A stretch of DNA of 56,408 nt, filler included, from Squatina squatina (lineage: Eukaryota), in assembly GCA_031763465.1 (NCBI GenBank). It is 3 parts of 3 records of this genome, joined end to end, with 100 filler letters (N's around TTAATTAATTAA, not from the genome) between each part and the next. Parts side by side here need not be neighbours in the genome. Positions count along the whole stretch, not along the records: positions 40,245 to 56,408 come from JARFOE010000203.1; 2 more parts are not named here. One strand, given 5' to 3'. Below the pieces are notes generated by a model. That model was not told the DNA's origin. It searched no databases and was given only the letters and a program-made list of their open reading frames with translations. The number at the start of each line of letters is the position of its first letter. Within the stretch, counting starts at the first letter, position 1. Both the position numbers and the translations under genes were made by a program. Below are positions 1 to 56,408 of the stretch, piece after piece.

Positions 1-689
1 CAAAATACGAGGGTACCAAATGCCCACTTGCAATAGCACCCAAATAAATAAAACATTTGATATATTTACATAACTCTGCAGGCGAGTAAAGTGTAAAACA
101 AACAGCATCATGCAATGCAAAACTTTCTCTCAGGAATCATGTAAAACACAGATGCCAAGGAAAGGTTAATGAATTAGGCAATAATAGAATATACAGTTCT
201 TGTCAAACACGCCTGGAAAATGAACATTTGGAGTTTAGAAACATTACTGGTGGTCCAGTAGTTAATATAATTTCCCAGCAAATCAAACACTATCCAAGCC
301 ATCCTCAAAACACATTCAAATTTTGCCTTACAATTATACACTATAGAACTTTTACATAAGTATGAATGTACAGGATTATTAATTACTATATTATATGCTA
401 TTGTTTGTATATTTAACATGATAGCTCTGTTTCCTGTAATCAAGTCCAAATCATTATTTCACTTTATGTACACTGCAAGTACCTCTGACTTTTTATAACC
501 AGGGCAGCCCCTGAATGTAGTCTTACATTTCTCATGTAAACAAGGTAATAACAGTAAGAGGGTTATATTATATTATCTGTTTATCTANNNNNNNNNNNNN
601 NNNNNNNNNNNNNNNNNNNNNNNNNNNNNNNNNNNNNNNNNNNNNNNNNNNNNNNNNNNNNNNNNNNNNNNNNNNNNNNNNNNNNNNAA

Positions 690-782
690 CTGATTATGGT
701 TAATCGACCCGAAACGTTAACTCTGTTTTTCTCTCCACAGATGCTGCCTGACCAGCTGAGTCTTTCCAGCATTTTTTGTTTA
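690..782 (+). repeat. Short shark interspersed repeat end (possibly Penelope-derived)
   Basis: Motif gatgctgcctgaccagctgagtctttccagcattttttgttt. Related copies occur at about 6800-7000 and, inverted, at about 37876-37950. Confidence 0.4.
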
Positions 783-3700
783 TATATATATAGATGGCAG
801 TGTTTGCAACAGAGGCTGAGGGAGACAGCAGATAAAAAGGGAACAGAGTGGACCAGAAGGCTGCTGGTATTGGAGCTTACTTCCAATGTGACAGCCAAAA
901 TGCACATATAGACATAAACACAATTTATTTACTTTAGTGTTTCAACTATGAATTGAAAGCCTGCACCTCCAACACCAACATCAGGAGTTACACTCTCACC
1001 TTTTTTGCATTTTTATATGAGATATTTCTGAAGGTACAGCATCACCATTCACTCCCCTAAGAGGATTTAATTTCCCCTATGATCTGCTGTGCACATTTTA
1101 CTGCCCAATATCTAGTTAGAAAAGAGCATGATCCAAGGATTGTAACAGAGAACCCTTACTCCATACACCAGCTGTTGAAATATAATACAGGCTGCCACGT
1201 TAATTCTCCTCTCTTTGCAGAACGCAGACTGAATAAGCACTCTGCTCAGACCAGGCAAGGTTTTGAACAAATAGCTGGTTTATTTACATAAAAGATACGA
1301 AGGGACAGTATAAAGATTGACAGAATGAGAACACATATTCTCTTATGCCCTTGGGTTATGAAAACGACAATGAACCAACTTNNNNNNNNNNNNNNNNNNN
1401 NNNNNNNNNNNNNNNNNNNNNNNNNNNNNNNNNNNNNNNNNNNNNNNNNNNNNNNNNNNNNNNNNNNNNNNNNNNNNNNNNCACCTCTTTACCGCTTTAG
1501 CATTTAAAGTATTCGGTGAAAATCGCCCCTCTGAATCCTATCCCCCAATTTTTTTTTTTAATATTAGTTTACCATAACTTTAGGTATACTTAATAAAATT
1601 AATTATAATATATGCAAATCTATCATTATTCATAAATAACAATTAAATTCGAACCCATTTTCCCTTGTCAGTATGCATGGAGTTATGTTAAAAGCCAATA
1701 ATTAATCTAATTTTCAATCCAACTCACACAATGCTCACTAAGTTTTATATATTTTTGAAGGGATTCAATGGAATTACACTAGTATAATTAGTTTAAGGAC
1801 AACATCTGCAGCCTTGTAATGTGATTCTAAAGGCTTAACACTAATCATGATTAAGTGCATGCAGTGTCACCTGCCCTTTGCTAAAATTACGTTGTTGTAC
1901 ATTTCAGGTTCTTGTTCTAAGTTAAACTACCTTCACATTTAAATTACAGTGGATTTGGATCAAATTTACAACTAATGCCTTATTAATAATGGTATCGATG
2001 ACAGATTAGTAACTATCTGTGATCAAGCCGCTTAACATCGTATTACAGCTCAACAGAATACACATGTACTTTCCTTTCCATTGCTAATAATGACAACTAT
2101 TCCTTTTCAAAGTTACCAACATATTCTACAATTGATTAAACATGTTCACAATCATTTTGTGAAATGAAAAAACCCAACTATTGGAACTAATAAGTATTGC
2201 TAAAGAAACATATAGACCTGGATTTTACAGGACAGACCTGCCAAAATTCAGGCTGCCTGGCAAGGGAAATGGGATGGGGGGGGGGCTTCTGCAGTTCATG
2301 ACTTCAAAATGGCTATTCCAAATTTCCTTCGCTGTTGGAACCAAGACCTGCCCACCTTAAGCATGGTACATCATAGTAGTCTCCACTATGTCTCTGTGTT
2401 TGTGCAGTGTTGGGACAACATGGTGTCCCAGAGGAGAGAAAGGATTATGAAGGCCATAGGACGCAGAATACAGTGACATGCAGGACTTTGAAGATTAGAT
2501 GTAATTTCCATTACACTACAATACTGTTTCATTAGGATTTGTCAGTAGTTGCTGCTATTTCCGAAGAAGTTGAAGTCAGAATAATCTTGTAAACCAGTAA
2601 TGTATTTCCCTCGTAGAATTCCATTGTTTCTATGCTATGAACAAGGCAATGAGAAGGAGAGGAGGGAAGCTCCAAGAACCCGGCATCATCTACATAGATA
2701 CAGATGCATTAAAGCATCTTCTTTTATACTACAGCACACAGCAAGGCAACAAGTAAACCTAGCAGTATCTTCTGGCAAATTGTACTGTAATGAAGTCAAT
2801 GCATAGTTCATGTTGAAGCATTTATACCCGGACGGAGACANNNNNNNNNNNNNNNNNNNNNNNNNNNNNNNNNNNNNNNNNNNNNNNNNNNNNNNNNNNN
2901 NNNNNNNNNNNNNNNNNNNNNNNNNNNNNNNNNNNNNNNNACTCCTTGACGTTTTTTTCCTTAACACAACGGAGGTCTGTACATCCGGCTGAATTTAGGT
3001 TGGGAATCCATGCCGCAAAACAAGTTTTCAGAAAGTGCAAGTTCAAGTTCAACTATAACCGCGCTGTATTTCCTTAATTCTTCGGCTGACTAGTTTGTGA
3101 TTTATTTTGTAAATGTGGCGTTAAGTCGTCTCCAATGATTGTCGAGCAACTGTGTCATTGACAATTTTTCACAGTAGTTAAAAAGTGGACTAACCGCAGC
3201 AAAAGTTTCCAGAAGTTCACAGTTTTTGACAGGCAAAAGAGAGTGCAAAAGCAAGTATGTATACAGGGTTATTCCGCTAGAAGCCACAGCCACATGTCGA
3301 ACAGCTTTGTTGTTTAGGTACTTTGTTTAAACAGTAATCTTCCCATTTAGAATAGGTAAATGTTAATTCTTAGATTAAAGGATTTTTTTTCCACGGCCAA
3401 CGTGGGAGCTCGGTATGAAACTTTCAGAGTTCGATATGTATGATTTCCAGAAAGCTTGAGACGAAGTTCGGATGTTCTTGTCAACAGAGCTATGCAGAAG
3501 CGGAGCTTCATTCGTTCCCAGTGTTGCCCTCGCATCAGTTATAAGGCCATATTAGTATTCCAGGTTTTTTGAAGCAGTCAATTCAATTTCGTGGTGCTTT
3601 CAAGAATATGTGTAACGGATTCCACCTGTTGTCAGTAGTTACTGGTGTTGGCTGTTCATTTATTAAAGTCTTTATGTAGAAACTGGTTGTTTTATTAACA

Positions 3701-4421
3701 GATGTGTTGTTTTGGAGTACTTAGTAAATGCTGATTCCAGATTAATTCAAAATACCTAAATAAACCTGCCATAATAAATACATTTCAGCTTTGGCTTCTT
3801 TAAATAAATGCTGTATTATAATTTTAGGGAGAAAACACCAACAGTCTGATTGGAGTAAAAACATCATAGGTTAAATCATCCAAATGAAAAAAATACATAG
3901 GCCTGATTTAACCATTGGTTCGAACCATTAAACAGTATTTCGAGGATCACCATAATGTATAAATCCACTTGGATAAAAAAGGGCAGTACTAATGAGTCAT
4001 TTTTCGATAACTAGGAAAACACAGTGCAAAATGAGCAACATCCCCCCCCCAAAAAAATAGGAAGTATTAGAGTGTGTACTGCGTTTGAGTTCAAGAATCC
4101 GGCTGCCAAACGCATTCTTCACCAGAAACTGCAAACGTTTTTTTTTGTCCTTGTCTCGAAAGTGTATACAGTGCAAGACTTTTCGATCCACGAGCACTGC
4201 CATCGTTTTAGAATCTCTCCTGTTCGCATACGTGATTTTTCTTTGATGTTTTGCTTTTATTTATTAAGAGCTGAACTTCTCCCATTGTTTTGTGAGTTCA
4301 CTGTATATTCTGCGTGCCGGTTAATGCTGGCTTAAGCGACACTTTAACGGGCGAACACAATAGCGGTGTCGGCACTCCTGAAAGTGCAGAAGAAAGTTGT
4401 CCCCCCCACCCACCCCGCTCG

Positions 4422-4696
4422 TCACACGTCGGTCTCCACCGCTTTGAGATTGATGGAAGTGTGTTTGAGAGTCTCGGTGCCGTTGTCTTTGGATTTCTGC
4501 TTCAAGCACAGGGATTCTTTCAGCCCTTCCTCCATCTCCAAATAGTCCGACTTGTTGCCCAAGGAGGAGGAACTGCGGAACTTTTTCAGGAGGTTGGCAG
4601 GCAGGTACGGGCAGCTGGTGGCCTGGGTCACCGGCGCCTGGTCCTCGTTCTCCGTCTCCCGGTGGTAGAAGTAGTTGAAGTTGGAGACGATGACGG
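4422..4696 (-). CDS. KCNA4: Voltage-gated K+ channel Kv1.4, C-terminal fragment (5' part lost in gap)
   Basis: Translates to [19 protein letters not shown]...[37 protein letters not shown]...KAVETDV*. This has the post-S6 Shaker motif, the Kv1.4-specific tail and the PDZ-binding ETDV. Adjacent to FSHB as in other vertebrates. Confidence 0.95.
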
Positions 4697-4796
4697 NNNN
4701 NNNNNNNNNNNNNNNNNNNNNNNNNNNNNNNNNNNNNNNNNNNNNNNNNNNNNNNNNNNNNNNNNNNNNNNNNNNNNNNNNNNNNNNNNNNNNNNN

Positions 4797-5503
4797 CCTG
4801 GAGGAGTCAAGGACAGAATCTAATTCGTTAGAGTTAAGAAATAATAGGAGTGCCATTACACTACCAGGTGCATTCTACAGGCCAAGAACTCATGGGCAAA
4901 TTATGCAGGAGCAAAATTGCAGAGAGGTGCAAGAACTTTAGAGTAGTGATAATGGGGGACCTCAACTATCGTAATATAGACTGAGATAATAGTGTAAAGG
5001 GCAGAGAGGGGGAAGAATTTCTGAAGTGTGTTCAAGAGAACTTTCTTGATCAGTTTGTTTCTGGCCCAACGAGGAAGGAGGCATTGCTGGTTCACTGGAG
5101 TGGAAGGTGGGGCAACTAATGAAAGAGAGAGAGTAAGATGAAGCCGAAAAAGAGCGCATATGACAGATGTCACGTTGACATCTGAAAATCAGGCTGAATA
5201 TAGAAAGTTCAGGGGAGAAGAGAAAAAGAAAATAAGAGGGGCAAAGAGAGGGTATGAGAATAGAATGGCAGCTGACATAAAAGGTAATCCAAAAGTCTCT
5301 ATAGGCATATAAATAGTAAATGGGTAGTTAAAGGGTTAGAGACCAAAAAGGAGAGCTTGGAGGGAGAGAGTATGGCTGAGGTACTAAATGAGTACTTTTC
5401 ATCTGTCTTCACCAAGGAAGAAGATGCTGCCATAGACATAGTAAAGGAGGAGGTGGAAGAGATATTGGATGGCATAAGAATTGATAAAAGACGAGGTATT
5501 AGA
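4797..5503 (+). mobile_element. CR1-like LINE ORF2 fragment (endonuclease/linker), degenerate
   Basis: Peptides ESRTESNSLELRNN..GAFYRP and MAEVLNEYFSSVFTKEE are typical of CR1 ORF2; frameshifts and deletions present. Confidence 0.85.
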
Positions 5504-5827
5504 ANNNNNNNNNNNNNNNNNNNNNNNNNNNNNNNNNNNNNNNNNNNNNNNNNNNNNNNNNNNNNNNNNNNNNNNNNNNNNNNNNNNNNNNNNNNNNNNN
5601 NNNNATGTTAAGCCGTGAACACTAATTTGTATTTTTACCAGCTATCACACTGCAGATGATGGTTGTATTTTTATAATCTTTACAGTAATGTATTTTTCCT
5701 TCCTCTCTTCCCTTCATCATAATAACTTGTAATCAACAGCTTTTCAACAAAAAAAAATCCACTCGTGTTATGACTGAACTGAATCATGAAGGGCTCCAAT
5801 TACCTCAGGTGAGGAAATAAACAGGCG

Positions 5828-5965
5828 ATTGGTTGAAGTAAAACCCTTTGATCTGGAGGTAATAGCACTGATTTAGTATAAAGGGGAATTCGGTTTGTGA
5901 TTCCTTTTACATTACTGATGCACTGTAGCTCGAAGAAAACCTCTGTTATGTCTGCATATATAAAG
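5828..5965 (+). promoter_or_regulatory. Putative FSHB promoter and non-coding exon 1
   Basis: Reverse CCAAT (ATTGG) at 5828 and TATAAA at 5877-5882. Candidate donor AAG|gtattt at 5965/5966, about 500 bp upstream of the coding-exon acceptor. FSHB genes typically have a short non-coding first exon (inference). Confidence 0.5.
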
Positions 5966-6478
5966 GTATTTTTGATGTAATATTTTTAACAAAGTGCTGA
6001 ATAATGATAACGTGCTGAAGATTTAACTTCAAACTCTTTAAAATATTGTTGTGCGTTTCAGACATGGAACAATGAGTATCTGTCTATAAGTCTATAATCT
6101 TTGATAGTGAAGAAATAAGAGACTGTGACTGAAGAAATGCCGTGTTTAGTATAATTTTGCACTGACATACACTGAAGTGACTGAACTATCAGTTACATTG
6201 ATTAAAATCTCCGTGCTCCATGATGTTGACTAAACATCTTTTTGGCTTGAGTGATTTGCGGGAACTATGAATGTTAAATGGGGTTTACATACACTAACCA
6301 TGTATGAAAGTCTTTTTATATTTAATATTCATTTTTAATAAGATCATGTAAAGATTTGTGCTATATTTGGCAATGACCTGAAATTGTTCAATTCATATGT
6401 AAAGGCTGGTAGGTATGCACATTTCATATTATATGCATTAATTGGACCATTTTCACTTAATTTTTTCAGATTAGCCTC

Positions 6479-6664
6479 ATGTTCCAAATTATGATCACCA
6501 AGATCTCTGCAATCCACGTATTTCTCTTGTTACTGTGCTGGATGTCTGTCCAGTCTCTGAATAGATGTCAACTGGCTAATATTACGATAGCAGTGGAAAA
6601 GGAAGAGTGTGGGTATTGTGGCACAGTCAATGTAACTTGGTGCTCTGGTTACTGCTTCACTAAG
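6479..6664 (+). CDS. FSHB: Follicle-stimulating hormone beta subunit, first coding exon
   Basis: Acceptor ttttttcag at 6469; ATG at 6479 (alternative at 6491). Signal peptide, then [34 protein letters not shown]|gtgagg, with two N-glycosylation sequons (NIT, NVT) as in FSH beta. Confidence 0.95.
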
Positions 6665-7253
6665 GTGAGGACAACCATAACATTGTCGATAGGTTGTCAG
6701 TTATGTGTGTTTTATATTCAATACTATGTGATATGAAAGATGTGATCTAAACCTATGTTACAGATGAGAGAATAAGCATTTAAACATTCATAAATTTAAA
6801 AAAAGAAACTGCAAATGTTCAACCTCTGTTTAAAATAAAACAAAAATGCTTAAAATAAAACACAGCAGGTCTGTCACCATTTGAAAAAATAAACGACGGG
6901 TTAACACATCAACACCCAAAAAATGAACTTGTCTTCTCTTTTATGGATGCTGACAGACCGACTTGATTTTTCAAGCATTTTCTTCTATTTTCAAAAACTT
7001 TCATAACAGTGTTGAACTTCTAGTGAGGACATAACTGGAAAACTGCATATGCTCTGTGGGGCGACTGTGATATTTACTGAATGATATGTTGGCACGGACT
7101 ATTAAATGCTGTAGAGGTGGATAATGCACTTAATCAGAATCAAATTACGCAGTGGAAGAGTAAGTGTTTTGATATTTATATCCTGTTATCGCTTAATTCT
7201 TAATTGTGCCACTTTTCCTAATTGATTTTTTTTTTCAAATTTTATTTTTTTAG

Positions 7254-7472
7254 GATCCAGTCTTCAAGCACTCCTTGGCCTCCATCTATCAAGATATTTG
7301 CAGCTACAAGGAAATATTCTACGAAACCATAACCATTCCAAACTGCCCTGCCAATGTTAACCCTTACTATACTTACCCAGTAGCAATAAGCTGCCAGTGT
7401 GGAATGTGCAACACGGAAACCACTGACTGTACAGTTTCAGCCATGGAAGCAACACATTGTTCCTTTACATAA
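7254..7472 (+). CDS. FSHB: Follicle-stimulating hormone beta subunit, second coding exon
   Basis: tttttag|DPVFKHSLASIYQDICSYKEIFYETITIPNCPANVNPYYTYPVAISCQCGMCNTETTDCTVSAMEATHCSFT*. Spliced product is 134 aa with the 12 cystine-knot Cys; intron 6665-7253 contains no gap. Confidence 0.95.
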   Translation, partial: DPVFKHSLASIYQDICSYKEIFYETITIPNCPANVNPYYTYPVAISCQCGMCNTETTDCTVSAMEATHCSFT

Positions 7473-7818
7473 TAAAGATCAAAGGACATTAATAATGCAC
7501 AGATCACTTCCTTTTCATCCAGCGGGTCCACAGAAAAGGACATTTGATGCACAGACACGGCATTATAACTTGGTTAAGGAACAATAATGCCCCATTAATC
7601 AATGTAACCTAAGTTAATATTTAATAGTTACAAATATATGCTTATTTTATGACATTGTTATGTGTTGGCTTGTTTTAGTACATTTTTAACTATTTGAATG
7701 AAAGGAATCTACAAATGACAAACGTCTTAAAGCATCGTGTATAAAGGTAAACAGCAATATGACTTGTTCGTCTGCAGGGTCTAATCTGCAGTGCATGCTG
7801 GTTTTCTACAATCTGTTC

Positions 7819-7857
7819 AATAAACTACAATGTAATTTATATGGACCCACAAATAAA
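7819..7857 (+). terminator. Candidate FSHB polyadenylation signals
   Basis: AATAAA at 7819 and 7852, followed by T-rich sequence. Confidence 0.5.
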
Positions 7858-8370
7858 GATACAATGTTGACTACTGAATTTCAACTGTTTTATTTTGCTT
7901 CCAATTAATAGATAGCCTTGAAAAGTCTATGAAATGGCTAATGTGCATTCAAATAAGAATACAAGAAACTCATTTAAATTTAGGTTAGATATTCGTCTCG
8001 GGCGNNNNNNNNNNNNNNNNNNNNNNNNNNNNNNNNNNNNNNNNNNNNNNNNNNNNNNNNNNNNNNNNNNNNNNNNNNNNNNNNNNNNNNNNNNNNNNNN
8101 NNNNGTAAAGGCTGAGGAGAAGGCCTCCAGTGGCTTGGAATTCAGTGGAATTCATCTATAAAGAGGGCTATTTGAGTAACATCATACCTATGTGCAGGCT
8201 TTGAGGTCAATCTCTGAGAATGTGAGGCAACTAATAGGTATAGATTTCAAGTCTACAGCTGTCCTTTGTAACAATACCAGGGAAGCATTCCTTTCCTTCC
8301 AGGCTTCAATGTAAAGAATACCATTTCTGGAATATAATTGTGTTAGAAAAGCATTTTAGAGGAGATCGAG

Positions 8371-9119
8371 TAGCCCTGAATTTTCTGGAGCGGGGCATCT
8401 TGTGGTGTGTCCCGTTAGTTAGACTCTCCACTCTTCAGTTCGACAACTTTTATGCATTGCAAATTGCTGGAAGTGTGAGCTGATAATGGCGTGAGGTCAA
8501 AAGACCGTCTGGATCCTTGATGAACGATGGGACCAACAGTCTATCGTCTTTTGAGATTTAAGGATTGAGAAAGAAACAGAGGAATGAGAAAGAAAGAAGT
8601 AGGGTGAATTAAGAGTCAAATCAAGTACAGAAAAAGAATTAGAGAGGGAAAGAAACATTGGATTAAGAGAGAAAAAAAACAGAAAGGGAAAGTAAGAAAA
8701 AAAACTTAAACATTTTACATTTAAAATATTAAAAACCTCGAAGAACTACTTGCAGGAATGAAACTCCACAGTTTCAATTGTTCCCTTTCTGGACCAGAGA
8801 GGTTGAGTGACATGGCAGTAACATAAATCATTGAAAGGGTCCTTACACTGTTAAGTACCAGCCCTAACATTCTGCAGCAAGTTTAATTGTAATTAATGCA
8901 CAAGTGCTGCAATTTCAAACTCACGGGGAGGTNNNNNNNNNNGGCCGAGTTGCTGCTTTTACGAGGCTAAGGCAGAGTGGTGCACGTTGCCCAGCAACAT
9001 ATGGCGATTCGCAACTCACAGGGCATCACTTTTCATTACAAGTTGCTGGACGACTTACACATGAACAATGGTTTGTGCATTAAAATCGCTGTTGTTTTGC
9101 CAGCAAATTCTGGCCTAAT
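8371..9119. mobile_element. Non-autonomous DNA transposon (MITE, possibly Harbinger-like)
   Basis: Imperfect terminal inverted repeats gccctgaattttctgga / gccagcaaattctggcc. The right end, reverse-complemented, resembles 16688-16865. Confidence 0.5.
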
Positions 9120-11894
9120 GTCACATGTCCAGCAGGAGCCTGGTTCGGAGACAGGGCTACAACCTGATTCTCCTGGCAACATTCCCTGCTGGCATGGTGG
9201 AATCATGGAATTACACTTCGACTGCATTAATTATATTGCATATTTTCACTGATCCAAACACCAATGTGCATACAGTTATTTATTAATGAAAATTCTGATA
9301 TCCAAATCTGTATAATACAGTCATTACAATTTTTACATGTAAATCTTACAAAATTAAACAGAACTTTTTGTAAATATTACAGTACAGGCCCAAGCAAATG
9401 TACCAAGTACCAATGATTACTTTGTGTCTTTTTTTATGCTTCAGTTTTCACAAACACAAAAAATTACTGTACGTTTCGCTCCAGGTGCGACATTTGTAAA
9501 CCTGGTGACTGAATCATCAAACAAAACTGTCAAAAAGCCTNNNNNNNNNNNNNNNNNNNNNNNNNNNNNNNNNNNNNNNNNNNNNNNNNNNNNNNNNNNN
9601 NNNNNNNNNNNNNNNNNNNNNNNNNNNNNNNNNNNNNNNNAAAAGCCTAACAAAATAGTGCTCTCACATTTCCTGGAACAAAGATTGTTACAACTGAACA
9701 TACTGTTTTTTGGATTCTTGTTTCATCAAGACACAAGTTCAAAAACACTATAATCATTCAGTCATGGAAAATACTTTTTTTCTTGAAATATAGCGGAATA
9801 ATATGGTAAAATAGCAACTACATCACAACAGTATTCGCATTGTTCTCAAAAATGCCTCAAGATTAACACTGCCACATTCTAAGTGATGCTTTGAAATAAA
9901 TATCCACTCGTTCAATTCATGCTACCACTTCTAAGATTGAAAAACAATTGGTTTCTAAACCAGATCAGCAACTCATTGTTCCACTCTCTATTTGAAAATG
10001 AACTGGTTATTAATCATCCCTTGCAAAATTTGCAAATGTAAGTTCCATGCAGCATCGTGTTATTTAGTAATATAAAAGACAGAGCAATTTAGCTACAAAA
10101 TATATCTGTGCATTCATTAAAATAATATTTTTGCAATAATTCAGCAGGGGTTCCTGAGAACTTAGTGCAATTCTTAATGCATAAACTGCATTCTAAATCT
10201 TTAAGTTTAGATGATCTCCAATCAAGGACAGTGTGAAGTTTTAATACAAAACTAAATTATTTTAAGATCTGTAAATGGAAAGATAAATTGTAAACTATCT
10301 GGGTTTTTTTTAATTTCTAGACTGAAACATTTTTTGGACCACGAGGCTGTCCAAATGGAGTTCAAACTCTCTGACAACAAATTTTCTAATTCTCTAGTAC
10401 CTTCAGTAGAATGAAGGAGACTGATGGCAACCTGTTCACCAAGAAGTATCATAGATTTTACCAAAATGTCATTTGCAATTTTTTTAATTGTACGTGTACC
10501 TTGGTTGGATTTGTAAAATGGCAGACTTTCCAAATGCAAGGTCTATATGTCAATCTTTAAATTCAGGTTCCCTCCACGGACCCAAATGGTCATCACACAC
10601 AGTGCGAAGATCTGTGCTTCTCCCACAGGCCGCATACTTTGTTCTTGGATAAACAGTGAAACTCATACAAGTGAGAGAGTAGGGCTGATGAGTGCAAACA
10701 TACAGGCCCAGAATTTCCTCAGGGCCAACTGGATTTGAAGTCTGGCCTATAGTGGCTGGCAGAAGCAGAAAGTGGAGCAGGACCCAGTTATGCTGGATCA
10801 TAGACATGTTGATGCAAGTTTTTTGTGCCAGCTCCTGGGTGCCTTGTAATGAAAAAGAAGCCAGGGCTGGCAACATGGTGTTATCTACCAGATCCCAACT
10901 GTTCCTTAGTGTCAATCTCACTGGACACAGGCAAGTTACCGGACTCCAGTACTATGGAGTGGCAGAAGTACGACTTAGAGGGTTTTCCAGGCGGGGTAGT
11001 GGTCTGCACTAAAATTTGCTCTCTAAAATTAGCTCTAAATTGGCCCTCTCAAAAGGGGCCAATTCGATTTGCAAAAATACTTCATAGTTGGCTTTCCAGG
11101 TCTGCATTTTAACCCACCCTGGCAGGGTACTTAATGGACTTATTCAAGTTATGAGTAAATTAGAAACTATTGGTGTCCCAACACAGATCTCTGGGCTATT
11201 CCTCTCAGCACTCTCAACAACTCCCTGCCATCACTATCTTAAAATGTACTCACTGCTTCCCACCCTTCAGCCAGTTTCTTATCCATTTTTAGATTTTGCC
11301 TTGAATTCCTTACGTCTTAAGCTTAAGTAACAGCTTCCATTTGGAGCTCTGTCAAAGGCTTTCTGCTAGGCTTGATGCACAATGTTGTTCATTTGATATT
11401 TCACCGACTCAAAAAAGTCAAGGGAATCCCCTTCTGAAAGCATGCTGGCAAATATCTTAGAGATAACCCTCAGGTTCACTCCTGATAATTGATTGCACTC
11501 GCTTGCCTGATATTGATGTAAGACTAACGAGTCTATGTACTGCATGCTATTTTTACATTTGAACGGACTAACATTTAATTGTGATTTTCTTCATTGAGAG
11601 CAAATGCCTGAAGTAATTAACACACTGAGCAATTACAACAGCACATAATAGTATTCTAGTAATGGCTTAGTGTAATTGAATTTGAGCTGATTTTTCCCAG
11701 TTGACAGGATAGTTAAATGAATAGAATACTGATGATTAACTAAACAGTTAAGATTTGATTTGATGCCTTAAGTGGCACAGTGTTCAAATTCAATAGCCCA
11801 AATTTTATGGTCAACAACGAACGAATGGCGTTTGCCATTCATTACGCTTACAGCTGCCCACAGACATTTTGTGAGCTTTTGAGCAGCAACTTAC

Positions 11895-11945
11895 AGTCAT
11901 CAGGTGTCTGATATAACGCGGCGTCCTCCACAGGTGTTCTGGGAC
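11895..11945 (-). CDS. Unassigned candidate 51-nt exon
   Basis: catacag| 51 nt |gtaagt. Two open frames: GPRTPVEDAALYQTPDD or VPEHLWRTPRYIRHLMT. Gene not recognised. Confidence 0.35.
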
Positions 11946-12574
11946 CTGTATGAACCAGACAAGAAATCANNNNNNNNNNNNNNNNNNNNNNNNNNNNNNN
12001 NNNNNNNNNNNNNNNNNNNNNNNNNNNNNNNNNNNNNNNNNNNNNNNNNNNNNNNNNNNNNNNNNNNNNAAACACATTTTTTTTTAACCATGTGACACCT
12101 CTGCACCTGACTGAATTGAATAAGTGAAGAGAAAATAACAAACTATATCTGTCAAAATATGAGACATTTAAAATGGGATCAAAATTCATTGCAGCCCTGT
12201 AACTCCAGTCTGTGTGAATGCTGGTAGTTACAGGATTTTTAATATCAGTATTCTATTGGCTATCTGTCTTTACCATGTTGACGTCTTCACTAAGATGAAC
12301 AAAAAAGGCACAGATCACCATGTTAAAAAGATGCTGAATTGCATCACATTATGGAGCTTCATAATTGATTTTAGAAGTGGGACCACAGGGCAGCAAACGA
12401 GTCCCAACTGTGCTTAGTTAGCTACAGATGATTTATGCCAAATTNNNNNNNNNNATGTGAAGATTCAACAACCCCCATAGGCTATTGTCCCCTTTTTTGG
12501 TGAACTAACGAGGAACCTTTCACAAACAGATACAAGGCAATGGCAGGTTCTTTAGATTTGGATATGTGCCGTAC

Positions 12575-12715
12575 TTTTCCTGTGTGTATCCCTGGTCCGC
12601 ACAAGGGCCGTATTTGAATGCGTAGACAAAGCGTGGGATGTAGTCCGAAGTTATGGCAATCACAAAAGCATTGGTGATCACAGCAAGCACTCCAATTCCT
12701 TCCAGGATTCCATAC
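12575..12715 (-). CDS. ANO3: Anoctamin-3 (TMEM16C) exon, 5' end lost in gap
   Basis: [46 protein letters not shown]|gtacgg, nearly identical to the remembered ANO3 TM segment. Confidence 0.92.
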
Positions 12716-13108
12716 NNNNNNNNNNNNNNNNNNNNNNNNNNNNNNNNNNNNNNNNNNNNNNNNNNNNNNNNNNNNNNNNNNNNNNNNNNNNNNNNNNNNN
12801 NNNNNNNNNNNNNNNTCATCGAAATCTTTGACTTAACTGAAGCACCACTGAATCCTGAGCCCCGTTAAAAATCACCCTTCAAACTCGAGTTGGGGCCCCC
12901 TTTAGCCTTCCGCATTCCAGCAGTCTGCACGCGCATTATTTTAATTCTCGACAAATCGCCGTACCTCAGCCTTGGCGGATTCTCACTACGCAAGTTTTAT
13001 TTTTTTTTTGCACAGCAAGCAGTTTGAAAAAAATCTACCACTTTGAAGATCTCCACAAGCATTTTCCTCTGACAGACCAGGAGCAACTGTGGGGGTGGCT
13101 GCACTTAC

Positions 13109-13273
13109 TACATTCAAAGACATGATGATGATAAAGTTGATGCAGACTCCAGTTCCTGCTGTGGCGAACTGCCAGTTATTCTTCACAAACTCCCACTGGA
13201 AAGAAGCGAAGATCTCCATTGTCACAAGGCGATACACCACCACGCCAAAGACCGCAGCCAGGACCAGCAAAAT
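13109..13273 (-). CDS. ANO3: Anoctamin-3 exon (165 nt)
   Basis: tgtag|[55 protein letters not shown]|gtaagt. Confidence 0.92.
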
Positions 13274-14439
13274 CTACATTCATCAGGAGAAAAGAACAAA
13301 GCCGTTGCGGAGTCATGCGTAGAAACTTCTGGACTTTTAATAGAGGGATGAGAGAGCAGATATGCATGCCTAAAACTGTAACAGGAGTTCAAAGATGAGA
13401 TTTCAGCCTTGAAATCATTCTTTACCACCCACCAATGATATTCTTTTTATAACATGGAGGGTGGAGATCATGGGTNNNNNNNNNNACTCCATTTTGGAGA
13501 GGGCTGGGCTCCATTTTGGGGCTGGTTTGACTCCTTTTATTGCATTCTATGTCACTGCTGCATAATGACATTCAGGATGAATCATGAATAATTATGGCAA
13601 AAATCACCCTAAATTTAGGGAATCACGACCAAAGATTGACTACAGGGAAATAATAGTGGATAGATGTCAACTCTCGTCAGATTTTTGCAGAACACTCTTG
13701 GTGAAGCAGCTTCAGTGCTCATCGATTTGTGAGCCTGGAACATGGGAATCATTTTGCTCTCACATTCAATTTGCCAGCCCATAGTTGACAAAGCTTAAAA
13801 GTGAGAATAAAAGGATTTACTAGCAAGTATTTTCCTCTTGAACACATTTTAGCTGAATCATCACCAATAAAATCAATACAGAGTAAAATGATTACTTTCA
13901 GAAGTATCTCCGTACAGTCAGAAACACTCAACTCTGACTGGTTACAGTCCAGGTAGATTTAGTACAAAAGTCACATCAACAGACTAATCAAGTCTGGCTG
14001 AGTGCTTGGCCCTCGCACATAGGCCAGCAGTGCAGCTTCCCCACCAGTTCACACTCACTCCTGACTGAAAGCTTCTCCATCCATTTTTTACAGGCCCCAG
14101 GAGCTTCGGAGAGTGGAGGAGTCTCAGGAGCAGCGTCCAGTCGGTAGGTATTTAAACTGAGCGCGAGGCTTTTCTTTTTACAGGCCCGAGGTGCGCACCC
14201 CTCTGAGAGACAGACGGCAACGTTCCACAGTCACGTCACATTTCAAAAAGTGACGCAACTGATTGGTGAGTCGCCCGGGTTTGTATTTGTTATAGTACTT
14301 TAAGGTAAGGGTTCAGTTTANNNNNNNNNNNNNNNNNNNNNNNNNNNNNNNNNNNNNNNNNNNNNNNNNNNNNNNNNNNNNNNNNNNNNNNNNNNNNNNN
14401 NNNNNNNNNNNNNNNNNNNNATGTGCACTTGAAGTGCTA

Positions 14440-14565
14440 CAACCTACAGGGCTATGGACCACGAGCTGGAAAGTGAGATTAGGCTGGATAGCTCTTTTTC
14501 AGCGGACACAGACACAATGGGCCGAATGGCCTCCTTCTGTGCTGTAAATTTCTATGATTCTATGA
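14440..14565 (+). mobile_element. CR1-like LINE 3' end
   Basis: gggccgaatggcctccttctgtgctgtaaatttctatgattctatga terminal motif. Confidence 0.75.
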
Positions 14566-15031
14566 AAACTCTGGAGAGCATCAGTTCACACAGCTGATAT
14601 AATAGGCAGACATTCTATGTGCCCAAACTCAACTTTACCTGAAGAGATCACTAAAGTTCTTCACCGCAATATCAGCATTTACTCTGAGCAGAATCAAATT
14701 AAACTCGTTTTTCATCAACAAATAACTTTGAAGCAAATAAGTAACATGCGGCACTGTCAAGCTAAGCATTTCTATTGGTAAGAATATAAACATCTGTCGA
14801 CGTGAATGTCCTATGTAAGGAAAGACCAAGTAATAGCTTCACAACTGAAGTACTCGTTTTGTTTCAATTTCTACACGATTGTTTATCACTGAAATGAAAC
14901 TACTGCATGAATAATGAATTGTTAAAGGAGAAACTCTCTGCAATAATTGGGCAAGATAATAGGTAATTTTGCTAAACTATCTCAATGACCTGACCCGTTA
15001 CGTAATTATCATTATTTTCAAAATGTTTCAG

Positions 15032-15202
15032 ATCTACTTCCTGCGGAGCACACAGTTGGCGGAGGAGTGGTAATTGGCGCTATCCTTGGCTGCATTTTGG
15101 GAGTCATTCTGGTCTCACTTCTTATTTACACTTTCTGTACACGCAAAAAGTCAGAGCACTTCAATCATCGCAGACTGTACGATGATCTCTCTAATGATCC
15201 GG
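15032..15202 (+). CDS. MUC15: Mucin-15 transmembrane/juxtamembrane exon
   Basis: tttcag|..LLPAEHTVGGGVVIGAILGCILGVILVSLLIYTFCTRKKSEHFNHRRLYDDLSNDP|gtaagc, 171 nt, phase 1-1. Matches the MUC15 GAILG TM segment and F.HRRLYDD motif. Not in the ORF track. Confidence 0.88.
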
Positions 15203-15389
15203 GTAAGCAATTAATAAAAATCTTGTAATGAAATATTAACTCTTACAAATAGTTCCATTTAGTTGCTGGTCAAAACAAGGTGTCAAATTNNNNNNNNNNN
15301 NNNNNNNNNNNNNNNNNNNNNNNNNNNNNNNNNNNNNNNNNNNNNNNNNNNNNNNNNNNNNNNNNNNNNNNNNNNNNNNNNNNNNNNNN

Positions 15390-15528
15390 CGGCTGCTGGT
15401 GTTCGACTCCCAGTCCCAGGTGACCATGGCCCAGTCCCATTCCCCGCTGCTGGTGTTCGACTCCCAGTCCCAGCTGACCATGGCCCAGTCCCATTCCCCG
15501 CTGCTGGTGTTCGACTCCCAGTCTCAGC
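15390..15528. repeat. 54-bp tandem repeat (about 2.5 copies visible, abuts gap)
   Basis: gctgctggtgttcgactcccagtc recurs at 15392, 15446 and 15500. Confidence 0.9.
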
Positions 15529-15819
15529 CGATGGAGTTTATCATGAGCCTGTCCAGCTCACACAACAACTTGACTTGTACAGAAAACAGTTTGTCACAGG
15601 AGGTTTGCAGCACCCATAATCTGCAGTGCTGACATCAATCATTGGCTTACCTGCCAATAAGATGCTGGCCTCCAGCTCTTTCTGCTCAAAATAAATGGAG
15701 CACTAAAAACACTACAACTGGCAACTTTGAAATTGACGCTAATGCAAATAGTTAATGGTTTTCGATTTTTGGACGATATAAGCGACTGTCCATTTTAAAC
15801 ATGGATGTTTTAAGTTGTG

Positions 15820-16095
15820 GGGACTGCACCAAAGAATGCAAGTTAAAATGACGAGGTTAAGAGTAAGAGGGGAAGGTGGGGAACTTTTTCCAAAAGAGAA
15901 ATAGATTTGGGGAATAAGCCAACAGGAAAGGCCATTGAAGCAGATAGTATAAATGGATTCAGAAGGTAAATTGAGGAACTTCTGGAGACAAAGAGGACTG
16001 AGGGAGATGGTTAAACAAATGGTAGTGAGGGTTGACTTCCCATAAAGGGATAGACTTATGGGATAAAATGGCAATTTCCTGCTCCTTAAAGGTTA
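15820..16095 (+). mobile_element. Degenerate CR1-like LINE 3' fragment
   Basis: Remnant of the RT C-terminus and 3' UTR (gggataaaatggcaatttcctgctcct). Confidence 0.55.
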
Positions 16096-16204
16096 GGCTC
16101 AAAAAACAGTGACTACTGTTCATAGAATTCAATTGTTAATAAAACAATTACTAACAGGTCTGAATTGTTCCATTATCTGTTCGGGAATTGCAACATTTTC
16201 CTAC

Positions 16205-16339
16205 CTGACTTGGCTGGACTCCGTTGTAAATAATCCATAAAGAAATACAAATAATCCGACCAGGGCAGCAGGAATAAGCATCCCGGTATACCATCCCAGC
16301 CATGCAAAATACAGGCCAATCTTTTCGCCAAAGTATCGC
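16205..16339 (-). CDS. ANO3: Anoctamin-3 exon (135 nt, TM1)
   Basis: gatag|[45 protein letters not shown]|gtagga, the canonical anoctamin [14 protein letters not shown] motif. Frame not shown in the ORF track. Confidence 0.93.
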
Positions 16340-16687
16340 CTATCGAGAATAACAGAAAAGCATTAGCATTGTTTAACATTGTACTCAACCCTGCCTTCTG
16401 TGAGAGATTGGAGGAATGAAAATTATTGCTAAGTGATGTAAACTAGCACATGTAAATACGTAATGAGAATGTTGGAAGAGTTACACACCTAAAGAGAAGT
16501 GTCAAAAAGGTGCTGAGGAAGTCTGATTTCATAGACTACAATGAACCTTTAGAAATATAAATATACACACATTTCACAACATTTTCCTTGCGGTCTAGGT
16601 TGCTCTCGCCTCCTACCTGCTCAATTTATATTACCTGTTCCTTTGGTCCTGTGATATTTGAGGACTTGATGTGTTGCAATATACATT

Positions 16688-16865
16688 GGGCCAAATCTTG
16701 CTGGAAAATTAATGGTGTGTTACTGACTCATGCCATGACTAATGATCACATCGGCCAATGAGTTCAGGGGATCAAGAGATATGTCGTGAGTTGCAAATCT
16801 CCAGAACTTGTTGATCGATTTACACCGCTCTGCCTTTTGCTTTGCACAAATGGCATTTTGCCTTT
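16688..16865. mobile_element. MITE end, same family as 8371-9119
   Basis: Starts ggccaaatcttgctgg and aligns by eye to the reverse complement of 8945-9117. Confidence 0.5.
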
Positions 16866-16965
16866 NNNNNNNNNNNNNNNNNNNNNNNNNNNNNNNNNNN
16901 NNNNNNNNNTTAATTAATTAANNNNNNNNNNNNNNNNNNNNNNNNNNNNNNNNNNNNNNNNNNNN
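16866..16965. other. Artificial scaffold spacer N44-TTAATTAATTAA-N44
   Basis: 12-mer with stops in all six frames, centred in a 100-nt block; identical construct at 40145-40244. Confidence 0.95.
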
Positions 16966-17934
16966 TCCATTCATCTTTATTGAGGATTAACTGTAGCTTA
17001 CTCTTTGCATAAACATATTATAAGATAGCCACAAGCCTTGCAATTTCCTGGAATAGACCATCAGTTATTTTTTCATTTAAGCTTGGACAAACAACATCCT
17101 TTCACCCTCATTATTCCTTCAGCACCAACATTGTCCGTCCTCGAAGGTCTGTTCACAGTGGCAGTCGGCAGCAACCAAGTATCAAAAGGGAATAGAATCT
17201 CTCCTCGCAAATAAAGAATTAAAATAATATAACTTTTAAGGACGTTATTTTATAATCACTTCAGAGTCACTTATTGTTTTATACTTTGGTTTAAGTGAGC
17301 ACAATATGAAGGCGGGTGGGGGGAGGTGTGGGATTAACTGGGCAGCTGTCTCAAACAGCCGGCAAAGGCATGATGGGCCGAATGGCTGCCTTCTGTGTTG
17401 TCTGGTTTTGTGATTCTGAGATAGGGAACTGATCAATGAACAAGTAGCATCTTCAAAAACAAGAGATCAAGAAAGCGATTAGCCTCTAATTCTCCTCACA
17501 ATATATTTATTCACGAGATTCAGATTTAGTGACCTTAAAAGGGACAAGTCCACAATCAGCAGAATAATACATTATGGGTTACAGGGGATCAATGTCGTGT
17601 CCTTATAAACAGTTGTACACACTGACTCACAATGAGCAATGCCACGGGATATCCACTACTTTATTGAATGTATGTATTTGAATTGATGTTCCCTGCATTC
17701 TTATGCTCTGTTGGATTTTCCTGCCTCAGGGAGTTGTCTAAAAAGCCTCATATGGCCACAACCAAAGGGGACAATGATCTGGTCAACCTGATGTTAGACA
17801 GATGGCGGAACAAAGAGACGGGTTTGGATGAAGCTAAGAGAGTGACGTACAACGTGATGCTGTCCTTTCCACAGAAGGAAAAACCTAACAGAGTCACTGT
17901 AGGTAAGAACTCGTCGTCCTCACCCACTGCAGTA

Positions 17935-18062
17935 TCCACATCAAACACTCACAGCACGGGTTAGATACAGAGTAAAGCTCCCTTAACACTGTCCCATCAA
18001 ACACTCCCAGGACAGGTACAGCAGGGGTTAGATACAGAGTAAAGCTCCCTCTACACTGTCCC
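17935..18062. repeat. Minisatellite (about 60-70 bp unit), abuts gap
   Basis: atcaaacactc...gggttagatacagagtaaagctccct..acactgtccc occurs twice in tandem. Confidence 0.8.
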
Positions 18063-18204
18063 NNNNNNNNNNNNNNNNNNNNNNNNNNNNNNNNNNNNNN
18101 NNNNNNNNNNNNNNNNNNNNNNNNNNNNNNNNNNNNNNNNNNNNNNNNNNNNNNNNNNNNNNTTTAGGTTCTAAATTACTGCACAACTGTTTTAATTGAG
18201 ACAT

Positions 18205-18672
18205 CAAGATTGATCCCTGGGATGAGAAGTTTATCCTGTGAGGAGAAATTGAGATTGGGCTTAAACTCTCTGGAGTTTAGAAAAATGAGAGGTGATCTCA
18301 TTGAAACAAAAGATTCTGAGGGGGATTGACAGGGTAGATGCTGAGAGGTTGTTTCCCCCTGGCTGGAGAGTCTAGAACAAGGGGGCATAGTCTCAGGGTA
18401 AGGGGTCGGCCATTTACGACTGAGGTGAGGAGGAATTTCGTCACTCAGAGGGTTGCGAATCTCTGGAATTCTCTATCGCAAAAGGCTGTGGATGCTCAGT
18501 CATTGAGTATATACACAACGTCGAGATATAATTTTGGGGTCTAGGGGAATGAAGGGATATGGGGATCGGGTAGGGAAGTGGAGTTGAGGTTAAAGGTCAG
18601 CCATGATCTTATTGAATGGCAGAGCAGGCTCGAGGGGCCACATGGCCCACTTCTGCTCCTAATTCTTGTGTT
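18205..18672 (+). mobile_element. CR1-like LINE 3' end
   Basis: FPLAGESRTRGHSLRVRGRPFTTEVRRNFVTQRVANLWNSL plus the 3' UTR. Confidence 0.9.
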
Positions 18673-18845
18673 CTAAGATCCATGATAAATACTTATTTTA
18701 TCAGGGTCTTAAAAGCACAACTTGCATAGATGACAGAAATTTAATNNNNNNNNNNNNNNNNNNNNNNNNNNNNNNNNNNNNNNNNNNNNNNNNNNNNNNN
18801 NNNNNNNNNNNNNNNNNNNNNNNNNNNNNNNNNNNNNNNNNNNNN

Positions 18846-18990
18846 TATTTAATATTGTATTCCATTGAGGCTGCCCCTAACTTCACCTGGACTTCACCCT
18901 CCAGCGGAACTGCTTTCTCTCTACCTACCCTATCAACTCCTTTGATCATCTTAAACACATCATTTAGATCAGCCCTTAATCTGTCATATT
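18846..18990 (-). mobile_element. CR1-like LINE fragment
   Basis: RLRADLNDVFKMIKGVDRVGREKAVPL. Confidence 0.7.
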
Positions 18991-19006
18991 CAGTCACTGT
19001 GAGTAC

Positions 19007-19143
19007 TTGCACAAACATCTTTGCTGGCTTCTGTGCAAGCTCGCGGTATCCTGGTGCCGCCAATGTGCACCCGATGCCATTTGCCCATTTGCCATGTTTA
19101 CCGAAGCCGCGAATGCCCAGTAGCCAGGAGAAGGTCGCTGGAT
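19007..19143 (-). CDS. Unassigned candidate exon
   Basis: Long pyrimidine tract, then caacag|..PATFSWLLGIRGFGKHGKWANGIGCTLAAPGYRELAQKPAKMFVQ|gtactc (weak donor). Gene not recognised. Confidence 0.3.
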
Positions 19144-19190
19144 CTGTTGGTCACCGGGGGCAGGGTGGGGGGAGCGGCGGCAGTGGAACA

Positions 19191-19582
19191 GGGAGAGAGA
19201 GAGAGGGAGAGATCGAGGGGGGAAAGAGAGAGAGAGAGGGAGAGTGGGAGACAGAGAGGGGATGAGGGAGAGAACGAGTGAGAGACGAGAGGCGGAGAGA
19301 GAGTGCAAGAGAGAGAGAGAGTGGTGAAGAGTGGGTATGGAGAGAGAGAGTGTATAAAGAGAGAGGGATAGAGAAAGAGAGAGAGAGCGAGGGAAGAGTG
19401 GCAAAGAGCGAGGTGGGAAGAGACGGGGAGACAGAGAGAGGGGGAGAGAGAGGGAGGAAAGAGAGAGAGGGAGGTAGAGAGACAACTGTGTAGAGAGAGA
19501 GAGAGAGGAGAGAGAATAGTAGAGTCGGGGAGAGAGAGAGCATTCAAGGGGAAGAGAGAGCATTGGAGGGAGGGGAGAGAAG
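19191..19582. repeat. GA-rich simple/low-complexity repeat
   Basis: Imperfect (GA)n; explains the S/L/P-rich ORFs at 18994-19563. Confidence 0.9.
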
Positions 19583-20475
19583 GTCAGAAACTTGGGGAGA
19601 GGAGATCAGGACCTCGAGTGGGAGAGGAGGTCAGGAACTCAGGGGCAAGGGGGTAAATAGCATAGAGAGCTCAGTGGGNNNNNNNNNNGGGGAACGACGG
19701 TGATCCAGTTCGAAACGGGGTGGAGGAATGAGAGCGAGAACGTGACCCAGATGGTAAGACGGTTCACATTCTTCCAACCCCAAACACACATCACATACTC
19801 CCTCTCCTTCCCCTGGATCTGGTTGATTTCTTGGAAAGCTCACTACGTGTGTGGCAAGTGGTATCACTGGACTGGATGAAATCCAGAGCTCATGATACTG
19901 TTGCTATTCACATCATAGCCAAAAAACCTGTTAACAATCTGTGACCCACACACAATGGCCCATCTATGTATGGTGTGGGGAATGTTCGGGAAATTGCTGG
20001 GGGAGAAGGTCAGGAACTTGGAGGGGGAAGAATCTTGGGCTGAGGGAGAAGGTTAGTAGGCGTGGGGGCGGGGGGTGTCATGGCGGTGGGGAATGACGGT
20101 CAGCAGCCCAGGAGGGGTAAGAAGGTCAGGAACTTGGGCAGTGGGTGGAGGTCAGGAACTCGGGCTGGTGGTCTTTTGGAGGAGCATTTCAGGAACTTCG
20201 GTGGGAGATCACAAACTTGGGCATGGGGAGAAGTTCAGCAACTTTTGCAGGGAGAGGTCAGGAACTTGAGCGGGAGAGAGCAGATCAGAAACTCAGGAAG
20301 GGTGGGGATGGTCAGGAAATTGAGTGGGGAGGGGATGTCAGAAACTTGGATGGTGAAGTCAGGAACATGGGCAGAGGGAGAAGGTCAGGAACTTAAGTGT
20401 TTAGGGAGGCCAGGAACTTGTAGGGAGGCAAAAGATCGGAAACTCAGGGGATGAAATGAGGGTTAGGAACTTGTT
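19583..20475. repeat. Degenerate G-rich minisatellite
   Basis: Core ggtcaggaactt recurs many times at 19583-19640 and 20008-20472. Confidence 0.75.
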
Positions 20476-20754
20476 TGTGGGTGGGAGAAGGTCTTAACCC
20501 ATGAAGATGAGCCCCGTCTGTTCTATGTGAGCTCTGTTATGTCTGGAGCCTGGCAATCAGAATGGCTCAAATTACAATGTGCAAAGTACTTGATTACTTA
20601 AGCAGGCAGGATCTAATTGCACATTCCAGATAAACTGCTGGGTGTATCTTGTCCTTTACACTTGGAGATCATTCATGCTGCTCCTGCATTTTTGAAGTTA
20701 CCAAATTAACTATATTCCCAAGTACTGTTTTCTCATCCTTTTTGTACATTTCAG

Positions 20755-20916
20755 CCTGGTAGATGTGCATTGGCAAAGAATCCTTTGAGGGTTGACACTT
20801 GCAATTATAAAGCGGCTACAGAGGTCTCATACAAAGATATCATGAAGCACATGCCGAAATCAATTACCGGCAAATATTGGGATGATGATCAGAAAGCTCC
20901 ATATTATGTCTACTTG
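20755..20916 (+). CDS. CTBS: Di-N-acetylchitobiase (GH18) like exon, 162 nt
   Basis: tttcag|PGRCALAKNPLRVDTCNYKAATEVSYKDIMKHMPKSITGKYWDDDQKAPYYVYL|gtaaga. Aligns with the remembered CTBS segment C..AK.PFRG.PCSDAAG.QV.YK.IMK....S..G..WD.DQ.APYY.Y. Confidence 0.8.
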
Positions 20917-20964
20917 GTAAGATTATCAATCAATGGATGCGCGAATCACCTAAAAACTTTAAGC

Positions 20965-21215
20965 GTTAGGCCTTTAGGGAAGGAATTCTGCCATTCTTAC
21001 CTGGTCTGGCCTATATGTGACTCCAGACCCACAGCAATGTGGTTGACTCTTATCTTCCCTCTGAAATGGCCGAGCAAGCCACTCAGTTGTAAACAACCGC
21101 CGCTGCAGCGGTTCAAGAAGGTGCTCATCACCACCTTCTCAAGGACAACTAGGGATGGGCGATAAATGCTGGCCTTGCCAACGACGCCCACATCCCAAGA
21201 ACTAATATTTTTTTT
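20965..21215 (+). mobile_element. SINE/LINE 3' portion (MER131-like core with shark LINE tail)
   Basis: cctttagggaaggaattctgcc...gactccagacccacagcaatgtgg...gggatgggcgataaatgctggcc, shared with 45500-45870 and 42165-42640. Confidence 0.7.
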
Positions 21216-21400
21216 TAAAGTTGGATACGCGCAGCCGCGTTTTGGACGAGCTTAATTTTATCGATGGTGGGATGCGACCAAGAGAGCATTGGACTAGTCC
21301 CATCTGGAGGTAACAAGACCATAGCTGAGGATTTCGGCAGCAGATGAGCTGAGACGGGTGTAGACAGGTGATGTTTATGGAGGTGGAAGTAGGCAGTCTT
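21216..21400 (-). mobile_element. L2-like LINE fragment
   Basis: Degenerate FHL.NI..L.P.LS..AAEIL...LVTSR.D.SNALL...KLVQNAAARI. Confidence 0.7.
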
Positions 21401-22293
21401 TGAAGGGCATCTGTCCCAGTGGTCTCATATTGGTAAATGAAGGTTCTTGTGGATGCCAACTTTAGCCTGGACACAATCCTTTGGGACTGCACTGAGGTTT
21501 TTGGTCTTTCTTGTCTATCTTCAGTGACGGTAAATTCCATATGCAGGTTAACTTTATACTGCATAAAAGGTGTCCAAACAGTCCTCTTTCATAGATCATA
21601 ACTCCTAGGCATGCAATTGAATGGCTATCTTCAGTCCATGTACAAGATCCAGTACCAAACCTTTCCGTAGATTTATGGGGAAAACCAGAAACAGTTATGG
21701 GGACATGTAGACATCAGAAAGAATGATCCGAAGAAATGTTCCAGCTATATTTGCAATACACCAAAAGAAAGATCCTTTTTTTGGGGATAGGTTGGACTAA
21801 AATATAAGAGGACTAGGTTCTGGCAGAAATGTTAAGTAGATTCTTCTCATGAATCTTGACCGACTGTGGTAAAATTCATTTGGGCAAAAAACTTTGGAAC
21901 ACAAGTATACATAAGTAAAATGTGTGCTTTGAAGAAACTGAATATTCATATCTACCAAGGCCAGATGGGACAGATGATACAATCTTCAAGGAAGGGAGTA
22001 AAGCCCTGGTTAATGTTCCGAGGAAATCCGAAATCCAAAACCCGGCTGCGCGTATCCAACTTAAAAAAAAAATATTAGTTCTTGTGATGTGGGCGTCCTT
22101 GGCAAGGCCAGCATTTATCGCCCATCCCTAGTTGTCCTTGAGCAGGTGGTGATGAGCCGCCGCCTTGAACCGCTGCAGTCCTTGTAGTGAAGGNNNNNNN
22201 NNNNNNNNNNNNNNNNNNNNNNNNNNNNNNNNNNNNNNNNNNNNNNNNNNNNNNNNNNNNNNNNNNNNNNNNNNNNNNNNNNNNNNNNNNNNN

Positions 22294-22861
22294 AAACCAG
22301 GAAGTTATGCTAAACCATTTATAAATTGCTGGTTGGGCCCCAGCTGGAGTATTGGGTACAATTTTGGGCCCCGCACTTTAGGAAGAATGTCAAGACATCG
22401 GAGAGGGTGCGGAGGAGATTTACCAGAATGGTCCCAGGGATGAGGAAGGACTGGAGAAGCTGGGATTGTTCTCCTTAGAACTGCTGTAGCCTGGGCCCTA
22501 AGCTCTGGAATTCCCTGCCTAAACCCCTCCACCTCCACCTCTCTCTTCTCCTTTAAGACACTCTTTAAAACCTCCCTCTTTGACCAGATTTTTGGTCACC
22601 TGCCCTAATTTCTCCTTATGTGGCTCGGTGTCAAATTTTTTGTCTCCTAATATTCTGTGAAGCGCCTTGGGATGTTTTACTATGTTAAAGGCGCTATCTA
22701 AATACAAGTTGTTGTGGTTGTAAAGAGAAGGTTAAGAGGAGATTTGATAGGTGTTCAAAATCTTGAAGGGTTTTGATAGTAAACAAGGAGAAACTTTTTT
22801 CCAGTGACAGGAGGGTCGGTAACCAGAGAGACACCGATTGAAGGTAATCGGCTAAAGAACC
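22294..22861 (+). mobile_element. CR1-like fragment interrupted by an L2 3' end (about 22482-22720)
   Basis: CR1 sequence gggattgttctccttagaa resumes at agagaaggttaagaggagatttgatag. The insert ends aaggcgctatctaaatacaagttgttg (L2-type tail). Confidence 0.75.
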
Positions 22862-22961
22862 NNNNNNNNNNNNNNNNNNNNNNNNNNNNNNNNNNNNNNN
22901 NNNNNNNNNNNNNNNNNNNNNNNNNNNNNNNNNNNNNNNNNNNNNNNNNNNNNNNNNNNNN

Positions 22962-23086
22962 AGACCCTGAGCTGGGACACTCTGGGCTGGGACACCCTGA
23001 GCTGGGACACCCTGAGCTGGTACACCCTGAGCTGGGACACCCTGAGCTGTGATACCCTGAGCTGGGACACCCTGAGCTGGGACACC
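22962..23086. repeat. 15-bp tandem repeat (CCCTGAGCTGGGACA)n
   Basis: About 8 copies next to a gap. Confidence 0.92.
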
Positions 23087-23216
23087 CATTCCCCATCGCC
23101 CCTCTCCCCTCAATCCCATTCCCTGTCCTTTCCCCATTCTCCCATCGACCCTCAGTCCCATTCCTTACCTTATCACCATTCCCCCAAAATCCCATCGTGG
23201 ACACAGAGGCGAATTC

Positions 23217-23640
23217 ACCCACAGACAGACTGAGGGAGAGGGGCCTGGGGTAACCCACCCACCCACTGATAGACTGAGGGAGCAAGTCCTGGGGTAACCC
23301 ACGCACTGATAGACTGAGGGAGAGGGGCCCGGGGTATCCCACCCACCCACTGATAGACTGAGGGAGCAAGTCCTGGGGTAACCCACCCACCGACAGACTG
23401 AGGGAGAGGGGCCTAGGGTAACCCAAACACTGACAGACTGAGGGAGAGGGGCCTGGGGTAACCCATCCACCCACCCACGAACAGACCGAAGGAGAGGGGC
23501 CTGGGATAACCCAGCCACTGACAGATTGAGGGAGAGGGGTCTGGGGTAACCCACCCACTGACAGACTGAGGGAGAGGGCCCTGGGGTAACCCACTCACTG
23601 ACAGACTGAGGGAGAGGGGCCTGGGGTAACCCACCCACTG
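23217..23640. repeat. About 40-48 bp minisatellite
   Basis: Unit cactgacagactgagggagaggggcctggggtaacccac(cc)n, about 10 copies. Confidence 0.92.
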
Positions 23641-23659
23641 TGGAGACAGGGAAGGCGGT

Positions 23660-25105
23660 GTCTGGTTCTGTCCAACAGGTACGATGTACTTGCTCCCTGT
23701 GGGAATGAGGAGAAAGGCTGCGGAAGGATGGTCACAATGTTGACCAAGGCACCACGGAGCAGGAGACCGTCCAAGGGGGAGGAGCAGGACAGAAAGATTG
23801 GAGTTATAGGGAGTCAGTTAAACGTTGGGTTTGGGGAAGTTACTCGAATCTGTCAGTAGGGACAGAGTGATTGGACACTTGAACTAATAGGAAGTGCTCA
23901 GGGAGAGGCCTGGCCTTGTTAAAGGTAAGTCAGGTCTGGCTAATCTGGTTGATTATGTTGAGGGGTCACTAATGTGGTAGAGTGTCTATGGACGTTATTT
24001 ATATGGACTTCCAGCAGAAATTCAACACGGTTCCACACAAGAGACTTCACAAAAATGGGAGTGCCTGGAACTGGAGCTGGTCTTTTGACTTGAGCTGGAA
24101 ATTGGTTGGGGTGTCGGAGACAGAGAGTGGGGATAAAGGGCACGTCTCTGATTGGTGCGATGTGACTAGTGGTGTCACCAGGGATCTGTTCTGGGGCCGA
24201 AACTTTTCACCACATTTATTCCTGACTTGGATGAAGGAGTGAAGAGTTGTATCTCTCAGTTTGCAAATGATACTCAGTTAGGGGGACAGTAAATTGTGTG
24301 GATCTGAGCAGGAAGTTGCAAAGGGACTTTGTTAGGTTAAGTGTGGGCTGAACTGCGGCAGATGGAGTTCAACGTGTGAAACGCTGGACCTAAGAAAGAT
24401 CGATCAGAGTATTTTCTAAAGGTGAGAGGCTCAGAACTGAGGATGAGCAGAGAGATTTAGGGATCCAAGTACAGAAATCACTAAAGACTAGTGGACAGGT
24501 ATAAAAAATAATTACCGTCTCATGGAATGTTGGCCTTTATCTCGGCCTCCTTCTGCTCAGTAAATTTCGAGGATTCTTTCTATCTCGAGGGCTGGAATAC
24601 AGAGGGATGGGGAAGTTCTGTTCCAGTTCTATAAAGCTCTGGTTAGGCCCCATCTGAAGCACTGCGTTCAGTTCTGGGCACAGAGAGGGTGCAGCGCAGA
24701 TTCACCAGAATGATACTGGGGCTTCGAGGGTTAAATTATCAGGACAGGTTGTATAAACATGGATTGTATTCTGTGGAGTTTCAAAGATTGAAGGGTGAAC
24801 TGATCGAGGTGTTTAAAATGTTGAAAGATTTGATGGGACAGATACAGGGAAACTGCTCCCTCTGGTGGAGGAATTAAGAACACGGAGAAATAATCTTAAA
24901 ACAAGAGACCATTGAGGAGGGAAATCAGGGAACACTTCACAGGAAGGGTAGTAGAAATCTGGAACCTTCTCCCCAAAAGGCTGTGGATATTGAGAAACAA
25001 TTGGAGCTTTCAAAACTGAAATAGCATGTTGTTAGGTAAGAGGGAAATATCGAGCGATGGAGTTAAGGTACAGATCAGCCATGGTTGGTGGAACAGGCTT
25101 GAATC
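23660..25105 (+). mobile_element. Degenerate, internally deleted CR1-like LINE (ORF1 remnant, RT, 3' end)
   Basis: LSNRYDVLAPC-type ORF1 remnant, then MDVIYMDFQQKFNTVPHKRL, VTSGV and [14 protein letters not shown]. Confidence 0.85.
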
Positions 25106-25374
25106 CCGCCCTCCAGTCTCATGACGATAAAGTTCACTCCCCCCATGGTCTCTCCCTCTCTGCTCTTCAGCCTCATATGTCCCTGTCACTCAGTCTCCTC
25201 ACACCCCCCATTGTCTCTCTGTCTCCTTTCCACTCTCCAGTCCTATGTCCCTCAGACCAGCCTCTCCACCCCACCTACCCAAGATGCCTCTCTCTTTCCA
25301 CTCTCCAGCCCATATCCCTGTTCCTCAGTCTCCCCTCCCCCACACCATTGTCTCTCAGCCACTCCTGGTACAAA

Positions 25375-25702
25375 CCTGACACTGAGACTCTCTCACACCC
25401 CATTACTCACTGACCGAGGGTTAATGCCCAGTACCCAGCCTGGCACTGAGACTCTCTCACACCCCATTACTCACTGACCGAGGGTTAATGCCCAGTACCC
25501 AGCCTGGCACTGAGACTCTCNNNNNNNNNNNNNNNNNNNNNNNNNNNNNNNNNNNNNNNNNNNNNNNNNNNNNNNNNNNNNNNNNNNNNNNNNNNNNNNN
25601 NNNNNNNNNNNNNNNNNNNNTCACACCCCATTACTCACTGACCGAGGGTTAATGCCCAGTACCCAGCCTGGCTCTGAGACTCTCTCACACCCTATTATTC
25701 AC
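25375..25702. repeat. 64-bp tandem repeat spanning a gap
   Basis: actgagactctctcacaccccattactcactgaccgagggttaatgcccagtacccagcctggc at 25381, 25445 and 25509; continues after the gap. Confidence 0.92.
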
Positions 25703-26087
25703 CTGCAGAGACCCCTCCACACAGAAGCGACAGCACTATCAGTCTGATAGGCTGGGAGGAGCAATTTATGGGCACACTTTTTCCAAGGGACCATCTATGC
25801 GCTTTACCCAGTGCTGATTGTATTAAACTCAGACTCCTCCGTACTGATTGGTTCGACATTATGCTTTTGTCCAATTACAATAAAAACAGCCTGTGAGTCA
25901 GCAGGCTCCGGGTAGAAGAGTCCCGGAGAGTTTGTGTTGGTGTCAAAATAAACTTTCCAAATATTGTGAACCATCCAATCAGAGAAATACTGCGAGCGGC
26001 ATCATCAGTCGCCAGGGAGGATGAACTGAACAAGGTTTGATAATTAAACCAGAAACTGAAAGCAGTTTGATACAGATCATGACAGAG

Positions 26088-27318
26088 GGAAGAACATTAG
26101 GAACAGGAGGAGGCCATTCAGCCCCTTGGGCCTGCTCCACCTTCAATCAGATCACGGCTGATCTGTGCATCAACTCCATTTACCCGCCTTTGCTCCATAT
26201 CCTATAATAATCTCACCCAACAAAAATCATCGCTCTCAATCTTAAAAGCACCAATTCTCCCAAGCAGCTCCGTTGGTACTACCCTCACCTCTGAGTCAGA
26301 AGGAAGTGGGTTCATGTCCCACTCCAAAGACTTCAGCACAAATATCTAGGCTGACAGTCCAGTCCAGTACTGAGGAAGTGCTGCACTGTCAGAGGTGCCG
26401 TCTTTTGGATGAGATGTAAAACCGAGGCCCCATCTGCTCTCTCAAGTGGGCATAAAAAGTCCCATGGCACTATTTCGAAGAGCAGGGCAGTTATCCTCAG
26501 TGTCCTGGCCAATATGCATGTTTCAATCAACATCATTCAAAAAGAGATTATCTGGTCATTGCTGTTTGTGGGAGCTTGCTGTGTGCAAATTGGCTGCTGC
26601 GTTTCCTACATTACAAAGGTGATTACTCTTCAAAAATACTTCACTGGCTGCAAAGTGCTTTGGGACATCTGGTGGTTGTGAAAGGCGCTATAGAAATGTA
26701 AGTCTTTCTTTCAACATCCACAGCCTTTTGGGGAGAGAGTTCCAGATTTCTACGGCCCTTTGTGTGAAAATGTGTTTCCTGATTTCACTCCTAAATGGCC
26801 TTGCTCTAATTTTAAGATGATGTCCCCTCTTTCTTGATTCTCTCACCAGAGGAAATAGTTTCCCTGTTTCTCCCCTATTGAAACCTGTTCACATTATAAA
26901 CATCTCGATTAGATCACCCCTCAATCTTCTATAGTCCAGGGAATACAAGCCATGTTTATACAACCTCCCTTTAAAGCCCCAGCATCATTCTGGTCAGTCT
27001 ACACTGCACCCGCTCCAAGGCCAGTCGATCCTCCCTGAGGTGTGGGGCCCAGAACTGAAAGCACTGCTCCAGACGGGGTCTGACCAAGGCTCTGTACAAC
27101 TGAAGCATAATTCTGTCCCCTTTGTATTCCAGCCCCTCGAGATAAAGGCCAACATTCCATGAGACCGACTGGGGAAATGGACAGACACATGGCAGATAAA
27201 AGTTAACGCAGAGCAGTGTGAAGTGATACATTTTGGAAGGTAGAATGAGGAGAAGCAATTTAACCCAAATGGTCCAATTTAAAGGGTGCAGGAACAGAGA
27301 GACCTGGGGGTTTATGTA
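26088..27318 (-). mobile_element. CR1-like LINE 3' part, split by a SINE
   Basis: RT peptides MLAFISRG and LYRALVRPRLEQCFQFWAP; 3' UTR at about 26088-26260. Confidence 0.85.
26263..26712 (+). mobile_element. tRNA-derived Deu-domain SINE (SacSINE1/AmnSINE1-like)
   Basis: tRNA-like head, Deu core gaggtgccgtcttttggatgagatgtaaaaccgaggcccc, tail aaaggcgctatagaaatgtaagtctttctttc. Confidence 0.8.
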
Positions 27319-27319
27319 C

Positions 27320-28375
27320 ACATAGAAACATAGAAAATAGGAGTAGGAGTCGGACATTTGGCCATTCGAGCCTGCTCCACCATTCAATATAATCATGGCT
27401 GATCCTCTAACACAACGCCATATTCCCACTTTCTCCCCATATTCCTTGATACCGTTCATATCTAGAAATCTATCTCCTTCTTGAATATATTCAATGACTT
27501 GGCTGCCACAGCCTTCTGTGGTAGAGAAATCCACAGGTTCACCATCCTCTGACTGAACAAATTTCTCCTAATCTCAGTCTTAAATGGCCTATCCCGTATC
27601 CTGACACTGTGACCCCTGGTTCTGGACTCCCCAACCAGGGGAAACATCCTCCCTGCATCTAATCTGTCGAGTCCTGTCAGAATTTTATACATTTCAATGA
27701 GAACCCCCTCTCATTCTTCTAAACTCCAGTGAATATAGGCTTAGTCGACCCAAACTCTCATCATACGACAATCCTGCCATCCCAGGAATCTGGTGAACCT
27801 TTGCTGCACTCCCTCCATGGCAAGTCTATCCTTTCTTAGGTAAGGAGACCAAAACTGTGCACAATACTCCGGGTGTGGTCTCACCAAAGCCCTGTATAAC
27901 TGCAGTAAGACATCCTTACTCCTGTACTCAAATCCTCTTGCAATGAAGGCCAACATACCATTTGCCTTCCTAACTGCTTGCTGCACCTGCNNNNNNNNNN
28001 NNNNNNNNNNNNNNNNNNNNNNNNNNNNNNNNNNNNNNNNNNNNNNNNNNNNNNNNNNNNNNNNNNNNNNNNNNNNNNNNNNNNNNNNNNTTCAATTCCT
28101 CATACTTAATCGACTCTTGTTTCTCCAGTATTTCTCGAAGGTTTTTTCTGTCTTCTTCTGTGAAGAAATTTCCAAAGTATTCGTTCTTTTGGTCTGCCAT
28201 TTCCTTATTCGCTGTTGTAAATCTCCCTCTCTTTGTGTGCAAGGGGACAACATTTGTCATCGCCAATCTTTCTATTTTGCAAATCTGTAAAAAATTTCAC
28301 AGTCCGTTTTTATGTTTCTCACTAGTTTACTCTCGTATTATATTTACCATTTCTTTATTAATTTCTTCTCCCTCC
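27320..28375 (-). mobile_element. CR1-like LINE pieces (3' end 27320-27990; ORF2 linker 28091-28375)
   Basis: QQAVRKANGMLAFIARGFEYRSKDVLLQLYRALVRPHPEYCAQFWSP and NKEMADQKNEYFGNFFTEED; terminal (TTTCTATG)n repeats. Confidence 0.9.
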
Positions 28376-28685
28376 TAGACCATAGATCTCAGACCTCAGA
28401 TAAGTTGGATCAGGACTGTTTTTTCTCAGACAAAAGTAAATATAAAGAACCCAGAAAAATCTGACAAGCTGCCGCTGGAATGGGAAGAGATGCCTGTGGC
28501 GTGTAAACACTGGCACCGAATAATTAGACAGCAAGTCCTATTTCTCTGCTGTATTTATATGCAATTCTCTGGAATGTAATGGAAGGCCTCATGTTTTAGA
28601 TCACCAGAATCAAGCATCCCCGTAACCCACTCTGATGTCAGGAAAACAAATGCAGCTTCTACAACCTACCCCGAAAAAGATGTAC

Positions 28686-30500
28686 AACATAGAAACATAG
28701 ATAGAAACATAGAAAATGGAAGCAGAAGTGGGCCATTCGGCCCTTCGAGCATGCTCCACCAGGCAAGATGATCACGGCTGACCCTCCATTGCATCATCTT
28801 ATTCCAGCTTTCTCGCCAGACATGTAGTGATGTATTTAGTGTCTAAAAATCTCACTTTCTCCATCTTGGATGGATCAGTGGCCCGGCGTCTGCAGTCTTC
28901 CGTGGTAGAGAATTCCACAGGTTCGCTACCCTCTGTGTGAACAATGTTTTCCTCATCTCAGTCCTAAAGGCCTGACCCCGTAACCTGCGACTGTGTTCCC
29001 TGTTTCTAGACTCTGCAACCAGGGGAAACATCCTCCCTGCATCTAGTTGGTCGAGACCTGTCACAATTTTACATGCTTCAATCAAACCCCCTCGAATTCT
29101 TCTAAACTCTAGTGAATGCAGGCCCAGTTGTCCCAATCTCTCCTCATACGACAGTCCTGCCATCCCATTTATCAATCTGGTGAAACTTCGCTGCACTCCC
29201 TCCATGGAAAGTATATCCTTTCTCAAGTTGGGAGAGCAAAGCTGCACACATGACTCCAGGTGTGGTCTCATCAAGGCCCAATATAACTGCAGGAAGACAT
29301 CCTTACGTCTGTACTCAAATGCTCTTGCGATGAAGGAAGACTTAATATCTGCATCCCTAACTGCTTGCTGCACTTGACTGTTTGCTTTCATTGACTGGTG
29401 TACAAGAGCACCCAGGTCCCTTTGCGCAGCAACATTTTCCAAATCATCACAAATTAAATAATGCGCTGTTTTTCGGTTTTTTGCAGTGAAGTGGATAGCT
29501 TCACATTTATCCATCTTATACTGCATCTGCCATGTGTTTTCCCAACTCACTCTACTTGTCTGAATGGCCTTGAAGCCTCTGTGCATCTTCCTCACACTCA
29601 CATTCCCGCCCAGTTTTGTGTCATCAGCAAACTTGGAAAGGTTGCATTTGGGTCATCCTAATCATTTATAATAATATTGTCAATAACCAGGGCTCAAGCA
29701 CTGATCCCTGCCATACCCCACTAGTTACCGCCTGCCACGCCGAAAAAAAACATTTATTCCCACTCTCTGTTTCCTGTCTGTTGAGCAGTTCATATTCTAT
29801 GCCAGGATATTTTCCCCAATCCTGGGTGCTTTAATTTTGCATTCAAACCTCTTATGTGGGACTTTATCAAAAGCCTTCTGAAAATCCAACTGCAGCAAAT
29901 CCACTGATTCTCCTTATTTATTCTTCCAGCTGCATCCTCAAAAAATTCCAGTAGGTTTGTCAAACATGATTTCCTTTTCATAAATCCATGTTGGCCTCGT
30001 CTAACCCCGCTGAAACTTTCCAATTGTCCCGATATTAAATCCTATATAATAGACTCTAGCATTTTCACCTTGACTGATGTGAGGCTAATCGGTCTGTAAT
30101 TCCCTGCTTTCTCTCTCAATCCATTTTTAAATAGTGCGACCACATTTGCCAACCTCCAATAAGGAGGAACTGTCCTGGAATATATAGATTCTTGGAAGAT
30201 GAAAAACAATGATTCCACAATTTCCATGGCCACCTATTTTAGTATTCTGGGATGTAAATTCCAGGCCCTGGAGATTTATCAGCATTCAGTCCCATTAATA
30301 TCTCAAGCAGTTATTTTTTTTTTACGATTGCTAATTTCCTTCAATTGCTCCTTCTCAGTAGTCCCTTGCATTCCTAGTATTTCCCTGAGAAGAACCAAAG
30401 TATTTATTTAATTATTCTGCCATCTCCTTGTCCCCCAGGATAAATTCTCCTGTTGCTGTTTGCAGGGGATCTAAATATGCCTTCATTAGTCTTTTAATTT
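28686..30500 (-). mobile_element. CR1-like LINE, longest copy in the window (RT domain to 3' end, frameshifted)
   Basis: GNYRPISLTSV, QHGFMKRKSCLTNLLEFFE, 249-aa ORF 28852-29601, terminal octamer repeats. Confidence 0.92.
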
Positions 30501-32469
30501 TTAATTAGTTGTACAGGGAAACCTCGCCTGTACATTCTTCAAGGTCGTGACACACTTCCTAAATTATAGTGCCCAGAATTGCACTCAATAATCGAGCTTT
30601 GCCCTCGCCAGCGATTTGCCAATGTTTGGTGTGACTTCCTTATTATTGTACTAAATGCACCTGTTTACACAGTTAATATCTCTTTAACTTTCTTAACTGC
30701 CTTTTATGATAAGTTATAGCAGGTACAGGGGCAGAACCAAATATCACCCATTATTGATAGCTTCAGAGATGTTAGGTGGAATATTTCATATCATCTTGTG
30801 TTTGAAAATAAATATAATTACAGTTTATTAATAATTAAATATATGGAGGATCAATACGCTATTACATCTAAAAAGTTTTTTTGATCAAAGATTTATTGAC
30901 GTATTTGATTGAAAGTGCATTTAAAGGATTGTATTTAAACACATTCTGTGTTCACATACAATGCACTTGCTCTCAGTGGTTAAGTTTCTCTTTGTACCAG
31001 CGGAATCGCTGCTGGGTTGAAACCACAGGTTTCCGCTGTCACCTTTAGCCTGAAAATGTTTAGTTCTTCACTTATATCTGTTCATTTTTTGTTCCTCCTT
31101 CACTGCAGATGACACCCGCATCGTTATATATCTGACAATAGTAACATGTTTGCAAAAGGACCGGTGTCCGGTAAATTAAAACAAAATTCTTTTCCAATTA
31201 TTTAGAGTTTATATCCTCCTTCATTTCTCATTTATTGTTATTAAACGCTATTTTTTTAATTTCATGTTGATTAGACCCATATTGTGCTCTTTGTGTCAGG
31301 CAGATATCTGCCTCGAAAAGTACCGTTTTCCAGAGATCTCTTCAGTTCTATATATGTTGCCGCTACTTCTGTACTCACTATGTGAGAGCTGACACAGCAC
31401 TGAGATATATCGATTTTCACAGTGGGAGGAGACCGATAATGCGCAATTCTGCATTAACCTCTTAATCTCAAAACACAATCCATTCAGTAAAGGAGCTGCT
31501 AGACTGACATTGTAATTCTGTTTGGTGGTGTAGCCACAGGTGGAGATCTGCAAACAGACTTACTGATCGCAGCCACACTTCATAAAGCTGCAGTCATTTG
31601 ACTTTTAGTGACGTTTTCACTCAGTCACAAAATGGATCTTTTAATTTTTCACGTTTTTTGCTGTCATTTGTTCCAAGGGCACATTTTTGTAATTGCTGTA
31701 GATTATTGAAGTTATCAACTATTGACAGACCATTAGAATTTATTCAGTTCTGGTAGTTGAATCCATAAGAAAGGGACATGAAGTTTAAAATTGTGCTGCA
31801 TAATTTGGGTGTAACCAGGAAGGCAATTCTCACACAAAGTGCAATTCTGGAAATCTCTGTATGTAGTGTATACTTACATTATGTAGACAAGTTCCAGAGT
31901 GGGAGCTGAACCGAAAGTGGCAGGATTGTCAATAACTCAGTCACACTGAGAATTGTCTATAAACACTACATGCAAGTCGGTCTGAATATTCATCCTTTAA
32001 TGCGGTTGGAGTTCGAATAACTGTTTCTCATTTTCTCTTTTTAGTGATATTTGGGACTCAGGGTAACATCACTCAAGGTTAGTGCCTAGAGTTTCCATAA
32101 AATAATGATACTCAGCAAATAATGTTAAAGCTGCTAAGTAATTTATGTTGTGTTTAAGTAAATTAAGTGGAAAGCTTGATCCAATTATGATGTGTCATTT
32201 GATAAATTCAAAATAGTTTCTACGAGATATGTCCATGTTGTCTGTCAGTTCGGTCAGAAAGTGAAGCAAAACTTACTAAATGAAGGGGGGACTGACTTGA
32301 TTCAATTTAAGTAAAATAACTGGTGATGGAGAAACTGATGAGATGAACGATAGCCAAAAGGAGGGAGTGGGGGAACAGCCAGACACTGTGACCACTATTG
32401 GAAACACAACGAAGCTAGAAAGAGGGCTAAGGCCCTTCAGGGAGATTTTAGGGAGTTAGGAAAGAGGTA

Positions 32470-32973
32470 AACATAGAACCATAGAAAATCGGTGCAGGAG
32501 AAGGCCATTCGGCCCTTCGAGCCTGCACTGCCATTCAAAACGATCATGGCTGATCTTTCAACTTAGTACCCCGTACATGCTTTCTCTCCCTACCCCCTGA
32601 TCCCTTTAGCCGTAAGGGCCACATCTATTTCCCGTTTGAATGTAGGCAATGAACTGGCCTCAACAGCTTCCTGTGGTAGAGCGTTCCACAGGTTGACCAC
32701 TCTCTGGGTGAAAACGTTTTTCCTCACCTCTGTCCCAAATGGCTTCCTTCTTATCCTCAAACTGTGTACCCTGGTTCTGGACTTCCCCAACATCGGGAAC
32801 ATTCTTCCCGAATTCAGCCTCTCCAATCCATTAAGAATGTTGTAAGTTTCTATAAGATCCTCTCTCATTCTTCTAAATTCCAGTGAATATAAGCCCAGTC
32901 GATCTAATCTTTCTTCATAAGTCAGACCTGCCATCCCGGGAATCAATCTTGTAAACCTTCGCTGCACTCCCTC
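32470..32973 (-). mobile_element. CR1-like LINE 3' end
   Basis: EGVQRRFTRLIPGMAGLTYEERLDRLGLYSLEFRRMR. Confidence 0.9.
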
Positions 32974-33479
32974 NNNNNNNNNNNNNNNNNNNNNNNNNNN
33001 NNNNNNNNNNNNNNNNNNNNNNNNNNNNNNNNNNNNNNNNNNNNNNNNNNNNNNNNNNNNNNNNNNNNNNNNNGTACATTCGTAAAAAATCTTTCCAATT
33101 GGAGGCCTGTGCCCGGGGAAAGGCTCTAACCAGAACTCTTGCCCCACTATATCAAAAATCTTACATAAAGCTGAGCAACTACCAGAGCACCACCTATCTT
33201 CAGGTTGCTATGGTCATGACCCGTGCTTCAGTAGAGCAGTTTATTCAAATGGTTTAATGTGAAACCTGTACATAACACTTACTTTAATACTATTTCTATC
33301 ATGCTGCTCACTCTTAAACTTATCTATTTATTACCCTTACCTCTGATTCAAGTCTTCCAGCTCTGTTATAATGCATTCTGCCCATATGTCAGCCCGGCAC
33401 GGAAACCCTCAACCATACTTGATGACTTCAAATGCTCTCTTTGCCAAACTCCCACCCTCAATACTGTATCCTACCCCAT

Positions 33480-33890
33480 AGCAGGTCTTGTTCACCCAGA
33501 GCCCATCCTCGGTGACCTACAATAACTTCGGGTCAGCAAGCACCTCAAATTTAAAACTCTCATCCTTGTCTAAATCCCTCCATGGTCTCATCCATCCTCA
33601 GCTCTGTAGCCTCCTCCAGCCCTTCAAGCGCATTCTACTCCCCCCACCCCCCCGGCCCAACTTTCTGTTCCTCCGATACCAGCCACTTCTGCATCCCCAT
33701 CGCCTGCCATTGACTTCAGTCAGCTAGACCCCAGTCTCTAGAATTCCCTCCCTGAACCCTAACAGCATCCTCTTTGCCTGCAAGACCCTCATTATAACCC
33801 ACCTCTTTGATCAAACTGTTTGTCACTAATCTCTCCTTTGGCTCATCATTCCTGACATTTCTTAAAAGCACGATACAATTTTGTTGTTGT
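33480..33890 (+). mobile_element. Degenerate L2-like LINE 3' fragment
   Basis: caaatttaaaactctcatccttgtctaaatccctccatgg...tctagaattccctccctgaacc; related to the insert at 22482-22720. Confidence 0.65.
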
Positions 33891-33914
33891 AACTAAGTAA
33901 GTAGCATGATTATT

Positions 33915-34670
33915 TAGAAATATAGAAACATAGAAAATAGGTGCAGGAGTAGGCCATTCGGCCCTACGAGCCTGCACCGCCATTCAATATGATCATGGCT
34001 GATCATGCAACTCAGTACCCCGTACCTGCTTTCTCTCCATNNNNNNNNNNNNNNNNNNNNNNNNNNNNNNNNNNNNNNNNNNNNNNNNNNNNNNNNNNNN
34101 NNNNNNNNNNNNNNNNNNNNNNNNNNNNNNNNNNNNNNNNGATAATATTATGTGCCGGTGGCAGGGCTATTACTCCACCAGCGCCCAAGACCCAATTCTG
34201 TAAATTTTATTTTGCGGCCTTATGCTGCTAATCAGCACAATCCGGCCGTGTGATGAGACCAATCGTGCGCCCAAAGTCTTGTATTTCTATAGTATAAGAA
34301 CATAAGAAATAGGAGCAGGAGTAGGCCATTCGGCCCTTCAATAAGACCATGGATGATCTTCTATCTCAACCCCACTTCCCGCCTGTTCCTCATATCCCTT
34401 GATTCCATTAATATTCAAAAATCTATCGATCTCTGTCTCATACTCAATGACTGAGCCTCCACAGCCCTCTGTGGTACAGAATTCCAAAGATTAACCTCCC
34501 TTTGAATGAAGAAATTTCTCCTCATCTCAGTCCTAAATGGCTGACCCCTTATTCTGAGATTGTGACCCCTGGTTTCAGATCTCCCAGCCAGGGGCAATAT
34601 TCTCCCTGCATCTACCCTGTCAAGCCCTGTCAGAATTTTATGTTTCAATGAGATCACCTATCGTTCTTCT
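33915..34670 (-). mobile_element. Two CR1-like 3' ends (33915-34040, 34295-34670)
   Basis: Terminal repeats and the peptide KILTGLDRVDAGRILPLAGRSETRGHNLRIRG. Confidence 0.85.
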
Positions 34671-34770
34671 NNNNNNNNNNNNNNNNNNNNNNNNNNNNNN
34701 NNNNNNNNNNNNNNNNNNNNNNNNNNNNNNNNNNNNNNNNNNNNNNNNNNNNNNNNNNNNNNNNNNNNNN

Positions 34771-35450
34771 AACTTTCAGGGGACTCTCCATTCTTGCATG
34801 GAAAATAGATGGAGAATTATGAAAGCCTTGGGGCAAGCACATCCAAGTGTAACATTGGCCTTCAAAATTCAACACAAACTTGTTTTGATCTTCACTGGCT
34901 ACCAGAATACTCCAGAAACCATTAGCGATGTCTAGGGTATAGTAGAACCTTACCTGAGAAGGAAGATTAGCCAAAAGTATAGGAACTTCACAGACAATCA
35001 GGGTTTGTTTAGTTGTGGCTTTATTTAAGGCTCGATAGTCGATGGTTAGTCGCCATGAGCCGTCTGGCCAAGTTGGAGAATTGGTCGTAAAGGCTCCTGT
35101 GCACAAGCCACTTTGCTCGCAAAGGGACTCCAGAACCTCTCAGAGATAGGGAAGGCTCTCACTGGGAATAGGATGTTGTTTCAGGGACCTATTGGCTGGA
35201 CAATTTGATACTTTCTTCTCCTGTCATTCATCCACAATTGTGTTTGGATGTGGTGAAAGCGGAGGAATGCTGTCATATCAGGGTGGTGACTTGTGAGTCA
35301 GGGTGAATTGGAAGCTGGTACTGGCTAGCTTTCTTAACCGCAAACACCAAGTGTGCATCTAATACCTCGATCCATTCACGACCTCCCATGCCAAACCAAA
35401 TATTGCTCTGTGGATAATCTATAATCAGTCCTGAACATTTTAACGCATCA
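34771..35450 (-). pseudogene. Endogenous retrovirus-like pro-pol fragment (protease C-terminus and RT N-half)
   Basis: DALKCSGLIID...SKHNCG... then NSPTWPDGSWRLTIDYRALNK...YYTLDIANGFWSI...FEGQCYTWMCLPQGFHNSPSIFH. LPQGF.NSP is retroviral-type rather than the Gypsy MPFGL motif. Stops and frameshifts present. Confidence 0.85.
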
Positions 35451-35659
35451 TAAGAACTTAAGAACATAAGAAATTGGAGCAGGAGTAGGCCATTCGGCCC
35501 CTCAAGCCTGCTCNNNNNNNNNNNNNNNNNNNNNNNNNNNNNNNNNNNNNNNNNNNNNNNNNNNNNNNNNNNNNNNNNNNNNNNNNNNNNNNNNNNNNNN
35601 NNNNNNNNNNNNNCCCTGGCTAACAGGCTAAGCCCTGAGACAACCAACCCAACACACTG

Positions 35660-36060
35660 AACATAAGAAATAGGAACAGGACAAGGCCATTCGACCCTTC
35701 AAGTCTTCTCTGCTATTCAATAAGCTCACGGCTGATCTTCCAGCTCAACTCCACCTTCCCGCACTATCCCCATATCCATTGGTTCTCTAAGCATTCAAAA
35801 ATCTATCAATATCTTTCTTGAATATAATCAATGATTCAGCATAGACAGCTCTCCCGGATAGAGAATTCCAAAGATTCACAACCCTCTGAGTGAAGAAATT
35901 TCTCATCTCAGTCCTAAATGGCCAACCCCTTATTCCGAGACTGTGACACCTGGTTCTACACTCCTCAGCCAGGGTACTAGCCTCTCAGGATCTAACCTGA
36001 TCTAACCTGGAGATCACCTCTCCATTCTTCTAAACTCCAATGAATAGGCCAAGTCTACTC
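35660..36060 (-). mobile_element. CR1-like LINE 3' end (a further short tail lies at 35451-35513)
   Basis: 3' UTR and RT C-terminal remnant. Confidence 0.8.
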
Positions 36061-36257
36061 AAAATGGTCTACTTCTAATTCAGGTGTTCAACTGTTTGAG
36101 CTGCCAAACCAAATCCAACAGTTTATCAAACCACAGGAAGCAGTAAACCTTCAAAACAGAGATGGCCACGTCACAAGTTTCAGATTACATAAACGTTGTA
36201 TTCTTTAAAAAGTATCATCTTACTAAACACATGACAAATCTATTTTGAGAACAAGGG

Positions 36258-36600
36258 CTGTTGAAATTAAAAAGCAGGACCTCAAAGGTAGTAGTCTCAG
36301 GATTACTTCCAGGGCCACGTCTTAGTGAGTATAGGAACAGGAGAGTAGACCAGATGAATGCGTGGCTGGAGAGATGGTACAGGAGGGAGGGATTTAGATT
36401 CCTGGGACATCGGGACCGTTTCTCGGGAAGATGGGACCTGTACAAGCGGGACAGGTTACACTCAGGCAGGACCGGGACTGATGTCCTCACAGGGGCGTTT
36501 GCTAGTGCTGTTGGGGAGGATTTAAATTAGAATGGCAGGGGGGATGGGAACCTAAGCAGGGGGATAAGGGAGAGAGAAAGAAGGACAGAAATGCTAGAAT
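36258..36600 (+). mobile_element. CR1 ORF1 SGNH-esterase C-terminal fragment
   Basis: LKSRTSKVVVSGLLP..RNRRVDQMNAWLERWYRREGFRFLGH.DRF.GRWDLYKRDRLH..RTGTDVL. Confidence 0.85.
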
Positions 36601-36984
36601 CAATTATTGATTGTAATAGCANNNNNNNNNNNNNNNNNNNNNNNNNNNNNNNNNNNNNNNNNNNNNNNNNNNNNNNNNNNNNNNNNNNNNNNNNNNNNNN
36701 NNNNNNNNNNNNNNNNNNNNNCTGGCTGCCGTCCTCGCATCCCACGGGTAAACTTCACCCGCAGGTGCACTGGGGACGGTGAGGGGTCACGATGGGGCAG
36801 TAAAGGGTCAGCGCGCCCTTTGATGACGTGGTGTGCCCACCTGCAGCAGAATTCACCAGGCACAACACCTCTGGGACGCCCCGATGAATTTCCCGCGGGC
36901 GAGATTGCCGCATCGCCTCGCCAAATTTAAATTTTTTGCCTTTTAGTGCCCCTCGGAGGTGCTAAAGGGTGAAAAAAATCTTCA

Positions 36985-37800
36985 CCTTGGACTGTTACTT
37001 CTCTCACATCCTTACATGCATGCATCTCAAAAGAACTCTTGCATCTAATTAAGTTGCATGATGTATGTAAATGTGATGACAGCTGCAAAGGCCTGCAAGT
37101 TGACACGTGTGTATCACTGTATGTCATCATAACTGTAGGAACTTCTCACTTACTGTACCCTCATTGTATGAGAAGACAGATCAATAGCAGGAGGACCCCA
37201 AACATACATCTATTAAATCCCAGATGAGGAGGAGCTCTGTTAATTCTCAAGCGAGTTCACAGATGCTGTCGGATGTGAGGAAGTTGGAAAGCTGCTGCCA
37301 GCTTTGCATTAGTGCAAACCATGAGTTGCAGATGCTCATGGTAGACTGTAGTGCTGTAGTGTAAACAACCATTCATCAGTGACTGCACAGATGAGACTAA
37401 GGGTCACCTTCATACTTCTAGCAGAGCCTTCAGAGTATTTTGCTTGGGTTCAAGTGACTCTTGTAGACAATCCTGCTCAGGCAGCAACCTCCTTCATCAG
37501 CAGGCCGTGTGCGATCCAAAATCTCAGGCTCCGCATCTCTTCGTATCTTAGCATCTGCCCTCATTGTCTATATAATTAAAAGCCTTGGGTCTAGCCCATG
37601 CCCATCAAACTTAAGATGTTTGCAGCCACTGTCTTGTTTTGACTATGGCCCAAAGCAATCCATACCATTCGGTTAAAAGTCATCTTTGTGCCCATTCCAA
37701 AGAAGTCTCACATACAGTGTGACATTTTGCGATGGACATGTGCTGGATACAAGTATTAAATATAAGGCTTAGGTCACAACAAGCACATGAAGACTTAAAC
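36985..37800 (-). mobile_element. Probable Academ-type transposase relic (XPG-like motif and C-terminal Cys-rich region)
   Basis: Allowing two frameshifts, 37750-37675 reads LYPAHVIAKCHTVCDFFGMGTKMTFN, resembling HALTGCDTVSxFFGIGKK. It is followed by a TSDS segment, PTVMMT and a Cys-rich tail (SCNLIRCKSSFEMHAC). Confidence 0.45.
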
Positions 37801-38302
37801 AATTCACAGAAAGATTGAGAAACTTACCGACAACATTGATTCCGTCCACTTGGAAGTCCACCTAGAAATAATGCAAAAGCAAAATACTGCGGATGCTGGA
37901 ATCCGAAATAAAAACAGAGAATGCTGGAAATATTCAGCAGGTCAGGCACAGAAATAACACCTCTAGAGGCTAACCCTCTCTCAGGGATTTGGGACTTGCG
38001 CTTTGCTCCCGTCCTGGAGATGTCTTTGTCCAGCTCAGCCTTCCTCTCGTGATATATTTTTCAGCTTCCGCACATGGTTGACAAAGGAAATGTTTCCATT
38101 GTCTAATGCGCGTTTTGTAATGTAGCAAAAATAGTTTGAGCAGCAGCATTTGTTGTAGACGTATGACAGAGTACTCTAAATGAACCGGCAAACAGAGGCT
38201 TCATCCATGAACAACAAATTCTGGAAAGACTGCACCATTATTCATGTTCTGAATAAAAGTCTTGAAGTTAGCCATGCTTATTTAAGCAGATCATTTTCTG
38301 TA

Positions 38303-38740
38303 GAAAGAAAGATTTGCATTTATATAGCACCTTTCACAACCACCGGACATTCCAAAGCACTTTACAGCCAATGAAGTACTTTTTGATATGTAGTCACTGT
38401 TGTAATGTAGGAAATGCAGCAGCCAAGCTCCCACAGACAGCGATGTGATAATAACCAGATAATCTGTTTTAGTGATGTTGTTTGATGGATAAATATTGTC
38501 CAGGATACTTCCATGCTCTTCTTCAAAATGGTGCCGTGGGATCTTTTATGTCCACCAGAGGGAGCAGACGGGGCCTCGGTTTAATGTCTCATCTGAACGA
38601 CGGCACCTCCGACAGTGCAGCACTCCTTCGGTACTGGAGTGTCAGCCTAGATTTTTGTGTTCAAGTCTCTGGAGTGGGACTTAAACCCACAACCTTCTGA
38701 CTCAGAGGCGAGAGTGCTACCCACCAAGCCACGGTTGACA
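38303..38740 (-). mobile_element. Deu-domain SINE (same family as 26263-26712)
   Basis: Reverse complement shows the tRNA head, Deu core and ctttc tail. Confidence 0.8.
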
Positions 38741-38744
38741 CTAA

Positions 38745-39409
38745 CAATAAGGAGAAACTGTTTCCACTGGCAGGAGGGTCGATACCGAGAAAGCACAGAT
38801 TTTAAGGCAATGGGCAAAAGAACCAAGAGGGAGTCAAGGAGAATTTTTTTAATGTAGCAAGTTACGATGATCTGGAACACACTGCCTGAAAGGGCGGTGG
38901 AAGCAGGTTCAATAGTAATTTCCAAAAGGGAATTAGATAAATACTCGGAAAGGAAACAGTAGCAGGCCGATGGGGAAAGAGTTGGACTAATCGGATCGTT
39001 CTTTCAAAGAGCCGGCACATGCTTGGTGAGCCGAAAGGCCTTCTTCTGTGCTGTAAAAATATATTGTGCTTTGTGGAGAAGTGATATCCTCATAGAAGCA
39101 ACTCCTCTTGTACTCCGGATTCTCAATTATCCATTCGAGGAGACCCTACCTGTGTATAATGGTAATTGGTGGATGATTGAGAGTCCTACTTTTTCGGGGT
39201 GGCAGGCGGTGACTAGTGGAGTGCTGCAGGGATCAGTGCTTGGGCCCCAGCTATGCACAATATATATAAATGACGTGGATGAGGAAACCAAATACAACAT
39301 TTCCAAGTTTGCTGATGACACAAAACTGGGCAGGAATGTGAGCTGTGAGGAGGATGCAAAGAGGCTTCAAGGCGATTTAGACAAGTTGAGTGAGTGGGCA
39401 AACACATGG
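38745..39409 (+). mobile_element. CR1-like fragments (3' end 38745-39060; RT core 39185-39409)
   Basis: FSGWQAVTSGVLQGSVLGPQLCTIYINDVDE...SKFADDTKLG. Confidence 0.88.
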
Positions 39410-40144
39410 NNNNNNNNNNNNNNNNNNNNNNNNNNNNNNNNNNNNNNNNNNNNNNNNNNNNNNNNNNNNNNNNNNNNNNNNNNNNNNNNNNNNNNNNNNN
39501 NNNNNNNNNCAACACATTCTCCTTTGCTGCTTGAACTTTAACAGAGTACAAGATAAAAACAAATGGGAAAGATTATCAGAGCTGCGATTTAAACAAGGAG
39601 ACAAAGTCCTCATCTCTTACCCATATGTATGTACCTTGTACATTGAACTAAGATCAGATCAACAAAATTCATATGCAGGTAAATGCATTTCTTTCAAATA
39701 TAGATTTACAAGTGTATGACACAAGAATAAAACAATACTATATAAGAGTTTCCTTTTTTTTTGTTTTCAACCCCATCCTGTTTGCTTTTTGTACCCCTCC
39801 CTCCATTATGTATCAAGTATCATGCTCTGTCCAAAAAGGCCGCTTGGTAGTCTGGGGCTAGGCCTCACCCAATGCTGCTCTATAGGGTGAGCAAGGACAT
39901 GCTGTGTTGACTCAACCTACCCATTCTTGTCTTCACTTGCCTGCTCCTGATTGGGTGGATCCAGAATTTGTGTGTGAGGAGCTGTGTAATTGTTTGGGTG
40001 TAGTGTGAATTAAAAGATTTTGCAGAAGTAAGATGCTTAAAATTATGAAGGGTTTTGATAGAGTAGATAGGGAGAAACTGTTCCCACTGGCAGGAGGGTT
40101 GGTAACCAGAGAACACAGATTTAAGATAATTGGCAATAGAACCG

Positions 40145-40244
40145 NNNNNNNNNNNNNNNNNNNNNNNNNNNNNNNNNNNNNNNNNNNNTTAATTAATTAA
40201 NNNNNNNNNNNNNNNNNNNNNNNNNNNNNNNNNNNNNNNNNNNN
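40145..40244. other. Artificial scaffold spacer N44-TTAATTAATTAA-N44
   Basis: Identical to 16866-16965. Confidence 0.95.
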
Positions 40245-40517
40245 CTTTCATTCAAGCTTCGACAGAACTGTCATCTGTCAAAAGCTTGAATGAAAGATAC
40301 TCCTCCCTGATTGTTATGGCCTCCCATGTGACCTCTCCAGACCCTTCGCTCGACTTGCCCGGGAATCTACAGAGCCCCGCTCTGAAACTCCAACTCGGGG
40401 TGGGGGACTGAATCTCGCACGTTCGTGTGGATCGAGGACTGTCAGGTAAGTACGTAAATATTTTTGCCATCGGAGGCCTCCACACACAGGAAGCCTCCGA
40501 TCGCAATTTCAGGGCCA
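40245..40517. mobile_element. Half of a palindromic MITE
   Basis: Hairpin ctttcattcaagcttcgacaga-N7-tctgtcaaaagcttgaatgaaag, and a terminus aatttcagggcc resembling other MITE ends in the window. Confidence 0.45.
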
Positions 40518-40894
40518 ATAAGTAACATTTTGTGCTTTTTCTGGCAACATAAAGTGAAGCTGAATGAAAATGAGGACATTTTACAGTTTATTTTAATCAA
40601 ATGGTTATAGTAGCTTGAAAAGTTCAACAAAGGTTATTCATTTCAATGACTGCAAATGCAGAAGACCATCATATCAGAGTCTTTTAGTGTACAATTAATA
40701 AGTTATTGCAAGTTGCCAGCCTCACTTGAATAATTTGGTATGCGAAGTGTTGTGTTGGTCCAGCAGTGGATAAGCTTTTGGGTTGGGAGTTGGGGACCAG
40801 TGTCACATTCTCTCAGCATTAACTTGTCTTTTTTTTCCCCCTAGTAGTATGTTGTCCTCTTGTGCCAGACTTGACATTATACAATTTCTTGCAG

Positions 40895-40956
40895 AACCTC
40901 TTGAGATGTTCATGGTCGACTGATGGAAGCAAAATAGCAGCTGGATCTGCTGACAG
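40895..40956 (+). CDS. SNRNP40: U5 snRNP 40-kDa WD40 protein exon (62 nt)
   Basis: ttgcag|NLLRCSWSTDGSKIAAGSADR|gtaaat matches SNRNP40 NLLRCSWSPDGSKIAAGSADR. Confidence 0.9.
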
Positions 40957-41469
40957 GTAAATATTGTCTCATGAGCACTTTGATAATAAATGTGTGATTA
41001 ATAAATCTTTTGAAAGAAATGGATGATCATTCATATGCATTTTGTATATTTATGATGTCCACTCACTGATTTGACTGATGAATTTTATGATGGGCCAGGA
41101 GCTGTGTATCTTTGAATACATTGTCTCCCTGTCATAACTTCCATTAATTTAATAACTTTACTTAATTGTATTTGAAACCTCCTTTATTGAATGTCCAGGA
41201 TGATGCGTGCAGGAAATTGTTTAAACACAGATTCTATCTCATTTCTTGCGCAGACACTGACTTTCCACTTCTTCTCTCGGACGTCTTGATTTTTTCACCC
41301 TTTGCTCTGATACACTGGGTCTCTGTCACTTCTGTCTCCCATACATTCTCGCCCCCACCTCTGGACTATTGTCTCCCGATTTCTCATACTCAGAAACCCT
41401 CTACCTTTTCTGTTATAAGCACACTGGCTCCTGTTGCATTCAAACTATTCTTCAGTGTCTCTACATCCT

Positions 41470-42140
41470 TTATAATATGGAGCCCAGAAGTGTGAACATT
41501 AATCTTAAATGTGGTCTAACCAATGATCGATACAAGTTTAACATAACTTCTCCGCTTTTCAATTCTCTACCTTTGGAAACAAACCCAAGGGCTTGGTTTG
41601 CTTTTTGTGGCCTTATTAACCTGCGTCGTCAGTATGTGATTTGTGTATCTCTACCCCTTTGCTCCTCTACCCCAGTTAGACTATTAATTTCCAAGCAGTA
41701 TGTCACCTCCTTATTCATCCTACCAGAAATAAACACCTCTCACTTATCTATATTGAAATTCATTTGCCAATTACAGGCCAATTCTGCTAGTTTATTAATG
41801 TGTTCTTGTATTTTGTCGCAGTCTTCTTCAGTATTAACTGTACTCTGCCAATTTGGTGTCATCTGTAAATTTCAAAACTATACTTCCAATTCCCAAGTCC
41901 AAATTGTTTCTGTAAATTATGAACAACAGTGGTCTCAGCACCAATCCTTGTGGAACACCACTTCCCACTTTTTTCCTAGCTACCCTAAACCCCTAATCTC
42001 TGTTTTCTGTTCTGCAGCCAGCTGGCTATCCATTCTGCTACCGGTTCTCTGACTTCGAGTGCTCTGACCATAGTCCTGAGTCTAATATGCTGCACCTAAT
42101 TGAAGGCCTTTTGAAAATTCAAGTCTATTACGTCCAATCT
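41470..42140 (-). mobile_element. Old CR1-like RT fragment
   Basis: Reverse strand shows SGVPQG..LRPLLFIIY...LDL....KFADDTKL remnants. Confidence 0.75.
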
Positions 42141-42164
42141 GTTACCCTTGTCCTCTCTGTTATT

Positions 42165-42640
42165 CGGTCATGGCATGTGGGCATTGCGGGCACGGCCAGC
42201 ATTTATTGTCTATCCCTATTTGCCCTTGAGAAGGTGCTGTTGAGCTGCCTTCTTAAACCGCTGCAATCTGTGATGTAAAAGTACTTCCACAGTGATGTTT
42301 CGGAGGGAGTTCCAGGATTTTGTTGCAACGATGATGAAAGAACGGCAGTATATTTCCAAGTCAGTGTGGTGTGTGATTGGAGGGGAACTGGGAGATGATG
42401 ATGATGTTCCCACACACCTGCTGTCCTTGTCCTTCCAGATGGTGGAGGTCGAGGGTTTGGGAGGTGATGTCGGAGAAACCTTGGCGAGTTTCTGCAGTGC
42501 ATTTTATGTGATAGACACTGCAGCCATGGTGTGCCGGTGGTGGAGGGAGTGAATGTTTAAGGTGCTGGTTGGGATGCCAATTTGCTTTGTCGAGCTTCTT
42601 GAGGGTTGTTGGAGCTGCACTCATCCAGGCAAGAGGTGAG
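42165..42640 (-). mobile_element. Non-LTR retrotransposon 3' end (second family)
   Basis: WMSAAPTTLKKLD...KSWNSL....LQRFKKAAQQHLLKG; tail shared with the SINEs at 20965 and 45500. Confidence 0.8.
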
Positions 42641-45499
42641 TGTCAGCGTGGATTAACTCTCTGGAGTGGGGCGTGAACACACAACCTTTGATTCTAGAAG
42701 CGAGAGACTGTTGCCAATGAGCCAAGGCTGACATTGACTACTTCAGAACGGTCCTCAATTCTTTTTTTCTGTCCGCTAACCCGATGTGTCTTTCTTCCAT
42801 AGGAGAAGTCATGCTGGAACTCCCAGGAGTTTTGTGAAAACCCTACTGGCTTTGAAGAATACTTGAGTCTGACTGGAAACCACTTTGGATAATCCCAGGT
42901 CCGGGAGGCTCGGACACAATTTGCTGAGACTGTGAAGGACGTCAAGTGAAATCAGAGACATGAAGGTAACTGGGGGTCCCCGGGGTAATGGCTGCTCTGC
43001 TCAGCGGAGCAGTTTAAAAGGAAGGGGAACAGTCTGGGGAGAAAGTTGGCTGAGGACAGGAAACAGCGGCTCACAGTTACTGGGAGTTGCTCAGTTTGGA
43101 GGAGGGTTGGAGGTGGTTCCCCCAGGGCTCAGTACTGGGCCCATTTTCCTTCTCCCTGTCCAGAGACTGTTCAGATTTGGGAATCAGGGGCACAATCTGA
43201 ACATTTACTGAGGGCACAAAAGTAGGAGGTTTGACGGTCAGTAATGAGACTGTAAATGTGTTCANNNNNNNNNNNNNNNNNNNNNNNNNNNNNNNNNNNN
43301 NNNNNNNNNNNNNNNNNNNNNNNNNNNNNNNNNNNNNNNNNNNNNNNNNNNNNNNNNNNNNNNNATGATTTGTGGGTCTATTGTAGAGCTGGCAAACAGC
43401 GCGCTAATATTGTTCCAACTGACATTTGGGTCCTGAGACCAACGCAGAGCCCTCATTTACATACATTAAATAGGCGCCCTCCAATTTCAGGTGACGTGCC
43501 ACATGCCCAACAAGAGGCTCAATCCAAAATGATGGCGCACTTCCAGAGCTGAGCAGGTGGGTGAGACTGTGGCCATATTTTTGGGGTCGTGACGCCTATA
43601 GGCTGAGCGTTAAATAATGACTTTGGTGCTAATTCTCTTTAATTTGGAAGTTTAAAAAAAACAGTCTCACGTTCTCATAGTTATTCACAAAAATACCAAT
43701 TTATTTTCATTATCCACTATGCTAAAGGTTGTCTTGCAACCTAAGATGTTGCAATGTTTTTCTCCAGTCTAAATAAATAGCTAAAGGATTTAAAACTGGT
43801 TTGCAAACAAATTATGAAAGCATGGGGATATCAAAAGATTGTCTGTTTGGCTTTGTTGGTTGACATTCGATTTCACATTATTCTGAAGAGCAGAGTAATC
43901 TGCACTGCAAGCAACTATGAGGCGGAGGACTGTTACACCAAACACATTCTCTCAGAAAAATCAATAGCACTGTTGGACCTCCTTCTTCCGGTAAATTAAT
44001 ACTAATTTGCTAATGTTTTTAATAAATTGACGTCTCATATGGTGTTGTTTATGGGGGGGTGGTTCCAAAATAACTGTTCATTTATGAATCAACTGGGTTA
44101 TCAATCCATCAGGGATGAGCCTTTTGCTTATTGGGTGCATACCAGCCTCTGAGTCTGATGGTGAAGGGTTTCAGCCCCACTCCAGACAGCCCCACCAANN
44201 NNNNNNNNNNNNNNNNNNNNNNNNNNNNNNNNNNNNNNNNNNNNNNNNNNNNNNNNNNNNNNNNNNNNNNNNNNNNNNNNNNNNNNNNNNNNNNNNNNAG
44301 GTCTACGTGTGCTGTAAATTAGTGCTCAATCTGGAGGCGATGACACAGGATTAGATTTGCACGCTCAGTGAGTGAGCGGCAGAGCCCGTTTGGCTTGTAC
44401 ATGACCTAACCACCATCGGTTCCTAACGCGTGTGGAGCAAGTGGAAGTGAAATTAACCAACTGCTTCAAATAGAACTAGCAGCAAAACTGAAGTCAAACC
44501 ACATCGGCAGGCCAGTGAGTTTGAGGCCTGAAGTAGACCCTTCATCAGAACCCAACACAGTCTCATTTCCCCCCAGAAATCCCTCAATTACTTTTTAAAA
44601 GCACATGGGAAGAGGGCACAGAATGCCCTGGGTTATAAATCAGCCACTGATCTATTTCTGGAATTAAAGTGTGATCATGCACGCCCGTATCATTTTTATT
44701 GCTTTTCAAAAGCACCCATTTCCTCCCGTAAAATGTATGAAGTGTATTGGATTTCGGAGAAATTTGGGTAAATGATGCAGCGTCCTAATTCCAGGGGACC
44801 AGGGCAACTCAGAATTCAGGATTCTCATCCTGATTTTAATATTTTCTCTCATTTATATTACACTTTTAGAACCCCCACCCCTTTCTAGATTTCCTCCAAA
44901 ACTAGTCAGAACTAAAGCAAAGGACAATGTTGTGGTTATGCCCTAGGGCAGTTATATGACACGTTTTCTGAAATGATCTGTGCGCACCTTTTTTAAATCT
45001 GGATTCAGATCATTTTATTTCATGGCTTGATATGTTAATGGCAAGATTGAATTATAATGTAGTGAGTACATCACAATTAGTAGTAAGTGCGTGGGCAGAG
45101 CAAGTAGAAAATAGTCCATAATGCTTAATTAGAAAGGTTGCGGAACTAAATTGTTCCGAATAATGCAGTGCAAAAATACCCGACTTCTGAACTCGAGCTT
45201 GGATCAGCCTTGTATAGTTTTCATACATCTATTATTTTGAGTAGTAAGTGTCCTCTCTTTTTGCAATGACTCTGTATTTTCAGTACTTTTTATTTCCCTT
45301 GGAATTGGAAAACCCTTCACTTTAAACCACTTATGTGTCAGTCACTGTAGAGTTTCTGTTTCTGATGACAAACTGCCTTTGAACATCTCTCAAGCGGGTT
45401 TTTAAGTGTGAAGCCTGTCTTTATTCTTATACTAATTCCCCTTCTGCTGAAGGCATAGGGAAGTGAGAAAGAATCAATCAGTATACAGCTCCCAGTTAC

Positions 45500-45870
45500 C
45501 CTCTGGTACATTGCAGGGAACAGTAGCACAATGATGATGTTAATCCAGAGACAAGAGTTCAAATCCCACCACAGCAGTTGGGGAATCTAAATTCAGTTAA
45601 TTAAGTAAATCTGGAATAAAAGGCTAGTATCAGTAATGGTGACCATGAATCTGTTGTAAAAACCCATCTGATTCACTAATGTCTTTTTAAGGGAGGAAAT
45701 CCTTTTAGAGAAGGAAACCTTACTCTGTATGTTACTCTGGACCCACAGCAATGTGGTCGACTCTTATCTGCCCTCTGAAATGGAGCAAGCCACTCAAGGG
45801 CAACTGGGGATGGGCAATAAATGCTGGCCTTGCCAGTGACGCCCACATCCCATGAGCGAATCAAAAAAAA
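45500..45870 (+). mobile_element. tRNA-derived SINE (MER131-like core)
   Basis: B-box-like gagttcaaatccc, core aatggtgaccatgaa..aaacccatctgattcactaatgtc, LINE-derived tail and A-run. Confidence 0.7.
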
Positions 45871-45871
45871 T

Positions 45872-46165
45872 AATCACCCAAGTGGTAATTCATTGTGTTG
45901 ATAGGCTACTCAGTTATGGGTAAGCTCAATGCTGTCCACACAAGTAAATTTACCAGCACAAGTCACTAGATAGTAATCAGGACTCTTCCTCCCCATACAA
46001 ACACCTGCCCTGTCCTCCACCCAACCCAGGGGTGCTGAGCCCAATTGTACAGCCAGAACTGCCATGCTGGCTGCAGTCCATTAAATCAGCACATATTGGG
46101 AATCAAACCTGGCACCTTCTGCTCCAAGTGGTTCCACGACATGTTGGCATTACCAACTGAGCTTT
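45872..46165 (-). mobile_element. Old tRNA-derived SINE (related copy at about 47215-47530, +)
   Basis: Minus strand has A-box agctcagttgg and B-box ggtttgattccc; body similar to 47250-47480. Confidence 0.55.
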
Positions 46166-46501
46166 TGTGGAGCTAATTATTTTAAAACTTGTTATTGAGC
46201 ATTATTACACTGAAAATATCTGATTGCAGCCTGTGTTCCCTAAAACAGGACAGATGTAATAGATAAATAAATTATTTTAGGGAACACAGGCTTGGAATCA
46301 GCCATTTTAAGTGTAATAGTTCTCAGAATGTGGAAATCATAGCTGCTGTTGGTTCAAATTGACACTGGGGCTGGTATCAAACAGTTTTCAATATTGTCAG
46401 TAAATGATTTGAAAACTCCCTGCAGATACCATTATTGATAGTGTAGCCCAATAAACGATGGCTTTTATTTTTTTAAAACATATTTCACTCTTTGTTTTCA
46501 G

Positions 46502-46627
46502 AGGGGAGTGAGAAAGAATCTATCAGTATGCAATAAGCTATGTTATGCTATTGGCGGAGCACCCTACCAGATAACAGGATGCGCCATTGGATTCTTCCTA
46601 CAAATTTACCTGTTGGATGTAGCACAG
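46502..46627 (+). CDS. MFSD2A: MFSD2A (Na+-dependent LPC symporter) exon, 126 nt
   Basis: ttttcag|RGVRKNLSVCNKLCYAIGGAPYQITGCAIGFFLQIYLLDVAQ|gtaagt. Confidence 0.92.
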
Positions 46628-47778
46628 GTAAGTCCTGCTGATTGAATAATATCGATGTGCACTGCTTTAATTGAATAATTAGTCCAGGTTAATGACTACT
46701 GGCTTAACTGAGAAGTGTGAAATAAAATAGTAAGGGTTTGAATTTCTATTATTGGTTATCCGTAGGGAAATGGTGCAAGACTGATCAAAAAATTAGCTTC
46801 TGGCAAAGACCTGATGGACTTGCTGACTATTAGAACTTACAAATCATTTGTGTGGAATTCACTACTGGTGTGGACCAATACAGCATTTGCCACCCAAAAT
46901 GCTGTGATGCCTGTATTGTAAAATTGAAGTTTCTGGTAATTAAAAGCTGTTGCAAGCCTGCAGAACCTATACCTGCGACCCTGTCATTCAATTATTGCAA
47001 AAAATGTTTTCTAGAACTGAGAAATGTCTTCAGTTATGATGCATATAGCTACTTCTGCATTGGGGGAGGCAGACCTTTCAATTAAATGGGCAATTCTCAA
47101 AAACCATTAGCTCCTATACTCATAGTATGGATTAAATGTTCCCTCCACCATGCCTCCCCCTACCATTTCCAATACAATGTGTAGCTATGCCATGCGATGA
47201 AGAAGGCACCATTTAATCCACAGTCTGTTCTTGGTTAGCTAGTTTTACCTGTCGAATGCTAGGGGCATTACAGTTGACCACAGTGAGCCTGGGTTAGTGA
47301 GGTTCCTGCTCCTGATTGCTATCCAATGATCTCTGCTGGGAATGATTGTGTGTAGGTCAAGTAGAGACAGGATCAGCCTGGGCTGTGATACTTCCATGAT
47401 CAAATAGCTTGGCGAAACACATTTTCAAGGCTCACATGTAAATAATGGCCATGTGGTTGGGGTACCAGAGGATAGTCAGCACTTATACTTGTAGCCCAGC
47501 ATGGAGTTAATGCCATTAGAAGGGAGAAAATTGAGCAGGAGAAAAATAGCAAAAGGAATCTTGTCAGCCAAGTTCATCTATAGTAGCTCACAGATATTAG
47601 TTAAACTAGTAAGTAAACCCATGGATTGAATGCCATGGGTATCATATGGGCAAAAATGAAGTGTCTCCTAAGTATAAACCTTTTATCTTCCTCTAGTGTA
47701 AACTAATTTATTTTTGGTCAGAGCAAATGAGTCATTTTATTCTGCTTAATTGTGTATCCACATTTTCTTGCAACACAG

Positions 47779-47903
47779 ATTGATCCATCATCTGCATCCT
47801 TGATCCTCTTCATTGGCCGAGCCTGGGATGCCATCACAGATCCAACTGTTGGTTTTTTCATCAGCAGAAGTAAATGGACAAGATTCGGAAGACTGTTGCC
47901 ATG
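47779..47903 (+). CDS. MFSD2A: MFSD2A exon, 125 nt
   Basis: acacag|IDPSSASLILFIGRAWDAITDPTVGFFISRSKWTRFGRLLPW|gtagga. Confidence 0.92.
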
Positions 47904-49447
47904 GTAGGAAGGGTTTCGTGATTCAGTGTTTCACCTGTCAGTGATGTGAATCAGCTGAGCGTGTGAAAACTTTTATCTGCAAAAAGTTATTCACTAAATG
48001 CAAAGCAAGGGAACCGTACAAGCTTAAGTTTCCATATCTGATTAAACCATGCATTTTCTATTTAATGTTGATCACCCTTCAATGCCGATCGTAATGTTAT
48101 GCTATAAATGTGACAGTCCAGAGTCAAACCTCACTCTTACAAATGCTTGGTTAACCTTCAAATATTTCAGCTCTGTGACGGACTATAATAGGGCTTCTGT
48201 TGTGAGCACAAAATGGCTCTTAATATTGAGAAGTTTGCAGTAAGAATCTGTGTAAATATAACTGATTTAAAATGTCTCATTTGGTCCAAGGTCAAGAGGT
48301 GTGACTAAGACCTTCGACCACGTAACTAAATCCATAGGTGATTACTTTTGTCTTATTCTCCATATTGGAAATATGCTGATTCTTACAACATCCCTGTTCT
48401 CATAATAGAAATGGTTCAATGTGAATTCAATAGTAATGTTAGAAAGTTCTGTTTTTGTAACCACAGAAAGTTTGCTGCTCATCAGGAAGTTTAGATAATA
48501 GCCTAAAATTTCCACCCTNNNNNNNNNNNNNNNNNNNNNNNNNNNNNNNNNNNNNNNNNNNNNNNNNNNNNNNNNNNNNNNNNNNNNNNNNNNNNNNNNN
48601 NNNNNNNNNNNNNNNNNNTGTGAATAATGTTTCCTATTATTCTAATGACCTTAAGTTGCAAGGCCCAGGATCGATTTTGCAGGCAGTGAAGAGGCCATGT
48701 TTTCCAAAAACGGATCTGTTTACATGGGCTAGCTGCATTGCTTTGACTTGCGGCAGCACCTTTGGTAAACACAAAGTCAGTGCCTGTCTCAGCACTTGTA
48801 ATTTTTGTCCATCTTCCTTTTCCCCAACCCCTCTGAAATGGAGGACAGAATCTCCGTGCAGGATCAAAGCTGCGCATTTAATACAATACTCTACTGATAG
48901 CTGGGGCTAGCTCGAGCAGCCTGCAATTTCCATCACACCAATCTCTTTACGCTGCTGTGATAAACCTAGTATATACATAGACATGTGTTATTGCTGAGTA
49001 TGGACAGTCACCCCAATTAGAAAGGGCGACTGAGTGCAGCCCCAGCAGAAACATGAAATGCAATGTACTATATCTGGCATGCAGCAAGTTCTTGTCATTT
49101 AGTTCACTTCATTTAAAATAAATCACTATCAGGCCTGACTGGGCCTCCTTATTGAGACTCGCAGCACAATATCTCGGCTTAGTTTATATGATCTTTTGAC
49201 AACACTGTAATATTTAATATTAATATTACCTTGAGTGTAATAAACTTGTATTTAAACATTTTATTGTTGGTGTTCTGTGCTGTATTTTTTATATAACTGT
49301 AGCTCACCCTTAATTTGTATTTAGGCTTTTTCTCCTCTCGTGTTGCAGATGTCACAGTGCAACTTCAAACTTCCAAAGATACAGCTTTTTTTTAAATTTA
49401 AAAAAAAATGGCTGCTTGCAAATAAAATGTTCCTTTTTTTTCCTTAG

Positions 49448-49526
49448 TGCTTCCACGTACCCTACTCTGCACTTACAATGTTCATAAGCACAGACCAAAA
49501 GGAAAGGGATTCAGCAACAGCTTATC
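49448..49526 (+). CDS. MFSD2A: MFSD2A exon, 79 nt
   Basis: ccttag|CFHVPYSALTMFISTDQKERDSATAY(R)|gtgagt. Confidence 0.92.
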
Positions 49527-50264
49527 GTGAGTAAGCTNNNNNNNNNNNNNNNNNNNNNNNNNNNNNNNNNNNNNNNNNNNNNNNNNNNNNNNNNNNNNNN
49601 NNNNNNNNNNNNNNNNNNNNNNNNNNNNNNNNNNNNNTACGAGGACACCTAAATCCGTCTGTACCGCAGCATTCTGTAGTCTCTCTCCATTTAAATAATA
49701 TTTTGCTTTTCTATTCTTCCTACCATGACAGAGGAAACTGCTCCTTGGATGTAACTTCAGCATTGAAGTTACAAAACTGTAGTTTGAAAAGTCTTTACAT
49801 TTCTAAGACCAAAGATCTTTTTGCTCATGGAGCACATCGGTCTACGGTTTACTATGTTACTGTCCGTATTTGTTGAGGTTCTGTGCAAGGGAGAGAAGTG
49901 CTTTTATTCTTAAAGCTGCAGACTGTTGTCAGTAACAAGATTGGAACTGAGCAGAGGCAGAGTGTGAGGAGCACTGACACTGGTGGAGCCATGGTGCTGC
50001 CCAGGGTCTCCATTAGTGGAAGCAGGATGCAGACAGTACTCCCATGAGCAGAGGCAAAATGAGGGCAGCTGTTCGGGAGATAAGGAAATTCCAAATAGTA
50101 TGCAGGTCTTGAACTGATCCACCAAAAGTGCTATCCAGGCCATCGGCCTGCTTTACTAATTCACTGCTGTTGATGAGAATTGCTCCAAAGTGTATGCTGG
50201 GGTATTTCTATAGTCAGATAGAGGAAAATGCTCTACAAAAAGTGGGTATAAAACTGAACACAAG

Positions 50265-50710
50265 GTAGGGCCAGGAGCAGGCCATTCAGGCCCTCGAGCC
50301 TATTCTGTCATTCAATGAGATCATGGCTGATCTGTGACCTATCTCCATATGCCCGCCTTTGGCCCATATCCCTTAAAACCTTTGGTTAACAGAAAGCTAT
50401 CCTTCTCTGATTTAAAATTAACAAGTGATCTAGCATCGGTTGTCATTTGTGGAAGAGAGTTCCAAACTCCTACCACCCTTTGTGTGTCAATGTTTCCTAA
50501 TTTCACTCCTGAAAGGTCTGGCTCTAATTTTTAGACTACGCCCCCTGGTCCTAGAATCCCCAAACAGGTGGAAATACTTTTTCTCTATCTACCCTATCTG
50601 TTCCCCTTAATATCTTGAAAACGTCAATCAGATAGCTCCTTAACCGTCTAAATTCTAGGGAATACTACCCTAATTTGTGTAATCTCGCCTCATAACTTAA
50701 CCCTTGAGGT
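50265..50710 (-). mobile_element. CR1-like LINE 3' end
   Basis: 3' UTR (caggagcaggccattcagg..cctcgagcc) and RT C-terminal remnant. Confidence 0.8.
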
Positions 50711-51314
50711 CTGGTAAGTGCAGCTTTATCCAGTGATTAAGAAAAATGCAGCTGCATTATTTGAACAGCGGGGAATGTGCACAGACTTGGACAATATTAC
50801 CACATTTGGTTTTTTTGTCTATAGAACTCCCTAAATTTCTAAAGCTGCTTAAGTAACATTAGATTCTAACGAACAACTTTGCATGGCAAATAGCACTTCT
50901 TTCAGTTGTAGCTAGAAGCATTTGTACTGGGCAGATAGTGAAATGTGAATAGAGTGTGGGTGTCCTTGAGCTGAACAGTAATGTCTTTGTTCTGCTGTTT
51001 CCCAGGCGTCGTGATATGGAGAAGTGCATATGTATTCTTTTATGCAAACTTCACTGAGTGATAGAGACTTGCTTCAGTAAAAATAAAGGTTTCAAAAGTG
51101 GCTGGTGGAATTCAGAATTGAATAAAGTTCCCTAGAGATCATTCAAATTCAGGGTAAGGGACACAGAGACACAGGCAGCTTGCTGCTAAAGTGCATGAAC
51201 ACTTGTGCGTTGGCNNNNNNNNNNNNNNNNNNNNNNNNNNNNNNNNNNNNNNNNNNNNNNNNNNNNNNNNNNNNNNNNNNNNNNNNNNNNNNNNNNNNNN
51301 NNNNNNNNNNNNNN

Positions 51315-51660
51315 TCCCCCTCCCCCCCTCACAACCTTGAAAGAGGTCCTCATCATTTTCCCCTCTAACCCCTGCATTCAACAGATCATCTGCCATTTCC
51401 GCCACCACCAAACATATCTTCCCCTCCCCTCTGAGCATTCCAAAAGGAGCGTTCCTTCTGTGACTCTCTGGTTTACTCTTCCATCACCCCTTTCCCCTGA
51501 CACCTTCCCATGGTTTACTCTTCCATCACCCTTACCATCTGCTGTCCTTCCCCTGGCACCTTCCTATTCAAGCGTGGGAGATTCAATACCTGTCCATTCA
51601 CTTCTCTCCAAACCACTGTCCAGGGCTGCAGACACTCCTTCCCTGACATTGGGCATGTTC
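51315..51660 (+). mobile_element. Penelope-like element fragment
   Basis: VLIIFPSNPCIQQIICHFRHHQ resembles the PLVLTFHP..IQ.II..HFRHLQ linker between RT and GIY-YIG. Confidence 0.55.
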
Positions 51661-51854
51661 TGACATAGTGCTACATCAGGTAGTACCTTTAGACCCGAGG
51701 CTGTCAGGGAATCTTGCCTCTTTATATACTGTCTGGATCACTGTCTTTCCCCTCCCCAACTCCCCAAAAGAAAATAAAGTACGGAAAAAAGCTAATGTCA
51801 TGACAGAATTCTAACATTTTGTGGTTCAATGTCATGTTTTTTTTTTCTCCACAG

Positions 51855-51931
51855 GTTAGTAGCAAAGACGAAGATTTTTTGGATCTTTCAGTTGACGTAG
51901 AACAAAACACTTCAATAACTCATTGTTTAAG
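51855..51931 (+). CDS. USP46/USP12-family deubiquitinase exon, 77 nt (isolated)
   Basis: tttttctccacag|[26 protein letters not shown]|gtaggt. Matches the remembered USP46 sequence; USP12 differs only at the first residue. Confidence 0.88.
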
Positions 51932-52996
51932 GTAGGTATGTAAAGGTTTCTAAGGACATATATTATTAGAGATAATATATATTCAGATTGACGCATGTTC
52001 ATACTGAAAGACTGGAGATATGGAAGGATTATTTACACATTTCTAAAAGGTATCTTACACGCGCTCCTAAAGTGATAATTAGTTCCGCAAACTGCAAATC
52101 TATTCAGATTGAACTAGTTTTTGAGTTGTCTAGCTTCAGTTGAAATGGTTTTGATCCAACTGAAGATAGCATAGTGACCCAATGAAGGTGGGCATCTGCT
52201 CCATTAGTAATAGCAGTGACAGTTCACATCAAAATCAGGTTGCATTTTAACATTAGCTCACCTTAAAGAATGAAAACAAATATGAAGAACTTAGGAGAGA
52301 AGTTTTTTTTTAAAAGCCACGTTAAACTTTATTTGGGACCACTACATTTTATAGAAGAGTTTACAACAATTTTCTATCAGTAAAATCTGTTCATCTTCCT
52401 AAGGGTAATTAAATAATCCAGTTCTGGATACCCTCTTAAGCACACACATTACAAGTTGACTAAAAATTACGTTGTAGATTTTGCAGCATGTTACTGACCA
52501 TATTAGGGATGAACTTGTATTTATTACTTGATAGGCTGAAGGTTAAGGTTTTTCATTGACCAATAAAGGAGCATTGCCACTGAATGTACCCAACAACCTG
52601 ATTGGAAAGTGACATTCTATATACCCAGAGTTGAAATTTTACATTTATTAATACTGTTACTTTCCATCCAATTGTTTTGTCAAAAATGGAAATGCTTCAG
52701 TGAGTTGTTTAATTATATCTGGTCCATTTGGAGAAAATCACGCCAATTTTGAACTAAACGCAAAAATAGCACTGTCAGCACTTTAGGCCCTGGTATAACC
52801 AGTACACTGCTCAATACTTTTGTAAACAAAAGGGCACTTTCTAATGAGCGTGTTCTGATCTCAAATGGTTCTTTTATAGATTTTAGTATTGAATGTGTGA
52901 GAAGATGAAATTCTTATGGTAGAGTCACCTGTATGGAATTTGAGCACAGCATATCAATCCTGTGAATTAACAGGAAGCATCTACACTGTTTTTCAG

Positions 52997-53059
52997 CTTT
53001 CTGCAACGTTGACCATCCCTTTTTGGCAATGGTTTTTGACCAGATTTGGCAAGAAAACT
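52997..53059 (+). CDS. MFSD2A: MFSD2A exon, 3' end lost in gap
   Basis: gtttttcag|LSATLTIPFWQWFLTRFGKKT. Confidence 0.9.
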
Positions 53060-53159
53060 NNNNNNNNNNNNNNNNNNNNNNNNNNNNNNNNNNNNNNNNN
53101 NNNNNNNNNNNNNNNNNNNNNNNNNNNNNNNNNNNNNNNNNNNNNNNNNNNNNNNNNNN

Positions 53160-53960
53160 TGATTCAAGTCGTACCAGACTCAACACCCATTAAAACATTA
53201 TATAGAGTAGAAAATATTGGGGTGATCAGGGGAGATTATTATATAAAGTATTACAACATACCACCATATGCAGTAGAGACAGGGGATATTATCGTAGGTA
53301 CTACGTTAGAGAGATGTAGTATAAAAGCCTCTTCAGTTGTATGTCCACATCCAATATACGAGACAGAGGAATCAAAATGTGGATTTTATGCAACAGCCAA
53401 CTGTACAATGGAAGCTATATGGGCTATACTGGAGCCCACTCACGTGGCATATCTGGGTAAAGGAAGATATTGCATCACCTCACCACAACGGGAAGATCAA
53501 TGTGGGCATAATCAACCCTGCCCCATAGCTCGTCCCAGTGTGCCTACACCCACAGACATCAGTAAGGGTGGGAAAGGTAGAACTGATGGAGATATACAAG
53601 AGAGACACAGTTAACATGCAGGTGGAGGACAGCATGAAAGAAAATCTGACTCAGTTTCTGAGCCAGTTCTCCTATGTAATTCCGTTGCTACCTGAACATC
53701 TCTCAGACATTAGCGAGGAGGCCCAGCGAATGCATAGAACTTATTACATATTAGGCTCGGTTGCAACAGGTTCGGTTGCTGACAAACGACATCGAACGGA
53801 TAGATGACGCCACATGGTGGGAAGATTTATGGAATTGGGGTTTGAATATCCAAGTTCACCCATGGATCTGGATCTTTTCCCACGTTTTAGTTATTACCCA
53901 GTTGATAGTACTGTTTTACTTAGCATACTTGGTTCACCGTGTCAAGAGGACACACACAGG
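53160..53960 (+). pseudogene. Endogenous viral envelope/fusion glycoprotein, C-terminal half, two frameshifts (lokiretrovirus-like env)
   Basis: Joining ORFs 52916-53614 (post-gap part), 53538-53807 and 53761-54213 gives an 8-Cys region, a heptad-like helix, a Trp-rich WWEDLWNW stretch and a hydrophobic TM segment WIWIFSHVLVITQLIVLFYLAYLV. No introns. Confidence 0.75.
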
Positions 53961-54182
53961 AGAGCAGCAAAAGGGGGGTTCCAATAGCACTGGAAATAAG
54001 CAAGGGGGACAGGTTTTTTCTTGTATTTTTATTGCAGGACCATTCCATACCAATGACACAGATGGTATAGCCCAATACCCCTGTAACCCTAAGCTCGATA
54101 CCTGGCCAGTATCAGCAGCGGCAGAGCGTAACGGAAGGGGCAATCCCATTTTCGTTGGCCACCTTGGGCTCGGCCAAGGGTC

Positions 54183-54620
54183 AAAAGTGGGGGATTGTTG
54201 GGGTAGAAATTAATTTAGTATGTTTTATATCAAGCATAGCTCTGGGAAAGCAACCAGGCAAGTAGGGTTAATGAGACAACGGATTTAATGCTGTGAGAGC
54301 AGAAAACACATACTTGCCAGCTTACTGAGGCTAGGGTGAAGGGCAGCAAATGTTCTATGTTGTTCGAAGCTAACTTAAGATTAGTGTGGTTGTTATGACA
54401 CTGTGGAGTCATGAAGAGAAGAGTTGTGTCTTGGGCACCATTTGGTATCAAGCTGCTATGTGGGACTCGAGGTGGGGAGTCATCAATAAGAAAAGCAAGA
54501 CAAGCCTCAGGGTGAGAAGTCACATCTCACCAGTAAAGATGACAAGAACCAAGGGGAAAAGTATTGACATCAAACCAGGGTGGAATGTGAGTCTGTTTAC
54601 CCTTAGATTGTAAAGTGACA
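54183..54620 (+). mobile_element. Polypurine tract and putative 3' LTR (end not defined)
   Basis: AAAAGTGGGGGAT is immediately followed by TGTTG at 54196, about 240 bp after the TM-coding segment. Unique sequence runs until a CR1 tail remnant at about 54620. Confidence 0.55.
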
Positions 54621-56159
54621 TAGAAACATCGAAGATAGGAGCAGGAGTGGGAGTTTTATCATTCCCAAGTTGGTATCACAAGAATATATGGAAGATTGAT
54701 GGGCAGGGATAGGTTCACAATGCAGCAAATCAAAGGGACCATTGCCTTGAAGGATTTACAGAGCAATGTAGCAAAACCAATTTCTTTATTCTTTATTCCC
54801 TCTTAATTAACCATTGAAAATAGCTCAATATATTTTCAGTACTTATGCCACAACTTAAACCCCTTGCGTATCAATTACAATGAGCCTACTGATAATTGAT
54901 ATTTGCCATAATAGCAAGCAACCAAATAGTATACAAAAAAGGTTGTTGCAAAATAGAATGTGACAACCCTGGTGTATTTGGGGCAGGGCCTAAATCCTAA
55001 TGCTGTAGACTAATTGTCACTTGCCACATTTAAATTTTATTCAACCTGGCCAACTCCTTTTTAAAACAATGTTTAAACATGTCCATAGTATTTATAGTCT
55101 TTCTGTTTGTGCTGTCAATCACAAACTGTAATTCGATGATATTGTTGGAAGTATAGGGGAGAGTTTCAGAAAGGCATTTTCAGCATACCATTATAAGTAC
55201 TGTTAAAAATTAATTTCCCTAGGAACCCCCCCCCCCATGCTGTGCATCATTCCTTGCTGGGAGAACAGGCAGGTGACCTGCTCCCAGGCTGCACCATCGT
55301 CACACTGAAAGCAGCAGCAGAGGGGTGTGCAAGAATGGATAGGGGTGATTCATCCTCTTTATTCTTTTTTTTTACCTTTTTCTATGGAAAACTGCTTGAC
55401 ACTTCTGTGCAATGGCATGGCCAAAACTGATGAGAACTGTGGCACCCAGACCTCCATCTCACCATTCAGTGACANNNNNNNNNNNNNNNNNNNNNNNNNN
55501 NNNNNNNNNNNNNNNNNNNNNNNNNNNNNNNNNNNNNNNNNNNNNNNNNNNNNNNNNNNNNNNNNNNNNNNNNNTGTCTCAGGGATACCTCTGGGAGCTC
55601 ACTCCAATTTCCTGCATCTGTACACTGATCATAGGATACCTCCATCCCGTTCAGTCACGGTGAATGCTGGAACAGACAAGGATTAAAACCCAAACAACAG
55701 TTAGGTCAAGGTTGGAAGCAGAACCAGTAGAAATGTCAATTACAATGGACAGGGCAGAGATACTATTTTAATACTTTATTGAAGCCTGATTATTAATTAC
55801 TAATTATTAATTACAACAATGAGCATTGACCAGCTAGTGTTACTGATTAAGAATTAAAACTAAGATCTGCAAAATAATGAATCTATTATATATTAAATTC
55901 ACTATGCAGGGCACACATTTCATTGGAAACTTTCATGTGAATCTTGCTCCCATTGCAAAACTCACTATAATATCTGTTAGGCCTTTGGGCTGTGATACAA
56001 ATTTTCAATGTAAGGGGGTCACATCTTGCCTTTCACAGATTCACCTACTTTGTTGTTCCACGCAATAGATGTGTTTGTGTTGGCAAGACTTGTTTTAATA
56101 GAAAATGTTTTAGCTAATCATCCTTGCCCCATCCTAGTACACCTCTGTGGCATCCAGGA

Positions 56160-56408
56160 ACATTAGGAACATTCAGCCCCTCTGGCCTGCTCCGCTATTC
56201 AATTCGATCATGGCTGAGCTGCACCTCAACTCCATTTTCCTGCCTTTTCTCCATATCTCTTGATACCCTTTGCAGTGTCAGCTGTGACTCAGTTGGTAGC
56301 ACTCTCACCTCTGAGTCAGAAGGTTACAGGTTCAAGGCCCACTCCAGAGACTTGAGCCCAAAAGTCTAGGCTGACATTCCAGTGCAGTGCTGAGGGAGTG
56401 CTGCACTG
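56160..56408. mobile_element. CR1 3' tail (-, 56160-56270) followed by a Deu-SINE head (+, 56272-56408)
   Basis: gtgactcagttggtagcactctcacctctgagtcagaagg, the same head as at 26263. Confidence 0.8.

Follow-up and report, generated by a model that had tools for sequence, protein, structure and literature searches.

A probable decayed retroviral 3' end with a fusion-protein-like envelope remnant in the genome of Squatina squatina

Background

Which kind of element left the envelope (env) remnant that opens at position 53160 of the window, meaning here the whole 56,408-nucleotide stretch of Squatina squatina DNA (assembly GCA_031763465.1) that was analysed? The initial annotation read it as the 3' end of a lokiretrovirus (Loki), with an env resembling the paramyxo- and pneumovirus fusion protein (F), a polypurine tract (PPT) and a long terminal repeat (LTR), and added that a chondrichthyan copy could extend the known host range. 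Lokiretroviruses are delimited by reverse transcriptase (RT) phylogeny (PMC7947760), and are recognized by an RT that is sister to all other retroviruses, a PF00523-like Env, a dual RNase H, a CGIN1-like integrase and, optionally, an smc gene. Their Env is F-like and matches Pfam F0 (PF00523) at E 2.2e-7 (PMC7947760). Four scenarios for the origin of retroviral Env were left open in the same paper, because F-like Env seemed confined to lokiretroviruses; foamy-virus Env was later shown to be F-like (PMC11468914). The commonest endogenous retroviruses (ERVs) in sharks are of class III (PMC11089739, PMC6001957). 

Locus and reading frames

The source contig carrying the env fragment opens at 53160, straight after a 100-N assembly gap (Table 1). 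Because the gap directly precedes it, the 5' part of the fragment is hidden. A USP12/USP46 exon, the sole USP exon that a motif scan of the window returned, is found 1.2 kb upstream of the fragment and shares its strand. If scaffold order holds across the gap, the fragment is probably located in the intron that follows this exon. The window contains 38 N-runs, most of 100 bases, and thus represents a fragmented scaffold in which order and distance across gaps are uncertain.

Table 1. Coordinates of features in the window
Feature	Position	Strand	Remarks
Tandem arrays	22964-23678 and 25393-25702		units about 15, 40 and 64 nt
Degraded retroviral pro/RT piece	34771-about 35400	-	RVT_1 E 3.8e-13; LPQG-type motif
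Second RT piece	38963-39409	+	RVT_1 E 2.3e-6
USP12/USP46 exon	51855-51931	+	canonical splice sites; 25/25 residues identical
100-N assembly gap	53060-53159	.	conceals all upstream, with any further env, pol, gag and 5' LTR
env piece 1	53162-53539	+	F-like domain I, distal half; Ig-like domain II, its beginning
env piece 2	53541-53753	+	next frame; rest of domain II, linker, start of heptad-B-like helix
env piece 3	53764-53967	+	third frame; end of heptad-B-like helix, Trp-rich juxtamembrane motif, transmembrane segment (TM), start of cytoplasmic tail
PPT candidate	54183-54194	+	11/12 purines; one base before TG at 54196
Candidate 3' LTR, probably U3 part	54196-54775	+	putative LTR, from its position
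35-bp dispersed-repeat-end piece	54618-54652	+	blastn 88.6% to 27320-27354, E 1.4e-6; repeat family D8

The peptides quoted in the initial annotation were found in three successive forward frames, collinear with the shark protein P0002, and its description of a twice-frameshifted env frame holds. The shifts fall near 53540 and near 53760, there are no stop codons within the matched parts of the three pieces, and the frame of piece 3 is open as far as 54210. Piece 1 contains six conserved cysteines, one private cysteine, an NCT sequon and a YxGxGxYC motif at 53450-53473, its domain assignment in Table 1 being drawn from the predicted model of the relative P0006. Piece 2 contains one conserved cysteine and an NLT sequon, so that both of the sequons first noted were found. 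Eight cysteines had been counted, seven of which are indeed conserved in the family; the remaining one, in 'DQC', is shared by none of 11 relatives, six of which have tyrosine there. The proposed TM is also present, as a hydropathic 19-mer in piece 3 (53866-53922, mean hydropathy 2.16). Between the YxGxG motif and the Trp pair, the spacing differs by at most 3 codons from that of four relatives, and therefore no large part is missing. Because the frame changes twice ahead of the TM, no anchored Env can be made from the window copy, which is dead as a fusogen.

Elsewhere in the window, the degraded pro/RT piece at 34771 gave foamy Pol as its best match among PDB chains (E 8e-16, versus 6e-9 for Ty3 and 5e-5 for MLV). 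This piece (34771-35139) was considered as the pol of the env and rejected, being on the opposite strand, 18 kb off and on another contig. Many dispersed repeat copies are also found, for example at 27318-27989, 28697-29376 and 32469-32946; together with the second RT piece they are presumably LINE and SINE relics.

Relatives of the env remnant

A phmmer search with env piece 1 against 1,835,955,588 representatives returned 11 proteins at the cut-off of E<=0.001, the best being P0001 of Heterodontus francisci (E 1.2e-27, 50% identity). With tblastn, P0002 of Heptranchias perlo matches all three env pieces in order (sum E 2.5e-45), at 43% identity for 53240-53482, 34% for 53541-53753 and 49% for 53764-53967; as a control, the reversed P0002 reached a best E of 3.4 against the window. 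Piece 2 corresponds to residues 105-175 of P0002 and is 31% identical to P0004, and piece 3 is 41% identical to P0001. Matches in the window were obtained by tblastn for 10 of the 11 phmmer relatives, all inside 53168-53967. The eleventh, P0010, is a tandem-repeat protein without a tblastn match in the window, and was left out of all alignments. The env remnant is real. All four of the named sequence relatives are shark proteins, in line with the shark-type host first proposed, and the env family occurs in at least four shark genera. In a tree of 12 rows, from which P0013 was omitted as too short, the window piece groups with the Heterodontus protein with support of only 82/85. A word-index protein search with env piece 1 against longer proteins gave none among 159 candidates, and PDB sequence searches with env piece 1 and with the family alignment gave nothing under E 0.19.

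Three relatives are full-length (P0003, P0011 and P0012, 673-754 aa). Their RxKR motifs end at residues 239, 274 and 290 respectively, and are followed by long helices and a Cys-rich block, and in P0011 and P0012 by a TM too. Two of them, P0011 of Chiloscyllium punctatum (739 aa) and P0012 of Scyliorhinus torazame (754 aa), run uninterrupted and share 630 of 739 residues (85%) and 19 of 19 cysteines, while only 28% identical to the window piece. Their conservation between two shark orders suggests that they represent a candidate co-opted env gene; a recent cross-species virus could also account for the likeness.

Polypurine tract and candidate LTR

The purine tract and adjoining TG that had been described downstream of env are in place (Table 1). 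The PPT-like pattern has six matches at four sites in the whole window, so only its place after env lends this one credibility as a PPT. An intronless env C-terminal part with a TM, followed by a PPT and TG, is the arrangement seen at the 3' end of a provirus, which upholds the provirus-like reading of the locus.

The LTR as first delimited, 54196-54620, fared less well. Neither AATAAA nor ATTAAA occurs in the candidate LTR, blastn found no second copy of 53160-55475 in the window, and the 'CA' taken as the LTR end is the start of the 35-bp piece, which we take to be a motif of the shark LINE 3'-tail type. Position 54620 was accordingly rejected as a proven LTR end, the 'CA' belonging to a dispersed-repeat piece and the G-rich composition running past it. 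The G-rich block extends to about 54775 (log-likelihood gain 15.6, versus at most 9.9 in 200 shuffles, these scanned at a coarser step). A splice-acceptor-like pyrimidine tract ending in CAG is located between the TM and the PPT, at 54014-54037 on the forward strand. In SnRV, spliced accessory ORFs follow env (PMC12193657).

Structural class of the envelope

A conventional retroviral TM subunit would have spoken against the initial annotation, and the three window frames and 13 proteins were checked for its marks. CX6CC was found in none of the three frames and none of the 13 proteins, and the immunosuppressive domain (ISD) is likewise absent, with an LQNR-like word in one of the 13 proteins, within its N-terminal part. 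The hallmarks of a gamma-type retroviral Env are therefore missing. Pfam gave a weak match of PF00523 to env piece 1 (E 0.18, profile positions 286-349; E 0.11 in a second search), far from the value reported for Loki Env, and this piece is the only one of the 13 alignment members to match, the 12 relatives giving no hit. No fusion-protein family was returned by Pfam for 11 relatives.

Structure prediction was carried out on P0006, a relative about 32% identical to env piece 1 (pLDDT 66.7). All 44 PDB matches listed for this model are foamy-virus Env or paramyxo/pneumovirus F, at low TM-scores of 0.20-0.30, and the sole one at E<=0.001 is the best, foamy Env 8rm1 (E 6.3e-4). By VIA, model residues 46-156 resemble residues 22-371 of hPIV3 F (Z 5.1, rmsd 3.8, 96 aligned) and residues 157-211 resemble residues 368-428 of hMPV F (Z 4.5, rmsd 2.8, 54 aligned), so that the segments follow the F domain order, domain I and then domain II; a wide VIA search also brought up generic Ig/FN3 domains, scoring around Z 5 and level with the F and foamy chains. 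A domain I beta-sheet followed by an Ig-like domain II is predicted on the P0006 model, and heptad B (HRB) and the TM are read from the sequence. The model is 8-15% identical to paramyxo/pneumovirus F, which, unlike the shark env, comes from negative-strand RNA viruses, in which PPT and LTR are absent. In a viral fold library, the five matches of the P0006 model at E<=0.001 were four arthropod-virus glycoproteins and the Env of walleye epidermal hyperplasia virus 1 (WEHV-1); lispivirus-type glycoproteins and baculovirus F (E 5e-3) also rank. No Loki, SnRV or Ovex1 Env was identifiable among the matches listed in either fold library. Taken at these modest scores, the predicted fold gives moderate support for placing the env in the F-like structural class of paramyxo/pneumovirus F and foamy Env, as was first suggested for its architecture.

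Walleye epsilonretrovirus Envs stand among the F-like matches, WEHV-1 at E 9e-4 and WDSV at E 1.3e-3, the latter with the full-length P0011 model, which is poor (pLDDT 38.5) and whose viral fold search serves as a lead only. These model-based matches hint that the walleye epsilonretrovirus Envs may themselves be F-like.

Alternative origins

The best placed of the alternatives, and still an unlikely one, is a foamy-like (spuma, clade Tu) shark ERV with a divergent fish/shark foamy Env. Such ERVs, which have been reported in sharks (PMC10699275), are recognized by a spuma-clade RT, a long Env with a leader peptide and accessory genes before the 3' LTR. Foamy Env (8rm1/8rm0; PMC11468914) has the same order of domain I, Ig-like domain II, HRB and TM as the shark env and is the top Foldseek match of the P0006 model, feline foamy Env is third for the poor P0011 model, and the separate RT piece in the window has foamy Pol as its nearest PDB chain (E 8e-16). 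However, identity between foamy Env and the P0006 model is 11-14%, and foamy Env differs in that it carries an inserted RBD of large size, has a second TM in its leader and, in the feline virus, measures about 980 aa, versus 673-754 aa for the full-length shark relatives. The Pfam foamy Env family is matched by none of the 13 members. Foamy accessory genes (tas; PMC12193657) sit between env and the LTR, whereas TM and PPT are only about 260 nt apart in the window, which leaves scant room for them. As the PDB matches include no SnRV- or Ovex1-type chain, the top rank of foamy Env may partly be a library effect.

A true lokiretrovirus, which would be the first from a chondrichthyan and would have an Env that is divergent or was swapped in, is rather improbable. 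In its favor, Loki Env is an F-like class I fusogen with an RxKR site, coiled coil and TM (PMC7947760), and the weak PF00523 match falls in the right region. The Env comparison was made by eye and is unscored, against 23 published Loki Envs (supplement of PMC7947760), 22 of which span the region. These 22 have the same four domain-I cysteines, with similar flanks, as the shark env family, and over the opening half of the Cys-rich block (N-x-G, PP, CP and CG motifs) the shark env is at least as close to Loki Env as to Ovex1. However, all 22 show W-L and no cysteine where the shark family has Y-C, WW-[ED] before the TM is found in no Loki Env whose pre-TM part was compared, and Loki cleavage sites are typically near residue 110-130 versus 239-290 in the three long shark relatives. 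Cysteine spacing is 8/11/7/22 in the window versus 9/13/10, with no fifth cysteine, in Loki-Bsp. Thus the short SU, domain II without conserved cysteines and lack of a WW juxtamembrane motif that mark Loki-family Env by eye are not traits of the shark env, which on sequence fails a family-level match to Loki Env, yet is a distant homologue. The two published Loki Pol sequences compared have a PFG-type RT motif, versus the LPQG type in Retroviridae proper.

The lack of chondrichthyans from the host range given in the initial annotation is confirmed by the defining paper, in which none of the six chondrichthyan genomes screened was positive (PMC7947760). Six is a small sample; it did include Scyliorhinus torazame, the species that encodes P0012. 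As chondrichthyans were negative there, a Loki copy would extend the range; the present sequence does not demonstrate one. Since RT defines the group, no pol adjoins the env, none of the six chondrichthyans was positive and the Env motifs differ, the label 'lokiretrovirus' is unsupported. The F-like fold does not favor it in particular, because this fold is not specific to Loki: foamy Env has it, and WEHV Env, lispivirus-type glycoproteins and baculovirus F also rank. 

Still less probable is an env-carrying Ty3/gypsy (errantivirus-like) element, defined by a Metaviridae pol with a baculovirus-F-like env, or a captured Mononegavirales F gene beside an unrelated repeat. This would fit the viral fold search, where baculovirus F and lispivirus-type glycoproteins stand high, as well as the ESM Atlas neighbor of env piece 1, an arthropod Monjiviricetes-fusion cluster (0.85, a lead only). 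However, the named sequence relatives are all from sharks (four of four), the PPT and TG follow env at the retroviral position, Baculo_F and Gypsy Pfam families are matched by none of the 13 members, and in PMC13524379 no intact homologues of invertebrate errantiviruses were found in vertebrates. A pseudogenized copy of a co-opted host gene orthologous to P0011/P0012, rather than a provirus end, would fit the intact relative conserved in two shark orders (630 of 739 residues), and is very improbable: the window piece shares only 28% identity with P0011/P0012, has a PPT/LTR-like flank, and is placed apart from them in the tree, which largely refutes this reading.

Comparison with Ovex1 and related envelopes

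The reading that we favor, by somewhat better than even chances, is a decayed ERV 3' end whose F-like Env belongs to a family distinct from that of Loki and nearest, by eye, to the Env of Ovex1, TERV and GGLTR11. Bird Ovex1 ORF3 is 873-874 aa long (874 in zebra finch), lacks ISD and CX6CC, and is related to TERV and GGLTR11; in the paper describing it, its identity as an Env was left uncertain and it was not called F-like (PMC2717909). Like the shark env, the Ovex1 ORF3/TERV/GGLTR11 Env has by eye a five-Cys block of the same total span ending in Y-x-G-K-G, cysteines in domain II, a heptad helix, and WW-E plus HP before the TM. Ovex1-type Env and P0011/P0012 also agree by eye in that the fusion peptide opens with RR-DL and heptad A is followed by a helix that bears a Cys. 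Hand-counted cysteine spacing in chicken Ovex1 ORF3 is 9/10/7/22, close to the window's 8/11/7/22, and both lack CX6CC and ISD. The ESM Atlas places P0011 beside a chordate cluster of 874 aa (score 0.82), which serves as a lead only. Unlike the shark env, Ovex1 ORF3 is longer, is richer in domain II cysteines, lacks a signal peptide and remains intact in birds. By this unscored by-eye match, then, the shark env family appears nearest to the bird Ovex1 ORF3/TERV/GGLTR11 Env.

As far as we infer its RT, the carrier likely came from the orthoretrovirus side, either as a class III/SnRV-like or as a class I lineage. The pol of Ovex1 resembles the RTs of foamy viruses, walleye virus and SnRV, whereas GGLTR11 is a class I ERV (PMC2717909); because these differ, Ovex1-type Env would not be tied to one RT clade. 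Against an Ovex1-like reading, no pol adjoins the env fragment, and CmiERV lineage I, a complete class III-like, SnRV-like ERV of the elephant shark whose RT resembles the window RT piece at 34771-35139 by eye, encodes an Env that by eye is gamma-type, with ISD and CX6CC, unlike the F-like shark env (PMC4422223).

A mechanism for the parent protein can be proposed from the full-length relatives and from F and foamy structures (PMC11468914). The parent Env would have been a type I membrane trimer cut at the RxKR furin site, with domains I and II forming a disulfide-linked head. The heptad-A helix would carry the fusion peptide that follows the cut into the target membrane, and the heptad-B helix ahead of the Trp-rich segment and TM would then zip back to form a six-helix bundle, leading to membrane fusion. 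The PPT would have primed plus-strand DNA synthesis at the 3' LTR.

Conclusions

Wang and Han have reportedly surveyed retroviral gene co-option in vertebrates. We found no report of a shark Loki or of this Env family in a literature search that covered subscription papers thinly, and the supplements of PMC12813294 and of bioRxiv 2021.11.23.469661 and 2026.05.06.723177 could list such genes. In these three sources, shark and anamniote env screens were queried with gamma/beta-type Env or syncytin, so env genes of the F-like kind may have been counted too low.

Taken by itself the locus is a dead fragment; what gives it weight is the env family. We tentatively propose, at a little under even chances, that this family represents a third F-like Env lineage of vertebrate retroviruses beside those of Loki and foamy viruses, shark-wide and continuous with Ovex1/TERV, perhaps with the walleye epsilonretrovirus Envs as well, that F-like Env is the ancestral retroviral Env, and that P0011/P0012 were co-opted. 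If this is true, F-like Env would occur on both sides of the split between Loki and retroviruses as well as inside Orthoretrovirinae-side lineages, and gamma- and beta-type Env would be later replacements of it. A shark ERV with an F-like Env that is neither Loki nor foamy would make the Env-origin scenarios testable, by setting Env type against RT clade. With 85% identity between two shark orders, the intact pair P0011/P0012 is a candidate for an envelope co-opted in ancient times; if the proposal is true, this happened before the carpet-shark/ground-shark split, and syncytin-based screens, with their demand for ISD and CX6CC, would have missed the gene.
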